This document shows positions 1-32,000 of a stretch of 32,000 bases of DNA, piece after piece. Below the pieces are notes generated by a model, which saw only the letters and a program-made list of their open reading frames with translations, searched no databases and was not told the DNA's origin. This stretch comes from Patescibacteria group bacterium. Lineage in GTDB: Bacteria > Patescibacteriota > Patescibacteriia > 2-01-FULL-39-33. The stretch covers positions 90,001 through 122,000 of the forward strand of contig JBAZRV010000003.1 in assembly GCA_041662745.1 (NCBI GenBank). Direction: 5' to 3'. Made by a program: the position numbers and the translations under genes. Each line of letters opens with the position of its first letter. The stretch's first letter is position 1.

Positions 1-945
1 ATACCAAGCCAGAACTTTGACCAGATTGCCGTCAACTACGCGAGTGTATTTTAAATCCACAATAGCTGATTCGGTGGTGCCGATAATGTCGGAAGAAACC
101 AGTTCGTCATCGCCATCAGCAATGCCTAAGATATTTTTGTATAACGGATGTGAAGCCATTTTGCGGAAAGCATCGTTAACTTCCTCCGCAGTAACGTTTT
201 TTTTGAGAACGGCGGTGATATCTGATAATGAACCGCAGATAACCGGCACGCGAATGGAGATGCCGTCAAATTTGTCTTTAAGCGTCGGGATAACAAGAAT
301 GGTGGCTTTGGCGGCGCCGGTGGATGATGGCGCCATGTTGGCGGCGCCGGCTCGGCCTCGCCTTAGGTCTTTGGCATCGGGACCGTCAACCAGGCGTTGG
401 CTGGCGGTGTAAGCATGGATCGTAGTCATAATCGATTTGACAACGCCGAATTTTGATTCCAAGATCTGCATAACCGGAGCGATGCAATTGGTGGTGCAGG
501 AGGCGTTGGAGATTATGTTGTCGTGGCCGATTAATTTCTTGGTTAATTCCGTGCCGAATACCAAAGTTGTCACTTCATCCTTGGCCGGCGCAGACAAGAC
601 GACTTTTTTAGCTCCGGCCAGGGCATGCTTTTTTAAATCCTCAGCCTTCTCAAAAACGCCGGTGCATTCTAAAACAACATCAACTTTGTATTTTTTCCAG
701 GGCAGTTTAGCCGGATCTTTTTCGGCAAAGACCGGTATTTTTTTTCCGTCAACAATAATATTCTGTTTGTCATAAGTCACCTTTTTGCCATAACGGCCAT
801 AAACCGTATCGTACTTGAGCATATAAGCCAAGGTGCGGGTATCGGTCAGATCATTGATGGCAACAATCTGCGCCCCTCTTTTTTCCAGGGCGATTTTAAA
901 CGCACAGCGACCGATGCGGCCAAAGCCGTTAATGGCTATTCTCAT
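1..945 (-). CDS. gap: Glyceraldehyde-3-phosphate dehydrogenase, type I (C-terminal end runs off the window start)
   Basis: Absent from the ORF track because no stop lies in the window. The reverse frame is open from ATG at 945 to base 1. Translation MRIAINGFGRIGR...SNASCTTNC...LVKVLAWY carries the NAD-binding glycine loop and the catalytic SNASCTTNC motif. Confidence 0.9.
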   Translation of the reverse strand, partial: MRIAINGFGRIGRCAFKIALEKRGAQIVAINDLTDTRTLAYMLKYDTVYGRYGKKVTYDKQNIIVDGKKIPVFAEKDPAKLPWKKYKVDVVLECTGVFEKAEDLKKHALAGAKKVVLSAPAKDEVTTLVFGTELTKKLIGHDNIISNASCTTNCIAPVMQILESKFGVVKSIMTTIHAYTASQRLVDGPDAKDLRRGRAGAANMAPSSTGAAKATILVIPTLKDKFDGISIRVPVICGSLSDITAVLKKNVTAEEVNDAFRKMASHPLYKNILGIADGDDELVSSDIIGTTESAIVDLKYTRVVDGNLVKVLAWY

Positions 946-976
946 AGATTTGTGTTAGTTAGCTTGATTCGTTGGT

Positions 977-1005
977 ATTATAGCACAAAAATAAAAAATT
1001 AAGAA
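977..1005 (-). promoter_or_regulatory. Candidate extended -10 promoter for gap
   Basis: Minus strand reads TTCTTA, 17 nt, TGcTATAAT. It lies about 30 nt upstream of the gap ATG. Confidence 0.4.
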
Positions 1006-1032
1006 AATAATTGACCGAGGCGGTGATGGCGG

Positions 1033-1072
1033 AAAAAAATTAAAACCGCCAAGTGCATGGAGCGCGAGGCGG
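1033..1072 (-). terminator. Intrinsic terminator after the 70-aa ORF
   Basis: Minus strand has CCGCC...GGCGG stem (1072-1046) followed by TTTTAATTTTTTT. Confidence 0.5.
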
Positions 1073-1093
1073 TGACAAGGTGCGTGTATTCAG

Positions 1094-1306
1094 TTATTTA
1101 TCGGACGGTTTTATTTCTGATTCTAATTTTTGCAGTTCTTGGCGTAATTGTCGTGTTATTCGCCGATCCTTGGCGATTAAATCCTTTAGACGCTGGCGAA
1201 AACTCGCAGTAATCGGTTCATTCAGCAGTTCTTCCCATTGACGATTGGCCAAAGCCAGCTGTGCCAAGGTCTTTTTTATCTGTTTGATGCGGCGTTTGGC
1301 GCACAT
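1094..1306 (-). CDS. Small hypothetical coiled-coil protein (70 aa)
   Basis: ATG start with GGAGG (1312-1316, reverse) 5 nt upstream. Charged, heptad-like sequence. No family recognised. Confidence 0.55.
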   Translation of the reverse strand: MCAKRRIKQIKKTLAQLALANRQWEELLNEPITASFRQRLKDLIAKDRRITRQLRQELQKLESEIKPSDK

Positions 1307-1394
1307 TTTGTCCTCCGTTTGGATTTTAAAATCATTCGCTTTGTCCAGGTTGGCAATATAACAATACGGAAACCGATTAAAATAGCATCTGGCG

Positions 1395-2198
1395 TTAGTC
1401 TTTGATTATCGGAATTTCTACGATTACCGCTTTATCCTGATCGCGTTCTTTGTCTAATTCCACATCAACGCTGCAACGCAAAACATGCCAACCGACGACT
1501 ACGCCGCGGCCATGTTTAGTCTTGACTTTGGTGCCTAAAGCCGGCAATTTGGCTATTAAATCCTGATAGTAGGATTCTTCGTAGGCCAGGCAGCATTTGA
1601 GGCGGCCGCAGATGCCGGATAAACGCTCGGCTCCGCGATGCACGATTTGCTGGTCTTCGGCAAAATCGGAAGACACATTGCCGAGTTTTTTCAGATGTCC
1701 GCGGCAGCATTGCCCCAGTCCGCAAGAACCGACATCGCCTACCAGCTTAGCTTCATCCCTAACGCCGATTTGTTGCAAGCGTATCACGCGATTGAATGTC
1801 CGGCTCAGTTCCTTGACTAATTCGCGGAAATCAATGCGGCCGTCGGCAATAAAAGCAAAAGACAGGCGTTGACCGTCCAAGGAAAAATGCGCGTCAACAA
1901 TCTTCATTTCCAAGCCGTAGCGTTTGACTGCTTCCCGGCAGTCACGGATTACGCCTTCTTTATCTTGCCGGTTTTTTTCCAGCGCTTCCCAGTCGTCGGC
2001 CTTGGCCAGACGTTCAATATTATTGGCGATGGCTTTGGCTTCTTCTTCGTTCGCCTCTCTAAGCTCTGTGATTTTCCCCGCTTCTTCGCCGTATTCGGTG
2101 TTAATAATGGCAAAATCGCCGATAGACAAAGTCAGGCCGCCAGGATTGGCGGCGCTGATTTTTTCCCATTGGTTGATTTCAACTGTGGCGATAATCAT
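1395..2198 (-). CDS. PSP1 C-terminal domain protein (YaaT/RicT-like)
   Basis: 267 aa. Cys-rich core GSCGLGQCCRGHL...GICGRLKCCLAYE is typical of PSP1/YaaT family proteins. Confidence 0.8.
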   Translation of the reverse strand: MIIATVEINQWEKISAANPGGLTLSIGDFAIINTEYGEEAGKITELREANEEEAKAIANNIERLAKADDWEALEKNRQDKEGVIRDCREAVKRYGLEMKIVDAHFSLDGQRLSFAFIADGRIDFRELVKELSRTFNRVIRLQQIGVRDEAKLVGDVGSCGLGQCCRGHLKKLGNVSSDFAEDQQIVHRGAERLSGICGRLKCCLAYEESYYQDLIAKLPALGTKVKTKHGRGVVVGWHVLRCSVDVELDKERDQDKAVIVEIPIIKD

Positions 2199-2216
2199 AT
2201 TTACCGATAACTGGCA

Positions 2217-3005
2217 TTAACAGCTGGGCGCGCTTTCCAAAGCGTACTTGGCCCAGTCGGAGATCTTGGCTTCACCTAAGAGATCTTTAATTTTTTTGCT
2301 ATCATCCTTAATGAAAATTTGATTAAGCAGGCAATTTTCTTCGTAAAATTTATTCAGTTTGCCTTCAATAATTTTGTTCCAGATTTGTTCCGGTTTGCCT
2401 TCGCCTTTCAGCTGTTCGCGATAAATTTCTTTTTCTTTTTCTATTACGGCGGCATCAACGGCAGACGGCTCTAACCAGCGCGGGCTCATAGCCGCAATCT
2501 GCATGGCGATATCATTAGCCAGAGTCTCGTTGCCGCCGGTTAAAACGCAGATGCCGGCGACTTTGCGATTGGCATGGATATAGCGTCCCACGATTTCGCC
2601 TTCATAAACGCCAAAGCCGGACAATTGCATATTCTCCCCTACTTTCATCACCAGCTCTTTAAGTCGGCCTTCCGCCCAAGCTCTGAATTCTTCCGGCTGG
2701 GAAACCAAAAGCTTTTCCGCAAAAGTTTGAACGGTATTGCGGAAATCTTCGGTGCGGGAGACAAAATCTGTTTCGCAAGCCAAAGCCACGATAGCGGCCT
2801 TTTTACTGTCGCCGGAAACGGCGATAACGCCTTCTTTGACGGCGCGGTCGGCTTTTTTAGCGGCTTTAATCTCGCCTTTTTTGCGCATGATTTCTACCGC
2901 TTGTTCCAGATTGCCGCCCGCTTCTTCCAAGGCGGTTTTGCAATCATTCAAGCCGGCGCCGGTTCTTTCGCGAAGTTGGGAAATGAGCTTAACGTCGATG
3001 GACAT
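2217..3005 (-). CDS. tsf: Translation elongation factor Ts
   Basis: N-terminal UBA-like LRERTGAGLNDCKTALEE motif. Located directly downstream of rpsB, the conserved rpsB-tsf order. Confidence 0.92.
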   Translation of the reverse strand: MSIDVKLISQLRERTGAGLNDCKTALEEAGGNLEQAVEIMRKKGEIKAAKKADRAVKEGVIAVSGDSKKAAIVALACETDFVSRTEDFRNTVQTFAEKLLVSQPEEFRAWAEGRLKELVMKVGENMQLSGFGVYEGEIVGRYIHANRKVAGICVLTGGNETLANDIAMQIAAMSPRWLEPSAVDAAVIEKEKEIYREQLKGEGKPEQIWNKIIEGKLNKFYEENCLLNQIFIKDDSKKIKDLLGEAKISDWAKYALESAPSC

Positions 3006-3093
3006 ATGGTAAAGAGTTAAAAGGTTTATAAAGTCAAAGCCATGAAATTAATAACGATTTTGTTTATAATTTTTATGGACTTTAAATTTTCGG

Positions 3094-3795
3094 TTAGGCC
3101 GTTTCTTTTTTTTGTTTTACCTTGCCGAAATTAATAGCTTCGGCGATAACGCGGGTGATTAAATCAACCGAGTTGATGGCGTCGTCATTGGCCGGAATCG
3201 GATAAGTGAATAAATCAGGATTGATATTGGTATCGCACGGTCCGATAATCGGAATTTTTCTTTTTTTGGCTTCCAAAACCGCGGTTTTTTCGCGTTTGGC
3301 ATCAAGGATGAAAACGGCATCAGGCAAACGGCTCAGGTTTTCCAATCCGCCGACCATCTTGTCTAAGCGTTCAATTTCTTTGCTGATCATCACCTGTTCT
3401 TTCTTGGTGTATTTTGCCAGGGCGCCGGAATCGCGTTGTTCCTTCAGCGAACGGTATTTTTTTATCAGTTTGCCGACATTGACAAAATTAGTGAATAATC
3501 CGCCAACCCAGCGTTCCTTAATATAGGGCATGCCGGCTTGCTTGGCATATTTTTCAATTAACGGCTTGGCTTGGCTTTTGGTGCCGACAAAAAGAATGTT
3601 ACCGCCGTTTTCGCCGATTTTTTCGGCAAACTCGGCCGCCTCTTTCAGTTTGGCTAATGTTTGTTCCAGATCAATAATGTGGACCCCGTTGCGTTCGGCA
3701 AAAATGAACGGTTTCATTTTGGGGTGCCAGCGGCCTTTTTGATGGCCGAAGTGGACTCCTGCCTGGAGGAGCTCCATTAATGTTGGTAAATTCAT
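3094..3795 (-). CDS. rpsB: 30S ribosomal protein S2
   Basis: LLQAGVHFGHQKGRWHPKMKPFIF...GVHIIDL is the canonical S2 N-terminus. 233 aa. Confidence 0.95.
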   Translation of the reverse strand: MNLPTLMELLQAGVHFGHQKGRWHPKMKPFIFAERNGVHIIDLEQTLAKLKEAAEFAEKIGENGGNILFVGTKSQAKPLIEKYAKQAGMPYIKERWVGGLFTNFVNVGKLIKKYRSLKEQRDSGALAKYTKKEQVMISKEIERLDKMVGGLENLSRLPDAVFILDAKREKTAVLEAKKRKIPIIGPCDTNINPDLFTYPIPANDDAINSVDLITRVIAEAINFGKVKQKKETA

Positions 3796-3822
3796 AATTT
3801 TCCTTTCTTTCTTGGCAGTCCC

Positions 3823-3836
3823 TAATCCGCGGATTA
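3823..3836 (-). promoter_or_regulatory. 14-nt perfect palindrome in the rpsB 5' leader
   Basis: TAATCCGCGGATTA overlaps an alternative GCGG-TTAAT-CCGC hairpin, about 30 nt upstream of the rpsB ATG. Confidence 0.3.
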
Positions 3837-3921
3837 ACCGCAGATTGGCCCGATTTTAGTTAATTAAAGCTACGGGCAAGGATTAATTCAGGGCTGCTGT
3901 TTATTAATAAAATGTATTAAA

Positions 3922-3950
3922 AGATTATCATAAATCAACGGATAAGTCAA
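3922..3950 (-). promoter_or_regulatory. Candidate promoter of rpsB-tsf
   Basis: Minus strand reads TTGACT (3950-3945), 17 nt, TGaTAATCT (-10 at 3927-3922). Confidence 0.45.
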
Positions 3951-3960
3951 ATCCCTAATT

Positions 3961-3993
3961 AAAATATAAAAGCCACTCCTGGGGAGAAGTGGC
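3961..3993 (-). terminator. Intrinsic terminator after paralog 1
   Basis: Minus strand has an 8-bp stem in GCCACTTCTCCCCAGGAGTGGC followed by TTTTATATTTT. Confidence 0.6.
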
Positions 3994-4018
3994 GATAAAT
4001 GAGCGATTTTGGCCTTGG

Positions 4019-5335
4019 TCAGCTGTTGGGCCAGTACTTGCCGACTGGCCATTCGGCGATAGAAACATTGTCAATCATGACGCCGGCTTCGCTTAAACGC
4101 AATTGCGTGTTTGCGGAGATGACGTCAATAATGTGTTTCTTATGTTGCGCCAGTTCTTCCGACATGCCGGCCAGGATGCTGCCAGCGCTTGCTATTCCCG
4201 GATTGGCGAAAATAGAACAGGTTGTTTCCGTCGGCAAGCATTCGGTTAGCGCCACTATCGTCTCTCTTCTGACAACATCAGTGAGATATTCCTCAAGCCC
4301 TTCCTGTTGATGAAAGGTTTGAAGGTTTTTCAGATAGCTTTCATTGCTGAGCAGAGTGTAGCCAACAGCCAATCTCAACTCATTCCCGTCAAGTGACGCT
4401 TCAACCGCTAAACCGTCTTTGGCGGCGGCGATGCCCCGAGTGTACTTTTTGGCGAATAAATTTACAAAGCGATGATCATAGGCCAGCAGCGTATCCTTAT
4501 CATCAATGGCAAAACGTTTGTAAAATTCTCCGTCGGATCGGTTAATAAGGATAATTGAACTGTTTTTGCTTAATAAATATGACGGAGTTTTAAAAGTAAA
4601 CAAAGTTGACACGACAAGGGCTGTGATAAAGAATGCCATGATTACTGGTTTATCGTGTTTGTAAGTTGAGGTATCATGCACTATCGTAGCCGCTATTATC
4701 GCCGGTACCATAACGCAGGTAAATATGAACATTACCGCAATAACCGCGTTCGGCAAGAAAATTACCGACAAGTAATACAGATAGACTGTCATGGCGACGG
4801 CGGCAATGATTATGCTGCAAGGTATCATAAATACCGTAACGATATCTGTCAGATCATCGCCGTGTTCGCAGAACCAATTTTTTGTCCCCTTGGCTATTCG
4901 GACAAAACCGCAGAACAACCAGCCCAGGATTAGACTGACCGGACTGATGATCTTCTTTAATGTTTGTATCTTTTTGTTGGGCGGTTTTAGCAGGATCCTG
5001 GCCTGCGACAAACTGACGATCCTGTTGGATATCAGTGAGATGATCAGTTTTTTATATTGCGAGTTTAAGGTCGGCAGGAATTCCGGTTGCCAGTCCATTC
5101 CCGTGGCTAAGCGGAATAATGTGAGACCCAGCTGATGGAAGGCTTCGCGTACGTCCTTGACCGGAGTTGTCGAGCCGTAATCGACTTTATTATTATCATC
5201 AATAAAAATATTTCCCGCTTCATACTTCACCAATTCCCCTTTTTCTTTCAGACGCGCTTCCAGATCCTCCAGCAGTTCCGAGGCGATGGCATATAACAGA
5301 CCATCTCCTAATTTGATTTCGTAGCGTTTTTTCAT
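4019..5335 (-). CDS. Hypothetical membrane protein, paralog 1 (kinase C-lobe-like N-terminus, about 4 TM, SPFH/band-7-like C-terminal domain)
   Basis: The ORF track extends to a TTG at 5392. I prefer ATG 5335, preceded by AAGGAG (5345-5350, reverse). It is paralogous to 5513-7060: IFIDDNNKV...REAFHQLGLTLFRLATG vs VFINDSRKV...REALYYLGVTLYHVATG, and VNLFAKKYTRGI vs VNLFTKSYAPGI. Confidence 0.75.
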   Translation of the reverse strand: MKKRYEIKLGDGLLYAIASELLEDLEARLKEKGELVKYEAGNIFIDDNNKVDYGSTTPVKDVREAFHQLGLTLFRLATGMDWQPEFLPTLNSQYKKLIISLISNRIVSLSQARILLKPPNKKIQTLKKIISPVSLILGWLFCGFVRIAKGTKNWFCEHGDDLTDIVTVFMIPCSIIIAAVAMTVYLYYLSVIFLPNAVIAVMFIFTCVMVPAIIAATIVHDTSTYKHDKPVIMAFFITALVVSTLFTFKTPSYLLSKNSSIILINRSDGEFYKRFAIDDKDTLLAYDHRFVNLFAKKYTRGIAAAKDGLAVEASLDGNELRLAVGYTLLSNESYLKNLQTFHQQEGLEEYLTDVVRRETIVALTECLPTETTCSIFANPGIASAGSILAGMSEELAQHKKHIIDVISANTQLRLSEAGVMIDNVSIAEWPVGKYWPNS

Positions 5336-5429
5336 GGTCACGTTCTCCTTTATGGTTGCGGTAACTGTTGTTTTGGTTAATTTTAAGGCCAAAATTGTAA
5401 GGTGCTTGTTATCTGCATAACAATATGGC

Positions 5430-5458
5430 AGATTAGCATTATGTTATGAAAATGTCAA
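5430..5458 (-). promoter_or_regulatory. Candidate promoter of paralog 1
   Basis: Minus strand reads TTGACA (5458-5453), 17 nt, TGcTAATCT (-10 at 5435-5430). Nearly the same architecture as 7154-7182. Confidence 0.5.
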
Positions 5459-5465
5459 ATAATCA

Positions 5466-5499
5466 ATAAATGAAAAGCCACCTCCTCATGGGAAGTGGC
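5466..5499 (-). terminator. Intrinsic terminator after paralog 2
   Basis: Minus strand has the GCCACTTCCCATGAGGAGGTGGC stem followed by TTTTCATTTATT. Sequence resembles the terminator at 3961-3993. Confidence 0.6.
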
Positions 5500-5512
5500 A
5501 AAAATGAACTAG

Positions 5513-7060
5513 TTATTCAGTTTCCTGTTCGGCCGTTACTTTGGCCGGCGGATTGGCCGGCTGGGATGGCGTTTGCTTTTCAGCCGTTTCTCCCGGCTTT
5601 TTCGGCTCTTTGACTTCAATGTAGTTATACTGATTCTTGAATTGTTGGCGCAATTGGCCTTGAATATTGTCCATGATTTGCCGGCGTTGTTTATCAATGA
5701 CGGCCTGCTGACGCGACAACAGTTCGTTTCTGACTAGGCGGACGGTAAGCTCGCGCAGGACCTGATAATCATTTTTTGACAGCGTGCCGTCCGCGCCCTT
5801 AGCTTCAACGGTTATTTCTTTAAGCTCCTGCTCAATTGCCAGGCGGGACTTAATGGGGACAACGCTTTCAGCTAGAGCTTTTTGAACCGCGACTTGACCG
5901 GCGTTAATCAGCTCTTGTTCTAGATCGGCTTGCGTTTGCTTATTCTCCGTCATCCGTTTCCAGTCGCTTTCAAATGTCGCCTGGTCGGTGATGGCATACT
6001 TGATCCAGAAGCAGAACTTTTCTCCGTTTTTATCCTTATCCAGCGGCGCTTCCACCGGGATGCCTTCATGCTGAATGAGTATGCCCGGCGCATAGCTTTT
6101 GGTGAATAAATTGACATACGCAGCTTCGTAATGCGGGATGTAATGTTTATCTTCGCCGTCGGCGATTCGGCCGATCAGGTTTCCGCTGGAGCGATCAATT
6201 ACTACTAAGGGAGGACAAAAGCCAGTCGTTGGAGTCTCAAAGATTTCATAAATTGAAAGCGAGGCAATCAGGATTAAAAAGGCAATCCAGCCCCTGAAGA
6301 TGCAATCATCCTCCCGCAGATCGGTGAGCATGGCTGATATCACAGTTATTATGACCCCTAAAAAGAAGGAGAAAAATACAATTAGAAAACCGCAAATTAC
6401 AGCCATAGCGATACTAAAATAAATAGCATTAACAGAAGCCAGGCAAATGAACGAAGCGCCGGCGATGATAATCAGCATTACGTGGGCGATAAGCGAAAAT
6501 TTACGTTTTATAAACCTCAGCAGTTTCAACAGTTTGGCCGCTGTTTTTTTTGTTTGCGGATAAATATTGCCAGCTTGAGCTCCCAGCCGTTTAAAAGCTG
6601 AGACCGCTCCCTGGCCGATCAGCGTAATCAGCCAGCAGAGCGGGTTTAACAGCAATTTGGTTTTACGTGCCAGCTTTTTGATTCGGCTGGGTCGGATCAG
6701 GAGTTCTTCCACTTGCTTGAAGTTGACCGCTTGGCCGGATAGCAATAATTCCACTAACGGCCAGAGGTCAGAGTCAAACGGTTCATAGCCGGCATCGGCG
6801 GCGCGCAGGGCTGAATCGTTTATTTCCGATTTGCCCGTGGCCACATGATACAAGGTAACGCCTAAATAATAGAGCGCTTCGCGAATATTTTTGATCTGCG
6901 AAGTCGGCAGGGTGTCGCAGACAACCTTTCGGCTGTCATTGATGAATACCGTATCCGGGTCAAAACGCAATACGACGTCGTTGTTTGCCGCTTCGCGCAA
7001 CCTGTTAGTCAGGGTTTGGGCGATAAGAAAAAGATCTTCTTCCCGTTGCCAGGTTCTCAT
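5513..7060 (-). CDS. Hypothetical membrane protein, paralog 2 (kinase C-lobe-like N-terminus, about 4 TM, SPFH-like domain, long coiled coil, Pro/Glu-rich tail)
   Basis: 515 aa. ATG 7060 with AAGGAG (7066-7071, reverse) 5 nt upstream. Hydrophobic core at roughly residues 140-280. The C-terminal region is rich in Q/E/K heptads. Confidence 0.8.
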   Translation of the reverse strand: MRTWQREEDLFLIAQTLTNRLREAANNDVVLRFDPDTVFINDSRKVVCDTLPTSQIKNIREALYYLGVTLYHVATGKSEINDSALRAADAGYEPFDSDLWPLVELLLSGQAVNFKQVEELLIRPSRIKKLARKTKLLLNPLCWLITLIGQGAVSAFKRLGAQAGNIYPQTKKTAAKLLKLLRFIKRKFSLIAHVMLIIIAGASFICLASVNAIYFSIAMAVICGFLIVFFSFFLGVIITVISAMLTDLREDDCIFRGWIAFLILIASLSIYEIFETPTTGFCPPLVVIDRSSGNLIGRIADGEDKHYIPHYEAAYVNLFTKSYAPGILIQHEGIPVEAPLDKDKNGEKFCFWIKYAITDQATFESDWKRMTENKQTQADLEQELINAGQVAVQKALAESVVPIKSRLAIEQELKEITVEAKGADGTLSKNDYQVLRELTVRLVRNELLSRQQAVIDKQRRQIMDNIQGQLRQQFKNQYNYIEVKEPKKPGETAEKQTPSQPANPPAKVTAEQETE

Positions 7061-7153
7061 GGTTTCTCCTTTGGCTTTTTGGCCGGTTGGCTGTCTGTAA
7101 ACTTAATGTTTTTTAAATTTTAATGTGCTTGTCCGGTTATTCCAGAATATGAA

Positions 7154-7182
7154 ATCTTAGCATATTTTAGATAAAATGTCAA
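7154..7182 (-). promoter_or_regulatory. Candidate promoter of paralog 2
   Basis: Minus strand reads TTGACA (7182-7177), 17 nt, TGcTAAGAT (-10 at 7159-7154). Back-to-back with the rpmE promoter. Confidence 0.5.
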
Positions 7183-7186
7183 TATG

Positions 7187-7215
7187 TTGACATTTTGGCT
7201 AAAATCGGATATAAT
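7187..7215 (+). promoter_or_regulatory. Candidate promoter of rpmE
   Basis: TTGACA (7187-7192), 17 nt, TATAAT (7210-7215). Both hexamers match consensus. Confidence 0.6.
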
Positions 7216-7248
7216 TAGGCATATTATCAATTAACGTATTAAGCGTTT

Positions 7249-7551
7249 ATGAAAAAAGAAGTCCATCCTCAGTATTTTCCCCAAGCCAAGGTGATCTGCG
7301 CCTGCGGCAATGTTTTTAATGTCGGATCAACCCGAGAGGAAATCCAAGTTGAAATCTGTTCCGCTTGCCATCCGTTTTATACCGGCAAACAAAAATTACT
7401 GGATACGGCCCGTCGCGTTGATAAATTCGTTAAACGTTCCGAGGCTAAATCCGTTAAGATTGGCGGTAAAAAAGTCAAAAAAGAAAAACAGAAAGCTATC
7501 AAGGCCGCCAAGAAAGCCGAGCAAGAGGGAGTGAAAATCGTCAAAAAATAA
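7249..7551 (+). CDS. rpmE: 50S ribosomal protein L31 (Zn-ribbon type) with Lys-rich C-terminal extension
   Basis: MKKEVHPQY...CACGN...[13 protein letters not shown] is the L31 signature. About 35 extra K-rich residues follow. Confidence 0.9.
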
Positions 7552-7563
7552 CTGCGATATAAA

Positions 7564-7603
7564 AAAGAATCCGGACATCTTAAGCGGTGGCGGATTCTTT
7601 TTA
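7564..7603 (+). terminator. Intrinsic terminator after rpmE
   Basis: AAGAATCCG (7564-7572) pairs with CGGATTCTT (7590-7598), followed by TTTTATTT. Confidence 0.6.
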
Positions 7604-7627
7604 TTTAAGGTATAATGGAAGAAAGTT

Positions 7628-8698
7628 ATGCAGGATAAATTGCAACAATTGCAAATCAGGTTTGAAGAGTTAGAGCGTCTGCTACAGCAAGACGCCGTGA
7701 TTAATGATCCCGCAAAAATCAAGGAGGTATCGCAGGAATATGATGACCTGAAAGAAATCATCGCCGCTAAGAAGCGGCTGGATAAGGTTAGTACGGAGTT
7801 GGTTGAAGTAGAGAAAATGCTTTCGGACAATAAAGACGATCAAGAGTTATATAAGATATCCTTGGAAGAAAAAACCGCTTTGATGCGTCAGAAAGAAGAA
7901 ACGGAAAAATTAATCAAGTCATTGTTGATCCCTAAGGATCCGGCTGATAAGAAGAATGTTATCGTGGAAATTCGCGCCGGCGCCGGCGGCGATGAAGCGG
8001 CATTGTTTGCGGCTGAGTTGTTCCGCTTGTACAATCGTTATGCGGAGAAGCATAATTGGAAAATTAAATTGATTTCCGACAGTCGCATCGGCATCGGCGG
8101 GTTCAAAGAAGCTATTTTTGAAGTTGTCGGCAATGGCGTTTACGGCCGGTTGAAATTTGAGAGCGGCGTGCACCGTGTCCAGCGCGTACCGGAAACCGAG
8201 AAAAAGGGCCGTGTTCATACCTCCACCGTTACCGTCGTTGTTTTGCCGGAAGTGGAAGAAGTGGATATGAGGATTGAACCGAAAGACATTCGCATTGATA
8301 CTTTTTGCGCCGGCGGCCATGGCGGACAGTCGGTTAATACCACTTATTCGGCCGTGCGCATCACCCACTTGCCTACTGGTTTGGCTGTTTCCTGCCAGGA
8401 TGAGCGCAGTCAATTGCAGAATCGCGAAAAGGCCATGTTGGTATTGCGTTCCCGCTTATATGACCTGAAACGCCAAGAAGAAGAAACCAAGCTCTCTGCC
8501 ACCCGCAAGTCGCAAATCGGCACGGGCGATCGGAGTGAGAAAATTCGCACTTATAATTTCCCCCAGGACCGTATCACCGACCATCGCATTAATGAGAACT
8601 TTTCCAATATTCCCGGAGTTATGGGCGGCGATTTGGACAGAATCTTGGATCAATTGAAGGAATTTTATGACGCTCAGGCCATCAGCGGCCAAGAGTAA
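7628..8698 (+). CDS. prfA: Peptide chain release factor 1
   Basis: GGQ motif ([12 protein letters not shown]) and a PxT-type tripeptide ([13 protein letters not shown]). 356 aa. Confidence 0.95.
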
Positions 8699-8708
8699 TC
8701 GCCGATAG

Positions 8709-8740
8709 AAAAAAGCGTTCCCGTTTGGGAGCGCTTTGTT
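8709..8740. terminator. Bidirectional terminator between convergent prfA and the 199-aa ORF
   Basis: Stem AGCGTTCCC (8714-8722) with GGGAGCGCT (8727-8735). An A-run lies upstream and a T-rich run downstream. Confidence 0.55.
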
Positions 8741-8750
8741 AGTAAGGTGC

Positions 8751-9350
8751 TTAATAGCGGTCGCCGGGACCGTCAGGCAGCTTTTTATGCGGTCGGAGCT
8801 GGACGGCGTCTTCCAGCTTGAAGCGTTTACGGGTGGCTTGGTAGTAAGCCAGCAAGAGCAGGGCCTGTTTGGTTTCTAATTGCCTGCCCCAACGCAATTT
8901 ACAGAGCCCGATAAGGTATTCGGCGTGGCCGTCCTGAAACGCCGGTGACTCGTGGATGGCGCGAATCGGTTGCCAGTTTTCATTAGTCAAGATTAGAACC
9001 ATGTTTTTGTAAGGCGAAACGCGGAAAAGACGAATAAGATAATTGATTTTGCCGGTATAGTGCATAAGCGAGAATAACCACATCCAGTATAGACTGGATT
9101 CGTTATCCTGAATGGGCTCGCCGCTCAGGCGACAGGTCATGGCCACAGATGGCGGCAACTTGAATTCTTTAATGAGAACTGAACGCGGAATTTTGGCATA
9201 ATCCATGCTGGTAAAGCATAGAGCCGCTCTGACAGCCTTGTCCGGCAGTTGGCCGGTTGCCTTGGCTTCCCAAAATTCAACTATGGCCCTCAGATAAGCA
9301 TCAATGATTTGCCTGTATTCTTCCAGAGCGTCGCTACAGCCGCAGGACAT
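8751..9350 (-). CDS. Hypothetical protein (199 aa), no family recognised
   Basis: ATG 9350 with GGAGG (9359-9363, reverse) 8 nt upstream, followed by its own terminator. Lies antisense between prfA and prmC. Confidence 0.65.
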   Translation of the reverse strand: MSCGCSDALEEYRQIIDAYLRAIVEFWEAKATGQLPDKAVRAALCFTSMDYAKIPRSVLIKEFKLPPSVAMTCRLSGEPIQDNESSLYWMWLFSLMHYTGKINYLIRLFRVSPYKNMVLILTNENWQPIRAIHESPAFQDGHAEYLIGLCKLRWGRQLETKQALLLLAYYQATRKRFKLEDAVQLRPHKKLPDGPGDRY

Positions 9351-9386
9351 GGTTGATTCCTCCTTATCGTTGTCCTATCGTCGTTT

Positions 9387-9415
9387 TTGTCAAAGTTCTA
9401 TTTTGTAAATAATAT
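9387..9415 (+). promoter_or_regulatory. Candidate promoter of prmC
   Basis: TTGTCA (9387-9392), 17 nt, TAATAT (9410-9415), 21 nt before the ATG. Confidence 0.4.
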
Positions 9416-9436
9416 GTTATCATTTTTACTTATCTT

Positions 9437-10291
9437 ATGTCAATAGCTCAAATATTGCAGCTGGCCGTCAAAAGATTAAAAAATCGGAATATTGTCTCGA
9501 CCGAGTTGGATGCGGAATTGCTTCTGGCTTCCGTTTTGGCTTGTCCGCGCGAATATGTTTTAGCGCATCCGGAATTTAAGCTGAGCGCCAGACAGTTAAG
9601 CAAGTTTAAAAACCTGTTGAAACGCCGGATTAACTACGAGCCGATTGCGTATATTTTGGGCAAGAAAGATTTTTTTGGTTTGGAACTCAAGGTCAATAAA
9701 AACGTGCTTATCCCCCGCCCCGAGACCGAGACGGTTGTAGAGACGGCCTTGGATTTTATCCGCTCCAATCGCCTTAATAAAATCATTGATGTTGGTACGG
9801 GGTCAGGCGCCATTGCCTTGGCCTTGAAGAAAGTCCGGCCTCGAGCTGATGTTCTGGCCGTAGATGATTCGGCGTCGGCTTTAATTATTGCCAAACAAAA
9901 CGCCCGGCGCTATGAATTGAAAATAAAGTTTATAAAAAGCGATTTACTCAGCCGGGTTAGCGATGCGGAGTTGCAGGATTCGGTAATTGTCGCTAATTTG
10001 CCTTATTTAAGTCCGGCAACGATTAAGCGGTATAGCCCCGTTTTAAAAAGACAATTGGCTTATGAACCGCAAGCGGCGCTTTATGCCGGTCGTTATGGCA
10101 TCGATGCCTATGAGAATTTGTTTCAGCAATTGGCTAAGCGTTTGGCTAAACCGCGCGCCGTGTTTTGCGAAATCGGCCCTTGCCATTGGCGAAAGTATTA
10201 TCAGACGGCGAAAAAGTATTTTGTCAGGCAAAAAGTGGAAGTTAAAAGCGATTTGGCGGGCAAGAAAAGGTGTTTGATTATTTATTATTAA
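9437..10291 (+). CDS. prmC: Release-factor glutamine N5-methyltransferase (HemK/PrmC)
   Basis: SAM-binding IIDVGTGSGAIAL. EPxxAL motif (YEPQAAL). The catalytic tetrapeptide reads NLPY instead of the usual NPPY. Confidence 0.88.
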   Translation: MSIAQILQLAVKRLKNRNIVSTELDAELLLASVLACPREYVLAHPEFKLSARQLSKFKNLLKRRINYEPIAYILGKKDFFGLELKVNKNVLIPRPETETVVETALDFIRSNRLNKIIDVGTGSGAIALALKKVRPRADVLAVDDSASALIIAKQNARRYELKIKFIKSDLLSRVSDAELQDSVIVANLPYLSPATIKRYSPVLKRQLAYEPQAALYAGRYGIDAYENLFQQLAKRLAKPRAVFCEIGPCHWRKYYQTAKKYFVRQKVEVKSDLAGKKRCLIIYY

Positions 10292-10321
10292 TATCGCCTC
10301 GGTTTGCTAAATAAGCATCAC

Positions 10322-10355
10322 AAAAAAACAACCCGCTAATGCGAGCTGTTTTTTG
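10322..10355. terminator. Imperfect bidirectional terminator between prmC and rplY
   Basis: ACAACCCGC-TAAT-GCGAGCTGT stem with two mismatches, flanked by A7 and T6. Confidence 0.4.
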
Positions 10356-10365
10356 TATTTGAAGA

Positions 10366-11040
10366 TTATTTTTTATCTTTGCTTTCCTCGGTTGCCGCAG
10401 TTTCGCCTTCAGCGGGAGCGGCCTCGCCTTCAGCGGGAGCGGCCTCGCCTTCAGCGGTAACGGCTGGGACTTCTTCCGTCTCAACTTTCGGTCGGGCCAC
10501 ATTGGCTACTGCATCTTCAAGATGATGATGCAGGATTTCCAGGGTTGCGGGAATCTTGAGATCGGCCAAAGTGATAACATCATCAAAAGTGTTTAAGGGG
10601 GTGATATCCACTACAACTTCATGGATCAAGTCAGTTGGCAGACAACGCACTTCCAATTCGGAAATGTTATGCACTAACACGCCGGCGTCTTCCTTAACGG
10701 CGCGGGATTCGCCGATAAATACCAGCGGAATAGTGGCATGCATCTTCTCTTTCATATTGATCCGATGCAGATCGGCATGGGTAACGCGCCCCTTAACCGG
10801 TTCAAATTGAACTTCAGAGATGATTGCCTTAATCGGCGCAGCGTCGTCAACACTCAAGTCAATGATGGTGCTTTCGCCAGCCTCTTTTAACACTTTCTCA
10901 AATTCAACGTAATTGAATTCCAGGTTTTGATTGGTTTGGCCGTGGCCATAGATTACCGCCGGGACAGAGCCTTGAGATCTTAGGGCTTGGACTTTTTTGC
11001 CCAATTCTTTACGGGTTTTAGCTTTTAGATTCAATGTCAT
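10366..11040 (-). CDS. rplY: 50S ribosomal protein L25 / Ctc form, with repetitive acidic C-terminal tail
   Basis: LRSQGSVPAVIYGHG and a two-domain Ctc length. The tail is AEGEAAPAEGEAAPAEGETAA. Confidence 0.9.
   Translation of the reverse strand: MTLNLKAKTRKELGKKVQALRSQGSVPAVIYGHGQTNQNLEFNYVEFEKVLKEAGESTIIDLSVDDAAPIKAIISEVQFEPVKGRVTHADLHRINMKEKMHATIPLVFIGESRAVKEDAGVLVHNISELEVRCLPTDLIHEVVVDITPLNTFDDVITLADLKIPATLEILHHHLEDAVANVARPKVETEEVPAVTAEGEAAPAEGEAAPAEGETAATEESKDKK
10403..10457 (-). repeat. 21-bp in-frame tandem repeat (about 2.6 copies) inside rplY
   Basis: TCGCCTTCAGCGGGAGCGGCC occurs at 10403-10423 and 10424-10444, with a partial copy at 10445-10457. It encodes the AEGEAAP heptads. 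Confidence 0.85.
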
Positions 11041-11070
11041 ATATGGATGTTAATTCGTAATAACCAGGTT

Positions 11071-11099
11071 ACTTTAGCATTAAATTATTTTTTTGTCAA
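11071..11099 (-). promoter_or_regulatory. Candidate promoter of rplY
   Basis: Minus strand reads TTGACA (11099-11094), 17 nt, TGcTAAAGT (-10 at 11076-11071). Confidence 0.5.
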
Positions 11100-11146
11100 A
11101 TTGGCATTACCTGATTGCCATAGGGCGAATAGACTGTTTCCGGATA

Positions 11147-11176
11147 AGAAAAAAGCTCCCACTAATTGGAGCTTTA
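11147..11176 (-). terminator. Intrinsic terminator after the rSAM two-gene unit
   Basis: Minus strand has AAGCTCC-loop-GGAGCTT stem (11174-11153) followed by TTTTTT. Confidence 0.6.
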
Positions 11177-11199
11177 TTTGGTTTGGCCAAAGGTGCTGG

Positions 11200-11742
11200 T
11201 TAATCGGCGGGAGCGGAAAGTTCGGCGTTGGCATCTGTAGCCGGGAAGGCTCCATATCTAACTAAAGCTGTCCCCGGGCTTTCAGGGAAACCTCCATAAA
11301 GAGTCATCATGTTTGAATCGTCCGGAGAGTCCGGAAAAGAGGGTAATCCATCATTTCTATTGCGGTTTAGTTGATCAATTAGCGCTCGTTCCGCCGTTTT
11401 AAAGACCACCTCTTGTTTTTCGGGATCATAATCGGCGAACAAGCGATTAAAAGCAAAAATAATTTGCAGATCTTCATTAAGCAGGACGCCGTAGTCGCAA
11501 ACAGTTTCTTCAGTACCAAAAATTCTATTGGCTAAATTAACCATCCCGGTTTCTTCGGAGTAAACGGCCATAAACTCCTCGGCTGGCTTGGTCTGGCCCC
11601 GCATAATGATCAAATAATAATTCTGCGCCGCTTCATCCGGGGAAGCCTGTTCTTGGGGGTTTGACAATTTTACTTTGACTTGATGCCTTTGCAAATCACG
11701 ACGTAAAAAAGAAAGAACATTGCCATGCATCGGATTGCTCAT
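11200..11742 (-). CDS. Hypothetical protein (180 aa) with duplicated C-terminal YG[GA]FP motif; candidate substrate or partner of the adjacent rSAM
   Basis: ATG 11742 with AAGGAG (11750-11755, reverse). The C-terminus reads ...LYGGFPESPGTALVRYGAFPATDANAELSAPAD. Starts 37 nt downstream of the rSAM stop. Confidence 0.7.
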   Translation of the reverse strand: MSNPMHGNVLSFLRRDLQRHQVKVKLSNPQEQASPDEAAQNYYLIIMRGQTKPAEEFMAVYSEETGMVNLANRIFGTEETVCDYGVLLNEDLQIIFAFNRLFADYDPEKQEVVFKTAERALIDQLNRNRNDGLPSFPDSPDDSNMMTLYGGFPESPGTALVRYGAFPATDANAELSAPAD

Positions 11743-11779
11743 TTTTTCTCTCCTTATCGGTTGCCGATTGATTTTTAGG

Positions 11780-12796
11780 TTAGTTAATCAAACTGTGCAG
11801 ACAACAGAATGGCGCCTGTCCGAATCTATCAAAATGAGCTAAGGCCATGGATTTGCATCCGCCTTGGCACCAGGAATATTTTTTGCAGTTTTGGCAGATC
11901 CCCCCCGGTTGGCAATCGTCTCTAAATAACCTGATAATCTTGTTGTCTTGTTGCCAAATTTCTTTTAATGTTTTTTGCCGTACATTACCCAAGATAAAGC
12001 GTTCATCCATTAACGATAAGCAGGGCAAAACATTGCCGCAAGCATCAATTCCGACGGTCTGTTTGCCGGCGGTACAACCCGGCCAGCCTCGACCGCGCAA
12101 GAGAGTATAGTCATAACCGAAACAATCAGCCGCCCTGATATCCAAGCAGGATTGGTAAATGTTACGCAGTTTTATCAGGGCAAAGCAAGTTTCTCGGAAT
12201 ATTTCTTCGTTGATTGCCAACTCGCTATTATCTTTGGCCCGCCCGATAGGCGAAATCAGCTGAACTTGCCAGCCGGAAGCTCCGACTTTACGCAGGAGCT
12301 CGGCTAATTCAGGCAGTATTGCGTAATTCAGGCGACTGACGGTGGTAATGGCAATAGCTCGCAAGCCGATAGCCTTGGCTGTAGCGATAGCGTTTAAGGC
12401 CGTTAGCCAGGAACGGCTATGGCCACGGATATGATTATGTATGGCTGAGTCGCCGTCAACGGAAACGCCGATAGTATGGGCGCCGGCGTCTTTAAGCCGC
12501 TGCGCCAGGCTGTCAGTCATGGTTAAGCCGTTAGTGATCAGGGCGAAGCTGATCTGCTCCTTTTGCAAACCGTCAAGCAGTTGCGGAAAATCATGTTTAA
12601 TAGTCGTTTCGCCGCCGGATAATGCCAGTTGATTCAAGCCCAGTTCTTGCAGTTGGCCAAAAACCCTTAGCCATTCCTCGGCTGTTAACTCGTCATCCTT
12701 AGGTTTTTTTACGCAATCGGAGCCGCAGTGCCGGCAATTGAGGTTGCAACTCGCGGTGGTTTCTATCACTGCGTTAGTGATTTTTTCATACAACAC
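11780..12796 (-). CDS. Radical SAM enzyme with C-terminal SPASM domain
   Basis: CNLNCRHC (CxxxCxxC), a GGE motif (LSGGETT), and a full SPASM pattern Cx12Gx4C ... CQNCKKYSWCQGGC (Cx2Cx5Cx3C) ... C. GTG or TTG start with AAGGAGGG upstream. Confidence 0.9.
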   Translation of the reverse strand: MLYEKITNAVIETTASCNLNCRHCGSDCVKKPKDDELTAEEWLRVFGQLQELGLNQLALSGGETTIKHDFPQLLDGLQKEQISFALITNGLTMTDSLAQRLKDAGAHTIGVSVDGDSAIHNHIRGHSRSWLTALNAIATAKAIGLRAIAITTVSRLNYAILPELAELLRKVGASGWQVQLISPIGRAKDNSELAINEEIFRETCFALIKLRNIYQSCLDIRAADCFGYDYTLLRGRGWPGCTAGKQTVGIDACGNVLPCLSLMDERFILGNVRQKTLKEIWQQDNKIIRLFRDDCQPGGICQNCKKYSWCQGGCKSMALAHFDRFGQAPFCCLHSLIN

Positions 12797-12880
12797 CCCG
12801 CCCTCCTTTGTTTGCTTGTAAAATCATTTAATTTTTAAGGAACTCTTGATGTTTTATCTTATTTTAAAAAATTAAGATTG

Positions 12881-13990
12881 TCAAGTGGCGCGTCGGCCGT
12901 ATCTGGCAATGGATAGATTGATGCCGATAAGTATCATCATAGTCAATAAAAAGCTTCCGCCGTAAGAAACCAAAGGTAAGGAAATTCCGGTTACCGGCAA
13001 TAGGCCGACGCACATGCCGATATTAATGAAGACATGGGAAAATACCAGGGCGGCGGTCAGTAGCGCAATAAACATACCCAAATCATCGGGCGCGCGCGTG
13101 GCAATGCGGTATAAGCGGAAGAAGAACAGACCGAATAATCCTAAAACCAGGCAGACGCCGACAAAACCGATTTCTTCGGCTATGACGGAGAAAATAAAAT
13201 CAGTCTGGCTTTCCGGAATGAATTTCAATTGGCTTTGGCTGCCGAAACCCAATCCCCGACCCATCAATTTGCCGGCGCCGACGGCGATAATTGATTGGCG
13301 CACGTTATATCCCCTGCCCTGCGGATCCAGGGAGGGATTAATGAAGGTGAAGATGCGGGCTTGTTGATAATCTTGGAAAATAAAAAACCAAGCGAAAAGC
13401 AATGAGGTTATAATTAAGCCGAAAATTAAAAAAACTTGCCAGCGTTTTTGGACGATTAATAAGAAAGCCGCCAGCCAAATGAAAAACAATACCATGGCCG
13501 ATCCGAAGTCCGGTTGCAGGGCGACCAAGCATAACGGCATAGCCACGATTGCCCCTAAGAATATCAAATGCCAGAATTTGTATAAAGTGCGGCTGTAACG
13601 GCTGCAGATATCGGCCAGGACGATAATCAAGAATATCTTGGTTAGTTCTACCGGCTGAAAACTCATAAAGCCGAAGTCAAACCAGCCGCGAGCGCCATTG
13701 ACCACCCGGCCCAGAGGGGTCAGTACTAAAATTAATAACACGATGGACACGGCATAGCCGATCCAACCGATGTAACGGAAAACGCGGTAGTCCAAAAAAG
13801 AGATTCCGCCGGCCGCGCCTAAGGAAATGAATAACCAGAGGATTTGCTTGCGGAAATTATCAAATTCGCCCAAACCGCGGCCTAAGGCAACGCTGTAAAT
13901 AGCGGCTAAGCCGAAAAACATTAAAAAAATCGAGCTGGCCAAGAGCCACCAATCGATTTTTTTGAATAAATTTGTGATTAACGTTTGCAT
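12881..13990 (-). CDS. SEDS-family peptidoglycan polymerase (FtsW/RodA/SpoVE)
   Basis: 369 aa, about 10 TM. Motifs LQPDFGSA and ESQTDFIF are typical of FtsW/RodA. Stop codon is TGA. Confidence 0.9.
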   Translation of the reverse strand: MQTLITNLFKKIDWWLLASSIFLMFFGLAAIYSVALGRGLGEFDNFRKQILWLFISLGAAGGISFLDYRVFRYIGWIGYAVSIVLLILVLTPLGRVVNGARGWFDFGFMSFQPVELTKIFLIIVLADICSRYSRTLYKFWHLIFLGAIVAMPLCLVALQPDFGSAMVLFFIWLAAFLLIVQKRWQVFLIFGLIITSLLFAWFFIFQDYQQARIFTFINPSLDPQGRGYNVRQSIIAVGAGKLMGRGLGFGSQSQLKFIPESQTDFIFSVIAEEIGFVGVCLVLGLFGLFFFRLYRIATRAPDDLGMFIALLTAALVFSHVFINIGMCVGLLPVTGISLPLVSYGGSFLLTMMILIGINLSIARYGRRAT

Positions 13991-13991
13991 T

Positions 13992-15230
13992 TTACTCGTG
14001 TCTTAGGGCCGCAATAGGGTTCATATTGGCCGCATGGCGTGCCGGGTAATAGCCAAAAATCAGGCCGACGGCGCCACAGAAGCCGAAAGCGATGACAATT
14101 GATTGGGGCGGCAGAATGAATTGCCAGCTATAGCCCAAAAGGCCGGCGGCAAAACTGATAAAATAGGCAAAACCGATGCCGGCAATTATGCCCAAAGCGC
14201 CGCCCAGCAGAGTGATTATAATCGCTTCATAAAGAAATTGCCAGAGGATTTGGGCTTTTTTAGCGCCGACAGCCTTGCGCAGACCGATTTCAAAAGTGCG
14301 TTCTGAAACAGACACATACATAATATTCATGATTCCGACGCCGCCGACGATTAGCGAGATTCCGGCAATGGCGATTAGAAGCAAAGTAATGCCGTTAAAA
14401 ATAGTGTTAATCATGTCTCGGGCTTCTGTCATGGTGGTTACGGCAAAGTCATCATACTGGGGATCATCAATTTCGTGGCGGGTGCGTAATAAATAAACAA
14501 TATCGTCAGCCGTTTGATCTTCTTTAGCGGTGTCAATAATATTTGCGGTAACAGTCTGAATGTAATCAATGCCCATGACTATTTTTTGCAAAGTCTTGAC
14601 TGGCACGTAGGCTAACTGATCAAAATCAAAACCGAAAGTGGCTCCGGCTTCATCCATCACGCCAACAACGCGGAATTTATTCTTGCCGATTTTTATTTCT
14701 TGTCCCAGCGGATCCTGATTGCCGAATAATTTTGCTGACAGTTTGCTGCCCAGAACCACCACGCGAGCCAGCTCGTTGTTTTCATCGTCCGTAAAGAATC
14801 GTCCAATTTTGGTTTTGGTTTTGCCCATCTCCACATAAGCCGGCATGGTGCCAATCAGGTTGACTGATTTTTGCTGATCAAGATAGGAAACCACCTCTTG
14901 ATCCATAATCATAACATAATAATTTTCAATGTTGGGCAGTTTGCCTATGGCCTCAGCGTCTTCCAGGGTGAAGGTGGTGACGGCCACTCCTTGCGCCATG
15001 GTGCTGGCGTTTTGAGTGGAATTCTTTCCCGTGGTCGGCACCTTAATTTCAATCTGGATTATTTTGGAGCCAAACGCCTCCAGTTGCCCTAAGATTTCTC
15101 CTTTAAGACCTTCCCCCGCCGACATTACGATAATGACTGCGGCAATGCCGATAATAATGCCGATCACCGTCAAGACGGTGCGGAGTTTGTTATTTTGCAG
15201 TGATTTTAAAGCAATGTTAAGCGATTGCAT
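13992..15230 (-). CDS. ABC transporter permease, MacB/FtsX type
   Basis: N-terminal LKSLQNNKLRTVLTVIGIIIGIAAV, a large extracytoplasmic domain, and a C-terminal FtsX-like 3-TM module. No ATPase gene is adjacent. Confidence 0.85.
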   Translation of the reverse strand: MQSLNIALKSLQNNKLRTVLTVIGIIIGIAAVIIVMSAGEGLKGEILGQLEAFGSKIIQIEIKVPTTGKNSTQNASTMAQGVAVTTFTLEDAEAIGKLPNIENYYVMIMDQEVVSYLDQQKSVNLIGTMPAYVEMGKTKTKIGRFFTDDENNELARVVVLGSKLSAKLFGNQDPLGQEIKIGKNKFRVVGVMDEAGATFGFDFDQLAYVPVKTLQKIVMGIDYIQTVTANIIDTAKEDQTADDIVYLLRTRHEIDDPQYDDFAVTTMTEARDMINTIFNGITLLLIAIAGISLIVGGVGIMNIMYVSVSERTFEIGLRKAVGAKKAQILWQFLYEAIIITLLGGALGIIAGIGFAYFISFAAGLLGYSWQFILPPQSIVIAFGFCGAVGLIFGYYPARHAANMNPIAALRHE

Positions 15231-15303
15231 ATAATGGCTGGTTTATGGCGTATAGCTTGCAGTTTATACTAATTATAATTAAATATCCGGTAATAAGCCA
15301 TGC

Positions 15304-18300
15304 TTAAGCGCGGAAATCACAGATGCCGTTGTAATCGCACCACTTGCAGGTGTTCTCTGACGGTTGAGGCGGGAATTTGCCGCGTTTTATTTTGGTTACG
15401 GTATCAATTATTTTTTCTTTCATTTTTTCCAGTTCTTTGGGCGTGCCCAGGAAGGAGAGTTCCGAATCGTTGTCAAAATAATAGTATGCCAGTTCTTTGA
15501 CCGGTTGCCGCAATATTTGTTCGGCGGCCAGCTGATAAATCAATAATTGGTCCTTATCGTCAGCCTCCAGTTTTTTCTTCGGACTGCCTGTTTTATAGTC
15601 AATCAGCCGCAAGCCGCCGTTAACTTCATCAATGCGATCAATGGCGCCGCGCACCGACACCTCCGGCGCCAGTTTGACGGTGAAGCCTTTTTCCAATTCC
15701 AGGGCCACAGCCGGCGCTTGTCGCCAGCGATCAAAAAACTTCTTCAGGCAATCCAATCCGTGGTCGCGGTATTTGCGCTTGGTTAGCGCATCCGGATACC
15801 ATTCGTCCACAAATGACATTTCGTAAAGCTCCTTGACTTCCTCCCAGGATATTTCCAACGAATCACCCGTTTCACCGAAGAGGTTTTTTTGTTTGGCCTC
15901 GGCTTTGGCGCGCGCCAGAATAAAGAATTTTTGCATGGTTGAATGCATGGTTTTGCCGAAAGAAAATACGGGCTTGCCTTTTATGGGCAAACGCAGAATA
16001 TGGGCGAAACGATACTGGTAGGGGCAGGATTGAAAAGACTTCAGCTGGGTGAAAGAAATGGTGGGTAATAGCGGTTTACTGCCGGTTGGCAGGGTTTCGT
16101 CAGTATTTTTGGCTTTGGTCGCGGTTAGCAAATCAGAGTCGGGTATGGCTAACGCCGTCGCAGCCAAAGCAAAACCGTCCTCACTAAGTTCTGACAGGAA
16201 GCGAGAAAGTTTTTTGGCTCTGGCGCCCCCGTAGTCTTCGGCCGAAGATAAATATAAGCCCTGCTTGGCTCGCGTCATAGCGACATAAAATAATCGCCGT
16301 TCTTCCTGCAGATGCGCATCGCCTTCGGGCAAGATTTCTTTCGTCAGCGCCGTCGGCAATTCCAGCCGGTCACTCTTGTTGCCCGAGGGGAATTTTCTGT
16401 CCACCAGATTGGCGATAAAAACGTATTTAAATTCTAAGCCCTTGGCTGAATGGACAGTCATAATTCTGACTGAATCGGGGCTTAAGTCTTCCAGATTCGG
16501 CGCCAAAGCGCCTTCCTCCCCCGCTTCCGCTTCCAATTCCATCAGAGCGCGAAAATTATTCAAACTGTGATCCAGATTATCTTTTTCAAACATCTGCATC
16601 TTGCGATAAAACTGATTTAGGTAATTGAGTTCCTGGCGGTTTTCCAAATTGTCTTTGGCGGTCAGGCGCTTGAGATAGCCGGTGGCCTCCAGAAAATCCT
16701 GGCAGAGTTCCGTGGGCCGGGCGCCGGCTTGGGCGCGCGCGGTTTGTGTTTCAATCAGTCCGGCGATTTTAAGCATTTTTTTTCTGCCCTCGGCGGACAA
16801 TCCCGGCAACAAGGAGTTTTGCTTAGCGGCCTCAAATAACGACCAGGCTCGTTTGCCCGCCTGGTAATTAAGCGTGCCGAAATCAGTCAGGCCGATTTGC
16901 CAGGCCGGCAAGCTTAGAATGCGGAACATGGCGATGTTTTCCCTATAATCATCCAACACTTTGAACCAATTCATGATATCCAGAATGATTTTTTTGCCGT
17001 AAAGGCCGCGCGAAGCCATGAACATGTAAGGAATATCGGCTGATTCCAAAACATAGCAGAAATCGTCCGCGGAAGCGTTGGCGCGCACCAGAATGGCGAA
17101 ATCCGACCAGTTGGTTTCTTTATCGGCATTATATAATTCAATAATTTTATCCGTTACCGCTTTGACTTCATCGGCGATAGTCTGGCCATGCAGGTGGCTG
17201 ATCTCTCCGGCGCAATTCAAGTGAGCGGCGAGTTTTTTGGATAATTTTTTTTGTCCTTGGGATAATTTCGCTTCCAAGCGATCAGGATTGTTGCGTTGGA
17301 TAAAATTATAGGATAAATCTAAAATATTCTGGCAAGAACGGTAATTGTCGGTCAACAGTATTTCTTTGGCGCCGGGAAAATCATCTTTGAACTGCAAAAT
17401 ATTGGACACCGACGCGCCGCGGAATTTGTAGATGGACTGGTCGTCGTCGCCGACCACGGTCAGATTGTTTTTCGGCTCGGCTAAAAGTTTGACTAATTCG
17501 TATTGCGCCCAATTGGTGTCTTGAAATTCATCCACTAAAATATATTTGAATTGCGAGCGGTATTTGTACAACACCGCTTTCCTGGTTTTAAATAATTTGA
17601 GAGTGTAATTGATCAGGTCGCCGAAATCCAAAGCATTGTTTTCTAACAGTAATTGCTGATAGGTATGGTAAGCGTCGGCGATTTCCAGTTGTTTGGCGAT
17701 CTCTTCCGTTTTCAGCTCGGCGATTTCCGTCGGCGACAGGTTTTCTTGATCCTCTTCCTTGATGATTGATTTGAGAAAATCAGCCGAGTCGGAATTTAAT
17801 TTTAAATTTTCCGCATATTCCAAATAAGCGTCGGCGGAGATTTCTTCGTCTTTGGCGCGAGAAAACAGCTTTAACAAATCGTGAATGAATTTGGTGGGGT
17901 TGCCCAAGGGGCGATAATGCTTAAGATTGAAGCGATCAAGATTCTGGCGCACTAAAAGCCATTGTTCGGTTTGGGTGAGCAAACGAAAATCAGCCGGCAA
18001 GCCGATTTCTAACCCGTATTCCTTAAGGATGCGTTCGCAAAAAGCATGAAAAGTGGAAATCCATAAGTCATTGTAGCCCAAGGGCAAAAGCTGATCTACG
18101 CGTTCTTCCATTTCAGCGGCGGCTTTTTCGGTAAAAGTCAGGGCTAAAATCTGTTCGGGGAGAATCCCTTGCTCAGTCACCAGCCAGGCGATTTTAGAAG
18201 TGATGACCGTGGTTTTGCCCGTGCCGGCGCCGGCGATAATCAACAGCGGGCCGTCCCGGTGGGTAACGGCTTGCTTTTGGGCTTCATTCAGGTTTTTTAG

Positions 18301-18318
18301 CAGTTCAGAATTCGGCAT
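15304..18318 (-). CDS. UvrD/PcrA-type superfamily-1 helicase fused to a C-terminal Cas4/AddB-like PD-(D/E)XK nuclease with a 4-Cys cluster
   Basis: Walker A AGAGTGKTT, DEFQDT, and helicase motifs throughout. The C-terminus carries CPYQYRF...GAIDRID...LIDYKTG...QLLIYQLA...CKWCDYNGIC. The ORF track starts at TTG 18369; ATG 18318 (MPNSELLKNLNEAQ) is preferred. Confidence 0.85.
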   Translation of the reverse strand: MPNSELLKNLNEAQKQAVTHRDGPLLIIAGAGTGKTTVITSKIAWLVTEQGILPEQILALTFTEKAAAEMEERVDQLLPLGYNDLWISTFHAFCERILKEYGLEIGLPADFRLLTQTEQWLLVRQNLDRFNLKHYRPLGNPTKFIHDLLKLFSRAKDEEISADAYLEYAENLKLNSDSADFLKSIIKEEDQENLSPTEIAELKTEEIAKQLEIADAYHTYQQLLLENNALDFGDLINYTLKLFKTRKAVLYKYRSQFKYILVDEFQDTNWAQYELVKLLAEPKNNLTVVGDDDQSIYKFRGASVSNILQFKDDFPGAKEILLTDNYRSCQNILDLSYNFIQRNNPDRLEAKLSQGQKKLSKKLAAHLNCAGEISHLHGQTIADEVKAVTDKIIELYNADKETNWSDFAILVRANASADDFCYVLESADIPYMFMASRGLYGKKIILDIMNWFKVLDDYRENIAMFRILSLPAWQIGLTDFGTLNYQAGKRAWSLFEAAKQNSLLPGLSAEGRKKMLKIAGLIETQTARAQAGARPTELCQDFLEATGYLKRLTAKDNLENRQELNYLNQFYRKMQMFEKDNLDHSLNNFRALMELEAEAGEEGALAPNLEDLSPDSVRIMTVHSAKGLEFKYVFIANLVDRKFPSGNKSDRLELPTALTKEILPEGDAHLQEERRLFYVAMTRAKQGLYLSSAEDYGGARAKKLSRFLSELSEDGFALAATALAIPDSDLLTATKAKNTDETLPTGSKPLLPTISFTQLKSFQSCPYQYRFAHILRLPIKGKPVFSFGKTMHSTMQKFFILARAKAEAKQKNLFGETGDSLEISWEEVKELYEMSFVDEWYPDALTKRKYRDHGLDCLKKFFDRWRQAPAVALELEKGFTVKLAPEVSVRGAIDRIDEVNGGLRLIDYKTGSPKKKLEADDKDQLLIYQLAAEQILRQPVKELAYYYFDNDSELSFLGTPKELEKMKEKIIDTVTKIKRGKFPPQPSENTCKWCDYNGICDFRA

Positions 18319-18400
18319 AATTAAGTCTATATTTAAGTTAATTTTACCAGAAAACCGGGGATATTTCAAAGCCTGTGATTTTTCGTTAAAATTTTATTTG

Positions 18401-18430
18401 AAAATAAAAAACCGCCGTTATTCGGGCGGT
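18401..18430 (-). terminator. Intrinsic terminator after the 172-aa ORF
   Basis: Minus strand has ACCGCC-loop-GGCGGT (18430-18411) followed by TTTTTATTTT. Confidence 0.6.
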
Positions 18431-18483
18431 TTTGGGCGTTTTGGTTGCAAAGAGCCGATGCGAAGGGCCGGTTGGCGCTGGCA

Positions 18484-19002
18484 TTAAAGCTGAAACCCGA
18501 GGCGCTTGGCCTGTTTTTGCAGTTCCTGAAGGCGTGTTTGGCACTCCTGTTCTTCCAGCTTTTTATCCAACTTCCGTTCCTTGGCTTTCCTGTAATCGGC
18601 AATCACTTGATCCGGTTTGTCAACCAGCAAATCAAGCGGTGTTCGCCAAGCGCCGGTGTCTATGAAAACCTCAACCTTGGGATCGTCATCATGTTGCCAA
18701 TAGACATCAAAAACCTTTATGGATTCCCCCGGCAGGCAAAACCAAATTTCAATATTGTTGCCTCCGAAACAGGTCATGCCGAAAATGCCGCGAAATTCAA
18801 AATTATCAAAGCCTTTGAACTTCCAGGTTGTTTTGATATGATCGCTCGAAGTATCCCGCGACACCAATTCCCCTATTCCCGTGAGTATTTTTGCGGCGAA
18901 TCTTAAATATTTTAGTACCAGTTCTTTCCTGTCTTTAATCTGTTTTTCCAACGCCGCGATTTCTTGCTCAATCGTTTTTTCTGCGACGGCTGCTTTTGCC
19001 AT
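18484..19002 (-). CDS. Hypothetical protein (172 aa), coiled-coil ends around a beta-rich core
   Basis: ATG 19002 with GGGAGG (19011-19016 region, reverse) 8 nt upstream. Has its own promoter and terminator. No family recognised. Confidence 0.65.
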   Translation of the reverse strand: MAKAAVAEKTIEQEIAALEKQIKDRKELVLKYLRFAAKILTGIGELVSRDTSSDHIKTTWKFKGFDNFEFRGIFGMTCFGGNNIEIWFCLPGESIKVFDVYWQHDDDPKVEVFIDTGAWRTPLDLLVDKPDQVIADYRKAKERKLDKKLEEQECQTRLQELQKQAKRLGFQL

Positions 19003-19060
19003 TAGTCAGTCCTCCCTCGGTTTTTTGGTTGCAAGGATTTAATGTAATGAACACTAAAGT

Positions 19061-19088
19061 ATTATAACGGATTGGGATAAAAAGTCAA
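19061..19088 (-). promoter_or_regulatory. Candidate promoter of the 172-aa ORF
   Basis: Minus strand reads TTGACT (19088-19083), 16 nt, TATAAT (19066-19061). Confidence 0.45.
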
Positions 19089-19209
19089 GGTGTTATAAAA
19101 CCTCGACATTTTCCAATTTTGCTCATATCTCGCTTCTGACTTGTTCCCGCCCCTTAATATTGTTATGACTTTTGTCAGAAAAAAAGCAAAACAAAAATCA
19201 CGTCCATAG

Positions 19210-19280
19210 CTCGGGGACAGGGGCTCGAACCCCGATTAACGGCTTCAAAGGCCGCTGTCCTACCATTAGACGATCCCCGA
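19210..19280 (-). tRNA. tRNA-Gln (anticodon UUG)
   Basis: Hand-folded cloverleaf: acceptor TCGGGGA/TCCCCGA, D arm GTCT-AATGGTA-GGAC, anticodon arm GCGGC-CTTTGAA-GCCGT, T arm CGGGG-TTCGAGC-CCCTG, discriminator G. It has the U1-A72 pair typical of bacterial tRNA-Gln. CCA is not encoded. Confidence 0.85.
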
Positions 19281-19338
19281 GTTATAGACGCGATTTTTCG
19301 TTAACTAACGTCTTACTTGATTTGAATTATTTATATTT

Positions 19339-19461
19339 TTACTTATTATAAGGCCGGCCGGTCACCTTGGCCTCAAACTTCTTTTTTCTGGCGCTTTTCT
19401 TGTCTTCCTGTTTGACTAAGCGAGGCACCTTGATCTTCGGATCCCTTTTTCTTTTTGCCAT
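19339..19461 (-). CDS. Possible small basic protein (40 aa: MAKRKRDPKIKVPRLVKQEDKKSARKKKFEAKVTGRPYNK)
   Basis: ATG to TAA ORF below the track threshold. Local GC is higher than the neighbouring spacer. There is no clear SD and no family recognised, so it may be chance. Confidence 0.25.
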   Translation of the reverse strand: MAKRKRDPKIKVPRLVKQEDKKSARKKKFEAKVTGRPYNK

Positions 19462-19480
19462 ATGTTTATTATTGCTGGGG

Positions 19481-19521
19481 CAAAACCGAACTAATCTCAA
19501 ATTAGAAAGTCGTCGGTTTTG
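19481..19521 (-). other. Long two-tier hairpin between the ncRNA terminator and the small ORF
   Basis: CAAAACCGA (19481-19489) pairs with TCGGTTTTG (19513-19521). An inner stem CTAAT (19491-19495) pairs with ATTAG (19501-19505). Confidence 0.4.
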
Positions 19522-19585
19522 CTGTTCTTTTAATTAATCTATGTTTTATTCTAACAAATTTATCGCTGTTTGGCAAGATTTTGCC

Positions 19586-19664
19586 AAAAAAAAGAGCCCC
19601 CGTAACTTTGGTCGCACACCCATGAAACATTACTATTTATTGGTGTGTGGCTAGTTGACGGGGG
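19586..19664 (-). terminator. Long intrinsic terminator closing the ncRNA unit
   Basis: Minus strand CCCCCGT (19664-19658) pairs with ACGGGGG (19603-19597). Extended interior pairing includes CACACACC/GGTGTGCG. It ends in CTC plus T8 (19593-19586). Confidence 0.65.
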
Positions 19665-20370
19665 TCAAAATTAAAGGTGCTTTCGAATGGCGGGGATCGG
19701 AGCGTTTTTAGACGCTCTTTTCGGCCGGGTCCGGAAGAGGCTCCATCACAAAATTCCTGAGCCGCTAATGCGAGAGCTCCGCTAAACAACGCCGCGCTAA
19801 CGCCCATTTCCATTACACTTTGGCAGCGCGAACGATCAATGACCGATGGCGGACCTCATGGCAACAAACAAATCCGGATATTCGGGCCGCATCCTGCGCC
19901 CCGATCCCCAAATTCAGCCGGTTGGTGTTTATTCCTGAGGGGCCCGGCTTGCCCCTAAATACATCGTTGTGTATTTGGCATGTTTGGTTTCCTTTGGCGG
20001 CCGGGATTAACGCACCCCTTTCATTAACTGGTCGGTGCGCCTAACCACCTGGCAACAGGGCCGGGGCGCTGTCCAATATAGCGATCCCCTGCTATGCTTT
20101 TATCTACAAGTTGCCAGTTCGTTAACCCTCGTAATTACACAAACCCCACGGGATAACGACTCATTAGGAGCCCTCCAGTTTTGTTTGGCCGATAGTTGGC
20201 CATGCCCGTTTTAACTATCCAGATGTTCGCCAACGGGCGAGACTCTGGAAAAAACGATACTACTGCTGACTGTCAATGAGCTTGGTGAGCGCGAGACGGA
20301 AGCGGCCCTTAAGCCTAGGAATGGAACGAATATGTTGGTTCCCCCACTTTCCGTCTCGCCTCACCTTTGA
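19586..20370 (-). ncRNA. Large (about 785 nt) structured non-coding RNA, class unassigned
   Basis: Bounded by a near-consensus promoter and a strong terminator. No credible ORF in any frame. GC-rich compared with the AT-rich flanks. Contains many stable hairpins and long-range complementarities (see findings). Confidence 0.6.
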
Positions 20371-20376
20371 GCTTCA

Positions 20377-20405
20377 ATCATATCACATCGTTAATATTTT
20401 GTCAA
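20377..20405 (-). promoter_or_regulatory. Near-consensus extended -10 promoter driving the ncRNA
   Basis: Minus strand reads TTGACA (20405-20400), exactly 17 nt, TGaTATGAT (-10 at 20382-20377). A very AT-rich tract lies upstream. Confidence 0.6.
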
Positions 20406-20460
20406 TAGCTTTATCCACAGGCAAATTATTAATAATAAAAAATTAGTGTAAATTTAGCTA

Positions 20461-20480
20461 AAATAAATTAATTTATTTTA
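20461..20480. repeat. 20-nt perfect AT-only palindrome in a divergent control region
   Basis: AAAATAAATTAATTTATTTT equals its own reverse complement. It lies between the ncRNA promoter and the recR promoter. Confidence 0.7.
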
Positions 20481-20548
20481 TGATTAAAATGGCGATAATC
20501 CGCCATAGGCGGTTTTGCCGGAAAACAAACTTAAATAAAACTATAGAC

Positions 20549-20577
20549 TTGCCCCAAGAGCGTCTATCAGTTAGAAT
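20549..20577 (+). promoter_or_regulatory. Candidate promoter of recR (near-leaderless)
   Basis: TTGCCC (20549-20554), 17 nt, TAGAAT (20572-20577). Only 8 nt separate the -10 from the ATG at 20586, and there is no SD. Confidence 0.45.
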
Positions 20578-20585
20578 GAAGTTGT

Positions 20586-21182
20586 ATGTCAGAATCAAAT
20601 ATCAAAAACCTTGTTGATAAATTTGCCAGATTTCCCTCAATTGGCCCAAAAACCGCCGAACGAATGGTGTATTACCTGCTCAGACAATCGCCGGAAAAAA
20701 TGGACGAATTATCTTCGGCAATTCATCAACTAAAAAATAGCATTACCGCTTGCAATATTTGCTTTAATTTTAGCGAATCTAATCCTTGTCCAATCTGTTC
20801 CGATCTCCGGCGCGATCGTCGGATTATTTGTATTGTGGCCAAACCGCAGGATATTTCAGCCATTGAGAAAACCGGCTCATATAACGGCGTTTATCATGTC
20901 TTAGGCGGCAATATCAATCCGCTGGAAAATATTATGCCGGAGAATTTGCGGCTTAAAGAACTCTTGGCGCGCATCAAGGATAATGAAGCTTGCGAACTTA
21001 TCCTGGCTTTGAATCAGGATATGATCGGTGAAACCACCGCTTTGTATCTGTCTAAATTATTAAAGCAATTTTCTCAAGTGACGGTAACGCGTTTGGCGCG
21101 CGGCTTGCCCATGGGCGCTGATCTGGAATACGCCGATGAAGTGACTTTGGAAAGCGCTATTTCCGGACGCAGGGAATTATAA
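20586..21182 (+). CDS. recR: Recombination protein RecR
   Basis: HhH motif FPSIGPKTAERM, C4 zinc finger CNICFNF...CPICSD, and a Toprim domain with VYHVLGG. 198 aa. Confidence 0.95.
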   Translation: MSESNIKNLVDKFARFPSIGPKTAERMVYYLLRQSPEKMDELSSAIHQLKNSITACNICFNFSESNPCPICSDLRRDRRIICIVAKPQDISAIEKTGSYNGVYHVLGGNINPLENIMPENLRLKELLARIKDNEACELILALNQDMIGETTALYLSKLLKQFSQVTVTRLARGLPMGADLEYADEVTLESAISGRREL

Positions 21183-21187
21183 AATAA

Positions 21188-21214
21188 AACAGCCGGCTCG
21201 GCCGACTGTTTTTT
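21188..21214. terminator. Bidirectional terminator between convergent recR and the pseudouridine synthase gene
   Basis: AACAGCCGGC...GCCG-A-CTGTT stem, flanked by an A-rich run upstream and T6 downstream. Confidence 0.55.
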
Positions 21215-21229
21215 AATCACAATAAGAAA

Positions 21230-21904
21230 TCACACTTCTTCGGGAGTTATTTTTTTACACTCCCCCTCTTTTAGGTCTGCCAACTTTAGCTTGCCTATCC
21301 TGATGCGTTTTAAATCTTCAACTTTGTAATCTAACTGTTCGGCCATGCGGCGGATTTGGCGGTTGACGCCCTCTTTAAGAATCAGGGTCAGCCGGTTGCC
21401 TCGCTGTTTAATAATCCTGACCGGTTGGAGTTTTTTGCCGTCCAAGATCAATCCCCGCTCTATTTTTTGCGCGTCGGTTTTGGCCAGGGCGCGATCCAGT
21501 TCCACTTCATATTCCTTTTCGTGGCCGAATTTGGCCTGGGTCAGGCGATAGGCAAAATCGCCGTCATTGGTTAATATCAGCAAGCCCCGTGAATCTTTAT
21601 CCAGCCTTCCCACCGGATAAATTCGCTGTTTAATTTTAATCAAATCCAAAACCGATTTGCCTTGCGAACCGCTTGAGGAAGTGATATAGCCCCTGGGCTT
21701 GTTAAGCGCCAGATAGATTTTTTGCGTTTCTGTTTCCAGTTTCTTGCCGGCTATTTCTACGGCAGCGTTATTTTCATCAATTACCAGTCCCAAATCTTGG
21801 GCGGCCAAGCCGTTTACCTTCACTTTACCGGCTTTAATTAGCTCATCGGCTTTGCGTCTGGAACAGACTCCGGCTTGAGCAATGTATTTATTCAAACGAA
21901 TCAT
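21230..21904 (-). CDS. rRNA pseudouridine synthase, RsuA/RluB family (S4 domain plus catalytic domain)
   Basis: N-terminal S4 RNA-binding motif LNKYIAQAGVCSRRKADELI. Catalytic GRLDKDSRGLLILTNDG with the conserved Asp. Confidence 0.9.
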   Translation of the reverse strand: MIRLNKYIAQAGVCSRRKADELIKAGKVKVNGLAAQDLGLVIDENNAAVEIAGKKLETETQKIYLALNKPRGYITSSSGSQGKSVLDLIKIKQRIYPVGRLDKDSRGLLILTNDGDFAYRLTQAKFGHEKEYEVELDRALAKTDAQKIERGLILDGKKLQPVRIIKQRGNRLTLILKEGVNRQIRRMAEQLDYKVEDLKRIRIGKLKLADLKEGECKKITPEEV

Positions 21905-21996
21905 ATTTTGTCATTCCCGCGTACCTTGCCTACTGGCAGGTAGAGGCGGGAGTCCAGGTTATTTTTGTCATTCTGAGGCAACGTCGAAAAATCTCA
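21904..21996. repeat. Two adjacent short hairpin repeats sharing the head ATTTTGTCATTC
   Basis: Copy A (21904-21960) is GTCATTCCCGC...GCGGGAGTCCAGG, with stem TCCCGC (21915-21920) / GCGGGA (21946-21951) plus an inner stem. Copy B (21961-21996) is GTCATTCTGAGG...AAAAATCTCA. Confidence 0.5.
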
Positions 21997-22025
21997 AATA
22001 TAATTTTTTTTAATATTAAATTAAA

Positions 22026-22709
22026 CTAAATACTATGTTTTTCTTGAACAATTTTTTTCCATTTCTCGTACTTGTCTTTGGTTTTAAGTTTCAGCCAAGG
22101 CAGTTTATAGGCAAACGAGGGCAGCCATTGACTCATAGTCCCGCCGGTTGAGACCTTGAACAATACTTCGGGAATGAACACTCCCCGATCGCCGCATTCG
22201 GCCATAGTTAAAAACAGGTCCCAATCTTGGAATTTTTTCAGTGTTTCATCAAAACCGGGAAATTTTTCCCGCCTAATCAGCGAGCAGGTATGGATGTATG
22301 GTTGTTGTTTTAATTTTTCCGCAGCAAACGGCCAGAGTTTGAATTTTTTCCAACCCCAGCGGAATTGGCTGTAGGCAAAACTAGCTTCGGACACGGTCTT
22401 AAGCGCTAAATGCATCTTTTCCAAGGCTTGAGGCCTTAAGATTACATCGGCGTCAACGAAGATAACTTCCGATCCGGAAGATTGGCTGAAGCCGTAGTTG
22501 CGCGCCGCCGGAGCCCCCTTATTTTCCTGGTTTAAAATAGTCAGACGATGGCTGCAAGTGGTTAGGGCCAAAAGCAAATCATCGGTAGAGCCGTCGTTGA
22601 CTACGATGATCTCGTAATCCTTGAGAGTTTGATTAAAAATACTGTTCAGACAGCGGCTGATGGTTTTGGCAGCATTATAAGCGGGAATGATGACGGATAT
22701 TTGCGGCAT
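22026..22709 (-). CDS. Glycosyltransferase family 2
   Basis: ISVIIPAYNAAKTISRCLNSIFNQT...IIVVNDGSTDD and a DAD motif (FVDADV). 227 aa. Abuts the GT4 stop. Confidence 0.85.
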   Translation of the reverse strand: MPQISVIIPAYNAAKTISRCLNSIFNQTLKDYEIIVVNDGSTDDLLLALTTCSHRLTILNQENKGAPAARNYGFSQSSGSEVIFVDADVILRPQALEKMHLALKTVSEASFAYSQFRWGWKKFKLWPFAAEKLKQQPYIHTCSLIRREKFPGFDETLKKFQDWDLFLTMAECGDRGVFIPEVLFKVSTGGTMSQWLPSFAYKLPWLKLKTKDKYEKWKKIVQEKHSI

Positions 22710-23825
22710 TTAATTGTTGATTATGTTTTTAATTTTTTCTGCTTGTTTGCTCCAATCAAATTCTAACGCTCGTTTTTGGCCGGCTTCAGCCAAGCGCCGC
22801 CATAATTCGCGATCCGTGGCGATTTTTATGATTGCCGATTTTATTTCCTCGTTGATTCGCGGATCAACCAGAATGCCGGTTACCCCGCCCAGCACCGCCT
22901 CCTTGGAACCGCCGAATTTAGAGGCGATAACCGCGGTCCTGGTCGCCGAGGCCTCCAGATAACCGATGCCAAAACCCTCGGGCTTTAATGATACTGTGAT
23001 ATAGATATGCGCCAATTGCAAATAAAACGCCTTGGCTTCCGGAATATTAGCCACCTCCCCGGCAAAAATAACATTATATTTTAATCCTGATTGTTGAGCT
23101 AAATTTTTTAATTTTTCTTCCTGCGAGCCGCCGCCGACAATGATATATTTAAGCTCCGGCACGAGGGACAATAATTCCGGCAGCATTTTAATGACCGTTT
23201 CAATATTTTTTTCCGGTTCCAGACGGCACATGGACAGCATGACAACATCGTTGTCAGCTAATCCCAATAGCTTCTTTTTGCCGGCAAAATCTTCGTCCGG
23301 CTTGTTAAGCGCTTCATAATCAATGCCCGGGTATATTATTTCAATTTTGGTTTTGTCTTTGGTCAGCTTGAATATTTCTTCGGCTAAGTAATCGCTATTG
23401 GCAATAAATTTGCGGCATAAGGGATTGCCATAAACTTGCTTTAGCAGCCGTTTTTGCCACCAGCTGTCTTTGGCTTGGGTAATATCTGTACCGTGGGCAA
23501 AAACATAAAACGGCAGTTTTATTTTTCCGGCCAGGGAATTATAAGGATGAAAATGGCCGAAGGCCAATCGTTCCACTCCCTCCGTTTTGACGATGTCGTT
23601 AATTTCTTTAATTAAAGGACGCCAACGGGGCGGGATTTTTCCGCTGAAAAAATCCGTGCGGTAAATATGATAAGGTTGGGTTTGATCAAATTCTTTTTCT
23701 CCCGCCTGAGTTTGCGCTAAGACGCAAATCTCGGCCGGCTCCAAACGCGACAGCAGGTTAAGGTAATAATTTTGTATTCCCCCGGCTTGCGGCGGGAAAA
23801 AATTGGTAATCAGTAGTTTTTTCAT
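22710..23825 (-). CDS. Glycosyltransferase family 4 (GT-B fold)
   Basis: C-terminal EGFGIGYLEASA...PVIAS-like motif (EGFGIGYLEASATRTAVIAS). 371 aa. Has a 4-nt overlap with the upstream flippase gene. Confidence 0.85.
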   Translation of the reverse strand: MKKLLITNFFPPQAGGIQNYYLNLLSRLEPAEICVLAQTQAGEKEFDQTQPYHIYRTDFFSGKIPPRWRPLIKEINDIVKTEGVERLAFGHFHPYNSLAGKIKLPFYVFAHGTDITQAKDSWWQKRLLKQVYGNPLCRKFIANSDYLAEEIFKLTKDKTKIEIIYPGIDYEALNKPDEDFAGKKKLLGLADNDVVMLSMCRLEPEKNIETVIKMLPELLSLVPELKYIIVGGGSQEEKLKNLAQQSGLKYNVIFAGEVANIPEAKAFYLQLAHIYITVSLKPEGFGIGYLEASATRTAVIASKFGGSKEAVLGGVTGILVDPRINEEIKSAIIKIATDRELWRRLAEAGQKRALEFDWSKQAEKIKNIINN

Positions 23826-25282
23826 AATTGGCTTTCTTCCTTATTAATCCCCCCCTTAAAATCTTTCATTAACTCTTTAAACGATCTTAGGCGGAACAAG
23901 CCCAGGATGTAAGCCAGGATAAGATAAGTCACTATTCCGCCGGCAATCGCCACAATAAAATGGACTCGTTCCTTGAGCAACCGGACCGCTAAATACATTA
24001 TCAGACAGGCCAAGAGCATTTTTGCGGCCGACCAAATCAAAAACTTCCAGTCGTATTTGATTATTTGGCCGACGACAGTAATGCCCAAAACAAACAGCAA
24101 GGCGTAACTGGCGATATTGGCAATGGCTGAACCGTTATAACTCCAAATCGGGATCAGGATAAGGTTGGCAACAAAAGAAAACCCGGCCACAACGCCCAAA
24201 TGAATCGTGTTTCTGGCCTGTCGATCGCAAGCGTTAAGCATGGCGCCAATAGGGAAACAAAGGAAGACAAAAACCAATGACAGCATTAGGATATCCAGGG
24301 GTAAAACGGAAGCCGCATAATGATTGCCGAAAACCGGACCGATTATCTTATCGGCAATAGAGATTACGCCAATAGATATCGGCAGGGAAAAAAACATCAG
24401 CCAATACATGGATTTGACGAAAAGCTTGGATAATTTTTCTTGGCTGTGAGCGAAGTAATTGGCAAACGCCGGATAGATGGAGGCGGAGAAAGCCAAGGCG
24501 ATGAATTGCAAGGCAAAGGCCACCTTAAAGGCCACGGAGTAAATGCCTACGGCATAGTCATTGGCGAGTTTTGACAATAAAACAATATCAATAGCCGAAA
24601 AAATACGATTGAAGATTCCGGCCAAGGCAAAAGGGATGGAGATAAGCACTAATTGCCTGATTGTCAGCCAGTCAAAGGAAAAAGCTATCGGTATTTGATA
24701 TTTGCGGCGCAGATTAACCGCAGACCAGATAAAGTTTGTCAGACTGCCCAAAATATAAACAGCCATTACCCAGGTCAGTGGCGCGCCAAAAAATAACAAT
24801 CCCCCGCCGGCAATTAAAACTATTGATTGATTGATGATAACGCCCAGGCTTTCATACGCCAGATTTTGATGGCCGCGCAAAGCGCCGTAAACGCTTAGGG
24901 AGAACGAGTCTAACAGCATGACAAAGCCGGAAATGTATACTAGCGATTTAGTTAGTTGCGGGTAGCCCAGAATATTAACTAAAACTATGATGATTAAATA
25001 AACTAAGGCCGAAGCGGCCAGTTTATAACCGAGGATATTGGCGAGGTATTTGGCGGAATGTTCGCGGTCCTTGGCTACTTCGCGAATCAATACTTGAGTC
25101 AGGCCCAAATCTAAAAACATGGCAAAGATGGAGGTAAAACTGAGGGCGAAAGTAAATCGTCCTTGATCGGCCACGCCGACGGAACGCGCCAGGATGATGA
25201 AGTATAAAAACGACAGCGCTTTTTGGGCGGCTAACGAAGCGCTGTAAAAAAAAGTGTTTTTAGCCAAGTTTCTGTTGGACAT
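23822..25282 (-). CDS. Polysaccharide/oligosaccharide flippase (Wzx-like, MOP superfamily)
   Basis: 486 aa with about 12-14 TM. The N-terminus (KNTFFYSASLAAQKALSFLYFIILAR) is typical of Wzx/RfbX. First gene of the wzx-GT4-GT2 operon. Confidence 0.8.
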   Translation of the reverse strand: MSNRNLAKNTFFYSASLAAQKALSFLYFIILARSVGVADQGRFTFALSFTSIFAMFLDLGLTQVLIREVAKDREHSAKYLANILGYKLAASALVYLIIIVLVNILGYPQLTKSLVYISGFVMLLDSFSLSVYGALRGHQNLAYESLGVIINQSIVLIAGGGLLFFGAPLTWVMAVYILGSLTNFIWSAVNLRRKYQIPIAFSFDWLTIRQLVLISIPFALAGIFNRIFSAIDIVLLSKLANDYAVGIYSVAFKVAFALQFIALAFSASIYPAFANYFAHSQEKLSKLFVKSMYWLMFFSLPISIGVISIADKIIGPVFGNHYAASVLPLDILMLSLVFVFLCFPIGAMLNACDRQARNTIHLGVVAGFSFVANLILIPIWSYNGSAIANIASYALLFVLGITVVGQIIKYDWKFLIWSAAKMLLACLIMYLAVRLLKERVHFIVAIAGGIVTYLILAYILGLFRLRSFKELMKDFKGGINKEESQL

Positions 25283-25312
25283 AATGCCTATATTATACTA
25301 TAAAATACGAGT

Positions 25313-25346
25313 AAAATAAAGCCCGCTAAAAATAGTGATAGCGGGC
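25313..25346 (-). terminator. Intrinsic terminator after the 110-aa ORF
   Basis: Minus strand GCCCGCTA (25346-25339) pairs with TAGCGGGC (25328-25321), followed by TTTATTTT. Confidence 0.6.
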
Positions 25347-25364
25347 AAAAAAGTGCAGAAGCGA

Positions 25365-25697
25365 TTACGATTTTATTGGTGTGCCAATCGTGGCCTTATA
25401 TAATCGCCAGTCAATAGCAGACAATAAAATAGAAGTGGAAGAGTTGCCGCAAATTAAGGCGAAAACCGGAAAGAGCCGCGGCAATTCTTCGGGGCAATGC
25501 TTGAGGCAACCGCAGTAAAGTTCCGATATAATCTTTTGCAAGCAACCGACACAGATTCGGTTGTCTTTATCCACTAACTGGGCGCGTTTAGCCATTAAGG
25601 AGGACAATAATTCCTGCAGGATTATTTGCCGTTCATGCGGTCTGGCGGATTGTTCCGCCGCCCTGGCCAGCAAGGCGCAGATTTTTTGTTCTTCCAC
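25365..25697 (-). CDS. Hypothetical Cys-rich protein (110 aa)
   Basis: GTG start with AGGAGG (25705-25709 core, reverse) 7 nt upstream. Cys pattern CVGC...YCGCLKHC...ICG. No family recognised. Confidence 0.6.
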   Translation of the reverse strand: MEEQKICALLARAAEQSARPHERQIILQELLSSLMAKRAQLVDKDNRICVGCLQKIISELYCGCLKHCPEELPRLFPVFALICGNSSTSILLSAIDWRLYKATIGTPIKS

Positions 25698-25708
25698 GAT
25701 GATACCTC

Positions 25709-25737
25709 CTAAGGTTAATGACCTAATTTAACCTTAG
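25709..25737 (-). promoter_or_regulatory. 10-bp perfect inverted repeat abutting the SD of the 110-aa ORF
   Basis: CTAAGGTTAA (25709-25718) pairs with TTAACCTTAG (25728-25737). In the mRNA the 3' arm runs straight into GAGG of the SD. Confidence 0.4.
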
Positions 25738-25811
25738 CAGATTAAAATCTTGGTGGCAATTAAGTTATCCCCAAAAGAAAAATTTGTAAGTTTTTAGACT
25801 TTTTGTGAAAT

Positions 25812-25845
25812 AAAAAACCGCATAACGTTGAGTTAGCGGTTTTTT
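25812..25845 (-). terminator. Terminator after rpsI (end of the ribosomal protein / rpoA cluster)
   Basis: ACCGC (25817-25821) pairs with GCGGT (25836-25840). The stem is extended by flanking A5/T5 runs. Confidence 0.55.
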
Positions 25846-25859
25846 AAAAAAATATAATA

Positions 25860-26300
25860 TTAGCGTTTAGACCATTGCGGGGCGCGACGGGCGCGTTTCA
25901 AGCCCGGCTTCTTTCTTTCCTTGACTCTGGGATCGCGAGTCATCAGCCCCTCGGCCTTCATGGCCGGTCGCAATTCAGGATTTAGCTGTTCCAGGGCTCG
26001 GGCAATGCCATGACGGCAAGCCGCGGCTTGGCCGTTTTTGCCGCCGCCAACCACATGAATGGAGACGGTGGTATTCTTATCGTGATCAGTCAGAACTAAC
26101 GGCTTTAAGACAATATCTTGCAGATCTTTAGTGGGAAAATAAACCTTATAATCAAGATCATTGACTATGATTTCTCCTTTGCCCTTCAGGTATAAGCGGA
26201 CATTGGCAGATGAGGTTTTTCGGCCGCCTCGGCCATAAAAAAACTTGCCTTCCGGTTTGACAATCTCGACTTCTTTGATTTCTTTCTTTTTGGTAACCAT
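25860..26300 (-). CDS. rpsI: 30S ribosomal protein S9
   Basis: GGGKNGQAAACRHGIARAL...RDPRVKERKKPGLKRARRAPQWSKR is the S9 signature. The track start at 26321 is TTG; ATG at 26300 (MVTKKK) is preferred. Confidence 0.9.
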   Translation of the reverse strand: MVTKKKEIKEVEIVKPEGKFFYGRGGRKTSSANVRLYLKGKGEIIVNDLDYKVYFPTKDLQDIVLKPLVLTDHDKNTTVSIHVVGGGKNGQAAACRHGIARALEQLNPELRPAMKAEGLMTRDPRVKERKKPGLKRARRAPQWSKR

Positions 26301-26321
26301 AATATATTCTTGCGAAAACAA

Positions 26322-26681
26322 TTAGTTAGTGGTTTTCAACCGCTTAATCATCTGATCGCGCAGTTTATTTTTAGGCAACATGCCCCAAACGGCTCGTCTG
26401 AGGACCTCGCCGGCATTGTCTTTCATGACCACGCTGGTTTTTTTGATTTTTAATCCGCCCGGATGGGTAGTGTGCCATTTGTATTCTTTTTGTTCCAGTT
26501 TCTTGCCGGTTAGTTTGAGCTTGGAACAGTTAGCGACCTCTACAAAATCTCCGGCATCAATATTGGGCGTAAAAGTGGCTTTATTTTTGCCACGTAAAAT
26601 AATGGCGATACGCGTGGCTAAACGTCCGACCGGTTGGCCAGTAGCATCAAGCTGATGGGTTTTTCTTTCTATTTCTTTCAT
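26322..26681 (-). CDS. rplM: 50S ribosomal protein L13
   Basis: GRLATRIAIILRGKNKATFTPNIDAGDFV and MLPKNKL motifs. Conserved rplM-rpsI pair. Confidence 0.95.
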   Translation of the reverse strand: MKEIERKTHQLDATGQPVGRLATRIAIILRGKNKATFTPNIDAGDFVEVANCSKLKLTGKKLEQKEYKWHTTHPGGLKIKKTSVVMKDNAGEVLRRAVWGMLPKNKLRDQMIKRLKTTN

Positions 26682-26694
26682 AAAATAAATTTAA

Positions 26695-27045
26695 TTAAAT
26701 AAACTCAATGATAGCCACTTCCGCTCCGTCATTGACGCGTGGAGCTAATTTGACGATTCTGGTGTAGCCGCCTTTGCGATCTTTGTATTTCGGACCCAAA
26801 ACTTCAAACAGTTTTTTGACCGCGCCTTGGGTGTAAAGCACCTTCAGGGCTTCACGGCGATTATGCAAAGTGTCGTTCTTGGCCAAGGTGATCAATTTTT
26901 CCACTTTGGGACGGGTTACCTGAGCTTTGGCCTTGGTGGTTTTGATTTTTTCGTAGACCACAAGAGAAGTAACCAAGCTGCGCAATAACGCTTCCCTTGG
27001 CGCCTTTTCACGACCCAATACTTTTCCTTTTCTGTTATGTCTCAT
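26695..27045 (-). CDS. rplQ: 50S ribosomal protein L17
   Basis: MRHNRKGKVLGR...ALLRSLVTSL...GGYTRI motifs. Follows rpoA as in the canonical alpha operon. Confidence 0.95.
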   Translation of the reverse strand: MRHNRKGKVLGREKAPREALLRSLVTSLVVYEKIKTTKAKAQVTRPKVEKLITLAKNDTLHNRREALKVLYTQGAVKKLFEVLGPKYKDRKGGYTRIVKLAPRVNDGAEVAIIEFI

Positions 27046-27139
27046 AATATGTTAGTCATAAAGTCTAAAGCCGAAGGTCTGGAAAGTTTAAAGAAAATCA
27101 TTTAAACTCCGGGCTTGCGGTTTTTTGACTCAGTTCTGT

Positions 27140-28006
27140 TTATTCTTCAATCTTTTTGGGGCGGCCGCGCTTTTTGGGCTTAGGCTCTTCCGTTGATTCT
27201 TCCCCAGCCCCTTCGGCGACTTCCGCGTTCTCTTCCAAAACTTCCTCAACCTTTTCTTCAGCGGCGACTTCCGGCAGGATTATCGGCGCCTCAATATCAA
27301 TTTCTTCTATTTCCCTGGTGCCGCCTTCCATAATCCAGCTAAACTGGTTGGTCAGGATTTCCGCCGCTTTTTTAACGGCATCTTCCGGGGAGATGGTGCC
27401 ATCGGTTTCAACAGTTAAGATTAATTTATCATAATCGGTGCGTTGACCGACGCGAGTCGCCTCTACCTCTAAGCCGACATTGATAACCGGCGTAAAAATA
27501 GAATCAGTCAAAATCGTGCCGATCTCGCCCTTGCCTTTATTCTGATCTTCCACCGGAACATAACCGATGCCTTTGGCTACGGTCAATTCCATTTCTATTT
27601 CGGCGTTTTCTGCGCTCAAGGAAGTGATGACGGCGTCTTTATTGACTACCTCGGCATCAACTGACTGCTGGATATCGGCGCCGGTAACTTTCTTTTTGCC
27701 TTCAGCTTTAAGTTGCAAGGTAACCGGTTCGTCGGAGTAAACCTTAAATCTTAAGGTTTTCAAATTAAGGATGATTTCCAAGACGTCTTCCGGCACATTC
27801 TCCATGGCTGAACATTCGTGCTTGACGCCTTTGATTTTAACGGCAGTAACAGCGCCACCCGGCAGAGACGACAGTATGATGCGTCTTAGGGCGTTTCCTA
27901 ATGTCAGGCCATAACCGGGAAAGCAGGGCTCAATTACAATTTGAGCTGATTTGCCCGGAACCGATTCTTCAACAATGAATTTTTTAGGCAAAGGAATGTG
28001 TTTCAT
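27140..28006 (-). CDS. rpoA: DNA-directed RNA polymerase alpha subunit, N-terminal domain only, with acidic tail and AT-hook-like end
   Basis: Alpha-NTD motifs GYGLTLGNALRRIILSSLPG and TRVGQRTDYDKLIL. After about residue 228 there is only an E/A/V-rich tail ending PKPKKRGRPKKIEE, with no HhH-type alpha-CTD. Strong SD AAGGAGGA. Confidence 0.9.
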   Translation of the reverse strand: MKHIPLPKKFIVEESVPGKSAQIVIEPCFPGYGLTLGNALRRIILSSLPGGAVTAVKIKGVKHECSAMENVPEDVLEIILNLKTLRFKVYSDEPVTLQLKAEGKKKVTGADIQQSVDAEVVNKDAVITSLSAENAEIEMELTVAKGIGYVPVEDQNKGKGEIGTILTDSIFTPVINVGLEVEATRVGQRTDYDKLILTVETDGTISPEDAVKKAAEILTNQFSWIMEGGTREIEEIDIEAPIILPEVAAEEKVEEVLEENAEVAEGAGEESTEEPKPKKRGRPKKIEE

Positions 28007-28076
28007 AATATTTCCTCCTTGGCTGCCGGAACTTTAGCGCCGACAGCCTGTTAACTTAAAATAATTAAATTATTTA

Positions 28077-28715
28077 TTATTTGCTGTAGTACTCAACAAT
28101 AGTTCGCCAATCAATATTAACGGCGATATCTCCTAATTTGGGCTGGCTGGTCACTTTTCCTTCAATCTTATCCGAGTCAATCGTCAGCCAGGCAGGAATG
28201 TTTGTCAGTTTGCTCAGTTTTTGTTTGATTTCTTTATAGCCGGAGCTTTTTAATATCTTGTCGGACAAAGCGATGACATCGCCGGTTTTGACTTGGTAAG
28301 AAGGAATGTTGACTTTTTCGCCGTTAACCCTGACATTGCCATGGCCGACCAACTGGCGGGCGGCGCGGCGGGAAGCGGCAAAACCCAAACGATAAACCGT
28401 ATTATCCAAGCGTCCTTCCAAAAATCTAAACAGCCATTCGCCGGTATTGCCGACTTTGCTCAAAGACTTTTTAAAGTAAATTAAGAATTGCGCTTCATAA
28501 ATGCCATACATGCGCTTGGCTTTTTGTTTTTCTGCCAATTGCTTGCCGAAATTGGTTTTTTTACCAACACGTTGCAACGGGCCGTGCATGCCGGGAGGAA
28601 AATTGCGTTTAACCATCGGGCATTTGGCAGAGTTGCATTTTTCGCCTTTCAAAAATAATTTTTCACCGGCGCGGCGGCAAGATTTGCATTGAAGATTTCT
28701 AGTAAAGTTAGACAT
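28077..28715 (-). CDS. rpsD: 30S ribosomal protein S4
   Basis: CKSCRRAGEKLFLKGEKC zinc-ribbon-like N-terminus and an S4 domain RLDNTVYRLGFAASRRAARQLVGHG. Confidence 0.95.
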   Translation of the reverse strand: MSNFTRNLQCKSCRRAGEKLFLKGEKCNSAKCPMVKRNFPPGMHGPLQRVGKKTNFGKQLAEKQKAKRMYGIYEAQFLIYFKKSLSKVGNTGEWLFRFLEGRLDNTVYRLGFAASRRAARQLVGHGNVRVNGEKVNIPSYQVKTGDVIALSDKILKSSGYKEIKQKLSKLTNIPAWLTIDSDKIEGKVTSQPKLGDIAVNIDWRTIVEYYSK

Positions 28716-28742
28716 AAGGGATTAAGAATAGAAAAATAAAAA

Positions 28743-29219
28743 TTAAACGCGGCGCGGTCTGGGAGCGCGGCAGCCATTGTGAGGAATCGGGGTAATGTCT
28801 TTGATGCTGGAAACGATAAAACCATTGGCATTAATGGCGCGGACAGCTGATTCGCGGCCGCCGCCGATGCCACGGACAAATACCGAGACTTCCTTTAAAC
28901 CGTATTTTTTGACTTTTTCCGCAGCCGTTCTGACAATAATCGTCGCGGCATAAGGAGTGGCCTTTTTGGGCCCCTTGAAACCGCATTGGCCGGCTGAACA
29001 CCAGGACAACACATTGCCGTTTTGATCAGTGAAAGTGACAATGGTGTTGTTGTAGGTGGACTTAACGTAAGCCCGGCCGCTGGCTACCTGGCGGGCAGCG
29101 ACGGTTTTTTTGACTTTCTTTTTCGACTTGTCGGCCGGTTTGGCGGCTTCGGCTTCAGCGTTAGCTTCTGCCGGAGCGGTCATAATGGTCGGTTCGTTTG
29201 TCAACAATTCTTCAGACAT
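28743..29219 (-). CDS. rpsK: 30S ribosomal protein S11 with Ala/Glu/Lys-rich N-terminal extension
   Basis: [18 protein letters not shown]...GFKG..K.TPYAA...[12 protein letters not shown]...[17 protein letters not shown]. Start choice is uncertain (M1 vs M13). Confidence 0.9.
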
Positions 29220-29249
29220 AATTATATTGGTATTTGACTATTATATTGA

Positions 29250-29645
29250 TTAAGTTTTTTGGCTGGTGTCTTTTCTGCCCGAACCCATGGTTTTTCTAAC
29301 ATTGCCTCGCACGGTGCGGTTATTGGTTTTGGTGCGTTGGCCGCGAGCCGGCAAACCTTTCATGTGGCGGATTCCGCGATAAGACTTGATTTCTTTCAGG
29401 CGTTTGATATTGCTCATGACTTCTCGGCGCAAATCGCCTTCAATGTTAAAACCGCCTTTTTCCACGGCCGTTCTTAAGGCGATCACCTGTTCTTCGGTCA
29501 AATCATTGACTCTGGTATCGGGATTGATTTTAACGCCGGCCAAAATTTTATTGGCGCGCGGCTTACCGACGCCAAAAATATAAGTTAAAGCGATTTCTAC
29601 TCTTTTATTGTTGGGGATAACGACTCCCGCGATTCTAACTGCCAT
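29250..29645 (-). CDS. rpsM: 30S ribosomal protein S13
   Basis: [27 protein letters not shown]...[20 protein letters not shown]. Confidence 0.95.
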
Positions 29646-29668
29646 AATTATGTATAGTTTATAAATTA

Positions 29669-29782
29669 TTACCCTTGGCGTTGTTTATGCTTGGGATTTT
29701 TGCAAATAACAACCAGACGCTTTTTGCGCCTGATGACTTGGCAATCCTTGCAAATTTTTTTAACTGAAGCTCTAACTTTCAT
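29669..29782 (-). CDS. rpmJ: 50S ribosomal protein L36
   Basis: Below the ORF-track size cutoff. Hand translation gives [37 protein letters not shown] (37 aa), with the C-x2-C...C...H zinc motif. Position between infA and rpsM is canonical. Confidence 0.9.
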
Positions 29783-29877
29783 AAAGATAAAAATTGAGAA
29801 ATAAGAAATTAAGGTAGGCAAAACTCACTCTTGGCTTTTAGCCATTAGCTGTATGCTATGTGCCATAAGCTACTGTG

Positions 29878-30117
29878 TTAATAACGATAAGTGATGCGTC
29901 CGCGAGTCAGGTCATAGGGCGTCATTTGGACTTTGACTTTGTCTCCGGGCAACAGGCGGATGTTAAACATTCGCATCTTGCCGGATAAATGAGCCAAAAT
30001 CTCATGGCCATTCATTAACCGGACGCGGAAGTTGGCTGACGGCAATGATTCCGTCACCTCGCCATCCAACTCCAAGAAATCCTTAGAGTCAGCGGCATTT
30101 TCTGGTTGTTGTGACAT
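29878..30117 (-). CDS. infA: Translation initiation factor IF-1
   Basis: S1-like fold sequence [61 protein letters not shown]. The track start at 30141 is TTG; ATG at 30117 is preferred. Confidence 0.9.
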
Positions 30118-30308
30118 TGTAAAGTTATTCTTTAATAACAAACTACTTAATTATTATTTGTCGTTTTACTTTTTAACGGGTAAAACTGTAAATAAGGCTA
30201 TGTTTTTTTCAGATAAAACAAAAACTCACGGCTCCCTTCTTTACATCCAAAATCGACCATACTTTTAAGGAAATTAAGCCAAATTTTGTCTTTTTCAAAT
30301 CTGAGATA

Positions 30309-30336
30309 ATTATAGCAGATTGAGTAATTTTGTCAA
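30309..30336 (-). promoter_or_regulatory. Candidate promoter of the infA / ribosomal protein / rpoA cluster
   Basis: Minus strand reads TTGACA (30336-30331), 16 nt, TGcTATAAT (-10 at 30314-30309). A weaker TTGACA lies at 30385-30380. Confidence 0.5.
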
Positions 30337-30385
30337 TACTTGCCGAATTTAATTTAATTTTATAGTAATTTTAGCCTATTGTCAA

Positions 30386-30416
30386 GAAAAACCCGTTGCC
30401 GGATGGCAAACGGGTT
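30386..30416 (-). terminator. Intrinsic terminator overlapping the stop of the 65-aa ORF
   Basis: Minus strand AACCCGTTTGCC-ATCC-GGCAACGGGTT stem (30416-30390) followed by TTTTC. Confidence 0.6.
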
Positions 30417-30612
30417 AAGTTTTTGGTTTGCCAGCCTCACCCCGTTCACCTAATTGATCTCTTAGGCTTTTGTTCTCTCGGCGCAAGCGTTCATTGTCAT
30501 TGGCGATTTGCATAACGCCGTAAAATATAAAACCGAAAAGCGCTAAGATAAAAATAAAAATAAGGTAGTGCTGGCAAAAAATTAAAAGAACTAAATAAAG
30601 CGATTCTTTCAT
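30415..30612 (-). CDS. Small single-pass membrane protein with a short coiled coil (possibly FtsB/DivIC-like)
   Basis: ATG 30612 with AAGGAGGG 4 nt upstream. One TM, then NDNERLRRENKSLRDQL. The family assignment is a guess from architecture only. Confidence 0.55.
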   Translation of the reverse strand: MKESLYLVLLIFCQHYLIFIFILALFGFIFYGVMQIANDNERLRRENKSLRDQLGERGEAGKPKT

Positions 30613-30669
30613 TATCCCTCCTTTCGCAGCCGTTGTTTCGGGTAATTCTATGATGCCGGTAATTAATAA

Positions 30670-32000
30670 TCAATCCAAAATCGCCTTAATGCGTCTGATG
30701 CCGGACGAGGATGCCTCTTCTTTGATAATTTTGAAGTGCCCCAGTTCGCCGGTATTTTTGGCATGCGGTCCGCCGCAAATCTCTTTGGAGAAGCATTGTT
30801 CAAAAGTGGAGTCGCCGCCGATGCTGTAAACCTTGACGCGATCGCCATACTTGCTGTCAAAGATTCCCATGGCGCCGCACTCGCGGGCCTTTTCAATGGA
30901 TAATTCTTCGCTGATAACGGGCAAGTTTTTTGCTATTTGTTCGTTGACCAAATCTTCTATTTGCTTTAACTGTTCCGGCGCAACCTTTTCCGGATGCGAA
31001 AAATCAAACCGGATGCGTTCGGCGGTAATATTGGAACCGCGTTGAAATACGTGATCACCCAGGATATGACGCATGGCCGCCAGCATTAAATGAGTGGCCG
31101 TGTGCATGCGCGCCGACAGTTCGGTGTTGTCGGCCAGTCCGCCTTTGAATTTCTTTTCCGCTCCTTGGCGCGAGGTTTGCTGATGCTTGGAAAATTCCTT
31201 TTGATATTCTTCTTCATCAATTATCAGATCTTTTTCTTTGGCTAATTCACGCGTCATCTCAATAGGAAAACCGTAAGTGGAAAACAGTTGGAAGGCATCG
31301 GCGCCGGAAATTTTTTTGTCTTCTATTTTTAATTTATCAAATTTTTTCAAACCGTTTTCTAAAGTAATGTTGAATTTTTCTTCTTCCTTATTAAGCTCGT
31401 CAATAATTTGGTCGCGTTTTTCCCGCAATTCTTTGTAGAATCCGCCCTGCAATTCAATCACCGCTTCGGCCACTTGAGAGGTGAAAGGAGAATTAATGCC
31501 CAGTTCGGCGCCGAAGCGGATGGCGCGGCGCAACAAACGGCGCAAGACATAACCCTGCTCCACATTAGACGGAATTACGCCGTCAGCCAACAGAAAGGCG
31601 GCGGCGCGCAAATGATCGGCAATAATCCTGACCGGTCTTAATTCCTCCGGTTCCAGTTCGTCAGGCAAAAGGCCGCCTAAAGCGCAAACTTGGGCGACAA
31701 TGCTGTACAGCGGATCAATATCGTAAGCGCTGGACTTGCCGTCCAGAGTGGCCACGGTGCGCTCCACGCCCATGCCCGTATCCACGTTTTTCTGTGTCAG
31801 CTCTTCATATCTGCCGTCGGCGGTTTTATTGTAAACCATGAATACGTTATTCCAGATTTCCACCCAACGCTTGTCGTTCGGATCAAATTCTGTTGGTGCC
31901 GGTTCTTCGCCGGACCAATAAAACATTTCCGTATCCGGACCGCAGGGACCGGTTTGGCCGGCCGGGCCCCACCAATTGTCGGCTTTGGGCAAATAAGCGA
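30670..32000 (-). CDS. alaS: Alanine--tRNA ligase (N-terminus beyond the window end); ends right after the editing domain
   Basis: KADNWWGPAGQTGPCGPDTEMFYW (class II core), HTATHLM and CGGPH (editing-domain Zn site), ending GIRRIKAILD. The frame stays open to base 32000, so the M at 31992 is internal. Confidence 0.9.
   Translation of the reverse strand, partial: AYLPKADNWWGPAGQTGPCGPDTEMFYWSGEEPAPTEFDPNDKRWVEIWNNVFMVYNKTADGRYEELTQKNVDTGMGVERTVATLDGKSSAYDIDPLYSIVAQVCALGGLLPDELEPEELRPVRIIADHLRAAAFLLADGVIPSNVEQGYVLRRLLRRAIRFGAELGINSPFTSQVAEAVIELQGGFYKELREKRDQIIDELNKEEEKFNITLENGLKKFDKLKIEDKKISGADAFQLFSTYGFPIEMTRELAKEKDLIIDEEEYQKEFSKHQQTSRQGAEKKFKGGLADNTELSARMHTATHLMLAAMRHILGDHVFQRGSNITAERIRFDFSHPEKVAPEQLKQIEDLVNEQIAKNLPVISEELSIEKARECGAMGIFDSKYGDRVKVYSIGGDSTFEQCFSKEICGGPHAKNTGELGHFKIIKEEASSSGIRRIKAILD

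Follow-up and report, generated by a model that had tools for sequence, protein, structure and literature searches.

Tandem membrane-protein paralogs with a putative kinase C-lobe remnant and conserved noncoding flanks in a Patescibacteria genome

In a 32,000-nucleotide stretch of DNA from a Patescibacteria group bacterium (GCA_041662745.1, JBAZRV010000003.1:90001-122000; hereafter the window, from whose first letter all positions are counted), two neighboring genes encode widely diverged proteins, and their noncoding flanks can nevertheless be aligned. What are these proteins, and why have their promoters, leaders and terminators remained alike? A sequence-only reading of the locus had proposed pseudokinase remnants fused to four transmembrane helices and an SPFH/band-7 domain, with a shared regulator or RNA element acting on the leaders.

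The gene pair and its flanks

Both open reading frames were found on the minus strand with the proposed shared architecture, and both proteins carry the peptide motifs quoted for them (Table 1); BLASTP aligns the two at 25% identity over ~340 residues (E = 4e-18), by which measure they are true paralogs in tandem. Pfam assignments of the flanking genes bear out the reported position, with rpsB and tsf on one side and rpmE and prfA on the other. Gene 1 orthologs, at 66% and 56% identity, share this synteny. Mis-assembly as the source of the pair is ruled out because other genomes carry the architecture in the same setting. Amino acid identity between orthologs is 56-66% for the paralog genes versus 89-97% for rpsB and rpmE, which marks the pair as apparently fast-evolving beside slow neighbors, and domain-wise identities indicate that gene 2 is a chimeric recombinant, with its N-terminal domain drawn from one paralog type (A) and its body from another (B).

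Table 1. Features of the two paralog genes, with positions in the window.
Feature	Coordinates	Strand	Details
Gene 1 (P0001)	4019-5335, including stop codon	-	438 aa; paralog type C
Gene 1 N-terminal domain, kinase C-lobe-like	4961-5335	-	residues 1-125; aligns with gene 2 N-domain; family profile versus kinases
Gene 1 hydrophobic block	4586-4951	-	residues ~129-250; four predicted transmembrane helices; Kyte-Doolittle scan
Gene 1 C-terminal alpha/beta domain	4022-4585	-	residues 251-438; matches no known family
Gene 1 promoter	5430-5458	-	TTGACA (5453-5458), 17-nt spacer including TG of extended -10, TAATCT; TGC-TAATCT at 5430-5438; invariant in three genomes
Gene 1 5'-proximal hairpin	5406-5423	-	TTGTTAT-GCAG-ATAACAA
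Gene 1 leader block	5392-5409	-	ACAAGCACCTTACAATTT; contains -10-like hexamer TACAAT
Gene 1 Shine-Dalgarno	5343-5351	-	AAAGGAGAA
Gene 1 intrinsic terminator	3962-3993	-	GCCACTTCTCCCCAGGAGTGGC and T run
Gene 2 (P0002)	5513-7060, including stop codon	-	515 aa; A-type N-domain and B-type body
Gene 2 N-terminal domain, kinase C-lobe-like	6686-7060	-	residues 1-125; AlphaFold2; Foldseek matches to kinases and pseudokinases
Gene 2 membrane block	6230-6646	-	residues ~139-277; one weak hydrophobic helix and three strong
Gene 2 C-terminal domain	5579-6229	-	residues 278-494; beta-sheet, helices, long Q/E/K-rich helices, final strand; AlphaFold2 pLDDT 80-95
Gene 2 Pro/Lys/Glu-rich tail	5516-5578	-	residues 495-515; predicted disordered, pLDDT < 50
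Gene 2 promoter	7154-7182	-	TTGACA (7177-7182), 17-nt spacer including TG of extended -10, TAAGAT; TGC-TAAGAT at 7154-7162; identical in three genomes
Gene 2 5'-proximal hairpin	7132-7146	-	TCTGG-AATAA-CCGGA; pairing kept in orthologs through G-U wobbles
Gene 2 leader block	7115-7132	-	ACAAGCACATTAAAATTT; contains -10-like hexamer TAAAAT
Gene 2 Shine-Dalgarno	7064-7072	-	AAAGGAGAA
Gene 2 intrinsic terminator	5467-5499	-	GCCACTTCCCATGAGGAGGTGGC and T run; ends 14 nt before gene 1 -35

Each gene constitutes its own predicted transcription unit, with a sigma70-type promoter (-35 and extended -10 at 17-nt spacing; 10 of 12 positions with the TG present in the gene 2 promoter scan), a predicted leader of ~88 nt that carries a strong Shine-Dalgarno sequence, and an intrinsic terminator formed by a GC-rich hairpin with a T run. 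Counted only up to the T run, the terminators lie at 3972-3993 and 5477-5499. All of the noncoding blocks that had been aligned by eye were located, CATATT in both upstream regions among them, although the gene 1 -35 reads TTTGACATTTT and not ATTGACATTTT, the -35 string common to both genes being TTGACATTTT. The leader blocks follow the pattern ACAAGCAC-N-TTA-N-AATTT, and at that of gene 1 the promoter scan also reads TTGTTA-18-TACAAT.

In a formal alignment the similarity of the pair exceeds that of dinucleotide shuffles, both for the whole upstream region (z = 6.6; score reached by 0 of 2000 shuffles) and for the leader alone (z = 2.8; 50 of 2000). A fairer null is provided by the 74 promoter-to-ATG units that the genome contains in all; of the 2701 pairs that these form, the paralog pair comes 21st (top 0.8%), so that by these measures the resemblance is real yet not extreme. 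Across three genomes the upstream regions are 78-83% identical versus 50-66% at fourfold-degenerate sites of the paralog genes, a difference that points to purifying selection, and six sequences retain the promoter, the leader block and the Shine-Dalgarno sequence.

Conservation above this neutral proxy could also be expected of a cis-regulatory RNA, or of a dedicated regulator's operator, that co-controls just the two paralogs. The exact 18-nt block occurs in only two places in the 1.0-Mb genome, namely the two paralog leaders, and stands equally far from the -10 (23-24 nt) in both; each leader furthermore opens with a hairpin, and its retention via G-U wobbles in the gene 2 orthologs points to RNA-level structure. 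The stems of the two paralogs differ, however, no Rfam 15 covariance model matches either strand of 3700-7400 at E <= 1, the leaders fold no better than shuffled sequences (z-scores of -1.3 to +0.1), and RNAalifold found no consensus structure for them. A relaxed form of the motif, RGMACNT(T)ANAAT, is present 15 times in the genome, in 10 cases in 5' leaders of unrelated genes, two of which find in the block their sole plausible -10. Together with the rank of the pair, only 21st among promoter-unit pairs, these observations make a private riboswitch or operator improbable: the shared element proposed earlier stands as a conserved, selected sequence, but the leader block, as far as its genomic distribution tells, is not specific to the paralog pair.

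A sister genome retains the block in its orthologous leaders, and the block also occurs in another genus. The 16/18 identity between the paralogs is specific to this genome; in the gene 2 orthologs the block reads ACTGGAACCTTGAAAATTT and ATTGGCACCTTAAAATTT. Such identity could stem from local gene conversion, not ancient retention. We propose that the similar flanks would make up the functional signals of two complete transcription units, each combining a -35 close to consensus and an extended -10 with a small 5'-proximal hairpin, the -10-like block AGCAC-N-TTA-N-AAT, a strong Shine-Dalgarno sequence and an intrinsic terminator. Purifying selection would have kept these signals while the coding sequences, which evolve fast, drifted apart. 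The block itself would then be an element of general use in the leaders or promoter-proximal regions of this genome, acting as a second promoter that lacks a -35 or else as a sigma-dependent pause site, and AGMAC-N-TTAAAAT may represent an undescribed promoter-proximal control element of the lineage.

A kinase C-lobe-like N-terminal domain

The AlphaFold2 model, built from an alignment of 19 sequences, reaches a pLDDT of ~90 over the first ~125 residues. Kinases or pseudokinases account for 46 of the 50 PDB matches that Foldseek listed, many with probabilities of 0.9-1.0 (up to 1.00) and including Aurora A, the Rv3910/MviN pseudokinase and YukC/EssB (3uqc, 3otv, 6z0f), and viral kinases were matched in BFVD; the PDB E-values are weak (0.04-1) because just a quarter of the query matches. 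Profile comparison by hhalign gives a probability of 92% against a motif-selected kinase set, a value biased by the choice of kinases through the shared motif, and of 67% (E 5e-5, 24 columns aligned) against an unbiased one. In these alignments LGVTLYHLATG falls on kinase subdomain IX and FPPexI on the K-P-x-N strand of the catalytic loop, in the same register as the best relevant match of the PDB profile search, MKK4. The helix F motif is followed by a segment, S.LWP.I..LLSG.A...P.IE, that fits what we take to be kinase helices H and I (subdomains X-XI).

What remains is the C-lobe alone (helices E, F, H and I, with the helix F motif) and not the complete two-lobe fold. The domain begins at the equivalent of helix E, 6-10 residues from the N-terminus; alignments and model alike lack the N-lobe, the Gly-rich loop and the VAIK lysine, the activation segment is deleted, and the positions aligned with the HRDxKxxN catalytic loop and DFG read Y..FPPE.I and a variable (K)V.F/Y. 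The loss of all four catalytic motifs noted previously thus holds in the alignments. Sequence and model together support a kinase C-lobe-like, non-catalytic domain, as the pseudokinase-remnant claim had it.

The alternative that an unrelated helical domain mimics the kinase C-lobe, with LGVTLYHLATG arisen by convergence, draws on the lack of significant HMMER kinase matches: Pkinase (PF00069) finds nothing in P0001 and P0002 at E <= 10, in 0 of 38 family members at E <= 0.01 and in a six-frame search of the genome. It is likewise consistent with Foldseek E-values of 0.04 or worse and with the short span of the unbiased hhalign alignment. Yet Pkinase is the top weak Pfam family for the domain (best E 0.056, in 1 of 33 members), the alignment is collinear over the catalytic-loop strands and, as a separate element, helix F, and neither the predominance of kinases among the listed structural matches nor the fit of the segment following helix F favors chance resemblance, which we regard as very improbable.

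Several known proteins offer parallels to a non-catalytic C-lobe remnant. The KIND domain, a protein-protein interaction module that binds the formin FSI tail (PMC11231147), is likewise stand-alone, catalytically dead and derived from the C-lobe of the kinase fold only, a likeness of kind and not of family. It is eukaryotic, soluble and ~200 residues long, whereas the domain described here has ~125 residues, comes from bacteria (CPR), has no activation segment and is joined to membrane helices. The KIND model PF16474 has no match in the genome at E <= 10, nor in control genomes, all of them prokaryotic, and the KIND-like state here most likely reflects independent reduction. Closer in setting are EssB/YukC of the type VII secretion system and MviN/MurJ (Rv3910), bacterial integral membrane proteins whose cytoplasmic kinase-fold domain lacks catalytic residues and is thought to serve as an adaptor (PMC3526858). 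These retain the full bilobal fold and not the C-lobe only, and differ further in that EssB has one membrane helix and MviN is part of a flippase, as opposed to the three to four helices and different C-terminal domain seen here; their partners are FtsK-type EssC or FhaA/PknB, where other lineages have an AAA+ ATPase of the classical clade next to the present family. PknB-like, membrane-anchored Hanks-type kinases share the order of kinase-fold domain, membrane segment and C-terminal domain, and real kinases, among them those found in L016-L018 (DIYALGATLYHLATG), have an almost identical helix F motif, but unlike them the proteins described here have no N-lobe, Gly loop, VAIK lysine, HRD, DFG, activation segment or Pkinase match.

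The membrane block and the C-terminal domain

Four transmembrane helices had been proposed for both proteins; gene 1 agrees with this, while in gene 2 the first of the hydrophobic helices is weak and, judging by the K/R-rich linker that separates it from the second, may not cross the membrane, in which case the C-terminal domain would lie outside the cell. The C-terminal domains of the family share the motifs V.V(D/N)R..GEF..R and (I/V)N.F.(Y/K)K...G.

Whether this domain is a divergent SPFH/band-7 fold, forming oligomeric membrane rings or cages as in HflK/C, flotillin or FliL with the kinase remnant as cargo adaptor, is a matter on which the evidence is weak. Like SPFH/band-7 proteins (stomatin, HflK/C, flotillin, FliL), the modeled domain places a membrane-proximal beta-sheet before helices, a long coiled-coil-like helix and a terminal strand, an order of elements that we take to resemble theirs, except that the long helices of gene 2 lie within the domain and not after it. 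The whole-model Foldseek search has a viral SPFH/Band 7 model as its third BFVD match (E 0.19, prob 0.57, 220 columns), one family member matches FliL weakly (E 0.013), and hhalign sets the family I.Y.I strand and the next helix on their SPFH counterparts (p = 0.012). That same comparison, however, yields a probability of just 3.6%, a second one 0.6%, and among the searches made no sequence or structure match is significant: Band_7 (PF01145) is absent from the C-domains of 23 members even at E <= 5, and SPFH entries appear neither in the PDB profile search nor among the 50 PDB matches listed by Foldseek with the whole model as query. With an ordinary SPFH protein already encoded in the genome, we hold the SPFH reading, for which the viral model is the sole structural hint, to be unlikely, and the earlier assignment is not supported. 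The ordinary protein scores 110.9 bits with PF01145. The SPFH reading is compatible with the explanation preferred below.

A rare family and a possible AAA+ partner

The family is rare, comprising 35 clusters among 1.84 billion proteins. Neither Pfam nor NCBIfam has a model for it, and the searches of this analysis placed it in Patescibacteria only. The genome studied here, that of an ultra-small bacterium from groundwater, belongs to Candidatus Buchananbacteria. Members are spread patchily (7 of 401 class genomes; 1 of 19 further genera in the taxonomic family) and often form tandem arrays, as in L001, L020, L021 and L025. At all 10 informative loci outside the genus, a gene for an AAA+ ATPase of ~807 aa lies directly upstream, its product being 47-76% identical among the nine loci with DNA; it was found neither in this genome nor in the other searched genome of the genus. 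The absence of this partner from the very genome studied counts against a partnership.

Taken as a whole, the explanation that we consider fairly probable is one of membrane pseudokinase-remnant paralogs with a scaffold or adaptor role, ordinary expression signals and a genome-wide leader element. The two would be separately transcribed members of a small unannotated family, in which an N-terminal kinase-fold C-lobe of ~125 residues (helix E through helix I), stripped of its activation segment and all catalytic motifs, is followed by three to four membrane helices and an alpha/beta C-terminal domain of 180-240 residues, to which gene 2 adds long helices and a disordered Pro-rich tail. Both proteins would thereby serve as non-catalytic membrane scaffolds or adaptors, the remnant acting as a protein-docking module by analogy with eukaryotic KIND and bacterial EssB/YukC and MviN. 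Gene order suggests the upstream AAA+ ATPase as the likely partner in other lineages; the present genus would have lost it and kept, duplicated and recombined the membrane proteins.

More tentatively, and as a possibility that we rate well short of likely, the remnant may be the docking module of an undescribed two-part Patescibacteria membrane system, in which a dedicated, highly conserved, classical-clade AAA+ unfoldase of ~807 aa would be paired with one to three fast-evolving remnant proteins. These would be of two sorts, those bound to the membrane and carrying an outward or SPFH-like domain, and soluble ones with a different C-terminal domain; the genus studied here would represent a natural uncoupled variant, with membrane proteins but no motor.

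It is doubtful, in turn, that the motor and its outward-facing membrane proteins form a conflict or host-interaction module, for phage defence or epibiont-host contact, of which the copies here would be motorless remnants. The two genes lie in conserved synteny, surrounded by core translation genes, under strong, constitutive-looking promoters and with no mobile-element genes nearby, and neither protein has a PADLOC match. The AAA+ protein does resemble defence ATPases weakly (IetA, E 9e-7; TRIP13), but these matches span the generic ATPase core only, and the CDC48, PAN and FtsH models score better. Patchy distribution, tandem arrays with domain shuffling and fast evolution beside slow neighbors would fit such a module, as would the three core membrane helices of distant family members, which would turn the C-terminal domain to the outside of the cell.

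Domain architecture of the gene pair

The two tandem genes encode paralogs, P0001 (gene 1) and P0002 (gene 2), which BLASTP aligns at 25% identity over ~340 residues (E = 4e-18), a span running through the N-terminal domain and the membrane block into the first part of the C-terminal domain; the peptide motifs cited for both ORFs in the sequence-only reading are found in both proteins. Its placement of the pair between rpsB-tsf and rpmE-prfA is borne out by Pfam, with rpsB, tsf and a PSP1 gene downstream of gene 1 and rpmE, prfA and prmC divergent from gene 2. The genome (G000; 1.02 Mb, 98% complete, GC content 44.6%) has Candidatus Buchananbacteria and Patescibacteria MAGs as its closest named relatives, and both genes recur with the same synteny in two related genomes (loci L001 and L002), which speaks against the mis-assembly that had been considered. 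In the same neighborhood, a 199-aa ORF without a Pfam match lies between prfA and prmC (8751-9350, minus strand), and both related genomes have an equal-sized ORF there.

Table. Positions of the genes, their transcription signals and related features
Feature	Position	Strand	Description
Gene 1 (P0001, 438 aa)	4019-5335	minus	
Gene 2 (P0002, 515 aa)	5513-7060	minus	
Gene 1 promoter	-10 at 5430-5438		TTGACA -35, 17-nt spacer, extended -10 TGC-TAATCT
Gene 2 promoter	-10 at 7154-7162		TTGACA -35, 17-nt spacer, extended -10 TGC-TAAGAT
Gene 1 small hairpin	5406-5423		TTGTTAT-GCAG-ATAACAA, directly past expected start site
Gene 2 small hairpin	7132-7146		TCTGG-AATAA-CCGGA, directly past expected start site
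Leader block	5392-5409 (gene 1), 7115-7132 (gene 2)		ACAAGCAC-N-TTA-N-AATTT
Shine-Dalgarno	5343-5351 (gene 1), 7064-7072 (gene 2)		AAAGGAGAA
Intrinsic terminators	3972-3993 (gene 1), 5477-5499 (gene 2)		
Further motif sites, G000 (examples)	C1:44387, C1:158295, C1:232373, C1:234171, C1:82504, C4:107280, C5:85744, C5:5441, C6:8077		
AAA+ ATPase	L015:1370-3790		also upstream ORFs of L007-L011, L021, L022, L025
Soluble relatives	L021:2048-5463, L022:2454-3422		N-domain with ~20-residue insert

The proposal that the N-terminal region derives from a kinase C-lobe is supported. The family consensus of this N-domain reads D..L..v...L.......G.Y..FPPe.IeI...gkv.F......LRe.LR.LGVTLYHLATGeSE.N..S...DGY..p..S.LWP.I..LLSG.A.s.pQiE, and the best relevant PDB-sequence match of its profile is MKK4 (E 0.11), with LGVTLYHLATG placed on DVWSLGITLYELATG and FPPekI on HRDIKPSNIL. 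In the search for related loci, the peptide pattern of a narrower N-domain alignment drew mainly true kinases. An hhalign comparison with three of them gave 92% probability, a value biased because these kinases had been drawn in via the shared motif; against 16 CPR kinases chosen solely via Pfam Pkinase matches, the probability was 67% (E 5e-5). AlphaFold2 models residues 1-125 of P0002 with a pLDDT of ~90 from a 19-sequence alignment (P0001 from its single sequence reached 41), and kinases or pseudokinases make up 46 of the 50 PDB Foldseek matches listed, including all of the first 39, with ~130-160 columns aligned. Among them are Aurora A (probability 1.00), GAK, SGK1, PLK4, the Rv3910/MviN pseudokinase and YukC/EssB, and the BFVD matches include viral kinases too. 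The domain is too short to hold an N-lobe, with no catalytic Asp or Asn, no DFG motif and none of the activation segment; a Pkinase match is found nowhere in the genome. Taken together, these data make it very probable that the N-domain is a kinase remnant consisting of the C-lobe alone.

Eukaryotes offer well-known examples of kinase-fold remnants that serve purely as interaction modules (KIND, pseudokinases), and few bacterial cases are known (EssB/YukC, MviN). The domain described here would represent a new kind of pseudokinase-derived module: bacterial, limited to the C-lobe and fused to membrane helices. It resembles the eukaryotic KIND domain in kind (PMC11231147) but is not a member of the KIND Pfam family, which it does not match.

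Behind this domain, P0001 carries four hydrophobic helices, P0002 one weak helix, a K/R-rich linker and then three strong helices, and distant family members three core helices; four spans would put both soluble domains on the same side, three true spans would put the C-domain outside the cell. The C-domain is modeled by AlphaFold2 as a beta-sheet, helices, long helices and a terminal strand (pLDDT 80-95). Its earlier assignment to the SPFH/band-7 fold is not supported, although an SPFH fold may still be present: Band_7 is matched by none of 23 members at E <= 5 (FliL weakly by one of the 23), hhalign returns 0.6% against the genome's own SPFH protein and 3.6% (p = 0.012) against a 31-sequence SPFH profile, no SPFH entry figures among the 50 PDB Foldseek matches listed, and querying PDB sequences with a C-domain profile yields coiled-coil noise only. 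A viral SPFH model does appear at rank 3 in BFVD (E 0.19, prob 0.57), and the strand-helix element that aligns with the SPFH profile is a plausible equivalent.

Distribution of the family and its AAA+ ATPase neighbor

The family is rare. Neither protein matches Pfam or NCBIfam, a relevant Pfam domain is absent from all 38 members, and PADLOC returns nothing for P0001 or P0002. Scanned in full with P0002, 1.84 billion representative proteins yield only 35 at E <= 1e-3, two word-index homolog searches (with the family alignment and with the N-domain region) recover close relatives only, and the family occurs in 7 of 401 genomes of the class. The alignments made here would allow a model to be built for this family, which lacks one in both Pfam and NCBIfam.

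Tandem copies are frequent (three in L001, two in L020, three soluble ones in L021, two in L025), and P0009 adjoins P0013. The L001 array comprises three genes, of types A, B and C, and those of the window and L002 two. The N-domain of the window's gene 2 is A-type (78% identity to L001 A, 43% to L001 B) and its body B-type (66-70% to L001 B and L002 gene 2, 26% to L001 A), while L002 gene 2 is B-type from end to end yet stands behind the same leader as gene A of L001. Recombination between paralogs has therefore reshaped the array, with a breakpoint near residue 135. Orthologs of these genes share 56-66% identity, as against 89-97% for rpsB and rpmE.

Outside the genus, the gene directly upstream of family members encodes an AAA+ ATPase of ~807 residues in all 10 informative loci. 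The nine loci with DNA all encode the same protein (47-76% identity across loci), which is far more conserved than the pseudokinase-remnant family and has one classical-clade AAA+ domain (CDC48/PAN/FtsH-like) and 500 N-terminal residues that match no known family. This N-terminal part is not found in the window genome and, within the taxonomic family, occurs only in G152, the sole other genus with a pseudokinase-remnant gene. Soluble members (L021, L022), which combine the N-domain with a different C-domain and have no membrane helices, also lie behind the ATPase gene, in L021 as three tandem copies; the N-domain is therefore the constant partner of the ATPase, and we infer from this gene order that it is a docking module. 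By fold analogy with EssB (PMC3526858), and from gene order, the proteins probably act as membrane scaffolds or adaptors whose kinase remnant docks partners. The family would also offer a way into a conserved but uncharacterised AAA+ system of the poorly understood CPR bacteria. In two contigs, small conserved ORFs (~170, 70 and 66 aa) lie upstream of the AAA+ ATPase.

Transcription signals of the two genes

Formal alignment confirms that the flanks of the two genes resemble each other beyond chance: the upstream regions score z = 6.6, above all 2000 dinucleotide shuffles, and the leaders on their own z = 2.8. The likeness is real, yet not exceptional for the genome, where the pair ranks 21st of the 2701 pairs formed by all 74 definable promoter-to-ATG units. 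Across three genomes the upstream regions are 78-83% identical, versus 50-66% at fourfold-degenerate third positions of both genes, which places promoters and leaders under purifying selection; coding DNA ranges from 38 to 74% (64-74% for gene 1), lower in gene 2 because of its paralog mosaic. In a six-sequence alignment the invariant columns comprise the -35, the extended -10, a TATT close to the start site, a portion of the leader block and the Shine-Dalgarno sequence. Two complete, selected transcription units that have generic strong signals in common, along with a leader motif found genome-wide, best explain the flank similarity.

At the RNA level, hairpin stems differ between the two paralog types, and in gene 2 orthologs pairing is preserved via G-U wobbles, a hint, based on two changes only, of an RNA hairpin. 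Terminator stems show compensating changes among orthologs. A generic terminator stem does not account for their similarity, as the genome holds just five GCCAC...GTGGC-T4 terminators, of which the window's two are the most alike; their likeness therefore fits a common origin but proves little. Pairing of the block (CACCUU) with the Shine-Dalgarno AAGGAG was likewise rejected, CCUU being present in just four of six leaders and gene 2 of the window having CACAUU.

Two neighboring regions are also conserved. Between rpmE and gene 2, whose promoters diverge, the two -35 boxes make up a perfect inverted repeat of 10 nt with a 4-nt gap (7173-7196; AAAATGTCAA-TATG-TTGACATTTT), and the whole intergenic promoter region is near-identical in three genomes that share no more than about 60-70% identity at fourfold-degenerate sites. 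The rpsB leader (3796-3960, ~165 nt), which follows a TTGACT/TGATAAT promoter, shows 69-81% identity across three genomes and includes a GC-rich inverted repeat that is conserved (CCGCGGATTA...); a search for an Rfam match to the leader found none, and it could mediate autoregulation by S2.

The leader block across the genome

The block had been read as the mark of a shared regulator or RNA element. Selection on the upstream regions agrees with a regulatory role, and the exact 18-mer is confined to these two sites in the whole genome; often followed by TTAA, its relaxed form, RGMACNT(T)ANAAT, is found at 15 sites, of which 10 lie in 5' leaders of unrelated genes, a distribution that goes against a regulator dedicated to the pair. 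The RNA-element part fares no better, with no leader match in Rfam at E <= 1, no RNAalifold consensus structure for the six leaders, and single-sequence folds of ordinary energy, no better than shuffles. An intermediate form, GCAC[ACT]TTA-N-AAT, has six genomic occurrences, five of them in 5' leaders in sense orientation and 25-58 nt upstream of a Shine-Dalgarno sequence and start codon. By eye, we take the genes downstream of the motif to include a phosphoglycerate-mutase-like and a PRPP-synthase-like protein, an archaeal-type SAM synthetase and an HD-domain protein, along with several unknowns. The motif is preserved in an orthologous leader of a sister genome (G324) and also appears, downstream of a hairpin, in one leader of G152 from another genus. 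Our reading of these sequence patterns is that the block is probably a general promoter-proximal element and not private to the two paralogs.

The block starts 13-36 nt past an upstream -10. In the leaders at C1:232373 and C1:234171 no other promoter is seen between the preceding terminator and the gene, and TAAAAT or TACAAT within the block is the best -10 candidate. Both a -35-less promoter and a sigma-dependent pause site need a -10-like hexamer, and mechanistically the block might act as either, the former as a second promoter. CIRCE, LexA and sigma-E-like elements were rejected, since their half-sites, spacing or -10 part misfit the RGMACNT(T)ANAAT instances. Present in at least ten gene leaders, the motif could help define the transcription signals of this uncultured lineage.

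The most similar pair of promoter-to-ATG units in the genome lies outside the window, at C1:71272 and C1:64245 (minus strand, ~140 nt), with a local score of 39 versus a mean of 11; these units share TATTAGC...AGCT(A/G)ATT(T/C)GCACCTAAAAA(T/C)GG plus later blocks and may represent a repeated structured leader.

What the first reader, a model, noticed from the sequence alone, without database searches (positions are those of the whole stretch)
19586..20405. ORF-free, GC-rich unit of about 785 nt running promoter to terminator: a large ornate structured RNA of unassigned class next to tRNA-Gln
SEEN: 19003-20585 is by far the longest non-coding stretch in a window where intergenic gaps are mostly under 150 nt. 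Only one ORF of 60 aa or more (19820-20044, no RBS) occurs in all six frames. On the minus strand, TTGACA (20405-20400), 17 nt and TGaTATGAT (20382-20377) sit about 785 nt upstream of a long terminator: CCCCCGT 19664-19658 pairs with ACGGGGG 19603-19597, followed by T8 at 19593-19586. The interior is visibly more GC-rich than its AT-rich flanks and is full of helices. These include a 19-bp 5' hairpin (20365-20347 with 20302-20284) and two directly abutting hairpins at 19938-19956 and 19957-19976. Further hairpins lie at 20191-20219, 20227-20240, 20011-20039 and 19699-19718. A 9-nt long-range complement (RNA sense GGGGAUCGG at 19909-19901 vs CCGAUCCCC at 19700-19692) encloses about 200 nt. A second GGGGAUCG at 20089-20082 offers an alternative pairing. 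There are three UUAGCG repeats (19800-19795, 19785-19780, 19768-19763). I looked for the diagnostic motifs of RNase P RNA, tmRNA and SRP RNA and did not find convincing matches. INFERENCE: the size, helix density, own strong promoter and tRNA adjacency resemble the giant ornate bacterial RNAs (GOLLD/ROOL/OLE-type). I cannot assign it to any of them from memory, so it may be a new class.
Basis: partly seen in the sequence, partly recalled or inferred. Interest (0 to 1): 0.85.

Follow-up and report, generated by a model that had tools for sequence, protein, structure and literature searches.

The report
Unclassified large structured RNA gene
A self-contained gene in a tiny groundwater bacterium (Candidatus Buchananbacteria) makes an RNA of about 790 bases that folds into many conserved helices and matches no known RNA family. 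It occurs in only four closely related genomes, so it looks like a new, very narrowly distributed large structured RNA whose function is unknown.

Summary
Window 20405-19586 (minus strand) is a promoter-to-terminator unit of about 790 nt. It is richer in GC than its flanks, has no long ORF, and no gene has ever been called there.

It matches none of 4227 Rfam families, even at E<=10. That includes GOLLD, ROOL, OLE, raiA, RNase P, tmRNA and SRP.

I found three homologues: L001, L160 and a divergent one of about 967 nt (L082+L162). All lie at the same site between recR and a small basic-protein gene followed by tRNA-Gln. Sister lineages keep those neighbours but lack the RNA, so the tRNA adjacency is incidental.

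The four sequences share an architecture. It has a 5' hairpin, a long-range helix, nested hairpins whose stems covary, a pseudoknot that covaries, and a 13-17 bp helix closing a domain of 200-290 nt. The alignment fold scores z=-11 against column shuffles, and the sense strand folds better than the antisense.

Among the three close relatives it changes only at synonymous sites, so the RNA may have two functions.

Verdict: a probably new structured RNA class. Function is unknown and the evidence rests on four sequences.

The parts
20411..20419 (+). Perfect DnaA-box-like 9-mer (TTATCCACA; TGTGGATAA on the RNA strand), ending 5 nt upstream of the -35
   Evidence: the only perfect match in the 32 kb window, with no clustering of boxes. 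It is conserved at the same spacing in L001, L160 and L082. A role in regulation is inference only.
20377..20405 (-). Sigma-70-type promoter: TTGACA, 17 nt, TG-n-TATGAT (extended -10). The predicted start is near 20370.
   Evidence: 11 of 12 matches, with TG. Conserved in all four homologues; L082 has TTGACA, 17 nt, TGATAATAT. The start site is inferred, not measured.
20284..20365 (-). 5' hairpin domain H1: a basal stem of 13-19 bp with a branched tip
   Evidence: Found in the independent fold of each of the four sequences. The stem GCGAGACG/CGUCUCGC has 3 pairs changed on both sides, and GUGAG/CUCAC has 1.
20253..20260 (-). 5' arm of long-range helix LR1 (GUAUCGUU); it pairs with 19961-19968
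   Evidence: The AUCGUUUU/AAAACGAU pairing is possible in all four, at 8, 9, 13-16 and 11 bp. It is predicted de novo for L160 and L082+L162. The competing local pairing fails in the divergent homologue.
20219..20248 (-). Hairpin S3 (CCAGAGUCUCGCC...GGCGAACAUCUGG)
   Evidence: Conserved with A-U to G-C changes in L001 and L160. A longer, different hairpin replaces it in L162.
20135..20176 (-). GGAGG (20176-20172), a 7-nt spacer, then the mini-ORF AUG...UAA (20164-20135) = MSRYPVGFV*. The start codon lies in the 3' arm of the conserved hairpin GGCUC/GAGUC.
   Evidence: The peptide is identical in L001 and L160. All 5 nucleotide differences are at codon position 3 and are silent. L162 keeps the SD, frame, length and stop (MSCYFVGYT*). 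Translation has not been shown.
20050..20116 (-). Helix C (UGGCAAC/GUUGCCA, invariant) enclosing a hairpin whose stem sequence differs in every lineage
   Evidence: The inner hairpin has 4 of 9 pairs changed on both sides.
20010..20040 (-). Hairpin S6 (GCGCACC/GGUGCGU)
   Evidence: The equivalent hairpins are AACACC/GGUGUU (L001), GGCGCACCG/CGGUGCGUU (L160) and CACGCC/GGCGUG (L162).
19961..19968 (-). 3' arm of LR1 (AACGAUGU)
19916..19956 (-). Hairpin D (AGGGGC-AAGCCGG-GCCCCU, 19956-19938). Its loop AGCCGG (19949-19944) pairs with CCGGCU (19921-19916) to form an H-type pseudoknot.
   Evidence: L162 has GACCGG/CCGGUC, which changes two pairs on both sides. The MFE folds of L160 and L162 predict this pairing.
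19692..19909 (-). Domain E. The closing helix is GGGGAUCGGGGCG/CGCUCCGAUCCCC (19909-19897 with 19704-19692). Inner helices are GGCC/GGCC and UCCGG/CCGGA (19878-19874 with 19734-19730) plus a variable core.
   Evidence: The closing helix is 13-17 bp in all four, with G-U to A-U and G-C changes. UCCGG/CCGGA becomes CGCGG/CCGCG in L162.
19586..19666 (-). Long bulged terminator hairpin plus T8. Its loop is conserved in three homologues.
   Evidence: L162 has a simpler 13-bp terminator preceded by other hairpins.

Best explanation
Window 20372-19586 (minus strand) is a stand-alone gene for a structured RNA of about 790 nt that belongs to no described family. Relatives are 770-967 nt.

Shown:
- It has its own extended -10 promoter and an intrinsic terminator.
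- It holds no long ORF.
- It recurs at one syntenic site, between recR and a small-protein gene followed by tRNA-Gln, in four genomes of one Ca. Buchananbacteria subclade. It is absent from sister lineages.
- The four copies keep a common multi-domain fold while their sequences diverge. The fold has a 5' hairpin, a large domain closed by a long-range helix, a pseudoknotted hinge, and a second large domain closed by a 13-17 bp helix.

Inferred:
- It is transcribed strongly and acts in trans as a folded RNA, either as a scaffold or as the RNA part of a ribonucleoprotein. It is not a cis-regulator, because the downstream genes keep their own promoter and function without it in relatives.
- Its conserved SD + 9-codon mini-ORF, whose start codon sits in a hairpin, suggests ribosomes engage the RNA. 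It may therefore also encode a micropeptide, as S. aureus RNAIII does.

The molecular function itself remains unknown.
For: - Promoter and terminator.
- GC contrast with the flanks.
- No gene ever called there, and no Pfam hit for the five ORFs of 42-74 aa scanned.
- No Rfam hit at gathering score or at E<=10 for the window, L161 or L162.
- Homologues: L001 (E 7e-114); L160 and L161 (E 2e-222) and L162. L082 and L162 overlap by 26 nt.
- Absent from the other recR loci and from every small-ORF locus outside the four genomes.
- Two-sequence consensus fold: 200 pairs, 15 of them changed on both sides, against 0-3 for slid controls.
- Four-sequence consensus fold: -135 kcal/mol against -64 +/- 6 for 60 column shuffles (z=-11.3). 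The antisense strand gives -120.
- Wobble-preserving single changes favour the minus-strand sense.
- The same helices appear in independent folds of all four sequences, with compensatory changes.
- Sub-domain count: 94% of cells paired, 5 pairs changed on both sides.
- Mini-ORF.
Against: - There are only four sequences, three of them close. No statistically calibrated covariation test such as R-scape is possible.
- RNAalifold picks pairs that fit, so some counts are circular.
- Column shuffling does not keep dinucleotide content, so the z-score is optimistic.
- Window versus L001 identity of the RNA is about 75-78% of aligned columns. That is only modestly above four-fold-degenerate sites: 52% in recR and 71% in the helicase.
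- Structures predicted from one sequence are often broken in the other.
- There are no expression data.
- The narrow distribution means the element could be young and only weakly constrained.
- No function can be tied to any structural element.
Confidence: 0.68

Rival explanations
1. The unit is mainly an mRNA for a 9-residue peptide (MSRYPVGFV). The surrounding RNA structure controls its translation or stability, for example through the hairpin that sequesters the start codon. In this reading the peptide is the functional product, not the fold.
For: - GGAGG, 7-9 nt, AUG, 9 codons and a stop are kept in all four homologues, with no indel inside the ORF.
- Among the three close relatives, 5 of 5 differences fall at codon position 3 and are silent, about 0.4% by chance before correcting for post-hoc choice.
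- One of them (CGU>CGC in L160) would break a predicted RNA pair.
- GGAGG is the SD used by real genes in this window.
Against: - A 9-aa product does not explain about 750 nt of conserved helices outside the ORF.
- The peptide is only 5 of 9 identical in the divergent homologue.
- SD+AUG followed by a tiny ORF also occurs 3 times by chance in the 64 kb of both strands.
- The start and stop lie in blocks that are conserved anyway.
- A second aligned mini-ORF (19981-19955) shows no coding signature, which shows that such alignments can arise by accident.
Confidence: 0.17
2. It is a divergent member of a known large ornate RNA family (GOLLD, ROOL, OLE, raiA or HEARO).
For: Its size of about 0.8 kb, its many helices and a pseudoknot, and a tRNA gene nearby.
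Against: - No hit to any of these models, even at E<=10 with permissive filters, for three different homologues.
- No phage or plasmid relatives (and six viral scans).
- The tRNA neighbour predates the RNA at this locus.
Confidence: 0.03
3. It is non-functional DNA, such as a decaying pseudogene or the remnant of an inserted mobile element. It merely folds well because it is GC-rich.
For: - It looks like an insertion relative to sister lineages.
- Its GC content is higher than the genome's.
- Conservation is only modestly above synonymous sites.
- Both strands fold well as single sequences.
Against: - Promoter, terminator and core blocks are conserved in four lineages, while the stems between them change by compensation.
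- The consensus fold lies far beyond shuffles and is better on the promoter strand.
- No protein similarity for the ORFs scanned.
- Indels are not multiples of three.
- No terminal repeats, integrase or transposase are present. The neighbouring unconstrained DNA (window 18283-19179) is not alignable between the window and L001, but the RNA is.
Confidence: 0.07
4. It is a cis-acting leader or attenuator for the downstream small basic-protein gene and tRNA-Gln. Its terminator would act as the regulated switch.
For: It has the same orientation as the small ORF and tRNA-Gln, and it ends in a terminator 125 nt upstream of them.
Against: - The small ORF has its own promoter (TTGCCA, 17 nt, TAGAAT). 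That promoter is conserved in relatives that lack the RNA altogether.
- 790 nt is far longer than any known leader.
- The mini-ORF has no Gln codons.
Confidence: 0.04
5. It is a highly divergent housekeeping RNA (RNase P RNA, tmRNA, SRP RNA or 6S RNA).
For: A few short look-alike strings, for example AAGCCGG.../...CCGGCU, which recalls the RNase P P4 helix.
Against: - No Rfam or ARAGORN hit.
- The P4-like strands are 25 nt apart instead of enclosing the whole core.
- The RNA is absent from sister lineages, which must also carry these essential RNAs.
Confidence: 0.01

Closest known systems
GOLLD and ROOL RNAs (large ornate bacterial and phage RNAs of unknown function that form RNA-only multimeric cages; PMC12286853)
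   Same: An independent transcription unit of several hundred nucleotides. Many helices, long-range pairings and a pseudoknot. Patchy, narrow distribution. A tRNA gene nearby. Variable peripheral parts around a conserved core.
   Different: No covariance-model similarity. Not found in phage or plasmid collections. The tRNA adjacency is inherited from the locus, not from the RNA. It contains a conserved SD+mini-ORF. Oligomerisation is untested.
OLE RNA (ornate, large, extremophilic; about 610 nt; membrane RNP with OapA; PMC3413148)
   Same: A large, highly structured, stand-alone RNA that is probably abundant and is restricted to one lineage.
   Different: No model hit. No oapA-like partner gene is adjacent. 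A different phylum and habitat.
Dual-function RNAs such as Staphylococcus aureus RNAIII (514 nt, 14 hairpins, encodes the 26-aa delta-haemolysin). This comparison is from general knowledge.
   Same: A large structured regulatory-type RNA that carries a short SD-led ORF embedded among hairpins.
   Different: No sequence relation. The ORF here is only 9 codons. No target pairing was detected within the window. Translation is unproven.
tmRNA
   Same: A structured RNA with pseudoknots and an internal tag-length reading frame that ends in hydrophobic residues.
   Different: ARAGORN and Rfam are negative. The ORF has an SD and an AUG, which tmRNA lacks. There is no tRNA-like domain or CCA end. It is absent from sister lineages.

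Membership tests
GOLLD / ROOL / OLE / raiA / HEARO (Rfam families) | A significant match to the family covariance model (sequence plus consensus structure) | tested here: not met
   cmscan against all 4227 Rfam 15 families. Nothing reached gathering score in the window apart from tRNA. No hit to any of these families appeared at E<=10 in 19300-20650, or in the homologues L161 and L162.
GOLLD / ROOL | Frequent occurrence in phages or prophages, with the tRNA adjacency travelling with the RNA | tested here: not met
   No blastn hit in 50,697 phage or 72,556 plasmid records. Six IMG/VR motif scans gave no true homologue (checked). The tRNA-Gln and small ORF are present without the RNA in relatives.
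GOLLD / ROOL / OLE | Homo-oligomeric RNA assembly | not testable with these tools
   Self-complementary motifs exist (UCCGGA twice, GAGCUC, CCGG in a loop), but this is not evidence of assembly.
RNase P RNA | Conserved regions CR-I to CR-V, with P4 formed by strands that enclose the catalytic core | tested here: not met
   No hit to any RNase P model at E<=10. GGAAAGUCC-type CR-I is absent or not conserved. The P4-like pairing spans only about 25 nt.
tmRNA | A tRNA-like domain formed by the 5' and 3' ends, with a tag ORF that lacks a start codon | tested here: not met
   ARAGORN finds only tRNA-Gln. Rfam is negative.
SRP RNA / 6S RNA | The domain IV motif (SRP) or an open-promoter mimic of about 180 nt (6S) | tested here: not met
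   Rfam is negative at E<=10. The size is incompatible.
Structured non-coding RNA (generic criterion) | Secondary structure conserved across homologues, with compensatory base changes beyond controls | tested here: met
   Consensus fold z=-11.3 against column shuffles. 15 double changes against 0-3 in slid controls. Helix-by-helix conservation in four independently folded sequences. The caveat is that there are only four sequences.
Independent transcription unit | Own promoter and intrinsic terminator, conserved in homologues | tested here: met
   (sequence-level prediction only; no transcript data).
Dual-function (coding + structured) RNA | An embedded ORF that is actually translated | tested here: inconclusive
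   SD, AUG, 9 codons and a stop are conserved in four of four. Changes among the close relatives are synonymous only. The peptide diverges in L162, and SD+AUG mini-ORFs also occur by chance.

The most novel reading that the evidence does not exclude
These four loci are the founding members of a new class of large structured RNA confined to a lineage of CPR/Patescibacteria. In this reading it is a genuinely dual-function molecule. A multi-domain, pseudoknotted RNA of 0.8-1.0 kb acts in trans as a scaffold or RNP. It also recruits ribosomes to a conserved 9-codon mini-ORF whose start codon is gated by a hairpin. A DnaA-box-like site abutting its promoter may tie its expression to the replication state.
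Probability: 0.22. Interest if true: 0.8.

Novelty: categorically new. Interest (0 to 1): 0.62.

Why it matters
Large structured RNAs with no known function are rare; the known examples are OLE, GOLLD, ROOL and raiA. Each one found has revealed unexpected RNA biology, most recently RNA-only cages. None has been described for the Candidate Phyla Radiation, whose ultra-small symbiotic cells have very reduced genomes. Maintaining a 0.8-1 kb non-coding gene in such a genome implies a real cost and benefit.

This locus offers a compact test case. It has a clear promoter, a clear terminator, four natural variants, and sister lineages that form a natural 'knock-out'. The embedded mini-ORF, which changes only at synonymous sites among the three close copies, raises a directly testable question: do ribosomes engage an ornate RNA? 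The weakness is the tiny family size. If the RNA is a young, lineage-specific acquisition, its general importance is limited.

Tried and rejected
- **Rfam.** Searched at gathering score and at E<=10 on the window and two homologues. Only noise appeared, such as snoRNA and miRNA models at E>0.5.
- **recR neighbourhoods.** Scanned 80 in GTDB genomes. Only L001 carries the RNA. nhmmer with --max and a sensitive blastn found nothing else.
- **Metagenome pattern scan.** Based on the pseudoknot motif, it returned 76 loci. Of these, 75 are chance matches in GC-rich coding DNA. L133 is an assembly palindrome and L126 is the same contig as L001.
- **Viral motif scans and phage and plasmid blastn.** Six scans plus both blastn searches gave no homologue. 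L081 and L172-L180 are chance hits.
- **Origin of replication.** I considered this because of the perfect DnaA box. I rejected it: boxes are not enriched (9 observed against 6.2 expected) and there is no skew minimum.
- **Spurious-ORF route to homologues.** It failed because no ORF of the region is in the protein collection. The same call revealed the small-protein cluster that led to L160-L162.
- **The 172-aa neighbour as a handle.** It is an ORFan.
- **Covariance model of the B-C sub-domain.** Searched over 0.9 Mb of Patescibacteria loci and the window. Only the four known copies matched.
- **Antisense targets in the window.** Nothing beyond chance.
- **Second aligned mini-ORF (19981-19955).** Start and stop are aligned in all four, but there is no codon-position bias and the SD is weak. 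I treat it as coincidental.
- **Helices from the two-sequence fold.** The local CGUUUU/AAAACG pairing and the UCGUU/AACGA pairing are not supported by L162 or L160.

Full report
**1. What is there**

On the minus strand, a strong sigma-70-type promoter starts a unit that ends at a long hairpin. The promoter is TTGACA at 20405-20400, a 17-nt spacer, then TG-n-TATGAT ending at 20377. It scores 11 of 12 and is the best hit in the region. The terminator hairpin pairs CCCCCGT (19664-19658) with ACGGGGG (19603-19597) and is followed by T8 at 19593-19586.

The interior is 49-56% GC, against 30-39% in the flanks and about 45% in the window overall. There is no ORF of 60 aa or more on the RNA strand. 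Ten short ORFs of 32-74 aa in or beside the unit were looked up in a collection of 15 billion predicted proteins. Nine are absent; the tenth is the small-protein gene described below. The five of 42-74 aa scanned against Pfam gave no hit.

**2. Organism and neighbours**

RecR (20586-21182, plus strand) and the other genes place the window in Candidatus Buchananbacteria, within Patescibacteria/CPR.

Downstream of the terminator lies a second promoter (TTGCCA, 17 nt, TAGAAT). It is followed by a 40-aa, very basic ORF (19461-19339). That ORF is a real gene with called homologues. tRNA-Gln(UUG) follows at 19280-19209. So the 'longest non-coding stretch' actually holds three units.

**3. Known families**

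cmscan against all 4227 Rfam 15 families found only the tRNA. At E<=10, with permissive filters, only noise appeared in the window and in two homologues. ARAGORN found no tmRNA. GOLLD, ROOL, OLE, raiA, HEARO, RNase P, SRP and 6S are therefore excluded as far as covariance models can see.

**4. Homologues and distribution**

- Of 80 recR loci from GTDB genomes, only L001 (RecR 88% identical) carries the RNA (nhmmer E 7e-114).
- A metagenome motif scan returned only that same contig again, plus chance hits.
- The small-protein cluster led to L160 and L161, on a 958-kb contig (E 2e-222).
- It also led to a much more divergent copy split across two Logan contigs of one sample. These are L082 and L162, which overlap by 26 nt. 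Merged, the RNA is about 967 nt.
- All four copies sit between recR and the small ORF.

In sister lineages, recR and the small ORF plus tRNA-Gln are adjacent, or are separated only by GIY-YIG and NUDIX genes. These lineages have a small protein 68-78% identical and RecR 67% identical or less. None has the RNA.

A profile HMM over all 1.38 Mb of loci held found nothing more. Neither did a covariance model of one sub-domain run over 0.9 Mb of the Patescibacteria loci plus the window. There is no phage or plasmid relative (and six viral scans).

The RNA is thus a gain in one narrow subclade. The tRNA adjacency is a property of the site, not of the RNA.

**5. Is it a structured RNA?**

Window versus L001 gives mosaic conservation: 27-97% per 40-nt window, with indels that are not multiples of three.

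RNAalifold on that pair gives 200 pairs, of which 15 changed on both sides. Slid controls give 0-3.

With four sequences, the consensus fold is -135 kcal/mol. Sixty column-shuffled alignments give -64 +/- 6, so z=-11.3. The antisense strand gives -120. Single-side changes are preferentially G-U-compatible on the minus-strand sense. This agrees with the orientation of the promoter and terminator.

Independent folding of each sequence, and of anchored segments, recovers the same elements:

| Element | What is conserved |
|---|---|
| H1 | 13-19 bp, with 4 pairs changed on both sides |
| LR1 | Long-range helix AUCGUUUU/AAAACGAU, 8-16 bp |
| Helix C | Invariant UGGCAAC/GUUGCCA, enclosing a hairpin whose stem differs in every lineage (4 of 9 pairs doubly changed) |
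| Hairpin S6 | GCGCACC/GGUGCGU, equivalent to CACGCC/GGCGUG |
| Hairpin D and pseudoknot | AGCCGG/CCGGCU, which becomes GACCGG/CCGGUC |
| Helix E | 13-17 bp, closing a domain of 200-290 nt |
| Inner helix of E | UCCGG/CCGGA, which becomes CGCGG/CCGCG |

Caveats:
- There are only four sequences, three of them close.
- Alifold-derived counts are partly circular.
- Overall identity (about 75-78%) is only moderately above four-fold-degenerate sites (52% and 71%).

**6.

In the most conserved block, GGAGG (20176-20172) is followed after 7 nt by AUG AGU CGU UAU CCC GUG GGG UUU GUG UAA. This lies at 20164-20135 and encodes MSRYPVGFV*.

L001 and L160 encode the identical peptide. The five nucleotide differences among the three all fall at third codon positions and are silent. 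One of them would break a predicted RNA pair.

The divergent L162 keeps the SD (with a 9-nt spacer), the AUG, nine codons and the stop. Its peptide is MSCYFVGYT*.

The AUG lies in the 3' arm of a conserved small hairpin. GGAGG is the SD of bona fide genes here, but SD+AUG mini-ORFs also occur by chance about three times in the window.

I rate translation as plausible at about one in three, and not established.

**7. Details that do not hold up**

These are window-specific and absent or different in relatives:
- the three UUAGCG repeats;
- the alternative GGGGAUCG at 20089-20082;
- the hairpin 19957-19976, whose AACGAU instead forms LR1.

**8. Interpretation**

The best-supported reading is a stand-alone gene for a new, narrowly distributed large structured RNA that acts in trans.

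Cis-regulation is unlikely. The downstream unit has its own promoter and exists without the RNA in sister lineages.

A pseudogene or an inert insertion is unlikely for two reasons. The promoter, terminator and helices are conserved with compensation. The adjacent unconstrained DNA is unalignable between the same two genomes.

What the RNA does cannot be read from the sequence. Possibilities include a scaffold or RNP role, and a micropeptide or ribosome-engagement role for the mini-ORF. Both remain inference.

Noticed in passing
window 19339-19461 (-): A 40-aa, very basic protein gene (MAKRKRDPKIKVPRLVKQEDKKSARKKKFEAKVTGRPYNK). It has its own conserved promoter (TTGCCA, 17 nt, TAGAAT at 19576-19548). 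Homologues of 40-42 aa across Buchananbacteria lie just upstream of tRNA-Gln wherever the flank was read, and usually near recR. There is no Pfam match and its function is unknown.
   Followed up: partly
window 20411-20419 (+): A perfect DnaA-box 9-mer (TTATCCACA) ends 5 nt upstream of the RNA promoter's -35. It is conserved at the same spacing in all four homologues. There is no clustering of boxes and no skew signal, so it is not an origin. It may be a regulatory site.
   Followed up: partly
window 18484-19002 (-): A 172-aa ORF with a strong SD (GAGGGAGG). It is an ORFan: it is the only member of its cluster among 5.8 billion clusters, and the closest relative L001 lacks it. Window 18283-19179 does not align with L001 at all.
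   Followed up: partly
window 19955-19981 (-): A second 8-codon mini-ORF. Its start (AUG/GUG) and stop (UAG, or UGA in L162) are aligned in all four homologues, with no indels in a region that is otherwise indel-rich. It has no third-position bias and only a weak SD, so it is probably accidental.
   Followed up: yes
L083:1-42, L181:1-60, L082:1-213; P0002 contig: Short metagenome contigs from several samples all break within or just before the RNA gene, upstream of recR. The window organism and L001 come from the same sample (JGI 3300014208). This suggests co-occurring strains whose RNA region differs enough to fragment assemblies.
   Followed up: no
L022:5640-5710; L167:3655-3690; L162:1160-1215: Partial copies of the 5' end of tRNA-Gln (UUCGGGGAUCGUCUAA...) lie just upstream of the intact tRNA-Gln in relatives. 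This would fit past integration events at this tRNA.
   Followed up: no
L170:485-2857: In one relative, the UvrD/AddA-like helicase next to this locus carries an intein (Hint and Intein_splicing domains). GIY-YIG and NUDIX genes are inserted between the small ORF and recR. The locus is a hotspot for insertions.
   Followed up: no
L002:5265-5988 (-): A more distant relative (RecR 66%) has a different ORF-free stretch of about 700 nt upstream of recR. It holds two promoter-like sites, terminator-like hairpins and a short SD-led ORF. It is unrelated in sequence to the RNA studied here.
   Followed up: no
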